Sequence record: NC_042081.1
Length of the DNA: 64,000 nucleotides
Strand: one strand, 5' to 3'
Position numbers and translations under genes: made by a program. The notes under the pieces are model-generated. The model was not told where the DNA came from, did no database searches, and was given only the letters and a program-made list of their open reading frames with translations. This document shows positions 1 through 64,000 of the stretch, one piece after another (positions within the stretch are counted from its first letter, which is position 1; every line of letters begins with the position of its first letter).

Positions 1-1249
<1,249 letters not shown>

Positions 1250-1424
1250 TTAATCCTCATAATTAGAGCGCGATGGGTTTCCATCTATAAAATCAGTCTG
1301 TTCTAGTTGTGTTAAAATAAAAAGTCTGGTATTATGAGCTTTACGTAATACCCTTGTAACAGTCTATTGATAGAAATGCCAATACTGGCTTTTATGGGTA
1401 GGCATAGTACTAACAGAGGTCATC

Positions 1425-1715
1425 ATGCTCGGTTTGACTATTAAAGCCTTGCTCTTCGTTTGGCCATTCCTTAAAAGAGCTATCTTTGGTGATAGGACTA
1501 TTAAGGAAGTGTTGCTGGAAAACAAACATGTCACGGCGATGTTAATCCTAGTCGTAATATTACTAGGTACCTTATTCATAGTGACTAGTGAGTTGAAGTC
1601 AGTTAAAGCAAGCAACTGGGCCGTTAAAGCCGAAATGGATCGACTCAAGAAAATGACGCCTGAGAAGGCTGAAATGCTTGAGCGCCGCCGTCGTTTAAAT
1701 GACTTGCTAAAGTAA
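1425..1715 (+). CDS. Small membrane protein with TM helix and basic C-terminal coiled coil (i-spanin-like or holin-like)
   Basis: GAGG RBS; hydrophobic VTAMLILVVILLGTLFIVT followed by a charged helical tail. Confidence 0.7.
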   Translation: MLGLTIKALLFVWPFLKRAIFGDRTIKEVLLENKHVTAMLILVVILLGTLFIVTSELKSVKASNWAVKAEMDRLKKMTPEKAEMLERRRRLNDLLK

Positions 1716-1735
1716 GTACCAAATTGGTGGATCAC

Positions 1736-2137
1736 ATGTCAAGAAAGTTCTTTCTAATACTCCTACCACTTATCAGTGGCTGTGTTTATACGCCACATGA
1801 GTACCACACGCACAACACGACTGTGGTCCAATATGAGCACTCCTCTTCTACAGATGATCATACATCTGTTGTTACAACTAAAGAAGAGGTAATACAAAAA
1901 GTTCTGCCTACACCTAAAAAATATAGTAAGGATACTAGTAAGAAGTGTATGGTTTTCGAACTACCAAGAAAGAAACCGGTACCGCCAACACCGATTATTA
2001 CAGAGTTTATAGAAACTCCGGAACAAATCGATATCTTGTTGACTGACTATATAAAAGAATTAAAGTCACATATTGTATCTGAGCGCGCTAAAATTGAGCA
2101 AGCATATGAAGAATGGCGTGTAAAGTGTGATGAGTAA
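1736..2137 (+). CDS. Lipoprotein (gp156 position), o-spanin-like
   Basis: ATG 1736 after GGTGG; MSRKFFLILLPLISG-C is a signal peptide II lipobox; Pro-rich segment and C-terminal helix ending near Cys. Confidence 0.75.
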   Translation: MSRKFFLILLPLISGCVYTPHEYHTHNTTVVQYEHSSSTDDHTSVVTTKEEVIQKVLPTPKKYSKDTSKKCMVFELPRKKPVPPTPIITEFIETPEQIDILLTDYIKELKSHIVSERAKIEQAYEEWRVKCDE

Positions 2138-2192
2138 TTTACTTGCTAGAATTATTATCTAGTTTAGTAATCGATCACATGAGGAAACAATA

Positions 2193-3641
2193 ATGTCAGA
2201 CGGTATGGTTTTATACACTGACGGATCATTCCGACAGGGTAAAGCTGGTTGGGGTATTCATGGTTATACCTATGAAAATGTTGCAATGAAATCTAAAGCA
2301 GCCACCAAACAGCAACCAACAGCTAAGGGATACTTAGATGTAGGTGCAGATGAGACATGCACTGTTTTAAATTATATTGATGCATTTGGTAGTGTAACTA
2401 ATAACCCTACTAATAATACAGGTGAGCTAACCGCTGCAATTGAGGCTTTCAAAATAGCCCATGAAGCAGATGCACCTAGACTAACGATGCTCATGGATAG
2501 TGAATACGTTAGAAAAGGTATGACCGCATATTTACCCAAATGGATTAAGTCCAATTGGATTAAATCAGACGGTACACCGGTAGCAAACCAGGACCTATGG
2601 AAACAGATGGTCGAACTAAAAGCTAAATGGGAAGAAACTAATAAACCATTAAGCATCCAATGGGTCCGCGGTCATAACGGAGACATTGGTAATGAAAAAG
2701 CTGATGCTAATGCTAAGCTTGGTTCGGGACAGAATAATGATAAGCCAGTGATGGTTTCGGTTAAAGGCGAAGAAATTAACAAACTTAAAAAACAAGTTGT
2801 TAATCCACTTATCCTCGAAAGTAGGTTACTCTTCGCCATTAACTCTGGAGAAGAACCAGATGGGTTCTATTACACCTATAATTTAGGTCGTATGCATAAC
2901 TATGGTCATAAACCAAAAGACACTGCTAAAGATAAACTAGCTAAAGCTGATTTAATTTTAGGGCGTCGTATCTCTGAAGCAACCTTCAGTGTATATAAGG
3001 CAAATGAGCCAGATGAGTATCTCCAGTTACTAATTAATATGCATACAGAAGCACTGGGTACTGAAAATCCAGAACTGGGTATCATCAATTTGGCAAACGC
3101 ATATCGTGCAACCATTCGACAGAAAATTGAATCCATGGGACTACCTGCTCTAGTCGTATGGAAAGATATCAATGTTTTGTCGACGCCAACAGATGAACTC
3201 ATTAGTCGGACTCTTAATCCACCACGTATGGCAAATGATGCTGTAGCTACATTTAATGTTATGCGCAGTCGTCTTGAAGATTACTTGGCTGGTAAACTTG
3301 GAGAGTCGGTTGGTATTATTGATATTACCGAGCACTTCTTCGAGGAAGTCGCAAAGGGTAAGAAAGTTGGCTATCAACTACTTAAGACGATTACATCTAA
3401 TACAGGCTTTGTAGAAGTTCCGATCACATTTAAAGATCGTAAGATAAAATTAAAGCTTGTATTAAATATCGATATTCCAAGTAGAAACCAATTAGCTCGT
3501 ATCGGAGCTAATAAAGTTAAAATGGAAATTCTTGTAGTAGCTGAAGGTCCATATTCTTATTCATATTCAATTGTGTTTGTGACGGATGATGGCTCAGCTA
3601 TCTATCAATCACCCTATACACAATTTATTCTCCCAAAATAG
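2193..3641 (+). CDS. rnhA: RNase HI with long C-terminal extension (gp155)
   Basis: LYTDGS, NNTGELTAAIEA, MDSEY, NQDLW, WVRGHNGDIGNEKADANA RNase H motifs; GAGG RBS. Confidence 0.95.
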   Translation: MSDGMVLYTDGSFRQGKAGWGIHGYTYENVAMKSKAATKQQPTAKGYLDVGADETCTVLNYIDAFGSVTNNPTNNTGELTAAIEAFKIAHEADAPRLTMLMDSEYVRKGMTAYLPKWIKSNWIKSDGTPVANQDLWKQMVELKAKWEETNKPLSIQWVRGHNGDIGNEKADANAKLGSGQNNDKPVMVSVKGEEINKLKKQVVNPLILESRLLFAINSGEEPDGFYYTYNLGRMHNYGHKPKDTAKDKLAKADLILGRRISEATFSVYKANEPDEYLQLLINMHTEALGTENPELGIINLANAYRATIRQKIESMGLPALVVWKDINVLSTPTDELISRTLNPPRMANDAVATFNVMRSRLEDYLAGKLGESVGIIDITEHFFEEVAKGKKVGYQLLKTITSNTGFVEVPITFKDRKIKLKLVLNIDIPSRNQLARIGANKVKMEILVVAEGPYSYSYSIVFVTDDGSAIYQSPYTQFILPK

Positions 3642-3651
3642 TGGGTATTCC

Positions 3652-4071
3652 ATGAACCTTATTAGCAGATTCAAAAAGTCGGTTAAGAATGGTTTCAGGG
3701 CAATTTGGATTAAGCTCTGGGACTATGCTGATCCCGAACTAAAGCGGATGTGCGTCATGGCGTCACTGTACTCCGTTATAGTACAGTGTAAGACAAATGA
3801 GTGTGAAAAGATCTCTCATTTGAATTCTAACATGAAACTAGTACGCGATGAAGCTGCCTTACGACTCCCTATTCATTATGGGCCGTACGTATGGAAAGGC
3901 GTGATAGCAATCGATAAGATTGATAAAGCAGATCTAACCACTGATCAATTTTTCATGAGGCTTATTCGTAAGACTCCGTGTTGGATGAAATATGCTGATG
4001 ATGCAACTTTTTTAAAGGATTTGAAAACCCTCTTTAAATTAAGTTTACATGAGAAGTGTATTCCAAATTGA
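3652..4071 (+). CDS. Hypothetical protein (gp154 position)
   Basis: ORF between rnhA and a terminator; start moved to MNLISRF to avoid overlap. Confidence 0.7.
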   Translation: MNLISRFKKSVKNGFRAIWIKLWDYADPELKRMCVMASLYSVIVQCKTNECEKISHLNSNMKLVRDEAALRLPIHYGPYVWKGVIAIDKIDKADLTTDQFFMRLIRKTPCWMKYADDATFLKDLKTLFKLSLHEKCIPN

Positions 4072-4080
4072 TTGGTACGA

Positions 4081-4114
4081 CATAATGCCCTCTCCTTTTG
4101 GGAGAGGGCTTATG
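4081..4114. terminator. Bidirectional hairpin terminator between convergent genes
   Basis: gccctctcc-ttttg-ggagagggc flanked by cataat and ttatg. Confidence 0.85.
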
Positions 4115-4117
4115 CTG

Positions 4118-5032
4118 TTATCCAATGATTTCACGAAGAATATCTTCAGTGGCTTTCATTGTGTTCGCAGTCTCAACAATCTTAGTAAAGAGTGTTGAAT
4201 AACGTTCAACATGGTCTGCTGCCCATGTAACCCCTTCAATTAATGTCTGTAACAGCTCTGGAGAGGTGTCAGAGTTACTATCCTTAACATCCTCCATAAA
4301 GCTATCAATTAATTGACTAAGCGCTTCTGAAGCACGTTTTACATCATTTGGACGAACCCGTGATAAAATGCTACGAATATCGTTCATTTTCTTTGTTGCA
4401 TCAACAAATGAATTTAATGATGGGTAAAGCTTACCAAACTCAGCTGTACTTGACCGGTTGTCACTGTCATAGAAGGAAGCATCTTTAGCAAGGTCATTAA
4501 TCGATGCCATTGCAAATGAATTAGCAAAGCCACGCTTATCCATTCGATCAACACGCTGTTGTAGGTAATACCCAAGTTGTGCTTTAACCGGGTCTAATAC
4601 TGCTGGAATAATAGTGGCCATTTCCTTAGCTTCTGTTAATAGATAATCAACATAGTCTGGAATCTCACCATTAAAACCAACTGGTTGTGGCACGATTGTA
4701 TTTGTTACTTCTAAATAATCAATGTGTGAAACCAAATGGCGCATCTGCGCTGGATGGAACTCAGGAATAATTTGATTACTCCAGTTAGTCATTGACGTAA
4801 ATGCATTACGAGCAGCGATAGCAAAATTAGCGCCGCGTTTATTGATAATGTTAATAGCGTTTGTTGCGAAATTAGCTTCTTGAGAAATAGTCTCAGTAAC
4901 ATCTACAAGCTGTTGCTTTGGATCAACTTGTACTAAACTAATATCATCATTAACAATATTGTCAGATTCAATTAGATCCTGACAATCATTTTCTAGTGAA
5001 ATACTTTTAGCGTATTTATGGATGTTAAACAT
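4118..5032 (-). CDS. Internal head protein (gp153-like)
   Basis: 304 aa; N-terminal SLE-N matches the S/A/G-x-E site of the phiKZ prohead protease gp175; gene order. Confidence 0.7.
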   Translation of the reverse strand: MFNIHKYAKSISLENDCQDLIESDNIVNDDISLVQVDPKQQLVDVTETISQEANFATNAINIINKRGANFAIAARNAFTSMTNWSNQIIPEFHPAQMRHLVSHIDYLEVTNTIVPQPVGFNGEIPDYVDYLLTEAKEMATIIPAVLDPVKAQLGYYLQQRVDRMDKRGFANSFAMASINDLAKDASFYDSDNRSSTAEFGKLYPSLNSFVDATKKMNDIRSILSRVRPNDVKRASEALSQLIDSFMEDVKDSNSDTSPELLQTLIEGVTWAADHVERYSTLFTKIVETANTMKATEDILREIIG

Positions 5033-5074
5033 GTCTTAATTTCCTTGCGCAAGGATTGTTGAATATGTAGACAT

Positions 5075-5082
5075 AAAATTAC
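5075..5082 (+). promoter_or_regulatory. Putative middle promoter (AAAATTAC)
   Basis: Matches the phiKZ middle consensus AAanntTAC, upstream of RecA; same 8-mer upstream of DnaB. Confidence 0.5.
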
Positions 5083-5128
5083 TCTCCAAATCAATTAATT
5101 GACTGTTTAACTTAAAAATGGAGTCAAC

Positions 5129-6568
5129 ATGTTTGGTAAACATTTCGAACGTCCAGCTTTCCGACCTGCTCTTAATATCGGATGCCTTATGGACATTTCA
5201 ACTGGTAAGTATGAACAAGGTAAGCATGGTGAAATGATCCTAAATGGCGGTATGGGATCACTAACTGGTATTGCTTCACGACCTAACAATTTTAAAACTG
5301 CATTAGGTATCTACCTTATGGCAATGATGCGCCGTGCTTTCCCCGGTGCACATGCAATGACTTATGATACAGAAGGTACATTAAACCCAGGTGCTCGATT
5401 TACATCTTTAGCACAAGCTTATCCTGAGCTAGCTGCTATTGATTGGGAAAATGATGAGCAATACATGTTTACTGACTTATCTCGTTATACTGGGGATGAG
5501 TGGTTCAAAATCTTCCGAGATGCATTATCTGAAAAAGAGAAAGCTGAAAAAGATTATCTACGCACTACCCCATTTCTTGATGTGAATGGTAATAATAAGA
5601 AAGCACTGTACCCAACTGGTGGGTTCATTGATAGTTTCTCAAAGTTCATTGTCTCAGCTGTGTCTGAAATGTATGCTAAAAATGCTATCGGTGATTCTAA
5701 AGTAAACACTGATGCAATGACTAATGGTAAAGCCAAGAATCAGTTATTTAACCAACTGCCGCAGATCTGTGCTAAAACCAGTACATACATGATTCTCACT
5801 GCACACGTTGGAGATATTATTCAAATTGAGATGTACCCTACTGATAAACGTAATCTATCGCATATGAAGAAGGATACGGTTCTTAAAGGGGTATCAGGTG
5901 GTTTCTACTCTCTGCCGAATAATGTGTTTTCTATTGAATCTAATAAACCGTTAGTCAATAAAGAAAAAATGCCTTTATATCCAATTGACAATTCAACTGC
6001 TATTGAAGGCGATACAGATCTACGTATTCTAGAAGTTATTAACTTACGTGGTAAAGGTGGAATTACTGGTCTACCATTCCATCTCATTGTTTCACAGACT
6101 GAAGGTATTCTTCCATCACTATCGGAATTCCATTATTGCCGTGAAAATGATTGGGGGATTGGTGGTAATAACATTAACTACTTCGTTGAGCTATGTCCTG
6201 ATATCAAACTAAGCCGAACCACTGTTCGTAAGAAATTGATGGATAACCCTGCTCTACAACGAGCTGTTGAAATCCAATCTGAAATGCTACAATTAATTCA
6301 ATTCCAACGTTGGAATCTTGGAGATTATGTAGTAACTCCAGCTGAACTGTATGCTGATCTTAAAGTAATGGGTTATGATTGGGATATCATTCTTAATAAT
6401 ACTCGTGGCTATTGGATGTTCGAAGAAGACGAACAGTTTAGTGATAAAAAATTCCTATCAACGTATGACCTACTACGCATGCGTAAAAGTGAATATAAAC
6501 CATACTGGATGACTGACGAAGAAAAAGCTAAAATTGTACCTCTTGAACTAGCTAAAGCAAAAGCTTAA
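5129..6568 (+). CDS. recA: RecA/UvsX-like recombinase (gp152)
   Basis: Divergent Walker A SRPNNFKT, YDTE, Walker B FIDS, ILTAH; GGAG RBS; gene order. Confidence 0.9.
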   Translation: MFGKHFERPAFRPALNIGCLMDISTGKYEQGKHGEMILNGGMGSLTGIASRPNNFKTALGIYLMAMMRRAFPGAHAMTYDTEGTLNPGARFTSLAQAYPELAAIDWENDEQYMFTDLSRYTGDEWFKIFRDALSEKEKAEKDYLRTTPFLDVNGNNKKALYPTGGFIDSFSKFIVSAVSEMYAKNAIGDSKVNTDAMTNGKAKNQLFNQLPQICAKTSTYMILTAHVGDIIQIEMYPTDKRNLSHMKKDTVLKGVSGGFYSLPNNVFSIESNKPLVNKEKMPLYPIDNSTAIEGDTDLRILEVINLRGKGGITGLPFHLIVSQTEGILPSLSEFHYCRENDWGIGGNNINYFVELCPDIKLSRTTVRKKLMDNPALQRAVEIQSEMLQLIQFQRWNLGDYVVTPAELYADLKVMGYDWDIILNNTRGYWMFEEDEQFSDKKFLSTYDLLRMRKSEYKPYWMTDEEKAKIVPLELAKAKA

Positions 6569-6599
6569 TGTTAGTATAGATGTTATCGCCAGTTTTAAA

Positions 6600-6630
6600 A
6601 TAACTAGGGGTCAATAAGATCCCTAGTTAT
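6600..6630 (+). terminator. Hairpin after recA
   Basis: ataactaggg / ccctagttat 10-bp stem. Confidence 0.65.
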
Positions 6631-6644
6631 GTCAGGTTTGATAT

Positions 6645-6995
6645 ATGAATGTTTACACTTATCAGATAGCTAAATATAAGTTAGTTATAGAGAAAGGAAT
6701 AAAACCGCTAGACATAACTGTTAAATCAGGTGCATATCAACTCGCGCCTACGTGGTTAATGGTTATGGGACATAAGAAAGGAATTATATCAAGTGATGAA
6801 TACACTGAAGCATATCTCAGTATATTAGAGCAATCATTGATTGATAATCCAGAATTCTTTAAATGGTTCTTCCAATTAGAGGAAGTAGCATTAGGTTGTT
6901 ATTGTCGCGCTGGTAATTTCTGTCACCGGCATTTATTAGTAGAATGGCTTGAAACAAAAACAGAGGTCATTTACTGTGGTGAGATATCAAAGTAA
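6645..6995 (+). CDS. DUF488-like protein
   Basis: LAPTW and VALGCYCRAGNFCHRHLLVEWL resemble the DUF488 L-x-C...CHR motif. Confidence 0.6.
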   Translation: MNVYTYQIAKYKLVIEKGIKPLDITVKSGAYQLAPTWLMVMGHKKGIISSDEYTEAYLSILEQSLIDNPEFFKWFFQLEEVALGCYCRAGNFCHRHLLVEWLETKTEVIYCGEISK

Positions 6996-7018
6996 AATAA
7001 AGACCCTAAGGAACTATA

Positions 7019-7339
7019 ATGAAAACTACAGAAGATTATCGTTTAACACTTTGTCAACGTCTACGAATGTTTGATGTTGAACTATCAGAAGATCTATTAC
7101 GTCGATTACCAGTGTGTACAGACGTACCCACTTTATCAGCTTGCTTTCAGCAACTATTAGCTCAATACCCTAGTCAGACATTGACAGCTAGAACCACCAT
7201 TGATGATTCAGTCACCTTTGAAGTATGGTATGCTAATTTTCTAGCCAATATATTACCAATTCTTAAGAGGCATAGGTTACCACCATGTACTGACCAGAAT
7301 TCAATACCTGTCTATCAAGGGGTATCTCGCTCAAGCTAA
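7019..7339 (+). CDS. Hypothetical protein (gp150 position)
   Basis: AAGGA RBS, 106 aa. Confidence 0.75.
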   Translation: MKTTEDYRLTLCQRLRMFDVELSEDLLRRLPVCTDVPTLSACFQQLLAQYPSQTLTARTTIDDSVTFEVWYANFLANILPILKRHRLPPCTDQNSIPVYQGVSRSS

Positions 7340-7371
7340 TGGTATGTTAAACAACCTTAGAGGAAATTACC

Positions 7372-8046
7372 ATGACTAAACGAGAATTGGTAGAAAAAGA
7401 ATGCCTATGGATTATTGACATGTTTCTACCTGGTAGTAGTAATGTTGATATCTATAAAGAAATGTTTGCACGAATGAATGATGAGGAATTTGAGGAGTGG
7501 ATTAATAAGTTAGATTCTGGTGAAGAGATGTTGGCATTATATGCTCCTAACTTATGCACTAAGCCTAAATTAACTATTAAGCAAAATTATAAAGTTGCTA
7601 AAGCGATTGGTCATAATTTATTCCAACACATCATTTTAACTGATCCAGGTACTGGCCAGGTATATCGAACTGCTAATAAACATTTAGTTGGTTTAATACC
7701 AATTCGTCGTCAAGTACAAATGCTTGAGAAAAAGAAAAGTATTCCAGGTTCTAGTCATGTGATTGACCAGAGGTCAGGGCAAGTAACTGGTGATTCTAAA
7801 GGATCACGTATGTCTGCACCAGAGATTCAGGTTAACGCTTCAAAAGGTCTCCGTTATTCCATGATTGAATTCATGAAACTACGTGGTGGTGACCAGAAAG
7901 CATATAATGCAATGAACCGCTCTATTATCGAAACTGGTAGTGCTTCTGTTGATTCCATCATGTCTACTTATGATACTACTGTGCAATCTAATAAAACATT
8001 TGCATGTTATCTAAAAGGCATGATGTTACAAAATAACTTGGTGTAA
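7372..8046 (+). CDS. gp149: Virion RNA polymerase, C-terminal fragment of split beta subunit
   Basis: GDSKGSRMSAPEIQV aligns with the beta GQRFGEME region, plus LRGGD; gene order. Confidence 0.85.
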   Translation: MTKRELVEKECLWIIDMFLPGSSNVDIYKEMFARMNDEEFEEWINKLDSGEEMLALYAPNLCTKPKLTIKQNYKVAKAIGHNLFQHIILTDPGTGQVYRTANKHLVGLIPIRRQVQMLEKKKSIPGSSHVIDQRSGQVTGDSKGSRMSAPEIQVNASKGLRYSMIEFMKLRGGDQKAYNAMNRSIIETGSASVDSIMSTYDTTVQSNKTFACYLKGMMLQNNLV

Positions 8047-8048
8047 CT

Positions 8049-8555
8049 ATGAATAATCGCCAGATTTACGAAGATATGTGTGAAGCTTTAATTGTATCTA
8101 ATACTGAGTTAGTAAATGGATACAGTGCTGAAATCATTGCGGATATTTTGGATTTACTAAATAACTGGAGTACTAATACCCATTGGTATCACATTGCTGA
8201 TAAAACAGTTATTAGGGATATCTGGAATTTATTCCGTAACAAAGGTAATCGTCTTCAACCCATCTTAAGTTTAGTTAGTCGATTTAAGATGGCTGTTACT
8301 GATTGGGATGGTGTGGTGGAATTACTAGCTAATTCTATTTATCCTTATCAACCTAATTCAACTATTGTTGACCAAGAGATGTTAGCGCGATTAATTCCAC
8401 GAAAAGAATTAACTGACATTTTATACCAAAATGATTGGTTAGTTTGGATTATTTGTCAATGTTTAAATATCCGTTATATTACTAATCTAGTTGAATCTAT
8501 CCCAGTTCAAGCTAAGCCATCTAAAAAGAAGGCGGTAAATAATAATGTTTCGTAA
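8049..8555 (+). CDS. Hypothetical protein (gp148 position)
   Basis: 168 aa, tightly packed in operon. Confidence 0.75.
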   Translation: MNNRQIYEDMCEALIVSNTELVNGYSAEIIADILDLLNNWSTNTHWYHIADKTVIRDIWNLFRNKGNRLQPILSLVSRFKMAVTDWDGVVELLANSIYPYQPNSTIVDQEMLARLIPRKELTDILYQNDWLVWIICQCLNIRYITNLVESIPVQAKPSKKKAVNNNVS

Positions 8556-9261
8556 AATCTTAATTGATCTTGATTCACTATTAGATACACGGTTAGGGAC
8601 CATTAGGTTACTAAATAAAGATGCGGCTAATAAGCTTGTTACCAATGGTCAAGTTTATTGGCATAGGGAAATGGATGATTGGACTAAACTAACAGATGGT
8701 TTAGTAACTAATGAACAATTTGTCGAAGCTTATTCTAAACGTGGTGGTGAAAATACTGCTGACACTATCAATAGTTCTATATTCACTGGTATCATTCCAT
8801 TTATTATTCAATTAATAGCCCAATCAGATTTGAATAGATTAGATGGTATAGTTAATGCTAATTTTGAAACATGTCTTGAAGTCAATATCTGGCCATATGA
8901 ATTGACACCAGATGCTCAAGATGAATTACTATACTGCTTACATAAGTACATTGGTGATCATATTCAGATCACCCTGATTAATACTCCATTAACAGACCTT
9001 ACTTGTTCTAGATTAAACTCTATCTATTCAATGGCGATTATGTATAATTTTGGAGAATGGTGTAAAACCCATGTTCTTGAATTAGGACAAGTGTTGATGC
9101 CTGACTTTACTATTATTGGTCCAAAACTATTTGAGAAAGATGTAAGTGAATTAGCTGTTGAAGATAAACAGTTTATTATCATGGATTTCCAGTTAAAGCA
9201 TAAACTTAATATCGACTTTGATTTCATCGATGCTGAATACTTTTCCATGTTTAAGCCATGA
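8545..9261 (+). CDS. HAD-like fold protein (gp147 position)
   Basis: N-terminal ILIDLDSLL resembles HAD motif I (DxD); other motifs not verified. Confidence 0.5.
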   Translation: MFRKILIDLDSLLDTRLGTIRLLNKDAANKLVTNGQVYWHREMDDWTKLTDGLVTNEQFVEAYSKRGGENTADTINSSIFTGIIPFIIQLIAQSDLNRLDGIVNANFETCLEVNIWPYELTPDAQDELLYCLHKYIGDHIQITLINTPLTDLTCSRLNSIYSMAIMYNFGEWCKTHVLELGQVLMPDFTIIGPKLFEKDVSELAVEDKQFIIMDFQLKHKLNIDFDFIDAEYFSMFKP

Positions 9262-9270
9262 TACCCAATA

Positions 9271-9291
9271 GAAAGCCCTAATAGGGCTTTC
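9271..9291 (+). terminator. Intrinsic terminator
   Basis: gaaagcccta-a-tagggctttc then tatgcttttttt. Confidence 0.75.
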
Positions 9292-9363
9292 TATGCTTTT
9301 TTTTAGATATAACTGGTACGATGGTATGGTTAATAATGAATCAATCTTAAAAGACAAAATAAA

Positions 9364-9383
9364 GCCCTCCCCGAAGGGAGGGC
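9364..9383 (-). terminator. Intrinsic terminator of the fibre operon
   Basis: gccctccc-cgaa-gggagggc (UUCG loop on minus strand) followed by TTTATTTT. Confidence 0.85.
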
Positions 9384-9394
9384 AATATGTCATT

Positions 9395-12300
9395 TTAAAT
9401 AACAGCACCTTTGGAAACTATCCAGTTAGTACCATCCCATAAGAGGGTGAGAACTGTTTTAGTATCACCTAGGTCATCTACTATTACTGGAGTACCATTG
9501 TTCCACTGTAGCACTGCACTAGACAGTGTTGGCATAGCTACCTTACCAAGCAATACAAGAACAGCTGTGATCATGCGATCAACAGGTCCATTCTCTAGTG
9601 TAATGGTTTGGTTAGCAGTAGTTTGAACCCTATAGCACTGCTGGTTAGCAGGTGTTAGAGTTAAAGCTGTACCAGTGAATGTACTTGATTTCAGACTATA
9701 TACATCGAATGATTTATCTAGCTTCTTCCAAGTAATATTAGTACCAGTACGGCTACGTACCCAATCACCATCAGCGGTTACATCATTATTCGGACCTTGG
9801 AATAGAGTCCATGATTTAGCCGCAGCGTTACGTAGGAATAGTTGTCCACTAGTAGCATCAGCTTGATCAACTATAATAGTTACAGGTGTCCATTTAGAAC
9901 CACTAGCTGTTTTCTCACGTACATAGTTAGTGCCATTAGCGCCTTCACTAGGTACTTCGCCAATAACTGCGGCTGGTACAGCTACCCATTCACCATTTTG
10001 CATACCCATTAGAGTATCATCGGTTTGCAGAGGTGCTACATCAACCCAGTTACCAGCTACACGACCTTGAGGCTTAGTAGCTTGTGCAGTATCGCGTACT
10101 ACATCTGAAGGAATTTCTGGGAATGTAATGGTAGCCCATTCAGTTTCACCCCCTGCAATACCTTTACGAACGTATTGTGCATTAACAACTGGACTAGGTA
10201 CAGCATCAATGGCAGGTGTTGGTAATTCAATAGCAGTCCATTCAACAGCCCCGTCAGCGGTTGCTTTACGGCGACCATAGAAGACACCTACTTCAGCATC
10301 TACCACCTCATCAACAGGTAGTTCAGTCCAACCGAGTTTGTACCGAACCATTTTCTTATCGACATCTTCTGGATCGACTTCACTAACTGGAACTGACATT
10401 AATTTGTAGAATACAACCCAGTTAGCATCTTTATACCAAACGGTACCAGTTTTGTCGATACACCAGTCACCACGATTACCATCGATAGAAGTGGGTGCAG
10501 TTTGACCTTCAGGTAGAATTACCCAAGAGGATCCACGTTCACCTTTCTGACCGGTTTTACCAGGGATACCTGGAACACCTTGTTTGCCCTCAGGACCTTC
10601 AGGACCCTGCGGACCCATGGCTAAGACACCTAGGCTTTCCCAAGTAAATGTACCTTCAGTATCGATACTTACAAATACTTCTACTTGTCCTTCAGTATTG
10701 GTGCGAATGGCAATACCTTTACCTACGTTATCAGCAGATGCTACTGGTTTACCAGCATCATCACCAACATAGATAATTAATAGACCACCACCTTGTTTAC
10801 CTTCAGGACCTTGTGGGCCTTCGACACCCTGGATACCCTGCTCACCATTTAGATTAATTGGGCCGATATAGCCATCAATTTCCTGACCTTGGTAAGTATA
10901 GAGCATTGTACCTTCGTTAGTTTCAACCCAGTATGAATCACCAGTTACTAAGTCAGGATCAGTGTCTTTCTTTGGTAGTTGTGAAGCATCGGTTAAAACA
11001 CCTTTAATGTTTAAACCTTCACCCGGTTTACCTTGCGGACCTGCCATAATACCAATGCTAGTCCAGCGACTACCGTCCATGTTAACAAATACTTCGCCCG
11101 TGGACTTAACAGTATATGCTTTCCATTGGTTATCGGCAAGTGCTTCTGGTGGGGTATCTTCAGGAGTGTCAATCGCTGCGATGATCTGGATAGGTTCACC
11201 AGCGGGACCTTGTGGGCCTTCTGGTCCCTCGGGTCCTTCTGGTCCCTGATCACCGTCTTTACCAGGTGCGCCATCTTCACCTTTAGGACCTCGATGTGTA
11301 CCACTATTTACCCAATTACCATCTATCTTAACAAATAAGGTAGATGTGTCTTGTGTGAAGTACGCTGCCTGATCAGGAGCATCTGCCGGCAGGGCTGCCT
11401 CATTGGCAACAGCACCAGTAATAACTACGTTCTTACCATGTAGACTGATTAACCATTCACCCTCAGTACCAGTGAAGCCATTGTCCAATGCTACTTGGAA
11501 AGCCGATTTACCTTGTGCCCCTGGTTCACCAGGTAGACCTTGTTCGCCATCTTCACCTTGCGGACCTTCAGGGCCCTGCGGGCCACGGAATGAACCCATG
11601 GCTGTCCATGAGATATCAACAGTCGGATCTTGGCCAGTCAGTACATAAACCGTATTGGTGGAACGTACTGAAACACCTTGGTATTGTTCTACACCAGTGG
11701 TGGTTAATAGATCATCAGCAGTTTCAACTGCTTTAACTACTTCTAAGTTACGACCTTGTGGACCAGGTTCACCTTGTTTACCATCGGGACCCGGATCACC
11801 TGTATTACCTGGTTTACCTTGTGGGCCCTCAGGGCCTTGGAAAGTACCTAGGTCTGACCATGCCCCTTTTACAAAGATGAATAGATGTTCTGGTTTACCA
11901 GCTTCCATAGTAACTAAGTATGCTTCTGATTCTTTAGCTACAGATGGATCAGGTAAATCAGCTGGTGATGGTAGTGAATCCTTAATGGTAAACGGCATTG
12001 CTGGTTCACCCTGAGGACCTTCAGGACCAATTTCACCATCTTTACCTTGCGGACCCTCAGGGCCCTCAGGTCCACGTTCACCCTGTGGTGTAACTGGGAA
12101 CCAATCATAGTCATCAATAGTTGGATTCTCTGGCGGATTATTACCTGAGATAAGCATCCACGCCCAGAGTTGATTATTCCATGAGTAAGCATCTCCAGGT
12201 TTATTACTTTCAGTCTTAGGTAATTCTAAGTTATTAGGCCAACGACCACGGATAACCAGACCAGTACCATCTGGACCACGAAGTGAACCTGTTTCAACCC

Positions 12301-12676
12301 AACGACCTTTTACAGGGGGATCTTCATTACCTAGCGGTGATTCCCATACCCATAGCCGATCTTCAACGAACCAAGCATCACCGACATTATGCGTATCTAA
12401 TGGTTTAATATCTTGTTCGAATGTTGCTAGATCAACATTAGCGATAATGTTAATAGCCGGACCAACTGGGCCAGGGGGACCTTGATCGCCATCTTTACCC
12501 GGCTGACCATCTTCACCCTTTAATCCAGGTATAGTAACAGGATCAACGAAAGTGGTATTAAGACCCACCCCGGTAGAAACCGGGATGTGTCCATTAACTA
12601 CAGAAGTGGGTTCATCAATTGATGATACCCGTTTGGGGAGTTCCCCGTTTACATAATCTTCAAATGCAGAAGCCAT
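9395..12676 (-). CDS. Collagen-like virion fibre protein (gp146-like)
   Basis: Many G-X-Y runs alternating with globular modules, YVR...W repeats, C-terminal beta domain; TAATG coupling to the upstream gene. Confidence 0.85.
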   Translation of the reverse strand: MASAFEDYVNGELPKRVSSIDEPTSVVNGHIPVSTGVGLNTTFVDPVTIPGLKGEDGQPGKDGDQGPPGPVGPAINIIANVDLATFEQDIKPLDTHNVGDAWFVEDRLWVWESPLGNEDPPVKGRWVETGSLRGPDGTGLVIRGRWPNNLELPKTESNKPGDAYSWNNQLWAWMLISGNNPPENPTIDDYDWFPVTPQGERGPEGPEGPQGKDGEIGPEGPQGEPAMPFTIKDSLPSPADLPDPSVAKESEAYLVTMEAGKPEHLFIFVKGAWSDLGTFQGPEGPQGKPGNTGDPGPDGKQGEPGPQGRNLEVVKAVETADDLLTTTGVEQYQGVSVRSTNTVYVLTGQDPTVDISWTAMGSFRGPQGPEGPQGEDGEQGLPGEPGAQGKSAFQVALDNGFTGTEGEWLISLHGKNVVITGAVANEAALPADAPDQAAYFTQDTSTLFVKIDGNWVNSGTHRGPKGEDGAPGKDGDQGPEGPEGPEGPQGPAGEPIQIIAAIDTPEDTPPEALADNQWKAYTVKSTGEVFVNMDGSRWTSIGIMAGPQGKPGEGLNIKGVLTDASQLPKKDTDPDLVTGDSYWVETNEGTMLYTYQGQEIDGYIGPINLNGEQGIQGVEGPQGPEGKQGGGLLIIYVGDDAGKPVASADNVGKGIAIRTNTEGQVEVFVSIDTEGTFTWESLGVLAMGPQGPEGPEGKQGVPGIPGKTGQKGERGSSWVILPEGQTAPTSIDGNRGDWCIDKTGTVWYKDANWVVFYKLMSVPVSEVDPEDVDKKMVRYKLGWTELPVDEVVDAEVGVFYGRRKATADGAVEWTAIELPTPAIDAVPSPVVNAQYVRKGIAGGETEWATITFPEIPSDVVRDTAQATKPQGRVAGNWVDVAPLQTDDTLMGMQNGEWVAVPAAVIGEVPSEGANGTNYVREKTASGSKWTPVTIIVDQADATSGQLFLRNAAAKSWTLFQGPNNDVTADGDWVRSRTGTNITWKKLDKSFDVYSLKSSTFTGTALTLTPANQQCYRVQTTANQTITLENGPVDRMITAVLVLLGKVAMPTLSSAVLQWNNGTPVIVDDLGDTKTVLTLLWDGTNWIVSKGAVI

Positions 12677-15045
12677 TATACTACTTCCTCAAGTTCGATT
12701 TTCATCAGTCCAGTGGTGTTGGATACAGCATTTGCTGAGTCACAGTTATACCACTTATTGCCATCCTTGATGGTGTAGGTGTCAACTTGATTTGCATCAT
12801 CCGCCTTATAAGTGAAGTTTAAGCTACCAGTAGAACCTTTAGATAGGTTACTGCAACGTAGTTTACCAGTATTGGTTACTTCAGTACCAATATCAGTTTC
12901 ACGGTTCGGCCAAGCAGCCACACTTAGAGTGCGGAATACAAATCCACCTAGTACATAAGTACCACCATTTACACTATTAGCTTCAACACCAGCTAAACCT
13001 TTTAGAACCACACTGTTAAAATCGTAGGTTCCTTTAGGATCATCGTCATGTACTAGTAATGCACGTGTCCATACCTTACCAGTGGCATCAGATTTCCAAT
13101 CCTCAGTAGCCCACTTACCGCCAGGCGCATTCATGGCCGGAGCTGCACTTAGTTTCTGAGTAGAGGTTAAAGTAATGACATGACTTTGTACTTGGGTTCC
13201 AAAGTTACCACCTGAACGAAGGCGAGCAGCAGGGTAGGTAACCGTCGCAGTAGGTACCGCATTTGCAATAGCTACAACAGCAGTAGCTGTAGCTACACTA
13301 CCATTAGCTGCACGTTTAGCAGTAATTAATAGGTTATTAGTGCTGTCGTTATAAGTACCTGACTTATAAGTAACTACCTTAGCAATTTCTGCTTCATTTG
13401 CACTGGTTATAGTAAGCTGATCATTTGGTGAGGAATAAACCACACTATCAGCATTAGATACCGTATTGGCTACAGTAGCAGTTTCACCTACTTTAATAGC
13501 ACTTTGACCAGACGGATAAGTTACTTGACCAATATTAACAACTGGGCGAAGATCGTTTAACTGCATAGTGTTAATTTTATCTTCGGAACCAGCATCACTG
13601 GAAGTAAACCATTCTGACCATGATCCAGTTGATTTCTGAACACGTACACGGAAACCATATGCCTTAGTAGTATTACCACGATCAGCTACGTAAAGACCAG
13701 TAACCTCTAGTTCTTTAGTAGGTGCAACAGTACCACTACTTTCTTTCAGTGCACCAAAGTCAGCAATTTCGTATGCTACTATATTTTCATCAGTAACAAC
13801 TTTAATTGCAACAAGGTCATCTTCTTTAAGTTCTGTTTGACCTAACGGATAACCGCCAGTAAATACAGCACTGGTAATATTAGCGGGAGTATCGGCTAAT
13901 ACCTTAGTAGTGAATTTAGCCCCATCGGCGTGTTCTACAACAATATCAGCATAACCTTCAGTAGTAGGTGCACCAAGATCAATATCGGCGGTAGCAATCC
14001 ACATAGGTGGATTAACGCCAGGAGTTACAACTGCATCTACGTTATTGATTTTAACACTAGGTACATAACTAGAATGTCCAGTTATTGCATCAACGATAAC
14101 CCGAACATTACTAGTAGTCGATAGGCATGACTGTACGCTGTGTCCATCAGGGGTACGCACAATACTACCTACGTTCTGACTGGGATCAGTTGCTTGTACA
14201 TCTTTGACGAATACACCGCCACTAATACCTTCGTTTTTAGGAAGGTTCTTAAGATCAACAATTGTTTCATCAACGCCTTCAACAATACGGATATTGCCGT
14301 CATTCTTGAATGCAATGTAATCAGTTAAACTACCAATCTGGAATTCACCATTGTCATAAATACGAATTTCAGACTCAGGTAATTCGGGTAATGCACCTTG
14401 CGTAGTGGGTGCAGAGGCGTTCTTTAGATAAGAATAACCTTCTGCCTCCATACGACCTTGTTCCATCATACGCTGAGGTACTTTATCACCAGCAGTTAAG
14501 TCGTCTTGATTTAGACGCTTATCAAACAGGAAAGCAAAGTTATGGAAAGCAGCGTTGGATGATAATCCACCATTCTTACCAGTTACACGCAGTACATCTT
14601 TAACTGTATAGCCTTGTTGATTTAAGAGTGTCTGGAGTAGTTCAGCAGTCATGGTTGCATGCAGTGATGTTAACCATTCCTGTTCAGTACCTTGGAAACC
14701 ATTTTCCACAGCTACTTCATATGCACTCTTACCAGCATCACCTTTAAGGGATGCTATAAACTCTTCTTCAGTACCAACGAAGCCTAGATCGACTGCGATT
14801 TGATAAGAAGATTTACCTTTAAGCGAATCAAGCCATTCGGTTTCAGTTCCCTGGAAACCATTTTTAACGGCAATCTCGTACGCACTAAGACCGGGTGCCC
14901 CAGTCTGTAGTTTTGACAGCAGAAACTTATAGTTATCGACTTGACCAGCTGCATCGGTATGAATTAATTCAATATACTCGCTATCGTTAAGAGTAGCTAG
15001 ATCCGGCAGTTGACTGATCTTGCCTTTGTCTGTAGCATTTGCCAT
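12676..15045 (-). CDS. Virion fibre protein (gp145-like)
   Basis: N-terminal KISQLP segment, three SAYE-x-AV-x-NGF-x-GTE-x-EWL-x-SL repeats, beta-rich Ig-like C-terminal two-thirds; AAGGA RBS. Confidence 0.8.
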   Translation of the reverse strand: MANATDKGKISQLPDLATLNDSEYIELIHTDAAGQVDNYKFLLSKLQTGAPGLSAYEIAVKNGFQGTETEWLDSLKGKSSYQIAVDLGFVGTEEEFIASLKGDAGKSAYEVAVENGFQGTEQEWLTSLHATMTAELLQTLLNQQGYTVKDVLRVTGKNGGLSSNAAFHNFAFLFDKRLNQDDLTAGDKVPQRMMEQGRMEAEGYSYLKNASAPTTQGALPELPESEIRIYDNGEFQIGSLTDYIAFKNDGNIRIVEGVDETIVDLKNLPKNEGISGGVFVKDVQATDPSQNVGSIVRTPDGHSVQSCLSTTSNVRVIVDAITGHSSYVPSVKINNVDAVVTPGVNPPMWIATADIDLGAPTTEGYADIVVEHADGAKFTTKVLADTPANITSAVFTGGYPLGQTELKEDDLVAIKVVTDENIVAYEIADFGALKESSGTVAPTKELEVTGLYVADRGNTTKAYGFRVRVQKSTGSWSEWFTSSDAGSEDKINTMQLNDLRPVVNIGQVTYPSGQSAIKVGETATVANTVSNADSVVYSSPNDQLTITSANEAEIAKVVTYKSGTYNDSTNNLLITAKRAANGSVATATAVVAIANAVPTATVTYPAARLRSGGNFGTQVQSHVITLTSTQKLSAAPAMNAPGGKWATEDWKSDATGKVWTRALLVHDDDPKGTYDFNSVVLKGLAGVEANSVNGGTYVLGGFVFRTLSVAAWPNRETDIGTEVTNTGKLRCSNLSKGSTGSLNFTYKADDANQVDTYTIKDGNKWYNCDSANAVSNTTGLMKIELEEVV

Positions 15046-15147
15046 TTTTATTTCCTTGCTGTATAAGAAACACTAACATGTTAGTCTTTCGAAGAAGACT
15101 CATACAGTAATGTACTATTGCTAATGAGTAATATTTTAACAACATAA

Positions 15148-15167
15148 GAGAGTCCCGAAGGACTCTC
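15148..15167 (-). terminator. Terminator after the endolysin
   Basis: gagagtcc-cgaa-ggactctc followed by TTATGTTG on minus. Confidence 0.75.
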
Positions 15168-15250
15168 AAAAAGTTACATTGACACAAGATGTGGTTTATC
15201 ATGAGGGGAAGTTTCACATGATACCATAGACTCCATTCTATTGCTACATC

Positions 15251-16072
<822 letters not shown>

Positions 16073-16094
16073 TTAGGTTCATTGAGGGTATTAC

Positions 16095-16628
16095 TTAACT
16101 TTCTAGATAACGGATTTGACCATTTTCTAGATAACGTGCTGCACCATTCTCTAATAGTCGGATAGTATCTGACGTATCATCAATACGTTGAATTAGTATA
16201 TTACAGTCACCATAGTAAGCATAACTACTCGACATAGCTACTATCGTGTATGGAACAACATCCGTAGTTGCATTGATTGGTGTTGTATCAAATGAAACAT
16301 CATCTGGTCCAAGCTTCCAACCTCGTGAACGGTTAATTTCTTCAGCAATTGCTTTAGGTGTTAAAGTACCAACTATCTTAAGAATAGATCCTTCACCAAT
16401 AGCACGTGGATCAGCAAAATCTAACCGACGGTAAGTTAACATGTACTTAATGTCAGTAGTAATGTCGATCATTTCAATAAATGTACGTCCAGGCTCAATC
16501 GTGGTTGGACTAAAAAACATATCTTCAAATGTAACTGTTTCTGGTTTGAAGTTTATTTTTAAATCATCCCGCGCAAGTTTTACTAGCGCGTTCCTCGATG
16601 CCATGTCATACGGAAAGATATCCTGCAT
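16095..16628 (-). CDS. Virion structural protein (gp143 position), gp126/gp127-like domain plus C-terminal RxLENG triple repeat
   Basis: TYRRLDF motif shared with gp127; C-terminus IRLLENGAARYLENGQIRYLES; GAGG RBS. Confidence 0.75.
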   Translation of the reverse strand: MQDIFPYDMASRNALVKLARDDLKINFKPETVTFEDMFFSPTTIEPGRTFIEMIDITTDIKYMLTYRRLDFADPRAIGEGSILKIVGTLTPKAIAEEINRSRGWKLGPDDVSFDTTPINATTDVVPYTIVAMSSSYAYYGDCNILIQRIDDTSDTIRLLENGAARYLENGQIRYLES

Positions 16629-16675
16629 GTCAAACCTCTATAGTGGTAAAATGTTTAATCCACATAGCATTATAA

Positions 16676-16700
16676 AGCCTTCCTCTTCAAGAGGAAGGCT
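16676..16700 (-). terminator. Hairpin terminator
   Basis: agccttcctc-ttcaa-gaggaaggct. Confidence 0.75.
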
Positions 16701-16710
16701 ATTATAGTTT

Positions 16711-17106
16711 TTATTGCATAAGCATCTTTATTAATTCAAAGGTACCTTGCACAATAGTCTTTAACACATTGGCACTTTCTTCTGACATAGGTGCACCAGA
16801 TAAAACTACCATAGTAGATACTGATGCCCCAATAAGAGTAACGCCACCAGCTAATACCAATACCGCATTACGGTAAGAATCTTTAGCCTTCACTTCAGCA
16901 ATTTCCCGGCTGAGAATTTTATATTGAAGATCTGAATCGGTAATAGCATAAATTAGACTAAGTACTTCCTCACCAGTTATACTTAGATTTATACGTTGTT
17001 CCTTTTCCAATACACTATTCAAATAGGTACGTATCTTCTTTCCATAGTCTTTAGAAGAAGATAAAGGATTACCATCGATCTCAATCAGAACGTCCTCTAG
17101 GGTCAT
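16711..17106 (-). CDS. Membrane protein with C-terminal TM helix, holin or antiholin candidate (gp142 position)
   Basis: ATG 17106 with GGAG RBS; hydrophobic AVLVLAGGVTLIGASVSTMVVL; lies between spanins and endolysin. Confidence 0.55.
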   Translation of the reverse strand: MTLEDVLIEIDGNPLSSSKDYGKKIRTYLNSVLEKEQRINLSITGEEVLSLIYAITDSDLQYKILSREIAEVKAKDSYRNAVLVLAGGVTLIGASVSTMVVLSGAPMSEESANVLKTIVQGTFELIKMLMQ

Positions 17107-17443
17107 GACTATTCTCCAAATTACGTTGACGTTCGTTCCATTCACGCAATTTGTCTACTTGGATATTACATAGTCCAAGTGCATCAGTTTGTAAAAGCCA
17201 ATGTTCGGTCATAAGTAAGAAACGTGCTTCATTCTCATCAGTAACCCCAACAGCTTTATATCTATCTAATGCATTGATGATCTCATTAGCTGTAGGTGGG
17301 GCTTCTACATCACAAGGGAGAAGCAAACTACTTGGGATTGCAACTGGTATTTTCACGGGAGGCGGCACAGTAGTGCTCGTACATCCGTTTAGCAATAGCG
17401 TTAATAGACTTATTAATGCTATCTTTTTTTGTGTCAGTTTCAT
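17081..17443 (-). CDS. o-spanin (Rz1-like lipoprotein), start embedded in the i-spanin gene
   Basis: MKLTQKKIALISLLTLLLNG-C lipobox, Pro-rich linker, LLLPC and C-terminal LGLCNIQVDKLREW. Confidence 0.8.
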   Translation of the reverse strand: MKLTQKKIALISLLTLLLNGCTSTTVPPPVKIPVAIPSSLLLPCDVEAPPTANEIINALDRYKAVGVTDENEARFLLMTEHWLLQTDALGLCNIQVDKLREWNERQRNLENSHDPRGRSD

Positions 17444-17834
17444 GTTTAATCTCAGTAGTGGTACTTTCCCCATTAGTTGTTTTAGCTTTAACCTCAGGCC
17501 ATACAAGGGGAGTATATCCACGACCTGATAAACTAATGTACTCATCAATCACCTCAGTGCGTGATTGCGCCTGCTCTTTCTGTATCTCTTTCTTTTTAGT
17601 AATTAGCTCAGCTTGAATTTTATCAGAGATACGGTCTGATTCAATCCTAACCTTTTCTGCCGCTTCATAAGATTTAATTTTTCCAATTAAATCTGTAGAG
17701 CGAACAAGTTCCGTCTCATAACTATTTTTGTAATATATGATACCAATTAAGGCACCTATCAGAATAAATAATAGTAACCATATATGCAATGGCACACTAC
17801 CAATTATTTTTCGTATACCTGCTAATAGGAACAT
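17328..17834 (-). CDS. i-spanin (Rz-like)
   Basis: N-terminal TM helix, coiled coil, C-terminal Cys residues; overlaps a lipoprotein gene in another frame; GAGG RBS. Confidence 0.8.
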   Translation of the reverse strand: MFLLAGIRKIIGSVPLHIWLLLFILIGALIGIIYYKNSYETELVRSTDLIGKIKSYEAAEKVRIESDRISDKIQAELITKKKEIQKEQAQSRTEVIDEYISLSGRGYTPLVWPEVKAKTTNGESTTTEIKHETDTKKDSINKSINAIAKRMYEHYCAASRENTSCNPK

Positions 17835-17849
17835 TGTTACCTCGAATTG

Positions 17850-18413
17850 TTAAACAATCCTAGTAAGGTAGTAGTAAGCTATCGCACAAGCATCCATAGA
17901 GTGGTCATCTAGACTATCTATGTCGATGTTCCATGTGATGTCAGTACGAGAACGCATTGCTTCTTTAACATCGTCTTTAGTAGTGCCCTTTACTTTTTTC
18001 ATACCCGCATTGATTTTAACTGTGGTAGGATCAATCATGTACAAGGGTATAAATCTATCATACTCGTATAATGCTCTATGTACATAGGTTACACATTCTA
18101 CAAGTACAGCGAAGCTTTGGGCAAACTTACCAAGATAGTTAGATTCTACAATCACTGCATGTGGCTTTTCTGTATGCAGTATATTTAGTACCACATCACT
18201 CATTTGCTGCATTCTAGTGAATCTACTACCATGAACCTCGGAAATGGCAGCATATGCCGGATTTGTATCTTTAAGGTGGCAAGTAAATGCATTACGTACC
18301 ACCTTATTACTTCCATCCAACTTATCTTCCAGAATAGCTATGCCGAGGTTTTGTGAACCAGGGTCTAATGCTAGTACCCGAAATGGCTCATCACTCGCTG
18401 GAAGCTTAAGCAT
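17850..18413 (-). CDS. ruvC: RuvC-like Holliday junction resolvase (gp140)
   Basis: VLALDPGSQNLG, VIVES, DDHSMDACAIA acidic catalytic motifs. Confidence 0.85.
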   Translation of the reverse strand: MLKLPASDEPFRVLALDPGSQNLGIAILEDKLDGSNKVVRNAFTCHLKDTNPAYAAISEVHGSRFTRMQQMSDVVLNILHTEKPHAVIVESNYLGKFAQSFAVLVECVTYVHRALYEYDRFIPLYMIDPTTVKINAGMKKVKGTTKDDVKEAMRSRTDITWNIDIDSLDDHSMDACAIAYYYLTRIV

Positions 18414-18415
18414 AT

Positions 18416-19342
<927 letters not shown>

Positions 19343-19378
19343 TTAGTACACTGTACTATTGAGTAAATTTGTAAGAGT

Positions 19379-19398
19379 TCCCCTCCACATGGAGGGGA
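19379..19398 (-). terminator. Terminator of the tail-tip operon
   Basis: tcccctcc-acat-ggagggga. Confidence 0.7.
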
Positions 19399-19407
19399 TT
19401 TATGCTG

Positions 19408-19896
19408 TTAAGCAAATTTTTCAGGAGCACCACGTACCATTACACAGATCCATGATTGTCCATTATGGGAGCGTTTTACTTCATGTAATTGGGATAGATG
19501 GAATACTAATCCTTCACCTTTTCCAATTAATAGTTCCTCACCATCTAAAATGAACTTAGCATCAGGTCCAATATTCCAAGCAAGAATAGTACCGGACTCG
19601 GGTTTATCTACCCAATAATTCATCTCATCTAGAAATCCATCTATTTTGGGGAAATCTAAAAACCATACTTGCAGTGCTTTGTTAAATAGTTCTTCGCCTA
19701 AAATTGGTTTAATTTCTTTACGCTGTTTAGCAGTCCAATTAAACCATTTTGAAGTATTATAAACACTACATGCTTTAAGGCCATTAGTGCCAACTCGCAT
19801 ACGGTGACCATATGAGTCTCTAAATGAAACTTCACCTTTAAGCTTTGTTAATGTTTTTAGTTCTGTCTTAGATAGAGTCTTAAGTTTAATTGCCAT
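19408..19896 (-). CDS. Double-stranded beta-helix protein, degenerate 2OG-Fe(II) oxygenase-like (gp138 position)
   Basis: GEGLVFHLSQLHEVK resembles the neighbour's GRATIFPIRSEPHEV; no HxD seen. Confidence 0.55.
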   Translation of the reverse strand: MAIKLKTLSKTELKTLTKLKGEVSFRDSYGHRMRVGTNGLKACSVYNTSKWFNWTAKQRKEIKPILGEELFNKALQVWFLDFPKIDGFLDEMNYWVDKPESGTILAWNIGPDAKFILDGEELLIGKGEGLVFHLSQLHEVKRSHNGQSWICVMVRGAPEKFA

Positions 19897-19904
19897 GTTG
19901 TACC

Positions 19905-20387
19905 CTACTCGTAGAGATATATAAGGACGTATCTTTTATTTTTAACTGGAGGGACTTCATGTGGCTCTGAACGGATTGGAAAAATAGTAGCCCTACCTGG
20001 TACATCCTGATAAAACTCACCATTGATCGTTATACCATCGCCATTGTCATTTAATGCAATAACCATGTTGTAACGATAAACAGCTTGGTCGATGTGTTCA
20101 GGCATACCTGTACCAATTTCATATCGGTTGATTAGAACTTCGCCTAACCAAGCACCTTCTACCTTAGGTGCAATATGAAATAGTAATTCCCGTAATTCCA
20201 TTGGCATTTGGTTATGACCTAAAAACCAATAATCACATTCAGTGATACCTTTGGTTGGGATACTATTAATTTTTTTCCGATTAAACCACCAGGAATCTCC
20301 TAGTGTATCCAGATAAGATACAAGGTCAGCTGCAAATTCAGCTGAAAACACGTCCTTGGTCGATCTTTCGTGGGCCGATAAGCTCAT
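19905..20387 (-). CDS. 2OG-Fe(II) dioxygenase (gp137 position)
   Basis: INRY...HID...PHEV...KRY gives HxD...H plus the 2OG-binding Arg; start at MSLS (AGGTG RBS) is tentative. Confidence 0.8.
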   Translation of the reverse strand: MSLSAHERSTKDVFSAEFAADLVSYLDTLGDSWWFNRKKINSIPTKGITECDYWFLGHNQMPMELRELLFHIAPKVEGAWLGEVLINRYEIGTGMPEHIDQAVYRYNMVIALNDNGDGITINGEFYQDVPGRATIFPIRSEPHEVPPVKNKRYVLIYLYE

Positions 20388-20940
20388 GCAGGCCACCTGC
20401 ATATCGATGTGCTTTCTCAGCGTCGAGATCTTCCCTGGATTTATAGATAACGTCTGGGCTCTCAATTAGGGCCTCCTTATGCGCGCGATTAGTTCGTTTA
20501 ACAAGATCAATATAATCAAGCATTTCTTCTAGTTCATCTAACTCTTGACCATATTTTTCAGCTAGCTGTTTAATTGCACGTGCAAGGATATTAATTTGCT
20601 CAGTCACTGGATAGCGTTCAGTAATTTTGTAGGCCACTTTACTATTTAAGTGATCTTCAGTAATTACTTGTGGCGCTTCTTCTTTAGGAACAATCTTCCA
20701 ATCAGAAAGTGTAGGTTGTTTACCAGGTGTATTACTTACGACTACATCATAAGTCCCCATTTCGGCTTCAACAAAAATGGTGTGCTCACGTGACTTAGCA
20801 TCGAATGCATCTAAAGGTAGATAGCCTACGCTTTGTAGGAATACCTCAGAAGTACGGTTAAACATTAATAGTACTTTTACTTTATCTTCAGTAGGCGCAG
20901 TAGCTAAAGATAGTTCTTGGAGTGATAACGGATTATTCAT
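20338..20940 (-). CDS. Tail-tip associated protein, possible fibre chaperone (gp136 position)
   Basis: Start MNNPL coupled by TAATG to the gp135 stop; helical C-terminal half. Confidence 0.6.
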   Translation of the reverse strand: MNNPLSLQELSLATAPTEDKVKVLLMFNRTSEVFLQSVGYLPLDAFDAKSREHTIFVEAEMGTYDVVVSNTPGKQPTLSDWKIVPKEEAPQVITEDHLNSKVAYKITERYPVTEQINILARAIKQLAEKYGQELDELEEMLDYIDLVKRTNRAHKEALIESPDVIYKSREDLDAEKAHRYAGGLHELIGPRKIDQGRVFS

Positions 20941-22331
20941 TATACAAGTGCTCCAGCTCGAATCATCCAACGCCATGTACCATTATTTCTAACTGCTACA
21001 TATTGCTGGTAATAATAGGCTTCAAAGGGGGTATTAGTTCTAACACCTACAACAGCGTAAGTGCCTTCAGGATATTTGGTATTATCTGTAAACATCGTAT
21101 TTAACGTGTTTAATGCTTCTGCTTCACTATTTACCTGACCTAAGGTAATGGCTTTAATCTTATCTTTGTTCCACTCTTTAAAAGCTTCAACCCAGTCTTG
21201 CCAAGTACCATCGCTTGCTAGATAATATCTCTCAGGGTCATTTAATATTGATGCATTACCTTTACCTAATGCATTCCATTTAAATACGCCACTAGTTACT
21301 TCTTCAGCTGGAATATCTTTTCGAACATCATTCCAGAAATTCTGATATACCTTACCTGTTCCAGTAACTGGATAACCCTGACTATTAGTAGTAGCACCAA
21401 TAGTGGTCGCATTAGCAGCTTGTTCATTAATACCTAATAATGGAGTTATTTTAGAATCCATCACTGGTTTGGTATATGATCCAACTTGGTCAGCTGTGAC
21501 AGCATGTGGGTTATTAAAGTTTTTAATATGTGCTGCAAGTTTAGCCAACGTATCAATATTAAGAATACGATAAATACCACCAATTGGCATGTATTTATTA
21601 TTTACGTTTCTATTAACTGACTCAGCTTCAGTAGCAAAACCCCAGTTGGATATCTTATCAAGCGGTGGAATTAACTTGAATCGATCATCAGCATGCGGAT
21701 TATTATAATCAGTTAAGTGTGCTGTAACTCGATCTCTATAATCGTCCACAGCGGTTTTTGCATCAGTGAGATAAACTTTATAATAATCATCGGCAGCATT
21801 ATCCATGGCACTTCTACCGACCCGATAAGCATGTGCTATTCGGTTTAATTCAGTTACCATTGTATCTGTGCCATAAATCTGCCAATATTCATGGCCGTGA
21901 GGTGCAGGCGGATATGCATCGGGTTTACCAATAATATCATCCCAAGTGAAACTTAATTCATCTAATTCAAGTTTATCAAAAACAGCTTTAAGTTCTAATG
22001 CTGAAATACTAAAGAAACCACCAACTGCTCTATATGTAACTTGGACATTAGGACTAACATTAGGATCAGTTACTACAACAATACCCATTACTTCTAAGCC
22101 AGTCATTTCAGATAACTGTGAATAAAGATAGGTTGTTTTATATTGATCTTTGTTTAAAGATAAACCAGTCTTCTTATCACGTAGATTAAAGTCCTTAGTA
22201 TAAAAACCACCATGTGTACACATAAGTACGCGATGTGTTTTATTATTGACTTGAATAAGTGTGTGATCCTCATCTACAATGTAATTAGATGCTAATTTAG
22301 CTTTTAGATCTAATGGTAAAAAAGTAATCAT
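20940..22331 (-). CDS. Tail-tip/fibre protein (gp135-like)
   Basis: Shared gp131-family N-terminal domain, H-x-x-D-x-x-NPH repeats. Confidence 0.8.
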   Translation of the reverse strand: MITFLPLDLKAKLASNYIVDEDHTLIQVNNKTHRVLMCTHGGFYTKDFNLRDKKTGLSLNKDQYKTTYLYSQLSEMTGLEVMGIVVVTDPNVSPNVQVTYRAVGGFFSISALELKAVFDKLELDELSFTWDDIIGKPDAYPPAPHGHEYWQIYGTDTMVTELNRIAHAYRVGRSAMDNAADDYYKVYLTDAKTAVDDYRDRVTAHLTDYNNPHADDRFKLIPPLDKISNWGFATEAESVNRNVNNKYMPIGGIYRILNIDTLAKLAAHIKNFNNPHAVTADQVGSYTKPVMDSKITPLLGINEQAANATTIGATTNSQGYPVTGTGKVYQNFWNDVRKDIPAEEVTSGVFKWNALGKGNASILNDPERYYLASDGTWQDWVEAFKEWNKDKIKAITLGQVNSEAEALNTLNTMFTDNTKYPEGTYAVVGVRTNTPFEAYYYQQYVAVRNNGTWRWMIRAGALV

Positions 22332-23704
22332 TATGCCGGTTCCCCTATATTAGTCCACGTTGATCCAACTTTACGTAGGAATAGAGTATTCCTATAGGAA
22401 GTAGCTGTTGTACCATTGCCATGTCCAATAACGAATTCTTGTTCGTAATGGCAAATAGCTAACGAACCAGGCCACCATTGTTCAGGATCTGAGAAGTATG
22501 TGTTATGGAAAGCAATTGCTTCTTGAATAGACTTAAAGTTGGTGTTATTCCAGTGGACCATCGTTCCTGTTTTTTGGAAGCGATTAAATATAAAACCGAA
22601 ATGAGTCCATTGACCATTAGGCATCAATGTCCAATCACGGCCTGGCCAGGTAGCTGAATTACCAATCCTACCAGGTGCTAGTCGACCAGTCGTCAATACA
22701 CTTAAAGGCATTTTAGCACGTACTGTTTCACCCATGCTATAAACATCTTGACCAAATAAAAGTTTAGACGTATTGGCTGTTTTACCTTTATCTAATTTTT
22801 GATTTAGTAAAATATTAGCTTGAGTAACAGTATACGTATTTAATTGTTCAGCCGTTACCCTGTGTGGGTTAGTGGTGACATCATTAACGTGTGCCAGATA
22901 TTGAACTGTATAATTGGTATCAACTGATAACTTCATTGACCATGGCGTAGCATAGACATTCATGATAGCGCCATTTGGCTGTTTGGCTTGTGTTTCAGTT
23001 GCAATGCCAGCATTATAAACATTACCTAATGCCACTTGCCCTTTACGTGTCTGGTGTGGGTTAGTGGTGGTATCATTGATGTGTGTAGTAAGTCGTGCTT
23101 CAATTGTATTAAGATCAGCTTCTATTAGACTTAACTGATATTTAAACTCATCTAAAATGGAGTCATATGAGTCTGATGAGCTTTTCTTTAATAAGTCAGT
23201 TATTTCTTTTAACTTAACAACTCTAGGCGTAAAACCATAAAGTTCCCAATAGGCATGCATATGTCCATTAGGTTTAAATTGGTCAGGAATATCTAAAATA
23301 TTAGACCAATGTGGTTTACGGGTATTATTTAAAAGAGCGTTAGCATGCTCAGATATGGAAGGGGCAAGGTTACAGTATATACCACCGCACATCTGAGCAT
23401 CAATGTAAATATCCTCGTGGACATCTTGTTTTGTAATAACAATTACTGAACACGCTTCAAGTCCAGTCTTCTCGATTACTTCTGGATTAATACCAGTACA
23501 CTGATAATCCATTTCTGGATTTAACTCATTCTGCCTACCATCTCTGATAACCATTCCTTTAGTGTAAAAGTAACCCTTATCCATCACGATGATGCGATAG
23601 GGGAATCCTTTCTGTTTTGCTAGTGAATGGTATTCACCCTTTGTTCGGTTACTATAACTCTCTCCAGTTTCATCAAATGGAAGAGGTAAAAGTAATGGAT
23701 TCAT
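22331..23704 (-). CDS. Tail-tip/fibre protein (gp134-like)
   Basis: LPFDETG start, NPH repeats. Confidence 0.8.
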   Translation of the reverse strand: MNPLLLPLPFDETGESYSNRTKGEYHSLAKQKGFPYRIIVMDKGYFYTKGMVIRDGRQNELNPEMDYQCTGINPEVIEKTGLEACSVIVITKQDVHEDIYIDAQMCGGIYCNLAPSISEHANALLNNTRKPHWSNILDIPDQFKPNGHMHAYWELYGFTPRVVKLKEITDLLKKSSSDSYDSILDEFKYQLSLIEADLNTIEARLTTHINDTTTNPHQTRKGQVALGNVYNAGIATETQAKQPNGAIMNVYATPWSMKLSVDTNYTVQYLAHVNDVTTNPHRVTAEQLNTYTVTQANILLNQKLDKGKTANTSKLLFGQDVYSMGETVRAKMPLSVLTTGRLAPGRIGNSATWPGRDWTLMPNGQWTHFGFIFNRFQKTGTMVHWNNTNFKSIQEAIAFHNTYFSDPEQWWPGSLAICHYEQEFVIGHGNGTTATSYRNTLFLRKVGSTWTNIGEPA

Positions 23705-23715
23705 CTAAACTATCC

Positions 23716-25104
23716 TTATGGAATTACCCAGCCACCTTGTGAACGGAAACACACGTAGTTAGGAGTATAATCAACGAAAATCAATCCGTTACCAGCTGCC
23801 TGGATTTTCTGTTCTTTAATAGTGAAGAATACAGTAGATCCAATAGGCCATGCATCTGGATTAGTGAAGTTAGTTCTACAGAAATCTAATGCTGCTTGCA
23901 CGGATGGTTGTAATCCTAGTGCATAAAACTTTAACTTAACCGGATATGAATACTCTGTGGCTAATTGATCAAAGTGTGTAAAAATACCATTCCCACGGAG
24001 TGGTGCTTTCCATTGTCCCATTGCCCCGGAACCAATCCGATTTATATTGATGACATTACTCTGGCCATCGCCAGCTGTAAAGTTCACGTCTGTGTCAAAG
24101 TTCTTACGCATCCACCAAATAAGATCGCTATAACCCATTAAAGTAGCAGTTGGTTGCCCTTTAGGTTTATAATAAACCATATTAGTATTAGCTACTGTAT
24201 CAGTCTTTAAATATTTACCAGTAATTCGTGAATCAAAATCACTTTTCAAATACGACTGTACATGCGTATTTTTGACTTTATGTGGATTATCACGGCGAGC
24301 TATGTGGGCATTAAGTGGTTTTATAGCTATTTCATCTAATACGCCATATGCTAACTGCGGTGTTAGATAATGTGCATTAGATTGACCTAGTTGAGCAATG
24401 GCTGGAGTAGCCAATGGAAAGTTATTAACTAAACCTAGTTCAACATTAGTTGGGGTAATCTTGTGTGGATTAGCTTTATCTTGAATATGTTTTTCTAGGC
24501 GATCATTAAATTTCTTTAAGAACTCATCATAAATCTCTTTAACTTTACTACGGTATTCATCTTCACCGCTTGTATCACCAGCCATGAGTGCCTGTGTTAT
24601 CCACTCCATCTCGTTATTATAAGGCTGATACGTATCAAGATGCCATCGTTCGCCAACTAACTCACCGTCTTTCCAATATGGTTCGTTACCAGTGTAGTCA
24701 AGATCCTTTGGCTTTGGCTTACCATTTGTTTTCCACCAGTTAATATAATCATCAATAACTGTGAAACTAAAAGCTAGGTCACCACCAACCATGTGGGCTG
24801 AAGTATACACTATTGGTGTACTAGGTGTTTTTAAGAAAACAATTGCTGAGCATATTTCTTGACCAACATATGCACTTGCATCTTTGTGATAATAAGTAAC
24901 AATATAATCAATATCTTTAACTAAACGATTATATTTACCATCATAAACTTCTAACCCTTTTGTATAGAATCCACCATGATATAACTTGATGATTCTATAG
25001 TCGAACCCCTGATACTGAACTAGAGTATGTGGCTCACTACCAATGAAACAATCTGGATTTGTACCTAATGGATCAAATGGTAATTGTAAAATAGGATTAT
25101 ACAT
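23716..25104 (-). CDS. Tail-tip/fibre protein (gp133-like)
   Basis: LPFDPLGTNP start, NPHKIT repeats. Confidence 0.8.
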   Translation of the reverse strand: MYNPILQLPFDPLGTNPDCFIGSEPHTLVQYQGFDYRIIKLYHGGFYTKGLEVYDGKYNRLVKDIDYIVTYYHKDASAYVGQEICSAIVFLKTPSTPIVYTSAHMVGGDLAFSFTVIDDYINWWKTNGKPKPKDLDYTGNEPYWKDGELVGERWHLDTYQPYNNEMEWITQALMAGDTSGEDEYRSKVKEIYDEFLKKFNDRLEKHIQDKANPHKITPTNVELGLVNNFPLATPAIAQLGQSNAHYLTPQLAYGVLDEIAIKPLNAHIARRDNPHKVKNTHVQSYLKSDFDSRITGKYLKTDTVANTNMVYYKPKGQPTATLMGYSDLIWWMRKNFDTDVNFTAGDGQSNVININRIGSGAMGQWKAPLRGNGIFTHFDQLATEYSYPVKLKFYALGLQPSVQAALDFCRTNFTNPDAWPIGSTVFFTIKEQKIQAAGNGLIFVDYTPNYVCFRSQGGWVIP

Positions 25105-25133
25105 AAGAAATACCTTTTAACTGAAACAGCAAA

Positions 25134-25162
25134 AAGAGACACAGCTTTTGGCTGTGTCTCTT
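25134..25162 (-). terminator. Hairpin between gp132 and gp133
   Basis: aagagacacagc-ttttg-gctgtgtctctt. Confidence 0.7.
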
Positions 25163-25178
25163 ATGCCGGGTCAGATGT

Positions 25179-25511
25179 TTATAGACGGTCTGCTGCGTCA
25201 TTAAATAATTTCGCAAGTGGACCGTATATGTGCACTCGATTATAATCATCTGTCCGTTTAGGAGTCATGTACGTAGTGTTATTGAAACCTTCTTGTGCAC
25301 GCTTCTTAGTAGCTGGACGATAGTTAGCCACATTACCAAGACCAATATCTGATGGTTGCAGATTATGTGGGTTACCTCTAGCTGCAATATGCCCATTGAT
25401 CCTATTAATAACGGCTATGAATTTATTAAGGACTGCCTTAGTAAATAAGCCTTGGTTACTAATAGAAGCATTTATTTGGGCATCCATCTCTTGACGTGTA
25501 ACTTCTGCCAT
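25179..25511 (-). CDS. Short tail-tip protein (gp132-like)
   Basis: Single HIAARGNPHNLQPSDIGLGNV repeat. Confidence 0.8.
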   Translation of the reverse strand: MAEVTRQEMDAQINASISNQGLFTKAVLNKFIAVINRINGHIAARGNPHNLQPSDIGLGNVANYRPATKKRAQEGFNNTTYMTPKRTDDYNRVHIYGPLAKLFNDAADRL

Positions 25512-25523
25512 TTTTAAATCCTC

Positions 25524-27839
25524 TTATGGACCAGTGGGTGGAGTTGGTTCAATATGTTTCACACGTGTACCCCTGCCATTCCATAATAAGGAGTTATCAG
25601 GTGAATCTCCCCAAAACATGACTTGATTCAAAGTATTTACCGTCACAGTGAAATTATGCCCAGCTGCCAATTGAATATATGGTCCAGCATGATCATCTAC
25701 GTCACATTGCCCTTCATCGTTATTTCCAAAGAAAGCGATTTGGCCATTACCATACATCACAGTGTAATGTGTATACAATCCTGATACACCACCAATTGGG
25801 TTACTATATACATTAGCAGTTACATCGTTACCACGTCCATCGAACCATAATGGCGTGATAACCGTAAAGGATGTATCATTACCATTGCGGATGATTTCCA
25901 TGACATGTACTTTACTAGATTCAGATGTGTAATCGTCAGGAGCAACTAATGGGTCTATTGAATGCATGATGATGTGGGTGCAACCAATTGACATTGAATC
26001 AATAACATGATTCAATGGTTTAATTGTGTTGTTGACAAAATCATTAAAAGCACTAACGAAGCTTGGGATACCATAAGCTGTATATACATAATCAGCGCTG
26101 CTATCTGGACCTATGTTTACAACAACTGTCATTTCACCAGGGTAGGTATCTTCAGTATTGGTAAATAGAGCCCATGGTTTATTAGCAGCAGGTACTAATA
26201 GTTCAGATGTACCACCTTTAACACAACGATAAAGATCTTGGTGCTCAAAGATAGCTGATTCGCCTGTTGAACTAAAGATGAACTTACCTGTTAACATATA
26301 CAGAGATGTTTTATTCGCCCAGATACTCGAAGGAATATTCCCATCTATAGGTGCAGTCCATTCTACTGGAATTGGTATCATCTCATCGACTTTAGTTTCA
26401 TCGATACATGCTGACTTGACTACACCATTTTCTACCCAATACTGACCATATCGGTGAGACACCCAAGATTCCTGAGCATATCCTAAACGCTCTGGTATAA
26501 CAGCATAAGGGTTAGCTGGCGATTTAGGATGGACTACACAGTCATCTCTGACAATTGTACAATCCCACCAACTATTAAATCCAGCATAAGCATGGAAACC
26601 TGCCATGACACCTTGAATTAATTCCATCCGGTCATATTCACTAGTATCATCCACAATAACTGGTAATGTATCTATCTTTAATTGTACATCATCCCAGTTA
26701 GCGTTATATCCAGCTGCCATCCTTTCAATATCACCGAATGATGGGAATTCATCTTTCCATTGCTCAGGTGTTAATCCACCAAAGGTAGAAGCATCACCAC
26801 CACCTAGTCCTGCCAGTAGTTGATCAACTTGTGTTTTAGTATATGCATTAACCTGGTCGGCAGTTACAACGTGTGGGTTATTTTCATTACTAATATGTTG
26901 ATTAAGTTTCTCTTCTAGTTCATTAATTCTAGAAGCATCACCAATCTGACTATAGAGAATAGATGCAGTATAAGGTGTTAATAATACCGAATCATTAGTT
27001 ACATCTACCGCGGTAGTTGGTGTTGCAGCTGGATAGTTAGGAACATTACCTAAATTAATATCAGTAGCTGTTAGACCGTGTACGTTACCCCTAGCCGCTA
27101 TGTGGTCATTAAGCGGATTTACGGCAAACTTATTAACTAATGCTAATGTACCACGTGGGTTCGTAAATAGGTCATTACGATTAGCATCTAAATGCTGTTG
27201 ATCACTTGCCATTGCATAGTTTGGAACTAGTGACAAGCCAACTTGTGCTTTAGTTACCCTGTGTGGGTTATTATAATCATGAATATGTTGGTCAGTTGTA
27301 CCGGCAGCCGCAGCACGGATAGCTTCTATAATCCCTTCGATACCTTCAAGAATCTCTTTACTACCTACTAATGAATCAATAGGTTGATTGTGTTCTAAAG
27401 GTGGGAAAGAAGCAGGTAATGGACCAATTGCACCCCATGACCGAATCAAGGGGTTATACTGTTTGCGTGCAAGCTCAGCCAGGATCTGCTGATTACTAAA
27501 TCCCCATTGCCCACCTATTGTACGATAATCCATACCAATCATAGCGTTTATCGAACGCTTCATGATACGTATAGATCCAGCGATAGGTCTACCTATCGAT
27601 TCCATAGCTTCAATAAACCAATGTCCAATAAGGTAATCAACACCTTCTACATAAGTCTGATTGGTCAGTGGGTTAAATAAACGTAATGAATCTACAAAGA
27701 AAGGTGCAGCAAATGGTATAATGAAATAATAATCATCACCATCTGGTACCTGGAGAGTTTGGCGCTCACCTTTAATAAAGTTCTGGGGATTTGTTCCATT
27801 GGGGTCGAATGGATATAACCCAGTTTCACCGTGGGCCAT
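25524..27839 (-). CDS. gp131: Tail-tip/baseplate periphery protein with C-terminal beta-propeller
   Basis: 771 aa; YPFDPNGTNP start, NPH repeats, RCC1-like C-terminal blades (QLAAGHNFTV). Confidence 0.85.
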   Translation of the reverse strand: MAHGETGLYPFDPNGTNPQNFIKGERQTLQVPDGDDYYFIIPFAAPFFVDSLRLFNPLTNQTYVEGVDYLIGHWFIEAMESIGRPIAGSIRIMKRSINAMIGMDYRTIGGQWGFSNQQILAELARKQYNPLIRSWGAIGPLPASFPPLEHNQPIDSLVGSKEILEGIEGIIEAIRAAAAGTTDQHIHDYNNPHRVTKAQVGLSLVPNYAMASDQQHLDANRNDLFTNPRGTLALVNKFAVNPLNDHIAARGNVHGLTATDINLGNVPNYPAATPTTAVDVTNDSVLLTPYTASILYSQIGDASRINELEEKLNQHISNENNPHVVTADQVNAYTKTQVDQLLAGLGGGDASTFGGLTPEQWKDEFPSFGDIERMAAGYNANWDDVQLKIDTLPVIVDDTSEYDRMELIQGVMAGFHAYAGFNSWWDCTIVRDDCVVHPKSPANPYAVIPERLGYAQESWVSHRYGQYWVENGVVKSACIDETKVDEMIPIPVEWTAPIDGNIPSSIWANKTSLYMLTGKFIFSSTGESAIFEHQDLYRCVKGGTSELLVPAANKPWALFTNTEDTYPGEMTVVVNIGPDSSADYVYTAYGIPSFVSAFNDFVNNTIKPLNHVIDSMSIGCTHIIMHSIDPLVAPDDYTSESSKVHVMEIIRNGNDTSFTVITPLWFDGRGNDVTANVYSNPIGGVSGLYTHYTVMYGNGQIAFFGNNDEGQCDVDDHAGPYIQLAAGHNFTVTVNTLNQVMFWGDSPDNSLLWNGRGTRVKHIEPTPPTGP

Positions 27840-27936
27840 GGTTGCCCTCCTTTAATAAAACGCTATTGCGCAATTTGTTAGCGTAATGATGTGAAATTCA
27901 CATAGGATTGTCCAATCATTCCATGGAGACTAATAG

Positions 27937-29220
<1,284 letters not shown>

Positions 29221-29223
29221 CGT

Positions 29224-29256
29224 CATAATGCCCTCCCATTACGGGAGGGCATTATG
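29224..29256. terminator. Bidirectional terminator
   Basis: Perfect 14-bp stem cataatgccctccc-attac-gggagggcattatg between convergent genes. Confidence 0.9.
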
Positions 29257-29270
29257 TTGTTTAGAAATTA

Positions 29271-31961
<2,691 letters not shown>

Positions 31962-31981
31962 CTAAATTTTAAAGTGAGTAA

Positions 31982-34162
<2,181 letters not shown>

Positions 34163-34169
34163 GGAGAGA

Positions 34170-35045
<876 letters not shown>

Positions 35046-35053
35046 GGTGTGTA

Positions 35054-35497
35054 ATGGCTGATACAAGAGCTGAATTAGTAGCTGCTTGGAATGTGGCTAA
35101 TAAACCTAAAGATAATAATGGTAAGCCTAGGGATTTAACTGTTGATGATGTTGAATTTATAGGGACTGATACATTCTTAGCAACTGGTACAAATGCCAAA
35201 ACAACAATGAGAGCGAAGACCAGTTCACTTTATTTTAAAGGTGAGACAGTTATTTACTTTAATAGACGCTCTTTACCAGAGTACTGTCTTGGTATAAAAG
35301 TACCGGGTAAACCAACTGACTATACTGATAATTTAGAAGTAGCTGAAAAATTAAGAGATGTTTACGGTATTCCATTTATTATAGATGAGATACAACCGCA
35401 ACCTATTACTGGGAATACGGTTACGATACATCCATACTTTAATAACTTGTCGTGGATACCAACAATACCAGTAACTCTTGAATTTGAAAGTAGTTAA
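35054..35497 (+). CDS. Virion structural protein (gp126 position)
   Basis: GAGG RBS; single gp127/gp143-like domain. Confidence 0.7.
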   Translation: MADTRAELVAAWNVANKPKDNNGKPRDLTVDDVEFIGTDTFLATGTNAKTTMRAKTSSLYFKGETVIYFNRRSLPEYCLGIKVPGKPTDYTDNLEVAEKLRDVYGIPFIIDEIQPQPITGNTVTIHPYFNNLSWIPTIPVTLEFESS

Positions 35498-35519
35498 ATA
35501 AAAAAAAATAAAGACATAG

Positions 35520-35541
35520 CCCCTCTCCATGCGGAGAGGGG
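35520..35541. terminator. Bidirectional terminator
   Basis: cccctctcc-atgc-ggagagggg flanked by cata and tttatg. Confidence 0.85.
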
Positions 35542-35561
35542 TTTATGCCATTACTTAATTA

Positions 35562-36194
35562 TTACCATTCAACCTTAAATTCACCGCATTTAAATGACAG
35601 TTTATTAGATCGATGATCTCGTCCAAACCAACATCCTTCCTTGGTAACTGCATCTGCGATTTGTGGTTTAACCATATTGTTTTTGTATGATTCACGAAGT
35701 GCAGTATATAGGGCTTTATGACATGTTTCGAAGAATACCTTATTAATAGGATTCTTATCATTAACTCGTGCTAGTGAATGTTTATCAAGAAGAGTGTGCA
35801 TTCCAATTGAATACTTCTGGATAGTTTCTAGATCTTTCTTAAGCGCCCAGATACCATAAGTTACTTTTAGAGAAGTATTAGCTTTGGTTGATGGAATAAA
35901 TGCTGATGGGTCATCAATCATTGGTGCTAATTGCTCAGTGGAATATGGATTATAAGAAAGATATTGTTGGCCATCCCAAATATACATATCCATTGTATCT
36001 TGAACGACATATAGAACTAGAACTTTACCATTTGCCGGTAGATCACATTTTGTATTTACTTCTACAGTGTCATTAAAATATGGTTTATAGTTACTATAAC
36101 TATTCATCAATACCACATCATCGAATAGTCCTGCCATATTCACCGTATTTTTGTTTAGTAATTCTTTAAAGAATTTATTCATTTTAGCTAGCAT
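35562..36194 (-). CDS. Hypothetical protein (gp125 position)
   Basis: GGAG RBS, 210 aa. Confidence 0.8.
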   Translation of the reverse strand: MLAKMNKFFKELLNKNTVNMAGLFDDVVLMNSYSNYKPYFNDTVEVNTKCDLPANGKVLVLYVVQDTMDMYIWDGQQYLSYNPYSTEQLAPMIDDPSAFIPSTKANTSLKVTYGIWALKKDLETIQKYSIGMHTLLDKHSLARVNDKNPINKVFFETCHKALYTALRESYKNNMVKPQIADAVTKEGCWFGRDHRSNKLSFKCGEFKVEW

Positions 36195-36247
36195 TGTATT
36201 ACTCCTTTTTTACAATATTTGATTAAACTATACATTACTCATAAATA

Positions 36248-36267
36248 AGCCCCTCCGAAGAGGGGCT
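36248..36267 (-). terminator. Terminator
   Basis: agcccctc-cgaa-gaggggct. Confidence 0.8.
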
Positions 36268-36274
36268 TTCATGC

Positions 36275-38440
36275 TTATTTGATAAGCTTAAGTAGAACAG
36301 CATTATCAACAAGAGCGCCACGAATAACTTGTAGATAAGATCCATCAGCAGTGATAATGTACATTTTGTGGGTACGTGCATCATCTGAATCTTTAGAGCT
36401 ATTTAGACGCTTTGCCATTCCCATGATTACTTGAGTAATCTTAGGTTCAGTAAGTTTACTGATAAGCACTGCTTTCTCGGTATAAATATTTAGGCAGGAT
36501 AGTTCCTCAAGGCGCCAGCCAGTTTGGAAACGCACTGATAGATCTAGAATAGAATTACCTTCTTCTGGATCAATATTAACACACATACTCCGTCCAACAA
36601 TAAACGGAATACTAGCGGTAAATTTATCAGCTACTGACTTACCCTTCTTACCGATCAGATATGCGATAAGGTCACCGATATCTTCACAGAAGTCATCAAT
36701 GGTTACCTTCTGACTCATTGAATCAGCCAGGAACTCATTAACTGCACTGGTGAGCCTTTCAACTAGGAACCGATAGTAGCGTTGAGCCAGCTTACCATCT
36801 AGCATTAGTTGCTTAAGGCGCTTTGCAATTAGATGCGGATCGGGTTCTTTTCGAATATCCTCGATCTCATACATGACTTCAGTTGAAGCATCAAATGGAT
36901 GGGATGATGCTGCGCGATACTCATGTGCTGGAACTACATCATCTTCGCTTAGCTCAAGTGCTTCACGAACTGCATTGAGTGCACCAGCTTCTGCTTCAAG
37001 ATTATTTGCACAAGCAATATAACCTTCTAGGATAACTGGATCATGTTCACGATTATCAGTTAACCCAGCATCATTTGGTGAAAACTCTTCGGCTACTTCT
37101 TTAACCGGTTTGGCATCACCCATAATGGTAGATAGCTTATAACTGGTTGCAGTACGCGCACCACCACCACGATGTGCTTGACGACGGAGATCATCTTGAA
37201 GCTCATGCTTTAGATAATCCATTTCCATGTGATTCTCCCACTTACGATATACTTCATGTACAGTGTTATCAGGCCATTTAGCAAGGAAGCGACAATATAC
37301 TGCCGGATCCATTAGGATGCTGTATGGATTAGCTGAACTAGCAGTACGTACCCAATCAGGTTTATCTGCAACTAGATGAGCAGGTCGGATTTCAATGCCA
37401 CCTGGATTATAGATAACATCCATCGGACGATCTTTATTAATTACAAATCCATTGGGTACATAATAGTTCGGATCGAATACGAGTTCTTTCACATCTTGAG
37501 GGATGGGTAGATCCGTATTATCATTAGTTACAGTATTTGCATTTTGTTGTAGTTCAGGTAGAATCATTACATCACCTCCACCAGGGATTGTATCATAACT
37601 ACTATTTGGAGATACTTCAACAGTGGCACCCCAAGAGTCTTTAGGTTGCATGACTGGTTTGTTTTCCAGGAAAGGAGAAGAACCAGGTACGTCATATGCA
37701 GCATTTGCAATTGATGGACCAGTGTCATGATTAGTTGTTGGTGTATATGCCCCTGGAATGTTCAGCTGCGGATTAGCCATGGTAGCCGGTTGACCATAGG
37801 TCTGTTGGATACCTGCGTTAATTGGAGGTAGTTGTGAACTCATGCCAGGACGACCCATTGCTGCACCCATCCCAGGGAAACTTCCAGGCTGTACACCAGG
37901 TTGTTGATATCCACCCTGCATCATGGTGTTACCACCCATACGCATCTTTTGGATATCTGATTCAATCTGTCCGATTACACCAAGTGCCTGTTGGATATTC
38001 GGCATTAGATGTTGAACTAGACTTTGTAGCTGCGGGAAGGTTTGAGCACATTTACCAACAAAACCAGACCATACTAGAGATGCAGCTTGCTGCATTGCCT
38101 GCTGTGGGTTGTTCACCATTTGACGATGAATAAATAGAAACTCTAGAAAGTCAATAACTTTCTGAGCCCACTGCTGATAATAGTTATTCTGGAAACCATT
38201 ACTAGATAGCAGATTATACGCAAATGCATGAAGCTGAGTGGTGGTAGCCGCATTTTGAGCATTCAGCCGGAACAGTCCAATTACACCATTGAAATATGGT
38301 TGTAGTTGAGGATGTTGTTGATGTGGTGATAACTGTAGCGGTAGGCTAAACAGATAATTCCCATTAGGTAGGTTAGGATCGAAAGTACTGGTATCTACAC
38401 TCTCAAAATCGACAGGTAGATTGTACTGTGCATAGTTCAT
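36275..38440 (-). CDS. Large protein with Q/P/G/M-rich low-complexity region (gp124 position)
   Basis: 721 aa directly downstream of the nvRNAP subunit gene. Confidence 0.8.
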   Translation of the reverse strand: MNYAQYNLPVDFESVDTSTFDPNLPNGNYLFSLPLQLSPHQQHPQLQPYFNGVIGLFRLNAQNAATTTQLHAFAYNLLSSNGFQNNYYQQWAQKVIDFLEFLFIHRQMVNNPQQAMQQAASLVWSGFVGKCAQTFPQLQSLVQHLMPNIQQALGVIGQIESDIQKMRMGGNTMMQGGYQQPGVQPGSFPGMGAAMGRPGMSSQLPPINAGIQQTYGQPATMANPQLNIPGAYTPTTNHDTGPSIANAAYDVPGSSPFLENKPVMQPKDSWGATVEVSPNSSYDTIPGGGDVMILPELQQNANTVTNDNTDLPIPQDVKELVFDPNYYVPNGFVINKDRPMDVIYNPGGIEIRPAHLVADKPDWVRTASSANPYSILMDPAVYCRFLAKWPDNTVHEVYRKWENHMEMDYLKHELQDDLRRQAHRGGGARTATSYKLSTIMGDAKPVKEVAEEFSPNDAGLTDNREHDPVILEGYIACANNLEAEAGALNAVREALELSEDDVVPAHEYRAASSHPFDASTEVMYEIEDIRKEPDPHLIAKRLKQLMLDGKLAQRYYRFLVERLTSAVNEFLADSMSQKVTIDDFCEDIGDLIAYLIGKKGKSVADKFTASIPFIVGRSMCVNIDPEEGNSILDLSVRFQTGWRLEELSCLNIYTEKAVLISKLTEPKITQVIMGMAKRLNSSKDSDDARTHKMYIITADGSYLQVIRGALVDNAVLLKLIK

Positions 38441-38475
38441 GTGAATAATACCTATTAAGTAGTTAAAGATTTAAT

Positions 38476-40107
38476 TTATTTTGCACGGAACATTAACTGA
38501 GCATTGTCAATTATTTCACGTACTTCTTCACGACGTTCAACTAGTCCAGTTGGACCAACTTTAGTATACATATTAAGCCTACCTCGACCATCCGGGTTAT
38601 TCTTAGGTTGGTTTTTATATTGACCTACCTCAGCAATAGATGCGTGAATAATCCTAGATGAGTCATTGATTAGAGACTTATTATGCGCCTTAGCTGTTTT
38701 AGCTCGATCCTGTGTAACTAGGATAGATGTCCCTTTAATCAACATACTGGAGTTTGGATTACTCATTGTATCGAGTTCACCATGATCCACTGTTAATCGT
38801 TTAATAGCTGTCTGTAGTTTAAAGGAACGTTTTAAACCTTCATTTAGCTCTTGCACAGTCCATTCACGATCACGCCTAGACTGGAACATATAGCCAAACA
38901 TACTTACAGCATAGTTAAACTCTGACATCAGGTAATGTAGTACTGTTAACCTTTTACCATACATACTAGTTTCATCAATATCGGTAGCATATAGATGATG
39001 AGCCAAACTAGTCATGATCTCGTAAAGAAGTTCCCAAATAGTACTTACATTGACACCAACTGTTTTAAGTTCTTCAATAGTCATTTCGTCTAGTGAATTA
39101 CAGAAACTGTGCAGGTGTGAATCAATGTTTTCCTCTACTTTACCTTGGTGCTCAAAATCACCAAACACCATGTGACCTAGGATAACACGCCATAAGTTGG
39201 TACTATCTACATATTCAGGTCGAGTAAACCGCATTGGAAATGCATCGACCACATACCAGAAACCAGCGATAAGTCGTGTGGCAAAAATAGATTCTTGATG
39301 GCGAGGCATAACAAGAACCATTTCACCGGTGGGATGTTTACCTTTTAACGTTGCACTGGAATAAATATTCCACTTTTCACGTGGATATTCTTCTTCAGGA
39401 AAATCAGACAGTAGCCCACATTTAACATCTACATTAGCCCATTGTTTGAAAGTTTGAGTTACTCCAAACTGACAGAAGAAATAATGAGCTAAACATGACT
39501 CAATGTGTGGTCGATTATCCAGATCTCGTTTAGTACGCTTAGCCATTTCATTGTGAATCTGTGACCAGATCACATACATGATTTTACGCTGGCCATTGCA
39601 CATGTAATGGTGGTCAGTTTGTTTAAAGGTCAGCTTAGTACGACGAAACGGGATGAAAATACTATCATTAAGTACAGAGAACCCAACATCAGTTAATACT
39701 GGTGAACCGATATATTTCGCACCATTGATAGTTACCATATTGCCTCTCTTAAAAGCTGGTAACAGCATTGGGCGAGGATAAAGCATTTCCCCTTTATAAC
39801 TAAACATTAGGTCAATCATGTACATATCAGTTGGAGCAATATTGGCAATACGCTTAGCATTATATTCCCGAGTAATCTCTTCAAAATGCTTAAGCGGTGT
39901 ACATGCACGATTGCCTTCATATTTGAAGCCATCGGGAAATAGAACTGAACTGATATCAAATAAAGAATCAATATAACGCCTGGTCATATTAACACCAGTA
40001 TTTGGATCACGAGTCATGGTGTGTTCGACTGTGATACCATTTGCTAGTGTTGGATTCATGCAAGGCGTATTTTCACGAATCTTTTCAATTAGAAATGGAT
40101 CCGGCAT
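38476..40107 (-). CDS. gp123: Non-virion RNA polymerase, N-terminal fragment of split beta subunit
   Basis: 543 aa; GGAG RBS; C-terminal IHAS...PKNNPDGRGRLN resembles beta fork-loop region; gene order. Confidence 0.85.
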   Translation of the reverse strand: MPDPFLIEKIRENTPCMNPTLANGITVEHTMTRDPNTGVNMTRRYIDSLFDISSVLFPDGFKYEGNRACTPLKHFEEITREYNAKRIANIAPTDMYMIDLMFSYKGEMLYPRPMLLPAFKRGNMVTINGAKYIGSPVLTDVGFSVLNDSIFIPFRRTKLTFKQTDHHYMCNGQRKIMYVIWSQIHNEMAKRTKRDLDNRPHIESCLAHYFFCQFGVTQTFKQWANVDVKCGLLSDFPEEEYPREKWNIYSSATLKGKHPTGEMVLVMPRHQESIFATRLIAGFWYVVDAFPMRFTRPEYVDSTNLWRVILGHMVFGDFEHQGKVEENIDSHLHSFCNSLDEMTIEELKTVGVNVSTIWELLYEIMTSLAHHLYATDIDETSMYGKRLTVLHYLMSEFNYAVSMFGYMFQSRRDREWTVQELNEGLKRSFKLQTAIKRLTVDHGELDTMSNPNSSMLIKGTSILVTQDRAKTAKAHNKSLINDSSRIIHASIAEVGQYKNQPKNNPDGRGRLNMYTKVGPTGLVERREEVREIIDNAQLMFRAK

Positions 40108-40116
40108 TATAAACTC

Positions 40117-41199
40117 CTAAACTTTTGGCAAAATTAAATCCATCAGTGAACCTACAATTTTAATGGATGATACTAGATCAGAGGCAATGGAGTTTAGATC
40201 ACCCCATTTTAGACCATGAATCAATACAACATCTTTTGGTTTGAATTCTTTATCAAACGTACCAGCTGCTTTTTCCTGGGCTTCCCTTTCCTTAATATCA
40301 GCTGCTGTTAAGAGTGCAGTCTTAAGACGTTCAATAACTTTCTTATCTTTAATTCCAACCATTGCAGCAGCTTCTTCATGTGTTCTAAAGAAACCATTTT
40401 CATGGAACTGTTCAGGAGGTATTACATATCTCTTTTCGCCATTATGACTGATACACCCATGCTTACCACGGATATTAACAATAAGACCAGGATCTAATGA
40501 TGGATTATAGATTGACTCAATGGCCATAATTCTGCCAGCCATTACATAAAACAATTTATCTGGTTTATTGATGTCAGTATTATACGTTAAAGAATATGTT
40601 TCATTCCATACTTGATTAGAAAGTGCTTCTTCTTCTGGACTAAGTCCGCTGTAACCAGGAGGACTAATATTTCTATTTGGATAAAATTCAAAATACTGAC
40701 TATACTCAGTTTTAAATACTTGGATACCTAAACTCTGAATCCAACCGCCATGATATTGATCTACTAGTTTTGATAAGTCAATTGAATACCAAATAGTAAT
40801 CTCAGATAGCTGGTTATTAAACTGATCGAATGTCTGTCGACTAAATGACTGAATATATTCTAACATTTCCTCAGGTGTAAAACCTGGAATAGATTTAGCC
40901 ATAACTTCATAGTTAAAACTATCATCACCACTCCATCGGTAAATGACCTTAACTACTAGTCTATTAGACATTACATACTTACGGGATGTCCCAATATTGA
41001 TAGCGTGACCAGATGAATCGACTACAGTAATACGATGAAATGATTCATTCCGATACTCAACAAAACGTGAGACAGGGAGATTCCAATTAGCGTATGGATC
41101 ACCCTTAGTGTATGCAGTTCCCGATTTCTTATCATACGGGTGATCGATAGTAGGCTTAACTGATACTTGAGTAAGCCCCGCAATTTTTAGTGTTACCAT
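40117..41199 (-). CDS. Hypothetical protein (gp122 position)
   Basis: 360 aa. Confidence 0.8.
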   Translation of the reverse strand: MVTLKIAGLTQVSVKPTIDHPYDKKSGTAYTKGDPYANWNLPVSRFVEYRNESFHRITVVDSSGHAINIGTSRKYVMSNRLVVKVIYRWSGDDSFNYEVMAKSIPGFTPEEMLEYIQSFSRQTFDQFNNQLSEITIWYSIDLSKLVDQYHGGWIQSLGIQVFKTEYSQYFEFYPNRNISPPGYSGLSPEEEALSNQVWNETYSLTYNTDINKPDKLFYVMAGRIMAIESIYNPSLDPGLIVNIRGKHGCISHNGEKRYVIPPEQFHENGFFRTHEEAAAMVGIKDKKVIERLKTALLTAADIKEREAQEKAAGTFDKEFKPKDVVLIHGLKWGDLNSIASDLVSSIKIVGSLMDLILPKV

Positions 41200-41608
41200 T
41201 GAAATCTACCTTAATCACAACGGCCTCCAAATCTACAATGTTGGGGAGCCTCTTTTTAGTTTGATGTACGGACCTTCCCTTAAAGGATTCACTCTTTTCC
41301 TTATTACTTGACTTCTGCCATTTATGCGGGTCACTCGAACAATATAACTTTTCGGTGGCCCGCTTAAACTGTTTTTCTTGAGGGATCTCCTCAGTGTTTT
41401 TCTTGGCATAATCTGTAATAAAGTCCTCTAGCCCTTTGGGCATAAAGGCATCCTGAACAGGATGGAATTCTTCAAAGAAAGTATTAATGTATTTATCATC
41501 ATCTACGGTAGACATCTTATTATCTACCATGGTATTTTTTTCTATAAGAGATACCCTCAGGGCATCTTGCCATCTTTCGATGACTTCTGGAAATAATTGA
41601 ACGTTCAT
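41156..41608 (-). CDS. Hypothetical early protein (gp121 position)
   Basis: AGGT RBS; downstream of an early promoter. Confidence 0.75.
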   Translation of the reverse strand: MNVQLFPEVIERWQDALRVSLIEKNTMVDNKMSTVDDDKYINTFFEEFHPVQDAFMPKGLEDFITDYAKKNTEEIPQEKQFKRATEKLYCSSDPHKWQKSSNKEKSESFKGRSVHQTKKRLPNIVDLEAVVIKVDFNGNTKNCGAYSSIS

Positions 41609-41651
41609 TTGGATTAACCTATTTTTAAATTAGAAGATCATGATCATTACT

Positions 41652-41668
41652 GTAATATAGATCTTAAA
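41652..41668 (-). promoter_or_regulatory. phiKZ early promoter
   Basis: Minus strand TTTAA-GATC-TATATTAC. Confidence 0.8.
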
Positions 41669-41694
41669 CTTTTTTTAATGTAATACAACATAAA

Positions 41695-41714
41695 GCCCTC
41701 CCCGAAGGGAGGGC
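41695..41714 (-). terminator. Terminator of the capsid operon
   Basis: gccctccc-cgaa-gggagggc, then TTTATG on minus. Confidence 0.85.
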
Positions 41715-41723
41715 CTATGTCTG

Positions 41724-41804
41724 TTACTCTTCTAACTTCCGGGCATTACCGTCTTCCAAATAACGGATAGTCCCATTTTCTAGATAACGGTAACCCTTTC
41801 CAGC
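41724..41804 (-). other. In-frame 26-codon extension after the capsid TGA (putative readthrough domain)
   Basis: Translates AGKGYRYLENGTIRYLEDGNARKLEE then TAA; matches the gp143 C-terminus. Confidence 0.75.
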
Positions 41805-44048
41805 TCACGGTTTAAGATCAGCAAGCTTACCGTTGAACTGAGTTTCGCCCATGACTTTCTGGAAGCCAGTGATCTTGAACTCTAGTGCGAACGGAATGTT
41901 GTTGACGTGTAGGTTGAACGGAATGGCCGCGATTTCGCGAGTAACCTGGTGACCACCACGAGTGATCGGTAGGTCAGCGATAACAGTAGATACGTAGAAG
42001 AACTGACCCCAGGAGAGGATGTCGTTTTCTTGTTGTACTGCGCGGGTCGGAATTACAACTAGCTTACCATCAAATAGCTGGTTGTTGGTGGAAACGATAT
42101 CGTACTTGAGATAAGCACCTAGAGTACGGTCGTCACCTTTAGTCATTAGATAGTTAGCAATCTCTTTGTCGGAGCAGAAGAGATACATCGGAGTTTCATC
42201 CTGGTTACCGGAGATAACACGGAAGGCAGCTTCAATGTTGGAATCACGGTGAGCCGGGAATAGCTCAGCTTTAACACAGTTTAGGATCGCAGCGCAAACG
42301 TCGTCCCAACGATCTTTAGACTTGATGGTGTCGATGACTTTCTCAAGATCTAGTTCTTTGTAACGATAGGTCGGACGCATTACAGCGGATAGTGCACCTT
42401 CGATGATACCAAACTTCGGACGGTTGTAACCATTGTGTACAACTTCACGTAGTTGAGCAAGGTAGTTAAGCATGCGCTTAACAGCGTTGTTGCTGTTACG
42501 GATGTTGGTGTTAACAGTTAGAGCTTTAACAACCTCACCCGGACCTTCATCGGTCATGGTGTCCATCGGTAGAGTTACAGGAGCGTGCATCGGGATCGGA
42601 TGACGGAACTGTAGCGCACGGGTCTGTAGTAGGTGACCACGCTGACGACGGTTAGTGTTGGTGAAGCGAGTGTCTAGTTCGAAACCGATAACCGCTAGGT
42701 CAGTTAGCTGATCTAGAATAGCTTTAACAGCCGGGTCAGCATTATCCATTACCTGACCATCTTCGTTTAGAACTTTATCGACGTAAGTGTCGGTAGCACC
42801 AAACTTAGAATCGCCTTTGGATAGGCTGATTGTACCACCAAAACCAACGCTTAGACGTAGGCTTAGTTTAGCGGTCTTAAGATCATTGATAACACCGTCA
42901 GCTGAACCATCGATGAAAGTGGTATCGCCACTAACAACTAGATCGTCGCTATCGAAACGGATAACAGCGTTCCGGGTATCACCAACTAGATCGGGCTGGA
43001 ACACAGCGCGAGGTAGACGGTCAACCTTGAACTTAACAACTTTACCACCGAGTAGAACGAATAGGTTCTTTAGACGACCAGCCGGATCAATGGTGTCAGA
43101 AACTTCAAGCATGCCACGCTGGATGAGTAGGTTAGCATTGGAGTTACCCATTAGATCAAGACGTACGTTCGCTTTTAGCGGAGCAGTAGTGATAGTTAGG
43201 TTCTGCTCGTTCTTGATGGTGTACGGAGGAACAAGAGCCGGGTCTACGAAGAAGTCAGCATTGGAGCCAGCCGGATCTAGGGCAGGAATTAGCGCAATGC
43301 TTTCGTCGTCGAGGATGGAAGGATCACGATAGGCTTCTACCATGTTCACTTCTTCATTATCCATCTTAACGCCGGATACTTCGTGGTAAACGTCTTTCAT
43401 TACAGCGATGTAAGGAAGAACCTGAACAACACCACCTTCAATCGGGTTGATAACGGTGGTCGGATAAATACGCTCAGCGAATTCATCTTGACGGCTAGCA
43501 GCTAGGTTATAACCAATAGTTACAACACGGAAATCACGCTGTGACTTCTCGTTATAGTTCTCTAGGCCAACACCATTTTCGAATACTTGAATGCCACCAG
43601 CGGGGCCATTGAACTGATGCTGTACAACCTTAACATGATCTTCATTAGAAGCTTTAGCTTTGGTAATACCACGTAGTGCACGGATATATTTAGTTTCATC
43701 AGCACAGGCGATAGCAGCCATGGTAGCAGCGGTGATCTGGTTCTCACGGACACGTTCTTCACGAGCGCGTACTTGAGGATCACTGGAGCTTACTCGTTCG
43801 AAACCATAGTCGTTAACGAGCATTTGCATTTTGTTATAAATTGCAGCAGCATCTTGAACGTCGGTAGCTTGTACGGTACCGAAGTTTTCATGTGAAATGG
43901 TGCTAACAAGGGAACGACCTTGACTAACAACGCTGTCATTTAGACCAATTTCACTTTCTAGGCGACCAATGAAATCTTCCATTGAGAAGACTTCGTATTT
44001 CTTTTCGCCTTTGTGTTTAAACAGTTCTCTTAGGGCATGTACGCTCAT
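41805..44048 (-). CDS. gp120: Major capsid protein
   Basis: 747 aa; GLE-N maturation site; high-expression codon bias; gene order. Confidence 0.95.
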   Translation of the reverse strand: MSVHALRELFKHKGEKKYEVFSMEDFIGRLESEIGLNDSVVSQGRSLVSTISHENFGTVQATDVQDAAAIYNKMQMLVNDYGFERVSSSDPQVRAREERVRENQITAATMAAIACADETKYIRALRGITKAKASNEDHVKVVQHQFNGPAGGIQVFENGVGLENYNEKSQRDFRVVTIGYNLAASRQDEFAERIYPTTVINPIEGGVVQVLPYIAVMKDVYHEVSGVKMDNEEVNMVEAYRDPSILDDESIALIPALDPAGSNADFFVDPALVPPYTIKNEQNLTITTAPLKANVRLDLMGNSNANLLIQRGMLEVSDTIDPAGRLKNLFVLLGGKVVKFKVDRLPRAVFQPDLVGDTRNAVIRFDSDDLVVSGDTTFIDGSADGVINDLKTAKLSLRLSVGFGGTISLSKGDSKFGATDTYVDKVLNEDGQVMDNADPAVKAILDQLTDLAVIGFELDTRFTNTNRRQRGHLLQTRALQFRHPIPMHAPVTLPMDTMTDEGPGEVVKALTVNTNIRNSNNAVKRMLNYLAQLREVVHNGYNRPKFGIIEGALSAVMRPTYRYKELDLEKVIDTIKSKDRWDDVCAAILNCVKAELFPAHRDSNIEAAFRVISGNQDETPMYLFCSDKEIANYLMTKGDDRTLGAYLKYDIVSTNNQLFDGKLVVIPTRAVQQENDILSWGQFFYVSTVIADLPITRGGHQVTREIAAIPFNLHVNNIPFALEFKITGFQKVMGETQFNGKLADLKP

Positions 44049-44120
44049 TTTTTATTCCTACGTAGGATGAGTTTTTGGTTTAAAAATTTGGGTCTACTAA
44101 GCATCTTTTCCGGAATCAAC

Positions 44121-44654
44121 CTAGCAGCTCTCCAAATAATAGGTAAAAATTTGTGTTGACGCCACGGATTCACGTGGGCGGGTGTTCAACATTTCATTTA
44201 TCATACTATCAAAGAAAGTATGGTTAAGTTGAATTGAGACACGTCTAGGATCGCTACTTGCAATGTGCGCACTCTGCTGCACCGCAACCCACAGATTCTC
44301 ATCTACAGGATATAGGTAATAATCGTACACTAAATTACGGTTACCTGCATCCCTAAGTTCATTAGTCGCTAGGCGGCTCTCTAAACGATTGTGTAAATCC
44401 TTCATCTTAAATTGGTCAGGACCGTCTATTTCACCTAGCTCAGCAACTTTGATTATCGGGCTTACTGCTAACTTAATATCTAGTTTTTCTGGTAATAGAA
44501 AGGGGAAAGCAGTTAAAGCCTGATGTATCTCCGCAAGATCATTTACGGAGGTTTCGGAAACTATATAGTTGGTGTCTAACAATTTGTTAAATTGTACACC
44601 TGCTGTTTTATATGATTCAAAAACAGCTTTTGGCATAACCAGAACTTGGGTCAT
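44121..44654 (-). CDS. Capsid-associated structural protein (gp119 position)
   Basis: 177 aa directly upstream of the capsid gene. Confidence 0.7.
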   Translation of the reverse strand: MTQVLVMPKAVFESYKTAGVQFNKLLDTNYIVSETSVNDLAEIHQALTAFPFLLPEKLDIKLAVSPIIKVAELGEIDGPDQFKMKDLHNRLESRLATNELRDAGNRNLVYDYYLYPVDENLWVAVQQSAHIASSDPRRVSIQLNHTFFDSMINEMLNTRPRESVASTQIFTYYLESC

Positions 44655-44727
44655 TGTGAAAGTACCTATATTGTAATTTTAGGCTTTTGGGAACTGTCTA
44701 CATAGCAATATAGCAAATACATTCACT

Positions 44728-44735
44728 AAAATTAC
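44728..44735 (+). promoter_or_regulatory. Putative middle promoter (AAAATTAC)
   Basis: Consensus match upstream of the helicase gene. Confidence 0.5.
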
Positions 44736-44793
44736 TAGCTATCTAAATGATACACTGTACATCTCTTAATTTCACAATTGGAAATCTATAAAA

Positions 44794-46341
44794 ATGTCAA
44801 GTCCAAAACAATTACTCGTTTCATGTATCACTCTATTATGTTTAGAAAATCGAGAAGATTCTCCTGTGGAACCATCCAATGAATTGGTTACCGAGATTCT
44901 TGATACTCTAAATGATAAGGGTGGTACATTAGATGTAGATCATGGTCGACAAACATTTTTAGATCTTCGTAATCTACTAGTGGATCTAAATAAGAAACAG
45001 AAAGCATATTTCCCAGCTACCCAACAGGTATTACAATCACTACAAGTATGTTGTCGTGAAGAAAGTTATCTATACGATGCTGTTAAAAATGCGGTAGAAG
45101 AAGAATTTCCAAATGGCATGGCATTGGCCATGCGTGTAACTTCATATCGTCGTGATCTAAATAGCTACTTAGCTGATGAGAAGGTAAAAGCTATTGTAAA
45201 AGAATGTTCATCAAAAATTCTTTTCAATAGGGGCTCTGCTGATATTCCGGCAATCATTAATGAAATGGCAACCAGAGCTGACCCATATATTCGCGCGCGT
45301 GCTGAAGAGAAACACCCAGCTGAAATGGGTGCACTTGATTTTGGTAATCTAGACTCTATTGAAGGCTTCTTCGAAGAAGCTAAAACCATTCTTTCACCAA
45401 ATGGTGCTTTCCGAACTGGATGGAAAGGTTTTAACAGGATGCTTGGTGATCTGGGTGCATTAAAACGTGGTGAATTTATTATTGGTGGTGGCCTACAACA
45501 TCAATATAAATCTGGCGTTTCTATGAGTCTATTTTGTCATGTATGTCTATTTAATAAACCATACATGCGTGATATCAATAAGAAACCATTAGTAATGTTT
45601 ATTACTCTTGAGAATGAGATTCCGGATAACCTTATTTTCATTTATGAGTATATTTACGAAAATGAAACAGGTATCAAGGTAGATCGTAGTTCTATTAGTA
45701 AAGCTGAAGCAGCTGAATATGTATCAGCTCGTCTTCGTGAAAATGGTTTCGAACCAGTAATGTATCGTTTTGACCCAACTGAATTTACGATCGCTGGTTT
45801 AGTTAACTATCTAGACACATATCAAGCACGTGGTTATGAACTACAATATCTCTGTGTAGATTATCTAAACATGTTGCCTAAAACTGGATTAGTGACCAGT
45901 GTAGCAGGTGATGACGTTCGTCTCCTATTTAGGCGAATGCGTAACTATACTGCACCTCGTGGTATTACATTCTTTAGTCCGCATCAGTTAAGTTCTCAGG
46001 CATTAGAACTAATCAGGGATAATATCCCGCCAGAAGACTTTGTTAAACAAGTTGCTAACAAAGGTTACTATGATGGTTGCCGTCGACTTGGACAAGAACC
46101 TGATCTGGAATTCTTCTTCCACATTGTTAAAGTAAGTGGTAAGTATTATCTAACTGTACAACGTGGTAAACACCGTAACGTTGTAAGTGATAGTAAGCAT
46201 CACTATTTTGTTATGCCGTTTGATCCAGACCGTATTGGTGGTATTAGATGGGATATCGATAAAGAAGAAAACAATTACATGGATTTCGTACCAAGTCTTA
46301 GTAATATGCAAGCAACTGGTGGAGATGACTGGGGATATTAA
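44794..46341 (+). CDS. dnaB: DnaB-like replicative helicase (gp118)
   Basis: RTGWKGFNRMLG, divergent Walker A GLQHQYKS, FITLEN, CVDYL, HQLS. Confidence 0.92.
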   Translation: MSSPKQLLVSCITLLCLENREDSPVEPSNELVTEILDTLNDKGGTLDVDHGRQTFLDLRNLLVDLNKKQKAYFPATQQVLQSLQVCCREESYLYDAVKNAVEEEFPNGMALAMRVTSYRRDLNSYLADEKVKAIVKECSSKILFNRGSADIPAIINEMATRADPYIRARAEEKHPAEMGALDFGNLDSIEGFFEEAKTILSPNGAFRTGWKGFNRMLGDLGALKRGEFIIGGGLQHQYKSGVSMSLFCHVCLFNKPYMRDINKKPLVMFITLENEIPDNLIFIYEYIYENETGIKVDRSSISKAEAAEYVSARLRENGFEPVMYRFDPTEFTIAGLVNYLDTYQARGYELQYLCVDYLNMLPKTGLVTSVAGDDVRLLFRRMRNYTAPRGITFFSPHQLSSQALELIRDNIPPEDFVKQVANKGYYDGCRRLGQEPDLEFFFHIVKVSGKYYLTVQRGKHRNVVSDSKHHYFVMPFDPDRIGGIRWDIDKEENNYMDFVPSLSNMQATGGDDWGY

Positions 46342-46350
46342 CAACATAAA

Positions 46351-46370
46351 GCTCTCCCTTCGGGGAGAGC
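46351..46370 (+). terminator. Hairpin with cUUCGg loop
   Basis: gctctccc-ttcg-gggagagc. Confidence 0.75.
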
Positions 46371-46395
46371 ACTATAATTTTAATAGGTAATCTAA

Positions 46396-46764
46396 ATGAG
46401 TGCAATTGATAATTTAGTAAATACTTTAAGAAAGAATATTAGTGAATGTAGAAAGTTTAATCGACCCCTATTTGCACGTGTATATGCCGCATCGCAAAAT
46501 TACGATAAAATCCGTTATGCTGTAGCAGAAGAAGCCCATTATTTTAAATATGGTAAATATGCAGAAGGTAATAACCTAAATATCGATGAACTTATCAGTG
46601 ATCTATATCTGTACTACACTATCTATGTCGATGTGATCCGTAAACCATTACCCGATCCTAATGGGGATTTTATCAGCATCGTAAACCAGGATCACTATAC
46701 ACACATCTACTGGGATTTAGATCGGTGTGAATCTATTCCAGATGATGTAAAGGAATTAATGTAA
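46396..46764 (+). CDS. Hypothetical protein (gp117 position)
   Basis: AGGT RBS, 122 aa. Confidence 0.75.
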   Translation: MSAIDNLVNTLRKNISECRKFNRPLFARVYAASQNYDKIRYAVAEEAHYFKYGKYAEGNNLNIDELISDLYLYYTIYVDVIRKPLPDPNGDFISIVNQDHYTHIYWDLDRCESIPDDVKELM

Positions 46765-46814
46765 TATATTTAATTCTGATTAATCCATTCGTCTAATAAT
46801 CAATAAAGCATTTT

Positions 46815-46832
46815 AGCCCTCTTAGGAGGGCT
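46815..46832 (+). terminator. Terminator
   Basis: agccctc-ttag-gagggct then tttatg. Confidence 0.75.
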
Positions 46833-47420
46833 TTTATGTCGTATGGCTAATATGCTAGTGGATAACGAATAAAATCGATTATAGAGCAAATTAGAAGGTA
46901 TTAAAGGCATAAAGAAAGTCTATCTCTAGACTTATTATTTTTAATTAAAAAAAATATAATCTATACTGTGTCTCCTTTTAGGGAGACAGTATGTATTAGC
47001 TAACGCTATTAGAATAATGCTAATATTGTTTATTATTAGAATAAGGATATACCTTCGGTATAGTTTATTATGAAATAAAAGCCCCTACGGGGCGATCCGA
47101 TTCCTCAGTTCCACATTAGGTAAGATTCATGAGTAATATTTGATTACCAGTATCATTGAGTAATACTGGTAATAATATACTAGATTATTAACAATATGTA
47201 TTGATCATTCTGATTAAGTCAAATTAGTTAATAAACAAATCAATTATCAACGAGTGATAACGGGTATTGATTACTAGCTAAAGAGATTAATTAGGATATC
47301 TACATGAGGAGTCGCTACCCCATGTATTCTGGAGTTTCTCTTTAGCGGGAGACTTAACTCCACTTGGGAGCCGCTTTAGCGGGCGGCTCTCACTTAAACA
47401 AAAAAAGAATTCAGATAAGT

Positions 47421-47440
47421 CCCTCTCCTTTAGGAGAGGG
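47421..47440 (-). terminator. Terminator
   Basis: ccctctcc-ttta-ggagaggg. Confidence 0.75.
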
Positions 47441-47448
47441 GTTGTTTA

Positions 47449-47754
47449 TCATAGGCTTCTCCTTTCGGTTACATAGAACTTCTTCTGATCCATGTCAGTG
47501 TATGTTACTATGAAATTGTCGAAGGGGTTGATGGATACGGCTAAACCTGCGTTGTTGACGTATCCTATTGTAGGGCCAGCCCAATAACCAATGAAGTTAC
47601 CTCTACGATCTCGACATTGGATAACATTATCGGCTTGCGTTTTCGCAACCGACATGCTATGGGTTGATCCATCGGGTCTCTTGAAAAAGAAACCTACTTC
47701 CTGCATTCTGTGCAGGTCAGGGCTAACATTGTTAGCGGTAACTGGAATTAACAT
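47449..47754 (-). CDS. Hypothetical protein
   Basis: GAGGA RBS, 101 aa. Confidence 0.8.
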   Translation of the reverse strand: MLIPVTANNVSPDLHRMQEVGFFFKRPDGSTHSMSVAKTQADNVIQCRDRRGNFIGYWAGPTIGYVNNAGLAVSINPFDNFIVTYTDMDQKKFYVTERRSL

Positions 47755-47885
47755 GATTGTTCCTCTTGTTAATCCAAGCCCACTTGGGCGAAAATGTTGA
47801 GTATTTTTTACTCAACGGCATATAGCCCTACTGCTGTAACAGTAGGGCTAATTCTTTTATTCTTAAAAAGTTTAACTGAATAAAT

Positions 47886-47907
47886 GCCCTCTCCCGAAGG
47901 AGAGGGC
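47886..47907 (-). terminator. Terminator
   Basis: gccctctcc-cgaa-ggagagggc. Confidence 0.8.
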
Positions 47908-47920
47908 TTATGTCGTTAAT

Positions 47921-48196
47921 TTATTTAACCAGCGATGTTTCCCTAACACGAGAGATGCATAAATAATTACTGTAATCGCTGGGGTCGTACTCATCATACC
48001 CTAGACAACTTGTATGAATATATTCAGTACTGATATTAATCATATCAAGAGTAATACCATCACCCCATTTCTTAGTTGCCATCTCGATAATATCGGCGAT
48101 AGTATTGGCTACATAACAATCACCCAAGATATAAAAGGTATCTTCGGTATCATCCGGACGAAAATGACGAATACCATTCTGTGTATATTCACCCAT
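47921..48196 (-). CDS. Hypothetical early protein
   Basis: GAGGA RBS, 91 aa. Confidence 0.8.
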   Translation of the reverse strand: MGEYTQNGIRHFRPDDTEDTFYILGDCYVANTIADIIEMATKKWGDGITLDMINISTEYIHTSCLGYDEYDPSDYSNYLCISRVRETSLVK

Positions 48197-48197
48197 G

Positions 48198-48341
48198 TTA
48201 ATTATCCTCTTTTCCTTCTTGAGTATGATGAGTGGGCTCTACCCAGTAAAAATCAATAAACAGATCAACTGGTTTACAGCCAACCATCTCGCTGTCATCG
48301 GCCCATTTACTTTCATCTACGATAATTTCTTCATTAGTCAT
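48198..48341 (-). CDS. 47-aa acidic protein, absent from the ORF track
   Basis: AAGGAG RBS; MTNEEIIVDESKWADDSEMVGCKPVDLFIDFYWVEPTHHTQEGKEDN. Confidence 0.7.
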   Translation of the reverse strand: MTNEEIIVDESKWADDSEMVGCKPVDLFIDFYWVEPTHHTQEGKEDN

Positions 48342-48380
48342 TTGTATTTCTCCTTATTTACTATAGTGAATATTGTTTAG

Positions 48381-48593
48381 TTACATAGTCCAATTAGTGG
48401 CTTCATCAACCATATCAGCTGCTTCTTTATCAGAAGCATTCCAGAGTTTATCAGCCCATTCTTTATCCATTTCATTTTGGATATTTTCAAGACGCATGTA
48501 ATTATGCCATGCCTGACCCAGTCGAAGATTCTTATTATTTTTGTAATAAATTCCAAACTCACCACGAACTGATGCAGGAATTGAAATAGTCAC
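48381..48593 (-). CDS. Hypothetical early protein
   Basis: GTG start with AAGGAG RBS, overlapping the upstream stop (GTGA). Confidence 0.75.
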   Translation of the reverse strand: MTISIPASVRGEFGIYYKNNKNLRLGQAWHNYMRLENIQNEMDKEWADKLWNASDKEAADMVDEATNWTM

Positions 48594-48751
48594 TTTATAA
48601 TCTCCTTAGTTACTATCTGACGTGCTTCTTTATAAGAAATATTCGGATTATCATTGATGTATTTAAGAACTTTCTGATGTATAATATTCTCTCGCTCAGT
48701 TAGTTCTTTTACTACTCTTTTAAAATAACCTGGTGATCGTTTCATAGTCAT
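48590..48751 (-). CDS. 53-aa basic protein, absent from the ORF track
   Basis: ATGA overlap upstream and GTGA overlap downstream; MTMKRSPGYFKRVVKELTERE... Confidence 0.65.
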   Translation of the reverse strand: MTMKRSPGYFKRVVKELTERENIIHQKVLKYINDNPNISYKEARQIVTKEIIK

Positions 48752-48975
48752 GGTTCTTCGATTAACAAGTTATTTGCCTCGAAAAAGAATGGGGCTGACC
48801 AGCTATAATCTGGTTCATTTACCAGTTTTACACTGTTCTTGGTTTTGATAATCTTGCGATCATACCGCCAGTTTTGTGGTCCATGTTTAGGAATAGTGTA
48901 GTATTCACCATCGGGTAGATTAGTGGCTTTTTCCCATCCGAGTTCTTTAATGCTAAACTTTTTATCAGTTGTCAT
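48748..48975 (-). CDS. Hypothetical protein, paralog of 49331-49594
   Basis: Start MTTDKK with AAGGA RBS; NLPDGEYYTIPKHGP motif. Confidence 0.75.
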   Translation of the reverse strand: MTTDKKFSIKELGWEKATNLPDGEYYTIPKHGPQNWRYDRKIIKTKNSVKLVNEPDYSWSAPFFFEANNLLIEEP

Positions 48976-49038
48976 TTTCTTTATTTCCTTGCTGTCATGA
49001 AACCACCCGGTGGCCGTATCAAGCTGCGTCCCCATGGT

Positions 49039-49323
49039 TTATACTGCACGTGGGATCACTGATATCTCAAGAGTCAGATCAGCCGCGTCCAGTAGGTTTA
49101 CCAGGGCGTCCAGAGAGAACTTGTCAATCTTGCCTTTGAGAAGATCATTCAATCTCGGTTGCGTAACATGTAGGCGAGCAGCAGCGTCTTTTTGCGGAAG
49201 ATCCCAGCCCTTTATAGTACGGGTGAGAGCCCGCATGAGTTGGGAACGGATACGTAGGTTTTCAGTTTCTTTTGTCGAGTCAACTAGTGTATCCCAGACA
49301 CCGGGAGTGCATTCGTTTGCCAT
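49039..49323 (-). CDS. XRE-family HTH protein, HigA-antitoxin-like
   Basis: VWDTL...LRIRSQLM...QKDAAARLHVTQPRLNDLLKGKIDKFSLDALV matches the HTH_37/HigA pattern; GAGG RBS. Confidence 0.85.
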   Translation of the reverse strand: MANECTPGVWDTLVDSTKETENLRIRSQLMRALTRTIKGWDLPQKDAAARLHVTQPRLNDLLKGKIDKFSLDALVNLLDAADLTLEISVIPRAV

Positions 49324-49330
49324 TTATTTA

Positions 49331-49594
49331 TTACCTCTTGAGGTAAATGCTCGGATAATAAACTACATTATATTTAAAGAAATCACTTACCTTGAATTTT
49401 ATGTTCGGTGCAGTGATTAGATAACAATAATCACCATCAACCATAACGCGTCGATCATGGCTATATACCCTAGGACCATGTAACGGAGAAGTTACATAAA
49501 TCCCATTGGGAAGATTCCGTAAATCGTCTTTATTCAGAAACTTACCATTAGGATTTATAGTTAATGGATAACAACCAGGATTAAGTTTATGCAT
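49331..49594 (-). CDS. Hypothetical protein, paralog of 48748-48975
   Basis: GAGGTG RBS; NLPNGIYVTSPLHGP motif. Confidence 0.75.
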   Translation of the reverse strand: MHKLNPGCYPLTINPNGKFLNKDDLRNLPNGIYVTSPLHGPRVYSHDRRVMVDGDYCYLITAPNIKFKVSDFFKYNVVYYPSIYLKR

Positions 49595-49610
49595 ATTTCA
49601 CCTCTTTTAT

Positions 49611-49635
49611 AAACCACCCTTATATAGGGTGGTTT
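49611..49635. terminator. Hairpin terminator
   Basis: aaaccaccct-tatat-agggtggttt. Confidence 0.7.
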
Positions 49636-49639
49636 TTTT

Positions 49640-49915
49640 CTATTGACCAATATACGTGCTGGTGTATAATTCAATGGTTGGTTTATGAATGGTCAGATTA
49701 TATTTCTTAGCTAAATCATCAATATCCCTGGAACAATCAATGAATTTGCCAGTCTCTCGGTAGCGCATCACCCATGAACCCCGAAATGGTGCATCATCTA
49801 ATGGATTAATACCATATTCACGACATACCACAATTGCTTCATGTCGTGGAGTAGCACCAGTAGTGACAAAGTGATTTTCATAAACTGGGATCATTGATAC
49901 ATCTTTATTGCTCAT
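49640..49915 (-). CDS. Hypothetical protein, paralog of 50909-51160
   Basis: Start MSNKDV with GAGG RBS; REYGINP...FRGSWV...TGKFID. Confidence 0.75.
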   Translation of the reverse strand: MSNKDVSMIPVYENHFVTTGATPRHEAIVVCREYGINPLDDAPFRGSWVMRYRETGKFIDCSRDIDDLAKKYNLTIHKPTIELYTSTYIGQ

Positions 49916-49956
49916 AATAACCTCTCTAAAATTACCTGAAGGGATATGCATGATAT

Positions 49957-50454
49957 TTATTTTTGTTTTTGACTGATCATGGAGGCATTGGTGAAGTAAT
50001 ATAACGCATGTTTCCAATCTTGAGGGTCATATGTGCACTTATGAGCAACCACATAATCACCATCAATTTTTTTGAACAAGTTTACCATGATCACCTCATC
50101 CATATCAGTCCCGTTATGCACAGTTTGATAATTCAGTCTCACCAACATGTCATCTACATTGGTTTTCAACTGGAGACCATCTTTGAAGAAATCACGAACA
50201 CCATCCATGATTTGTTCATTGCGAGACAGGATGTTTTCAGAGATCTGTTCGAACATACCCCTTGCACCGATCAAACGTAATTGATCGTAATTGGGTTCAC
50301 CCATGCAGATGGCCTCATCATCACGATTACACATCTTCTCCAGCAGAACGATAGGGTTATAATCCCAAGCAACCCCACCAGTTACAACAGAGGTCAAATA
50401 GCCATAGAGACTGAGTTCACTGTCACGCTCATTTGCAGGAATCATGCGGTTCAT
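49957..50454 (-). CDS. Hypothetical protein
   Basis: Start MNRMIP with GAGGA RBS. Confidence 0.75.
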   Translation of the reverse strand: MNRMIPANERDSELSLYGYLTSVVTGGVAWDYNPIVLLEKMCNRDDEAICMGEPNYDQLRLIGARGMFEQISENILSRNEQIMDGVRDFFKDGLQLKTNVDDMLVRLNYQTVHNGTDMDEVIMVNLFKKIDGDYVVAHKCTYDPQDWKHALYYFTNASMISQKQK

Positions 50455-50489
50455 AATTAACGATCCTCGTATTGGTGTTGCAGCATAGC

Positions 50490-50873
50490 TCAGCAAGTCT
50501 CTTGAGCTTTCTCAAAACTAGCCATCGAGCGGGTGCGCGCACGCTGTAGAATAGACAAGCCGTATTTTTTGAACTTCTTCTTGTGGATGAAACCAAGGCG
50601 TTCGTAGATGAAGTCTTTACGGTCGGCGCGAGGTTTACCATCAGCTACGATACCACGGTCGAAAAGAGCCCAGAACAGAGCGCTTTCATCATGCAGGTAG
50701 TTGGCCATTTCCTGAGGCCACTGAACTGCGCATAGAGCAACGATTTGTTCAAGTAAACCACTATCTGAGATGGCATAGTACTCACGACCCTGAACATAGT
50801 TCATTTTGTCGAAGTTGCACATAGCCAGTCTGCCAGTACCCTGGTTGATTTTCTTTTGAATGTGTTCGTTCAT
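50490..50873 (-). CDS. Hypothetical protein with basic C-terminus
   Basis: AGGT RBS, 127 aa; more GC-rich than neighbours by eye. Confidence 0.75.
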   Translation of the reverse strand: MNEHIQKKINQGTGRLAMCNFDKMNYVQGREYYAISDSGLLEQIVALCAVQWPQEMANYLHDESALFWALFDRGIVADGKPRADRKDFIYERLGFIHKKKFKKYGLSILQRARTRSMASFEKAQETC

Positions 50874-50908
50874 GGTTTGACCTATTTTCAGATTTGGATT
50901 AATTATAG

Positions 50909-51160
50909 CTAGACGAAGGTATTGCGTTCGAATTGGATGGAATTACGTTCAACAATATCGTTGAGGTATTTATCATTGTCGATAAATTCCCCAGTGAGCA
51001 TGTTACGCAGAACCCAGTTCCCCCGAAGTGGTATACCGCTGTTAGGGTTGATCCCGTATTCACGCATCAAAATCCGACGATTGTGGTCAACACCTGGCTC
51101 CATGTAAGATTCACTGATAAAACATTCCACCATGTTGATAACTTCTTTAGATTCGCTCAT
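50909..51160 (-). CDS. Hypothetical protein, paralog of 49640-49915
   Basis: AAGGA RBS; REYGINP...LRGNWV...TGEFID. Confidence 0.75.
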   Translation of the reverse strand: MSESKEVINMVECFISESYMEPGVDHNRRILMREYGINPNSGIPLRGNWVLRNMLTGEFIDNDKYLNDIVERNSIQFERNTFV

Positions 51161-51231
51161 TGACTTATTCCTTCTTTTGCAGGTATTATGTAATACGATA
51201 ATGGATTATGGCTTTAACCATCAGATCCTTT

Positions 51232-51654
51232 TCACGCAGTTGGTTTGAATGGATTTGCACTACGACTACGTTTTTGATATGAAATTAGTGCACCCCATAC
51301 ATTATCGGCTGATACATATTCAGGCATAGCTTTTTCATCATTGTAACTGACACGGTATGCCTTAGCCACACCTGTGCTATCTACAATGTGAACTTTTTCA
51401 ATGACAAATGCTTTTCCAGAAGGCCCAGGGATATGTAATCCTCTTTTAAAAAGTTCTTCAAGAATGCGTTCTAATGCAATTTTAGCATTAGGGTAATCAT
51501 TATCAAGTGACTTAATACCACCTTTAATTTTATTATCTAGGTCACTGAGTGCCTTTTTAAAAACACTAACATCATGATCAAAACATTCGAGAGTGTGATC
51601 GAAGTTTTGCATGAGCGCTATTAGTAGACCATTAGGAAATACTACTTTTGACAT
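51232..51654 (-). CDS. Hypothetical protein
   Basis: AGGTG RBS, 140 aa. Confidence 0.75.
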   Translation of the reverse strand: MSKVVFPNGLLIALMQNFDHTLECFDHDVSVFKKALSDLDNKIKGGIKSLDNDYPNAKIALERILEELFKRGLHIPGPSGKAFVIEKVHIVDSTGVAKAYRVSYNDEKAMPEYVSADNVWGALISYQKRSRSANPFKPTA

Positions 51655-51664
51655 ATATCACCTA

Positions 51665-52021
51665 TTAGTAAACAGTTGGGAACGTTTGTAGGAACCAATC
51701 ATTAATACGTGTATTAACACTAGCCCCGTGTTCAGGCGCTACTTTAAAACCAGCGACGATGTCCTGTAACTCTTCAGTGAGTTTGTTGTGTACTTTACCT
51801 TCACAATCGATAAAGTCTTCTGCGGTTGGCATAACCTCAGCGCGAATAACAGAGGCACGCTTAGAAAGCATTGTAAGAATTTCATTAGACACTGAAGCAG
51901 CATTACGCAACTTATTGATTTTTACATCAATAACAGTTTTATGATAGATTTTACCAACTGCACACATTGTAACTGAACCAACAAAAATACCAAGACAGAG
52001 TGATACTTTATCAATATTCAT
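51665..52021 (-). CDS. Small protein with N-terminal membrane anchor
   Basis: SLCLGIFVGSVTMCAVG followed by basic residues. Confidence 0.75.
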   Translation of the reverse strand: MNIDKVSLCLGIFVGSVTMCAVGKIYHKTVIDVKINKLRNAASVSNEILTMLSKRASVIRAEVMPTAEDFIDCEGKVHNKLTEELQDIVAGFKVAPEHGASVNTRINDWFLQTFPTVY

Positions 52022-52082
52022 TTTGTATACCTATTTACGTTTATTGAAGTGATTAAAAAATAATACGATGTAGAAAATAAAA

Positions 52083-52100
52083 GGGAGTCCGAAGACTCCC
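52083..52100 (-). terminator. Terminator
   Basis: gggagtc-cgaa-gactccc followed by TTTTATTTT on minus. Confidence 0.8.
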
Positions 52101-52108
52101 ATTATCAG

Positions 52109-52549
52109 TTACACATCTGACACATCATCGAACAGATCAAGTTGTTTCCGATTACGTCGTTCTTCTTCTTCGATACGACGATTCTCTTCTTCAATCTCTT
52201 TCTGCCGTTTGACAAGCCTCCTGTGCAGACTCATTTGCCATGCAGTATCATAACGGCATCGCACTGATTCAATATATTTAAGCCCTACTTCATTAATGCT
52301 CTCAAGAAGATCCAGTGACACAAGTGTCTCCTTGGATGCATTAATGCTAGCCTTAAGATAATGGGCCATTGCTGTTGCTGGATGGAACGGTAGTTTATCG
52401 ACATCCATGGTCTTTTGATAAGCTTTCAGTTTATGGATAATAATTCGTCCATAATAGAATTCATAGAGTTTTTCTCTAGAATCCCAAGCAAGCTTACCGA
52501 GTACGGCTCCACTTACCATCCCTAATGTAAGAGATAGCTTAGAGTTCAT
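52109..52549 (-). CDS. Small protein with N-terminal membrane anchor and charged C-terminal coil
   Basis: Start MNSKLS with AAGGA RBS; LSLTLGMVSGAVLG. Confidence 0.75.
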   Translation of the reverse strand: MNSKLSLTLGMVSGAVLGKLAWDSREKLYEFYYGRIIIHKLKAYQKTMDVDKLPFHPATAMAHYLKASINASKETLVSLDLLESINEVGLKYIESVRCRYDTAWQMSLHRRLVKRQKEIEEENRRIEEEERRNRKQLDLFDDVSDV

Positions 52550-52856
52550 TGTTAATTGCATCCTTAATCCAGTTACGGATTTTTGATTTAATTCGATGTT
52601 TATCACTGATGGTGTTAAACATATCCAATCCATCATTAATAACGTATATAAGCTCTACTTCAATAAAGTCCGTCATTACTTCCACGGTGGTATTATCTGA
52701 ATTAGATTTGATATAATCGGAATAGTCCTTTACTTTTTCACGGATATTCTTTTCTAATTTAATCTCATTATAAACAGTCACACTGACTTCGAACACATAG
52801 ATGGTACCAGCCAGCATGAGACCAGTTTTTACAACATTACCGATAATGGAAAGCAT
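52539..52856 (-). CDS. Small protein with N-terminal membrane anchor
   Basis: AGGA RBS; IIGNVVKTGLMLAGTIYVFEVSV. Confidence 0.75.
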   Translation of the reverse strand: MLSIIGNVVKTGLMLAGTIYVFEVSVTVYNEIKLEKNIREKVKDYSDYIKSNSDNTTVEVMTDFIEVELIYVINDGLDMFNTISDKHRIKSKIRNWIKDAINNEL

Positions 52857-52901
52857 GATAATATCCTATTAGTTAATGAATGTAGATTTATTTTGATTAT
52901 A

Positions 52902-53063
52902 TTAAAACTTGATATTTAGAACACGTTTAGCTATTATAATACCAACATATACTCCTAGTGCTATCTCCGCATATTTGGTGATGACGTTTTTAATCTTCTT
53001 ATGTTTAGGTGCCTCGGGCACATCCGCGATAAGTTTTTGAAGTTTAACTTTATCAATATTCAT
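52902..53063 (-). CDS. 53-aa tail-anchored membrane protein
   Basis: Start MNIDKV with AAGGA RBS; YAEIALGVYVGIIIA. Confidence 0.7.
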   Translation of the reverse strand: MNIDKVKLQKLIADVPEAPKHKKIKNVITKYAEIALGVYVGIIIAKRVLNIKF

Positions 53064-53145
53064 TTGTATTTTCCTTTTTACGATTAATTGAAGGTTTAAC
53101 AAACTCATTCAAATATAATTTTATTATCGTAATTATATTTGAATG

Positions 53146-53162
53146 GGGCCTCAGTGAGGCCC
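53146..53162 (-). terminator. Hairpin
   Basis: gggcctc-agt-gaggccc. Confidence 0.55.
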
Positions 53163-53171
53163 TATCCATTT

Positions 53172-53510
53172 TTACATCTTACGAACTGTATCGAATACTT
53201 GATTCGTATAGTCATCGCCATAAATGATCGACAGCTTATTACGAATTACATCCAGTCGATGTTTTTCAATATTGCTCTCAGCAACAGCACTATCCATTGT
53301 CTCAGTCATTGCAGCATTGACGAACATCATGAACTCATCTGATTCACCATACTCTTTTGAAATACTTTTAAACTGATCCCTGAAACCCATGAGTTTGTCA
53401 AAGTTGGCTTTAGTCTCTTTAGCCTTCTTGTAGATAACATACCCAGTTCCAGCCAGTGATGCAGTGGCCAGAAGAAAAGATACACCTTTTGCAATCGTAT
53501 TGAATTTCAT
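53172..53510 (-). CDS. Early protein with N-terminal membrane anchor (gp105 position)
   Basis: GVSFLLATASLAGTGYVIY followed by KKAK; first gene after an early promoter. Confidence 0.8.
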   Translation of the reverse strand: MKFNTIAKGVSFLLATASLAGTGYVIYKKAKETKANFDKLMGFRDQFKSISKEYGESDEFMMFVNAAMTETMDSAVAESNIEKHRLDVIRNKLSIIYGDDYTNQVFDTVRKM

Positions 53511-53568
53511 AATAAAAGCCCCTTTTTACATTAAGTGATATGATACTATTTACAGTATTGTCATAAAT

Positions 53569-53585
53569 GTAATATACTGTTTAAA
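53569..53585 (-). promoter_or_regulatory. phiKZ early promoter
   Basis: Minus strand TTTAA-ACAG-TATATTAC. Confidence 0.8.
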
Positions 53586-53607
53586 ATGGTTTGAATATAC
53601 GACATAA

Positions 53608-53629
53608 AGCCTTCCCTAATGGGAAGGCT
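53608..53629 (-). terminator. Terminator
   Basis: agccttccc-taat-gggaaggct then TTATG on minus. Confidence 0.8.
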
Positions 53630-53633
53630 AATG

Positions 53634-54122
53634 TTAAACTGATGAATCCATCCACGGTGGATAAACAACAACAATCTGGTTAGGCATGTGATTAGACCAG
53701 TCTTCAATGATGCTTCTAACATCAGAGAAATCTAATCCACCATTAGCACACCCTAGAGGTGGTATGATAATTTTCCAATCTGGATGAATACAGTCTTCTT
53801 CATTTTCCGCAGAATCCGATACGTTCTCCATCATCCACTCTAGTCCACGTTCAATGAAACTAATTTGAGATGGGTTCCGCCAGTTATCCTTAGTGGGAAA
53901 CATCATGAAACGTTTACCATCGGATGCTTTGTAAATAACCGGATTACCAATAGTAATAATTCTCTTTTTGCAATCGTGTTTGTATCTTTCAAAAAGTTCA
54001 GGATACTTTTCTTTAAACGATTTAGCTAAACCAGCGCCCATGACGCCAACAACATTAACAGTGATTAGATAAAGATCACCAGGTACATTGAATATATCTT
54101 TACCTATAATAAATTCAGCCAT
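53634..54122 (-). CDS. Macrodomain ADP-ribosyl hydrolase, DarG-like (gp104 position)
   Basis: TVNVVGVMGAGLAKSFKEKYP, FPTKDNWRNPS, PPLGCANGGLDF. Confidence 0.9.
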   Translation of the reverse strand: MAEFIIGKDIFNVPGDLYLITVNVVGVMGAGLAKSFKEKYPELFERYKHDCKKRIITIGNPVIYKASDGKRFMMFPTKDNWRNPSQISFIERGLEWMMENVSDSAENEEDCIHPDWKIIIPPLGCANGGLDFSDVRSIIEDWSNHMPNQIVVVYPPWMDSSV

Positions 54123-54202
54123 GATAATGGCTCCTTCTACAAGAGTACTAATGAGAAGATCAAAACATAGACCTTCTCATTAGATTGGGTGCATTTCCAG
54201 GC

Positions 54203-54595
54203 TTATTGGATTTCTGGATTAGCATTGTAGAAGCCAATATAAGCCTTATTAAACTTCAAGTAATAATTATACTCTGAAGGCTCACCAGTTATTTCCCTAA
54301 ATACCTTAGCAGTTATAACTTCGAACTTAGAACGCCGTAGCATTGGGAATAATTTCTTACTGCGCGATAGCTCACACAATCTAATCGAGATAGCTTGATC
54401 TTTAAATAAACCTGATTTGGTAAAAAAAGCGCCTTCATGAAGCCATTGAATTACTTCATTAAAGTCTGCGCGCCATTTCCTATGCTCATTTAAAGTTTTA
54501 CCATTTATAAGGTACCATAAAGCTCTAACTTTAGATCCAATAGTAAAAATACCTATTACCATTACTGCTAGACATATAGCAATTATAAATGACAT
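54203..54595 (-). CDS. Membrane-anchored protein (gp103 position)
   Basis: Start MSFIIAICLAVMVIGIFTIG after AGGAGG RBS. Confidence 0.8.
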   Translation of the reverse strand: MSFIIAICLAVMVIGIFTIGSKVRALWYLINGKTLNEHRKWRADFNEVIQWLHEGAFFTKSGLFKDQAISIRLCELSRSKKLFPMLRRSKFEVITAKVFREITGEPSEYNYYLKFNKAYIGFYNANPEIQ

Positions 54596-54603
54596 ATGTC
54601 CTC

Positions 54604-54729
54604 CTAAATACCATTGAAGATTAAAGTTCCTATTAGTGAGAGAATGAATAACACGACCACATGATGAAGTTTTATCCATGTTTCAGGTACTACCGGTTGT
54701 TTAGGTTTATTTAAAGGGATGTTTTCCAT
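54604..54729 (-). CDS. 41-aa single-TM peptide, absent from the ORF track
   Basis: GGAG RBS, first ORF after an early promoter; MENIPLNKPKQPVVPETWIKLHHVVVLFILSLIGTLIFNGI. Confidence 0.75.
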   Translation of the reverse strand: MENIPLNKPKQPVVPETWIKLHHVVVLFILSLIGTLIFNGI

Positions 54730-54756
54730 GTATATACTCCACATTAGTTCATATGT

Positions 54757-54773
54757 GTAATATACTGTTTAAG
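54757..54773 (-). promoter_or_regulatory. phiKZ early promoter
   Basis: Minus strand CTTAA-ACAG-TATATTAC; 16 nt identical to the promoter at 53569. Confidence 0.8.
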
Positions 54774-55191
54774 ATCTTTCAAATACACCTTTCCAATTAG
54801 TAGGTCTTGGATAGGATCTAGGTAGTGATTCAGAATGTATAATGAATCCCTCGATATCCCCTTCTTTTGTTTTAACAGCAACTATATCTTTGATAATACC
54901 TTTTATTTGTAGTAAGCTATTCATAATCTCACGATAGAGTTGATCAAATCTATTTGCAATGATATTAGGATTTATTGGATAACCACAAATTGATTTATAG
55001 AAACTACACATTACATCATTGTACCTATCTGGAACACATGTCCAAAAGAAATTATGTCGTTCTTTAATATAAAGAATGATCAAGTAGTTAAGATCATCTT
55101 CATCTTTTGCAGTATAATTAAAGTATTGTTTTAATTCAGAAAAGAATTGTTGTGACCACCTCACATCAACTCGTATAAATAGTTGTTCCAT
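54769..55191 (-). CDS. Hypothetical protein (gp102 position)
   Basis: Start MEQLF with AGGTG RBS. Confidence 0.75.
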   Translation of the reverse strand: MEQLFIRVDVRWSQQFFSELKQYFNYTAKDEDDLNYLIILYIKERHNFFWTCVPDRYNDVMCSFYKSICGYPINPNIIANRFDQLYREIMNSLLQIKGIIKDIVAVKTKEGDIEGFIIHSESLPRSYPRPTNWKGVFERS

Positions 55192-55207
55192 AATACACCT
55201 AAATAAA

Positions 55208-57181
<1,974 letters not shown>

Positions 57182-57185
57182 GGTA

Positions 57186-60241
<3,056 letters not shown>

Positions 60242-60276
60242 TTAAGATCATAAGATCATGGTCTAACAGCATAAAA

Positions 60277-60295
60277 GGGAGCCATGAGGGCTCCC
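60277..60295 (-). terminator. Terminator after gp97
   Basis: gggagcc-atgag-ggctccc then TTTTATG on minus. Confidence 0.75.
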
Positions 60296-60306
60296 CGTTA
60301 TGTTTG

Positions 60307-62757
60307 TTACTTAATGGCACGATTCACAGCAGTGTTAATTGCATTGGTAAGAGCTACAATGTAATCAACTAGAATGGTGTGGTTTTCAGCCGATTGGCCA
60401 ACAACTTCCCATACTGCGCCAGCTAGTTGCCGGACTTTCTTTTTACCGGCTTTACTATCCATGCTAGCCACTTTAGAGATATCACGGTTAGCTTGGTCAA
60501 GACGACGTACACCACGGTTACCGCTAACTTTTAGAGAGGCATTACCAAGACCAATTAGAACTTTAGAAAGTTTCATTAGTTCAGTAACGTCTTTACGGCT
60601 AACTTTAGCAGTACCAGTACCAGTAGCACCCCATTCACCAGTTGGAAGTGCAATAGCAGCTAATCGTTCAATATCTTTACTAGTGCGACCAGTTACATCA
60701 CGTCCAGACTTCTCGAAGGTAAAACTACCATCTAGTTTTCCACTAATGAATGCGCTTTCAGGATATTTCTTAACAGGTACTTCTAATTTAGTTGCTTCTT
60801 CTAGAGCCTTATCAATAGCTTCTTCACTATCAGCTTCAATAGCAGTTGCTAGATGACCAACTAAACGTTCGATGTATTCACCATCGATTTTAAAGCATTT
60901 GTTAATAATATCGCTAATACGACGAACCTCTCCAGCAACACCACGCACTAGATTATCATCACCTTTTAGAATACCATTAATTTTGATTTCTTTACTTTCA
61001 AAATTATCAGTGTCTTTAAGCTTAACTAGAAGTTGGTCAGCTTTAGTATTAGCTGCGGCGAGTTCTTTTTGGTTAGCTTTAACATGGATGGATGCATTTG
61101 CACCTTCAGCAATATTGTCGATAATATTTCGAACAAACTTACCAATAGTGCTATTAAATGATTCTAGTGAAGTAACCATCGCCTTATAGTAATCTTCTAG
61201 ATTACCATAACCATAATCTTCCATTGCTGGAATACCAGGTGAATAGACATCAAAGGCATTGTGTAGACGTTCTAAGCAGCTATTAGCATGAACGATGAAC
61301 TGAGGGCTATACTGTTTATGCTCTAGTCCATAATGCAGAATCTCAAGCATTGATTCATTTGATGCCTGCTCTTCAAGTAATTGACCAATGGTCTTCTTAC
61401 TGTCCTCAACTTCATCTTCAAGATCATCAGCTTCAGCAACTGCCTCATCAGCAGCTTCATCTGCTTCTTCAACATCATCTTCAGTTACTTCTACATCGAC
61501 ATCTGGAATATCAATTTCACCTTCAGCTAACTTTTCTTCGATGTCATCTTCTGAAACATCATCATCAGCTTCAGCGACAATTGTTTCACTATCAACTTCA
61601 ACCGCACCTTCTTCAATTGTTGGTTCGGCAATAGTAGATGCTGTTTCAGTTTCAGCAACTGTCTCTTCAGTTTCAGCTTCATTAATTAATACATCAGTAG
61701 AATCACTGTCATCATTAGTTAATTCTTCTTCAGCTTCATCCCGAACTTCTTCCAATTCGCTTAAGCCGTCTTCAGCTACTTCTGCTGTTTCGGCAGCTTC
61801 TTCTACAATTGAATCAGTTACAGCTACTTCTTCATCAACTGCTACGATTTCATCCGGTTCAGCTTCAGCAGGGATACTTTCAGATTCCGTCTCTACTACT
61901 TCAGCTTCTTCACTATCAGTTGTATCCGGCGTGTCTTCCACGGTTTCAACAACTTCTGTTTCAGCATCAGCTACAGCTGGTTCAGTAACATCGACTTCTT
62001 CAGTTTCAGTAATCTCTACATCAGGTTCATCATTGGAACTTTTATCAGCAGTTGTCTGTTCAGCACCGGCTTCTTCCGGTGTCACATCATCATCGATACC
62101 AGGAACTGCTTCGCTTACAACTTCACCAGCATCTAATACTTCATCCGGTAGTGTATCCATAGTAGATGACACGGGTTCATCACCAGTTGGGAGTTCTTCA
62201 GACAGTGGTGCAGGAGGCGGAGTTTCGTCACCAAGTGGGGTTTCTTCAGTGGGAGTTAATTCCACTGCTGTTTCACCAGGTGCTTCTGCAACAGGCACTA
62301 GTTCAGTATCATCAGCCGCATCTTGTGCAGCTTCAATAATTTCAGTGGTTGAATCTAAAACCTCTTTACCACCTTCAGAAATTGTACCGATTTCTTCAGC
62401 GATTTCAGCTTCAGCAACTTTAACTGCTTCTTCGCCTTCTTCGACACTAGTAGTAGCTAGCGGTTCAGGAATACTTTCCTCAACAACAGTTTCTTCTGGT
62501 ACAACTTCTTCAACAATTACTGCTGACTTATCAGCAGCATGTGCTGTTTCTTCATGTTCTTCAGCAGAGATAATATCAGTATCTGTTTTAACAGTTTCAT
62601 TCTCAATAGTTGCAGATGCATCATTATCTTTCTTTAAATCTTGAACTAGTTCATGATCATCTTTAACAGATGTCTCGACTTTGGATACATCCTGTTCCAC
62701 AGCCGTACCATCTTGGTTCTCAAGGCTGGCTACATATTTGTGAATATTTACCATCAT
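60307..62757 (-). CDS. Inner-body/internal head protein with very long acidic propeptide (gp97 position)
   Basis: About 500 aa rich in E/D/A/T/V, SLE-N, AME-D and SLE-S protease-type sites, then a basic-helical mature domain. Confidence 0.8.
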   Translation of the reverse strand: MMVNIHKYVASLENQDGTAVEQDVSKVETSVKDDHELVQDLKKDNDASATIENETVKTDTDIISAEEHEETAHAADKSAVIVEEVVPEETVVEESIPEPLATTSVEEGEEAVKVAEAEIAEEIGTISEGGKEVLDSTTEIIEAAQDAADDTELVPVAEAPGETAVELTPTEETPLGDETPPPAPLSEELPTGDEPVSSTMDTLPDEVLDAGEVVSEAVPGIDDDVTPEEAGAEQTTADKSSNDEPDVEITETEEVDVTEPAVADAETEVVETVEDTPDTTDSEEAEVVETESESIPAEAEPDEIVAVDEEVAVTDSIVEEAAETAEVAEDGLSELEEVRDEAEEELTNDDSDSTDVLINEAETEETVAETETASTIAEPTIEEGAVEVDSETIVAEADDDVSEDDIEEKLAEGEIDIPDVDVEVTEDDVEEADEAADEAVAEADDLEDEVEDSKKTIGQLLEEQASNESMLEILHYGLEHKQYSPQFIVHANSCLERLHNAFDVYSPGIPAMEDYGYGNLEDYYKAMVTSLESFNSTIGKFVRNIIDNIAEGANASIHVKANQKELAAANTKADQLLVKLKDTDNFESKEIKINGILKGDDNLVRGVAGEVRRISDIINKCFKIDGEYIERLVGHLATAIEADSEEAIDKALEEATKLEVPVKKYPESAFISGKLDGSFTFEKSGRDVTGRTSKDIERLAAIALPTGEWGATGTGTAKVSRKDVTELMKLSKVLIGLGNASLKVSGNRGVRRLDQANRDISKVASMDSKAGKKKVRQLAGAVWEVVGQSAENHTILVDYIVALTNAINTAVNRAIK

Positions 62758-62856
62758 GTTAATATACCTTCTGTACAGAGTTTATGAGTTATGCTATTCG
62801 TCTTAGTCATAACTCCAAGCGACGAACGTTAACATTCAAAATATTGCGCTGGAATC

Positions 62857-63972
62857 TTACTTTAGATTTTCATCGCATACATTGAGTATGGCAGTCAAAT
62901 TACGACATGTTAATTTAAATAGGTCGTGATAAGGAATAGCCAACCAATCAACATATGTTTCTACCAATGAAACAAGTTCTTGTATTTCTCTATCAGGTCG
63001 CCCTTCATTACGAGCACGTGTTAGTTCATCTCTAAACCTGATTAATGCACCTTTAAGAGTCCTTAACCGTTCATTTCGACGAGTACGCATTGATGCAGCA
63101 TTTGCACGATTGATCTTATCAACTACCTTAACAACTCGATCAATAATACTTTCAGTAACTTGATGGTTGAAATGTTCAAATTCTATTTCGACTGGTAGTG
63201 GTCTAGGGGTTTCTTCAGATGGAACTAACCGTGAAGAAATATCCCTACACTGATCATAAGCACTTGCATTCTTATCGGGATTATAGTTAATTACAATCTG
63301 ATGATTACCTAGCAAATGCAATGATACAAATCGATTACCTTGATCGCGATAAACAGATGGTGTGGTTATTTTAGTTGGGGCACTATTTAATAGTAGTTCT
63401 GCTAAAGCATCTGGACTAGCATTTGGATTCATATACGAAGGTATGATATTAGCTGGCCTTAGAATCACATTGTCTAATCCATTGATATACCCATCAACTA
63501 CTGTCTCCAATACGCGTAAGTGAGATAACAAATTAGCACTATTGGTAATAGGTTTATATCTAACACTTAGGTTCTGAATACGAGTTGTAATTAGGAATGT
63601 AGGATTCTTATTTTTACGAGTTCTAGCACGACTGTTAACTCGTAAGTTTTCTGCTCGAATTGCAACATATTCAGCTGTAGCTGCTAATACTACTCCACTA
63701 TCCATTAGTTTCTCAATAGTGGTGACAAATAGTTTAATAACTCGATCAATGACATGTTTAATAGTATCACTAATATCTTCAGTAGATACCACATCCTCTA
63801 ATTCTTTGATAACCCCTTGGATCTGATTATAATCTTCCATACCACCTAATAGATCCATCACTCGCCTAGCTAATGCTTCATCGCCTGATAATAAATCTGC
63901 AAGTCTTTTAGGTTCATCAAGATCAATAATCATTTCATCTGGTGTATCTTTATAAATATCAATTAATTCCAT
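62857..63972 (-). CDS. Internal head protein (gp96 position)
   Basis: AGGAG RBS; acidic N-terminus with GME-D and STE-D sites. Confidence 0.75.
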   Translation of the reverse strand: MELIDIYKDTPDEMIIDLDEPKRLADLLSGDEALARRVMDLLGGMEDYNQIQGVIKELEDVVSTEDISDTIKHVIDRVIKLFVTTIEKLMDSGVVLAATAEYVAIRAENLRVNSRARTRKNKNPTFLITTRIQNLSVRYKPITNSANLLSHLRVLETVVDGYINGLDNVILRPANIIPSYMNPNASPDALAELLLNSAPTKITTPSVYRDQGNRFVSLHLLGNHQIVINYNPDKNASAYDQCRDISSRLVPSEETPRPLPVEIEFEHFNHQVTESIIDRVVKVVDKINRANAASMRTRRNERLRTLKGALIRFRDELTRARNEGRPDREIQELVSLVETYVDWLAIPYHDLFKLTCRNLTAILNVCDENLK

Positions 63973-64000
63973 TGCTAACTCCTAACATAAGACGGGACTC

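Follow-up and report, generated by a model that had tools for sequence, protein, structure and literature searches.

The window analysed here, 64,000 nucleotides in all, is identical to positions 124001-188000 of NC_042081, the genome of the phiKZ-like Pseudomonas phage SL2. Its minus strand carries homologues of gp143, the endolysin gp144, gp145 and gp146 in that order (Table 1), and the tag carrier gp143 is separated from gp145 by one gene, the endolysin. This order confirms the original prediction that gp145 lies two genes from gp143, and the 789-residue gp145 reading frame opens, as had also been stated, with MANATDKGKISQLPDLATLNDSEYIELIHTDAAGQVDNYKFLLSKL ahead of its fibre repeats. The translational coupling of gp145 to gp146 claimed at the same time is borne out by an overlap of the gp145 stop and the gp146 start in the sequence TAATG. 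The first 50 residues of the gp145 homologue are 96-100% identical across 48 phiKZ-like records.

Table 1. Positions of the fibre locus, the tags and the capsid gene within the SL2 window.
Feature	Position	Strand	Basis
gp145 homologue, whole, 789 aa, putative fibre adaptor protein	12676..15045	-	ORF, PHROG, literature
gp145 N-terminal "KIS" module (putative fibre anchor), residues 1-46	14908..15045	-	HMM, alignment, AF2
gp145 residues 47-136, three ~28-aa fibre repeats	14638..14907	-	PHROG tail-fibre families, tblastn
gp145 C-terminal GLMKIELEEVV, probable gp145-gp146 joint	12679..12711	-	conservation
gp146 homologue, collagen-like distal fibre, 1093 aa	9395..12676	-	ORF, Pfam, PHROG
gp143 homologue, DUF7941-family tag carrier, 177 aa	16095..16628	-	Pfam, hhalign, literature
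gp143 C-terminal three-unit tag RLLENGAA-RYLENGQI-RYLES	16098..16160	-	alignment, AF2
Endolysin gp144, between tag carrier and fibre only in the Pseudomonas clade	15251..16033	-	Pfam, gene map
Capsid gene, ending in TGA (41805-41807)	41805..44048	-	
26-codon tag AGKGY-RYLENGTI-RYLEDGNA-RKLEE, in frame after the capsid TGA	41727..41804	-	sequence scan

In the literature, gp145 is named a putative tail fibre. Residues ~47-136 consist of three copies of a repeat with the consensus SAYE-x-AV-x-NGF-x-GTE-x-EW-L-x-SL-x-G, and PHROG fibre families match residues 47-147 only, with E values between 1e-10 and 1e-21; a tblastn search found repeats of the gp145 type in 439 phage records. PF22337 matches an environmental module-bearing fibre directly behind its module. 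The label "tail sheath" that RefSeq and PHROG 15433 attach to gp145 is an annotation error, since no Pfam sheath family matches the protein, its cross-family PHROG matches are all to fibre repeats, and the sheath of phiKZ is gp29 according to the literature. Downstream, gp146 has collagen repeats (Pfam, E = 1e-24). The C-terminal motif of gp145 is kept in PhiPA3 gp165, PA1C and Noxifer, with a gp146-type gene immediately after it, and this C-terminus is probably a second joint that links gp145 to gp146.

The gp145 module and the SL2 tags

The KIS module was defined in this study from loci in IMG/VR. A profile of 14 environmental N-termini, from which chimallivirus sequences were left out, matched gp145 residues 9-29 (E = 3.9e-4) and no other ORF of the window, and in the reverse direction a profile from the gp145 side recovered the environmental modules. 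Because each side's profile finds the other side, the gp145 N-terminus is best read as a divergent member of the module family. gp145 fits the module motif K-I-[ST]-x-[LM] ... E-x-[IV] ... N-[KV]-[KR] with K9-I10-S11-Q12-L13-P14 ... E23-Y-I-E26-L-I ... N38-Y-K ... L46, the second half being divergent, with N-Y-K where environmental modules have N-K-K. In the module alignment (A3), K9, I10 and E26 are each conserved at 90% or more and N38 is invariant. AF2 run with this alignment predicted a hairpin of strands 24-30 and 36-42 followed by a helix at 43-47 (pLDDT 78.9). The module forms the very start of a fibre-like protein, with the three repeats directly after it; the span first put forward as a receptor domain, 14860-15045, corresponds to gp145 residues 1-62 and comprises the 46-residue module and the start of the first repeat. 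Judged by sequence, the gp145 N-terminus is not a chance feature but a divergent copy of a widespread module, a putative fibre anchor.

Searches of existing collections gave few matches to this region. Pfam returned none for gp145 at an E value of 0.1 and none for nine N-termini; the N-terminal region retrieved only its own family and a weak match to phrog_1957 from PHROG; a word-based protein search with gp145 residues 1-60 recovered its own cluster alone; and a related-locus search from the single gp145 sequence yielded no relatives. Neither gp145 nor gp143 found a match when its sequence was searched against PDB, and the profile matches there all have E values above 0.2. Tag and module are without an entry in Pfam or PDB and without mention in the literature searched, and the module is likewise missing from PHROG annotation. 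We rejected a tblastn match in Anoxybacillus phage A403, attributed to chance, within a large hypothetical protein whose gene is just upstream of that for the distal tail protein, and matches of Vequintavirus, phAPEC8-like and Streptomyces sequences to residues 8-50, which are internal fibre domains rather than N-terminal modules.

The C-terminus of gp143 reads RLLENGAARYLENGQIRYLES, and behind the TGA of the capsid gene the reading frame continues with AGKGYRYLENGTIRYLEDGNARKLEE up to a stop codon. Both peptides are three-unit tags, with a consensus of (R-x-L-E-x-G-x-x)2-R-x-L-E in which three units of period 8 span ~21-22 residues. The gp143 tail, made up of its last 21 residues, agrees with this consensus residue for residue, and R12, E15, R20, E23 and R28 are invariant in the corresponding alignment (A5). 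A scan of the whole SL2 genome found these two tags and one module, that of gp145. A single internal R-L-I-E-N-G also occurs at 114872-114888 of SL2, probably by chance. In the AF2 model the gp143 tag forms periodic beta-bridges, with low confidence, away from the globular core. Against DUF7941 (PF25613), gp143 itself reaches 18 bits, below the cut-off of 27; its same-length orthologues in Erwinia phage Ea35-70 and Ralstonia phage RP12 pass (99.8 and 36.9 bits, respectively), hhalign relates gp143 to DUF7941 with 90% probability over the full length, and the Goslar paper lists gp143 as a DUF7941 protein.

Adjacency and co-distribution of tag and module

The original prediction had stated that phage fibre genes starting K-I-S-x-L-[PT] tend to lie beside genes for proteins that contain L-x-E-[DN]-G repeats, and surveys of IMG/VR upheld this rule very strongly in both directions. 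A tag-first DNA scan, with two R-x-L-E-[DN]-G-x-x units as the query, gave 55 loci and from them 33 unique C-terminal tags having a downstream ORF. Behind 15 of the 33, a module ORF starts -4 to +13 nt after the tag gene, opening with M-A-x-K-I-S-x-L...E-x-V-Q-G-G-x-N-K-K; the remaining unique tags fall into a few families and have their module gene 0.5-7.5 kb further on. A module-first scan yielded 37 loci on new contigs, picked by the N-terminal module alone. A tag-ending ORF was present in 28 of them, its stop at most 236 nt upstream of the module gene start and in 25 cases within -20 to +1 nt; nine loci were without a nearby tag, and no C-terminal tag was found elsewhere in the module-first loci on either strand.

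The proteins that carry the tag include P2 gpI-like (PF09684), DUF2612 (PF11041), gpJ-like (phrog_1101), phrog_376, tail tube (PF06199) and DUF7941 members. These carriers are mutually unrelated and have the tag alone in common, just as the fibres have the module alone in common. The tag is also uniform in its layout: of the 69 unique tags, 64 consist of exactly three units, and 64 place their last R..E at a distance of 0-2 residues from the C-terminus.

Genome co-occurrence, proposed with the original prediction as a check, was examined in ten distant chimalliviruses. Neither tag nor module was found in eight of them (Goslar and seven others), both are present in one and a weak module alone in one, so that the two elements are jointly present or absent in nine of the ten genomes. 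On this distribution, tag and module are gained or lost together within the Chimalliviridae. In Ea35-70, a 177-residue DUF7941 protein with a variant tag is encoded directly upstream of a module-bearing collagen fibre, and in RP12 a DUF7941 gene directly precedes that of a module-bearing fibre; in both phages no endolysin lies between the two genes. phiKp24 has a module-bearing fibre with no tag nearby. A pattern match in CR5, from a scan run alongside positive controls, was discarded, having an in-frame TGA inside it. Taken at the level of sequence, these comparisons establish family membership, near-obligate gene adjacency and co-distribution of tag and module.

Resemblance to known fibre joints

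A comparable arrangement exists in Bacteroides phage crAss001 (PDB 7QOJ, 7QOL and 8CKB), where the trimeric fibre gp22 is anchored N-terminally in a hub made up of THA (gp38, two copies) and THB (gp39, tail hub protein B); gp22 has been reported to dock at this hub. The module and tag profiles separately picked gp22 and gp39, members of this one complex, each with a non-significant E value of ~0.7. gp39 ends in RITEDSILRSTEDDNFRVEA, which resembles the tag in being a C-terminal three-unit peptide of the form R-x-T-E-D-x-x-x (RITEDSIL-RSTEDDNF-RVEA), and gp22 residues 28-62 resemble the second half of the module, both matches being weak (E ~0.7 in PDB, 3.3e-4 within the locus). Unlike the module, gp22 has no K-I-S start and carries ~20 extra N-terminal residues, and the genes for gp22 and gp39 are not adjacent. 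The part of the fibre modelled inside the hub is gp22 residues 1-26, and the crAss001 paper describes THB residues 67-107 as extending into the adjacent hub rather than as a grip on the fibre.

DUF7941 filaments, represented by gp22/gp23 of Goslar and by gp126-gp127 in the peripheral baseplate of phiKZ, are relevant in that gp143 is also a DUF7941 protein. The flexible tail of one filament protein has been proposed to extend the beta-sheet of the next, with host-recognition domains hanging on the chains, and AlphaFold models in the Goslar paper have DUF7941 linkers docking onto DUF7941 N-domains. Goslar has its recognition domains fused to DUF7941 modules, whereas in phiKZ-type phages tag and module would make a non-covalent link. 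Neither gp126 nor gp127 has a tag.

In P2-like and T4-like myophages, fibres attach to baseplate wedge proteins (P2 gpI, by the fibre gpH; DUF2612 proteins in PB1-type phages). Several of the loci described above are similar: the carrier gene upstream of the fibre gene encodes a wedge protein of gpI-like or DUF2612 type, and the fibre would be held by its N-terminus. Textbook wedge-fibre joints are folded, family-specific domains, whereas the pair described here consists of a peptide of ~21-22 residues and a module of ~45 residues, portable among unrelated carriers and fibres.

Proposed mounting of the gp145/gp146 fibre

We think it probable that the N-terminal module of gp145 plugs the gp145/gp146 fibre onto a tagged virion protein, most likely at the tail of gp143. 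The module would present an extended K-I-S-x-L arm, then a beta-hairpin (E-x-[IV], N-K-K) and then a short helix, and its partner would be a portable three-unit C-terminal peptide appended to a fibre-carrying virion protein, be it a baseplate wedge, tail hub, tail tube or DUF7941 filament protein. Contact between tag and module may be direct, the tag probably adding a beta-strand to the hairpin, and one tag repeat would serve each subunit of a putatively trimeric fibre. Since the sole module in SL2 is on gp145 and the sole tags are on gp143 and the capsid extension, gp145 is most likely an adaptor on the gp143 tail. gp143 belongs to a family that occupies the peripheral baseplate, and the conserved gp145 C-terminus would in turn hold the collagen-like gp146.

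Published TnSeq data for phiKZ, with five insertions in orf143, which is dispensable, and none in gp145 or gp146, imply that gp143 is not the sole mount of an essential fibre. The original reading stands in part: the association of KIS module and tag and the membership of gp145 are supported, while these data speak against simple mounting on gp143. The same data favour an alternative in which the gp145 N-terminus binds an untagged protein of the peripheral baseplate, tag and module being neighbours through a common joint or a third partner. Module-bearing fibres without a nearby tag point the same way, as does the part of crAss001 gp22 seen in the hub, which ends just ahead of the module-like residues. 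We nevertheless regard this arrangement as unlikely: at least six unrelated carrier families have the tag alone in common, and their fibres the module alone, and a conserved third partner would be needed across myo-, sipho- and jumbo phages.

Reports describe gp143 as a cytoplasmic regulator of the holin, with effects on lysis timing, and it is predicted to bind the holin N-domain. Its tail might therefore serve regulation of the holin gp142, or polymerisation of DUF7941 proteins as in the head-to-tail AlphaFold models and filaments of Goslar gp22, with the gene order an inherited synteny unrelated to gp145. The core hairpin of gp143 (strands 48-55 and 60-67, TFIEMID...KYMLTYR) does resemble that of gp145, and hhalign of gp145 N-termini against the gp143 family aligns the two hairpins, at a non-significant 0.8% probability (P = 0.067) that we treat as a lead only. 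We consider such a private function of the tail quite improbable. The literature assigns the holin contact to gp143's first globular domain and not to its tail; Goslar, with ten DUF7941 proteins, and seven further chimalliviruses have neither tag nor module; the tag also occurs on non-DUF7941 carriers in phages without the DUF7941 family; and RP12 and Ea35-70 retain the adjacency of DUF7941 and fibre genes away from the lysis cassette. That residues 1-46 of gp145 only nucleate folding or trimerisation of the fibre and have no docking role, as a small, confidently predicted hairpin-helix directly before trimeric-type repeats could suggest, is very improbable, for it leaves unexplained both the near-obligate adjacency to tag-ending genes and the joint loss of the two elements in most chimalliviruses.

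If the gp145 module does dock onto tags, the capsid readthrough tag may offer a second mounting site. Head fibres and decoration proteins at capsomer centres are known from crAss001, where gp21 and gp29 sit in hexon pockets, and in phiKZ the C-terminal arms of the capsid protein similarly meet at the capsomer centre, so an extension would emerge where the head fibres of other phages bind; in phiKZ pentons these arms touch the outer protein gp244. Unlike crAss001, phiKZ has no reported head fibres, and the handle would need putative readthrough of a stop codon. A general plug-and-socket used twice in phiKZ, on gp143 at the baseplate and, by programmed UGA readthrough, on a small share of the capsid subunits, with readthrough efficiency setting the number of head fibres, is conceivable but doubtful, and phiKZ-type head fibres held by the capsid readthrough tag are conjectural.

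The phiKZ structural atlas, with 40 proteins modelled, assigns the visible fibres to gp131-135 and does not include gp143, gp145 or gp146. gp145 and gp146 take no insertions and yet are absent from that atlas, and the proposed docking of module on tag gives a concrete and testable answer to how they are attached. If it is true, exchange of module-bearing fibres would provide a handle for re-targeting laboratory phages, and annotation would improve, with docking sites and fibre genes recognisable from sequence alone. A portable tag with its cognate module would then be a new principle in how phages are built.

The gp145 gene and its neighbors

The window is 100% identical to positions 124001-188000 of NC_042081, the genome of Pseudomonas phage SL2 (Phikzvirus). 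The gp145 homologue begins exactly as quoted in the original prediction, which took this N terminus for a candidate receptor of the tag, a C-terminal peptide of three units with a period of 8, (R-x-L-E-x-G-x-x)2-R-x-L-E. Its first 62 residues comprise a 46-residue N-terminal segment, here called the module (K-I-S-x-L, E-x-[IV], N-K-K), and the beginning of three fiber repeats of about 28 residues. The described gene order was likewise correct: upstream of gp145 lie endolysin gp144 and then gp143, with the C terminus RLLENGAARYLENGQIRYLES, and directly downstream is gp146, with collagen repeats, which starts within the gp145 stop (TAATG). The capsid gene ends in TGA, with the in-frame continuation AGKGYRYLENGTIRYLEDGNARKLEE. 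The “tail sheath” label of gp145 (RefSeq, PHROG 15433) is wrong, and it has spread to dozens of phiKZ-like records.

Positions of genes, segments, and compared features
Feature	Sequence	Position	Strand	Detail
gp146	window	9395-12676	minus	
Start of gp146-type gene	window	12560-12676	minus	
gp145 homologue	window	12676-15045	minus	ORF, 789 aa
gp145-type C terminus	window	12679-12711	minus	
gp145 residues 1-62	window	14860-15045	minus	
gp145 module hairpin	window	14920-14976	minus	SEYIELIH-TDAAGQ-VDNYKFLLSKL
gp144 endolysin	window	15251-16033	minus	
gp143	window	16095-16628	minus	
gp143 core hairpin	window	16424-16489	minus	GRTFIEMID-ITTD-IKYMLTYRRL
Capsid gene	window	41805-44048		
R-L-I-E-N-G	SL2 genome, outside window (L081)	114872-114888	minus	
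gp143 homologue	201phi2-1 (L019)	7932-8552		
gp143 homologue	Viktualia (L021)	7932-8552		
Fiber/spike ORF start	phiKp24 (L141)	1501-1566		
Fiber gp22	crAss001 (L127)	2727-5225		
Hub protein THB gp39	crAss001 (L127)	23063-23407		

Tag and module as paired families

A profile built from 14 environmental modules only, searched against 627 ORFs of the window and nine chimallivirus loci, matched only fiber N termini (RP12, 1.7e-5; SL2 gp145 residues 9-29, 3.9e-4; Noxifer, 4.5e-4; Phabio, 0.015). The converse profile, from chimallivirus sequences only, matched environmental modules at ORF starts, and in the joint alignment gp145 K9, I10, E26, and N38 fall in conserved columns. When the gp143 tail was aligned with 15 environmental tags, R12, E15, R20, E23, and R28 were invariant. 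The whole SL2 genome has one module, that of gp145, and its only tags are the one on gp143 and the one that follows the capsid TGA. A single internal R-L-I-E-N-G, about 44 residues from the C terminus of an 830-aa hypothetical protein, was rejected as a further tag and is probably a chance match.

Scanning IMG/VR DNA for two consecutive R-x-L-E-[DN]-G-x-x units returned 55 loci, against about 0.7 chance matches expected by our own estimate, and in about 45 of them the match lies 6 to 9 residues ahead of a stop codon. The tag is a strictly C-terminal element: of the 69 unique tags collected over all loci, 64 consist of exactly three units, and in 64 the last R..E stands 0 to 2 residues from the protein end. 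It is carried by proteins of unrelated families (a P2 gpI-like wedge protein, DUF2612, gpJ-like tail proteins, another tail-protein family, tail tube, and DUF7941), and tags also occur in 26- to 28-codon stretches 3' of jumbo-phage capsid genes. For 15 of the 33 unique tags with a downstream ORF, that ORF lies at -4 to +13 nt and starts with the module, M-A-x-x-K-I-[ST]-x-L...E-[ILV]-V-Q-G-G-x-N-K-K. The other tags fall into a small number of families whose module gene is somewhat further on, at one gene (jumbo phages), 0.5 kb and 2 kb (two loci), or 7.5 kb (tail-tube family).

From the module side, 45 loci were chosen on the module motif alone, 37 of them on new contigs. A tag-ended ORF with its stop at most 236 nt upstream of the module gene start was present in 28 of these 37, and in 25 of the 28 the stop lies within -20 to +1 nt of that start. 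No C-terminal tags were found elsewhere in the module-side loci on either strand, and loci lacking the tag had no obvious variant of it. The association of tag and module genes is near-obligate in both directions, and the associated proteins have only the tag in common on the carrier side and only the module on the fiber side. The rule that K-I-S fibers neighbor L-x-E-[DN]-G proteins is borne out, by a module gene at most 13 nt downstream in 15/33 cases from the tag side and by a tag-ended ORF at most 236 nt upstream in 28/37 from the module side.

Among chimalliviruses, the tag is present where the module is present. In Ralstonia phage RP12, the gene for a DUF7941 protein whose tag has decayed immediately precedes that for a fiber starting ...YYRITDLPPAAPITGAEVVEAVQDGKNVKF, a pair standing apart from any lysis genes. 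In Erwinia phage Ea35-70, the DUF7941 protein (E 2.5e-28) is 177 aa long, has the C terminus LLTESGQWLTTEDGQPLKLESVA, and is encoded about 55 nt upstream of a collagen fiber starting MADNTPLPISGLPAGAAIDGTELVPVVQQGKTVKI. Both elements are absent from Goslar, CR5, RSF1, RTH11, FLC9, pVp-JHP1101, SA002, and Moabite. The co-occurrence proposed for checking therefore held in Ea35-70 and in these eight phages, but not in Klebsiella phage phiKp24, an exception in which a 687-aa fiber/spike ORF starts with the weakly module-like MSNETQKISELNPATTLTEHTLFPVV and no tag was found in the genome. Since the Goslar paper reports ten DUF7941 proteins in a phage without the tag, the tag is not a general DUF7941 feature.

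The first 50 residues of gp145 are 96 to 100% identical across 48 phiKZ-like genomes and 33 to 42% identical in PhiPA3, Phabio, Psa21, D6, RVTF4, and Noxifer, which have one or two module-carrying fiber genes per genome. Direct fusion of the module to a gp146-like fiber in Phabio, Psa21, RVTF4, and 201phi2-1 fits gp145 and gp146 forming a single serial fiber. The fiber module of 201phi2-1 and Viktualia is the most divergent one (WKTFS in place of YKNYR); in their gp143 homologues, annotated with 23 additional N-terminal residues that probably reflect a wrong start call, six further residues stand after the decayed tag, RYTESDLIRYTEVGVERELEH.

Structural comparisons and published roles

In the confident AF2 model of gp145(1-50), built from a 20-sequence alignment (pLDDT 79 overall, 80-91 for residues 11-50), an extended arm leads into a hairpin (strands 24-30 and 36-42), which is followed by a short helix. 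For gp143 the core was moderately confident, and the low-confidence tail formed single beta-bridges every eight residues. The gp143 core hairpin resembles that of the module in sequence pattern and AF2 secondary structure, and hhalign aligned the two without significance (P 0.067); a true likeness would mean that DUF7941 N-domains may take up tails the way the module does.

Profile searches of the PDB with module and tag gave no significant match. Among the nonsignificant matches, the two profiles independently selected two chains of one complex, crAss001 fiber gp22 and hub protein THB gp39. The last 20 residues of gp39, RITEDSILRSTEDDNFRVEA, form a three-unit tag-like peptide, and residues 28-62 of gp22 correspond to half of the module. 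According to the crAss001 paper, the gp22 N terminus docks at this hub, and the solved structure might already display the tag-module joint.

Published work bears on gp143 in several ways. In a phiKZ TnSeq study, gp145 and gp146 are given as putative tail fibers with zero insertions, and orf143 has five. A lysis-cassette study describes gp143 as a cytoplasmic regulator of holin gp142, with the predicted contact in its first globular domain. The Goslar paper assigns head-to-tail filament formation on the peripheral baseplate to DUF7941 proteins, among them phiKZ gp126, gp127, and gp143. The phiKZ structural atlas, with 40 proteins modeled and gp131/133/134/135 as visible fibers, nowhere mentions gp143, gp145, or gp146. 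GenBank notes for 201phi2-1 place homologues of gp143 and gp145/146 in virions by mass spectrometry, soft evidence in that spanin and holin homologues are listed too.

A candidate docking joint for phage fibers

These sequence comparisons lead us to favor, with some reservation, a reading in which the gp145 N terminus is the fiber-side half of a conserved docking joint and the three-unit tag its predicted other half. Its weak points are the dispensability of gp143, the reported lysis role of gp143, and a capsid readthrough that is only putative. From the three-unit rule we conjecture that each subunit of a trimer takes one tag unit. The further proposal, head fibers mounted through the putative readthrough, is doubtful; in phiKZ, the capsid C-terminal arms converge at the capsomer center and contact outer protein gp244 at pentons, and an extension would therefore emerge at a plausible place for a head fiber.

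gp145 may act as an adaptor, with the module at its N terminus and, preceding the gp146-type gene, the conserved C terminus GLMKIELEEVV. Another conserved pairing of a protein end with the start of the next occurs here and in L003, L008, and L020: the gp145-type C terminus reads ...NCD-x-ANA-x-SNT-x-GLM-x-[IV]-ELEE-[VA]-[VI], and the next gene starts MA-x-x-FE-x-[FY]-VNGELPKR, a start shared by two PhiPA3 genes (gp166 and gp167). Probably this pair is where gp145 joins gp146.

One family of tail tube proteins (PF06199) from siphophages carries a C-terminal tag (L034, L035, L044, L050-L052, L060, L062, L067, L076, and L078), and in L067 a module gene lies 7.5 kb downstream. Related contigs (L107, L112, L114, and L116) encode a 161-aa module-bearing protein after a DUF2612 protein that is itself tag-ended. 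Should the tube-tag and DUF2612-tag contigs derive from related phages, a single small fiber could attach to tube and baseplate alike, paralleling the two tags of phiKZ.
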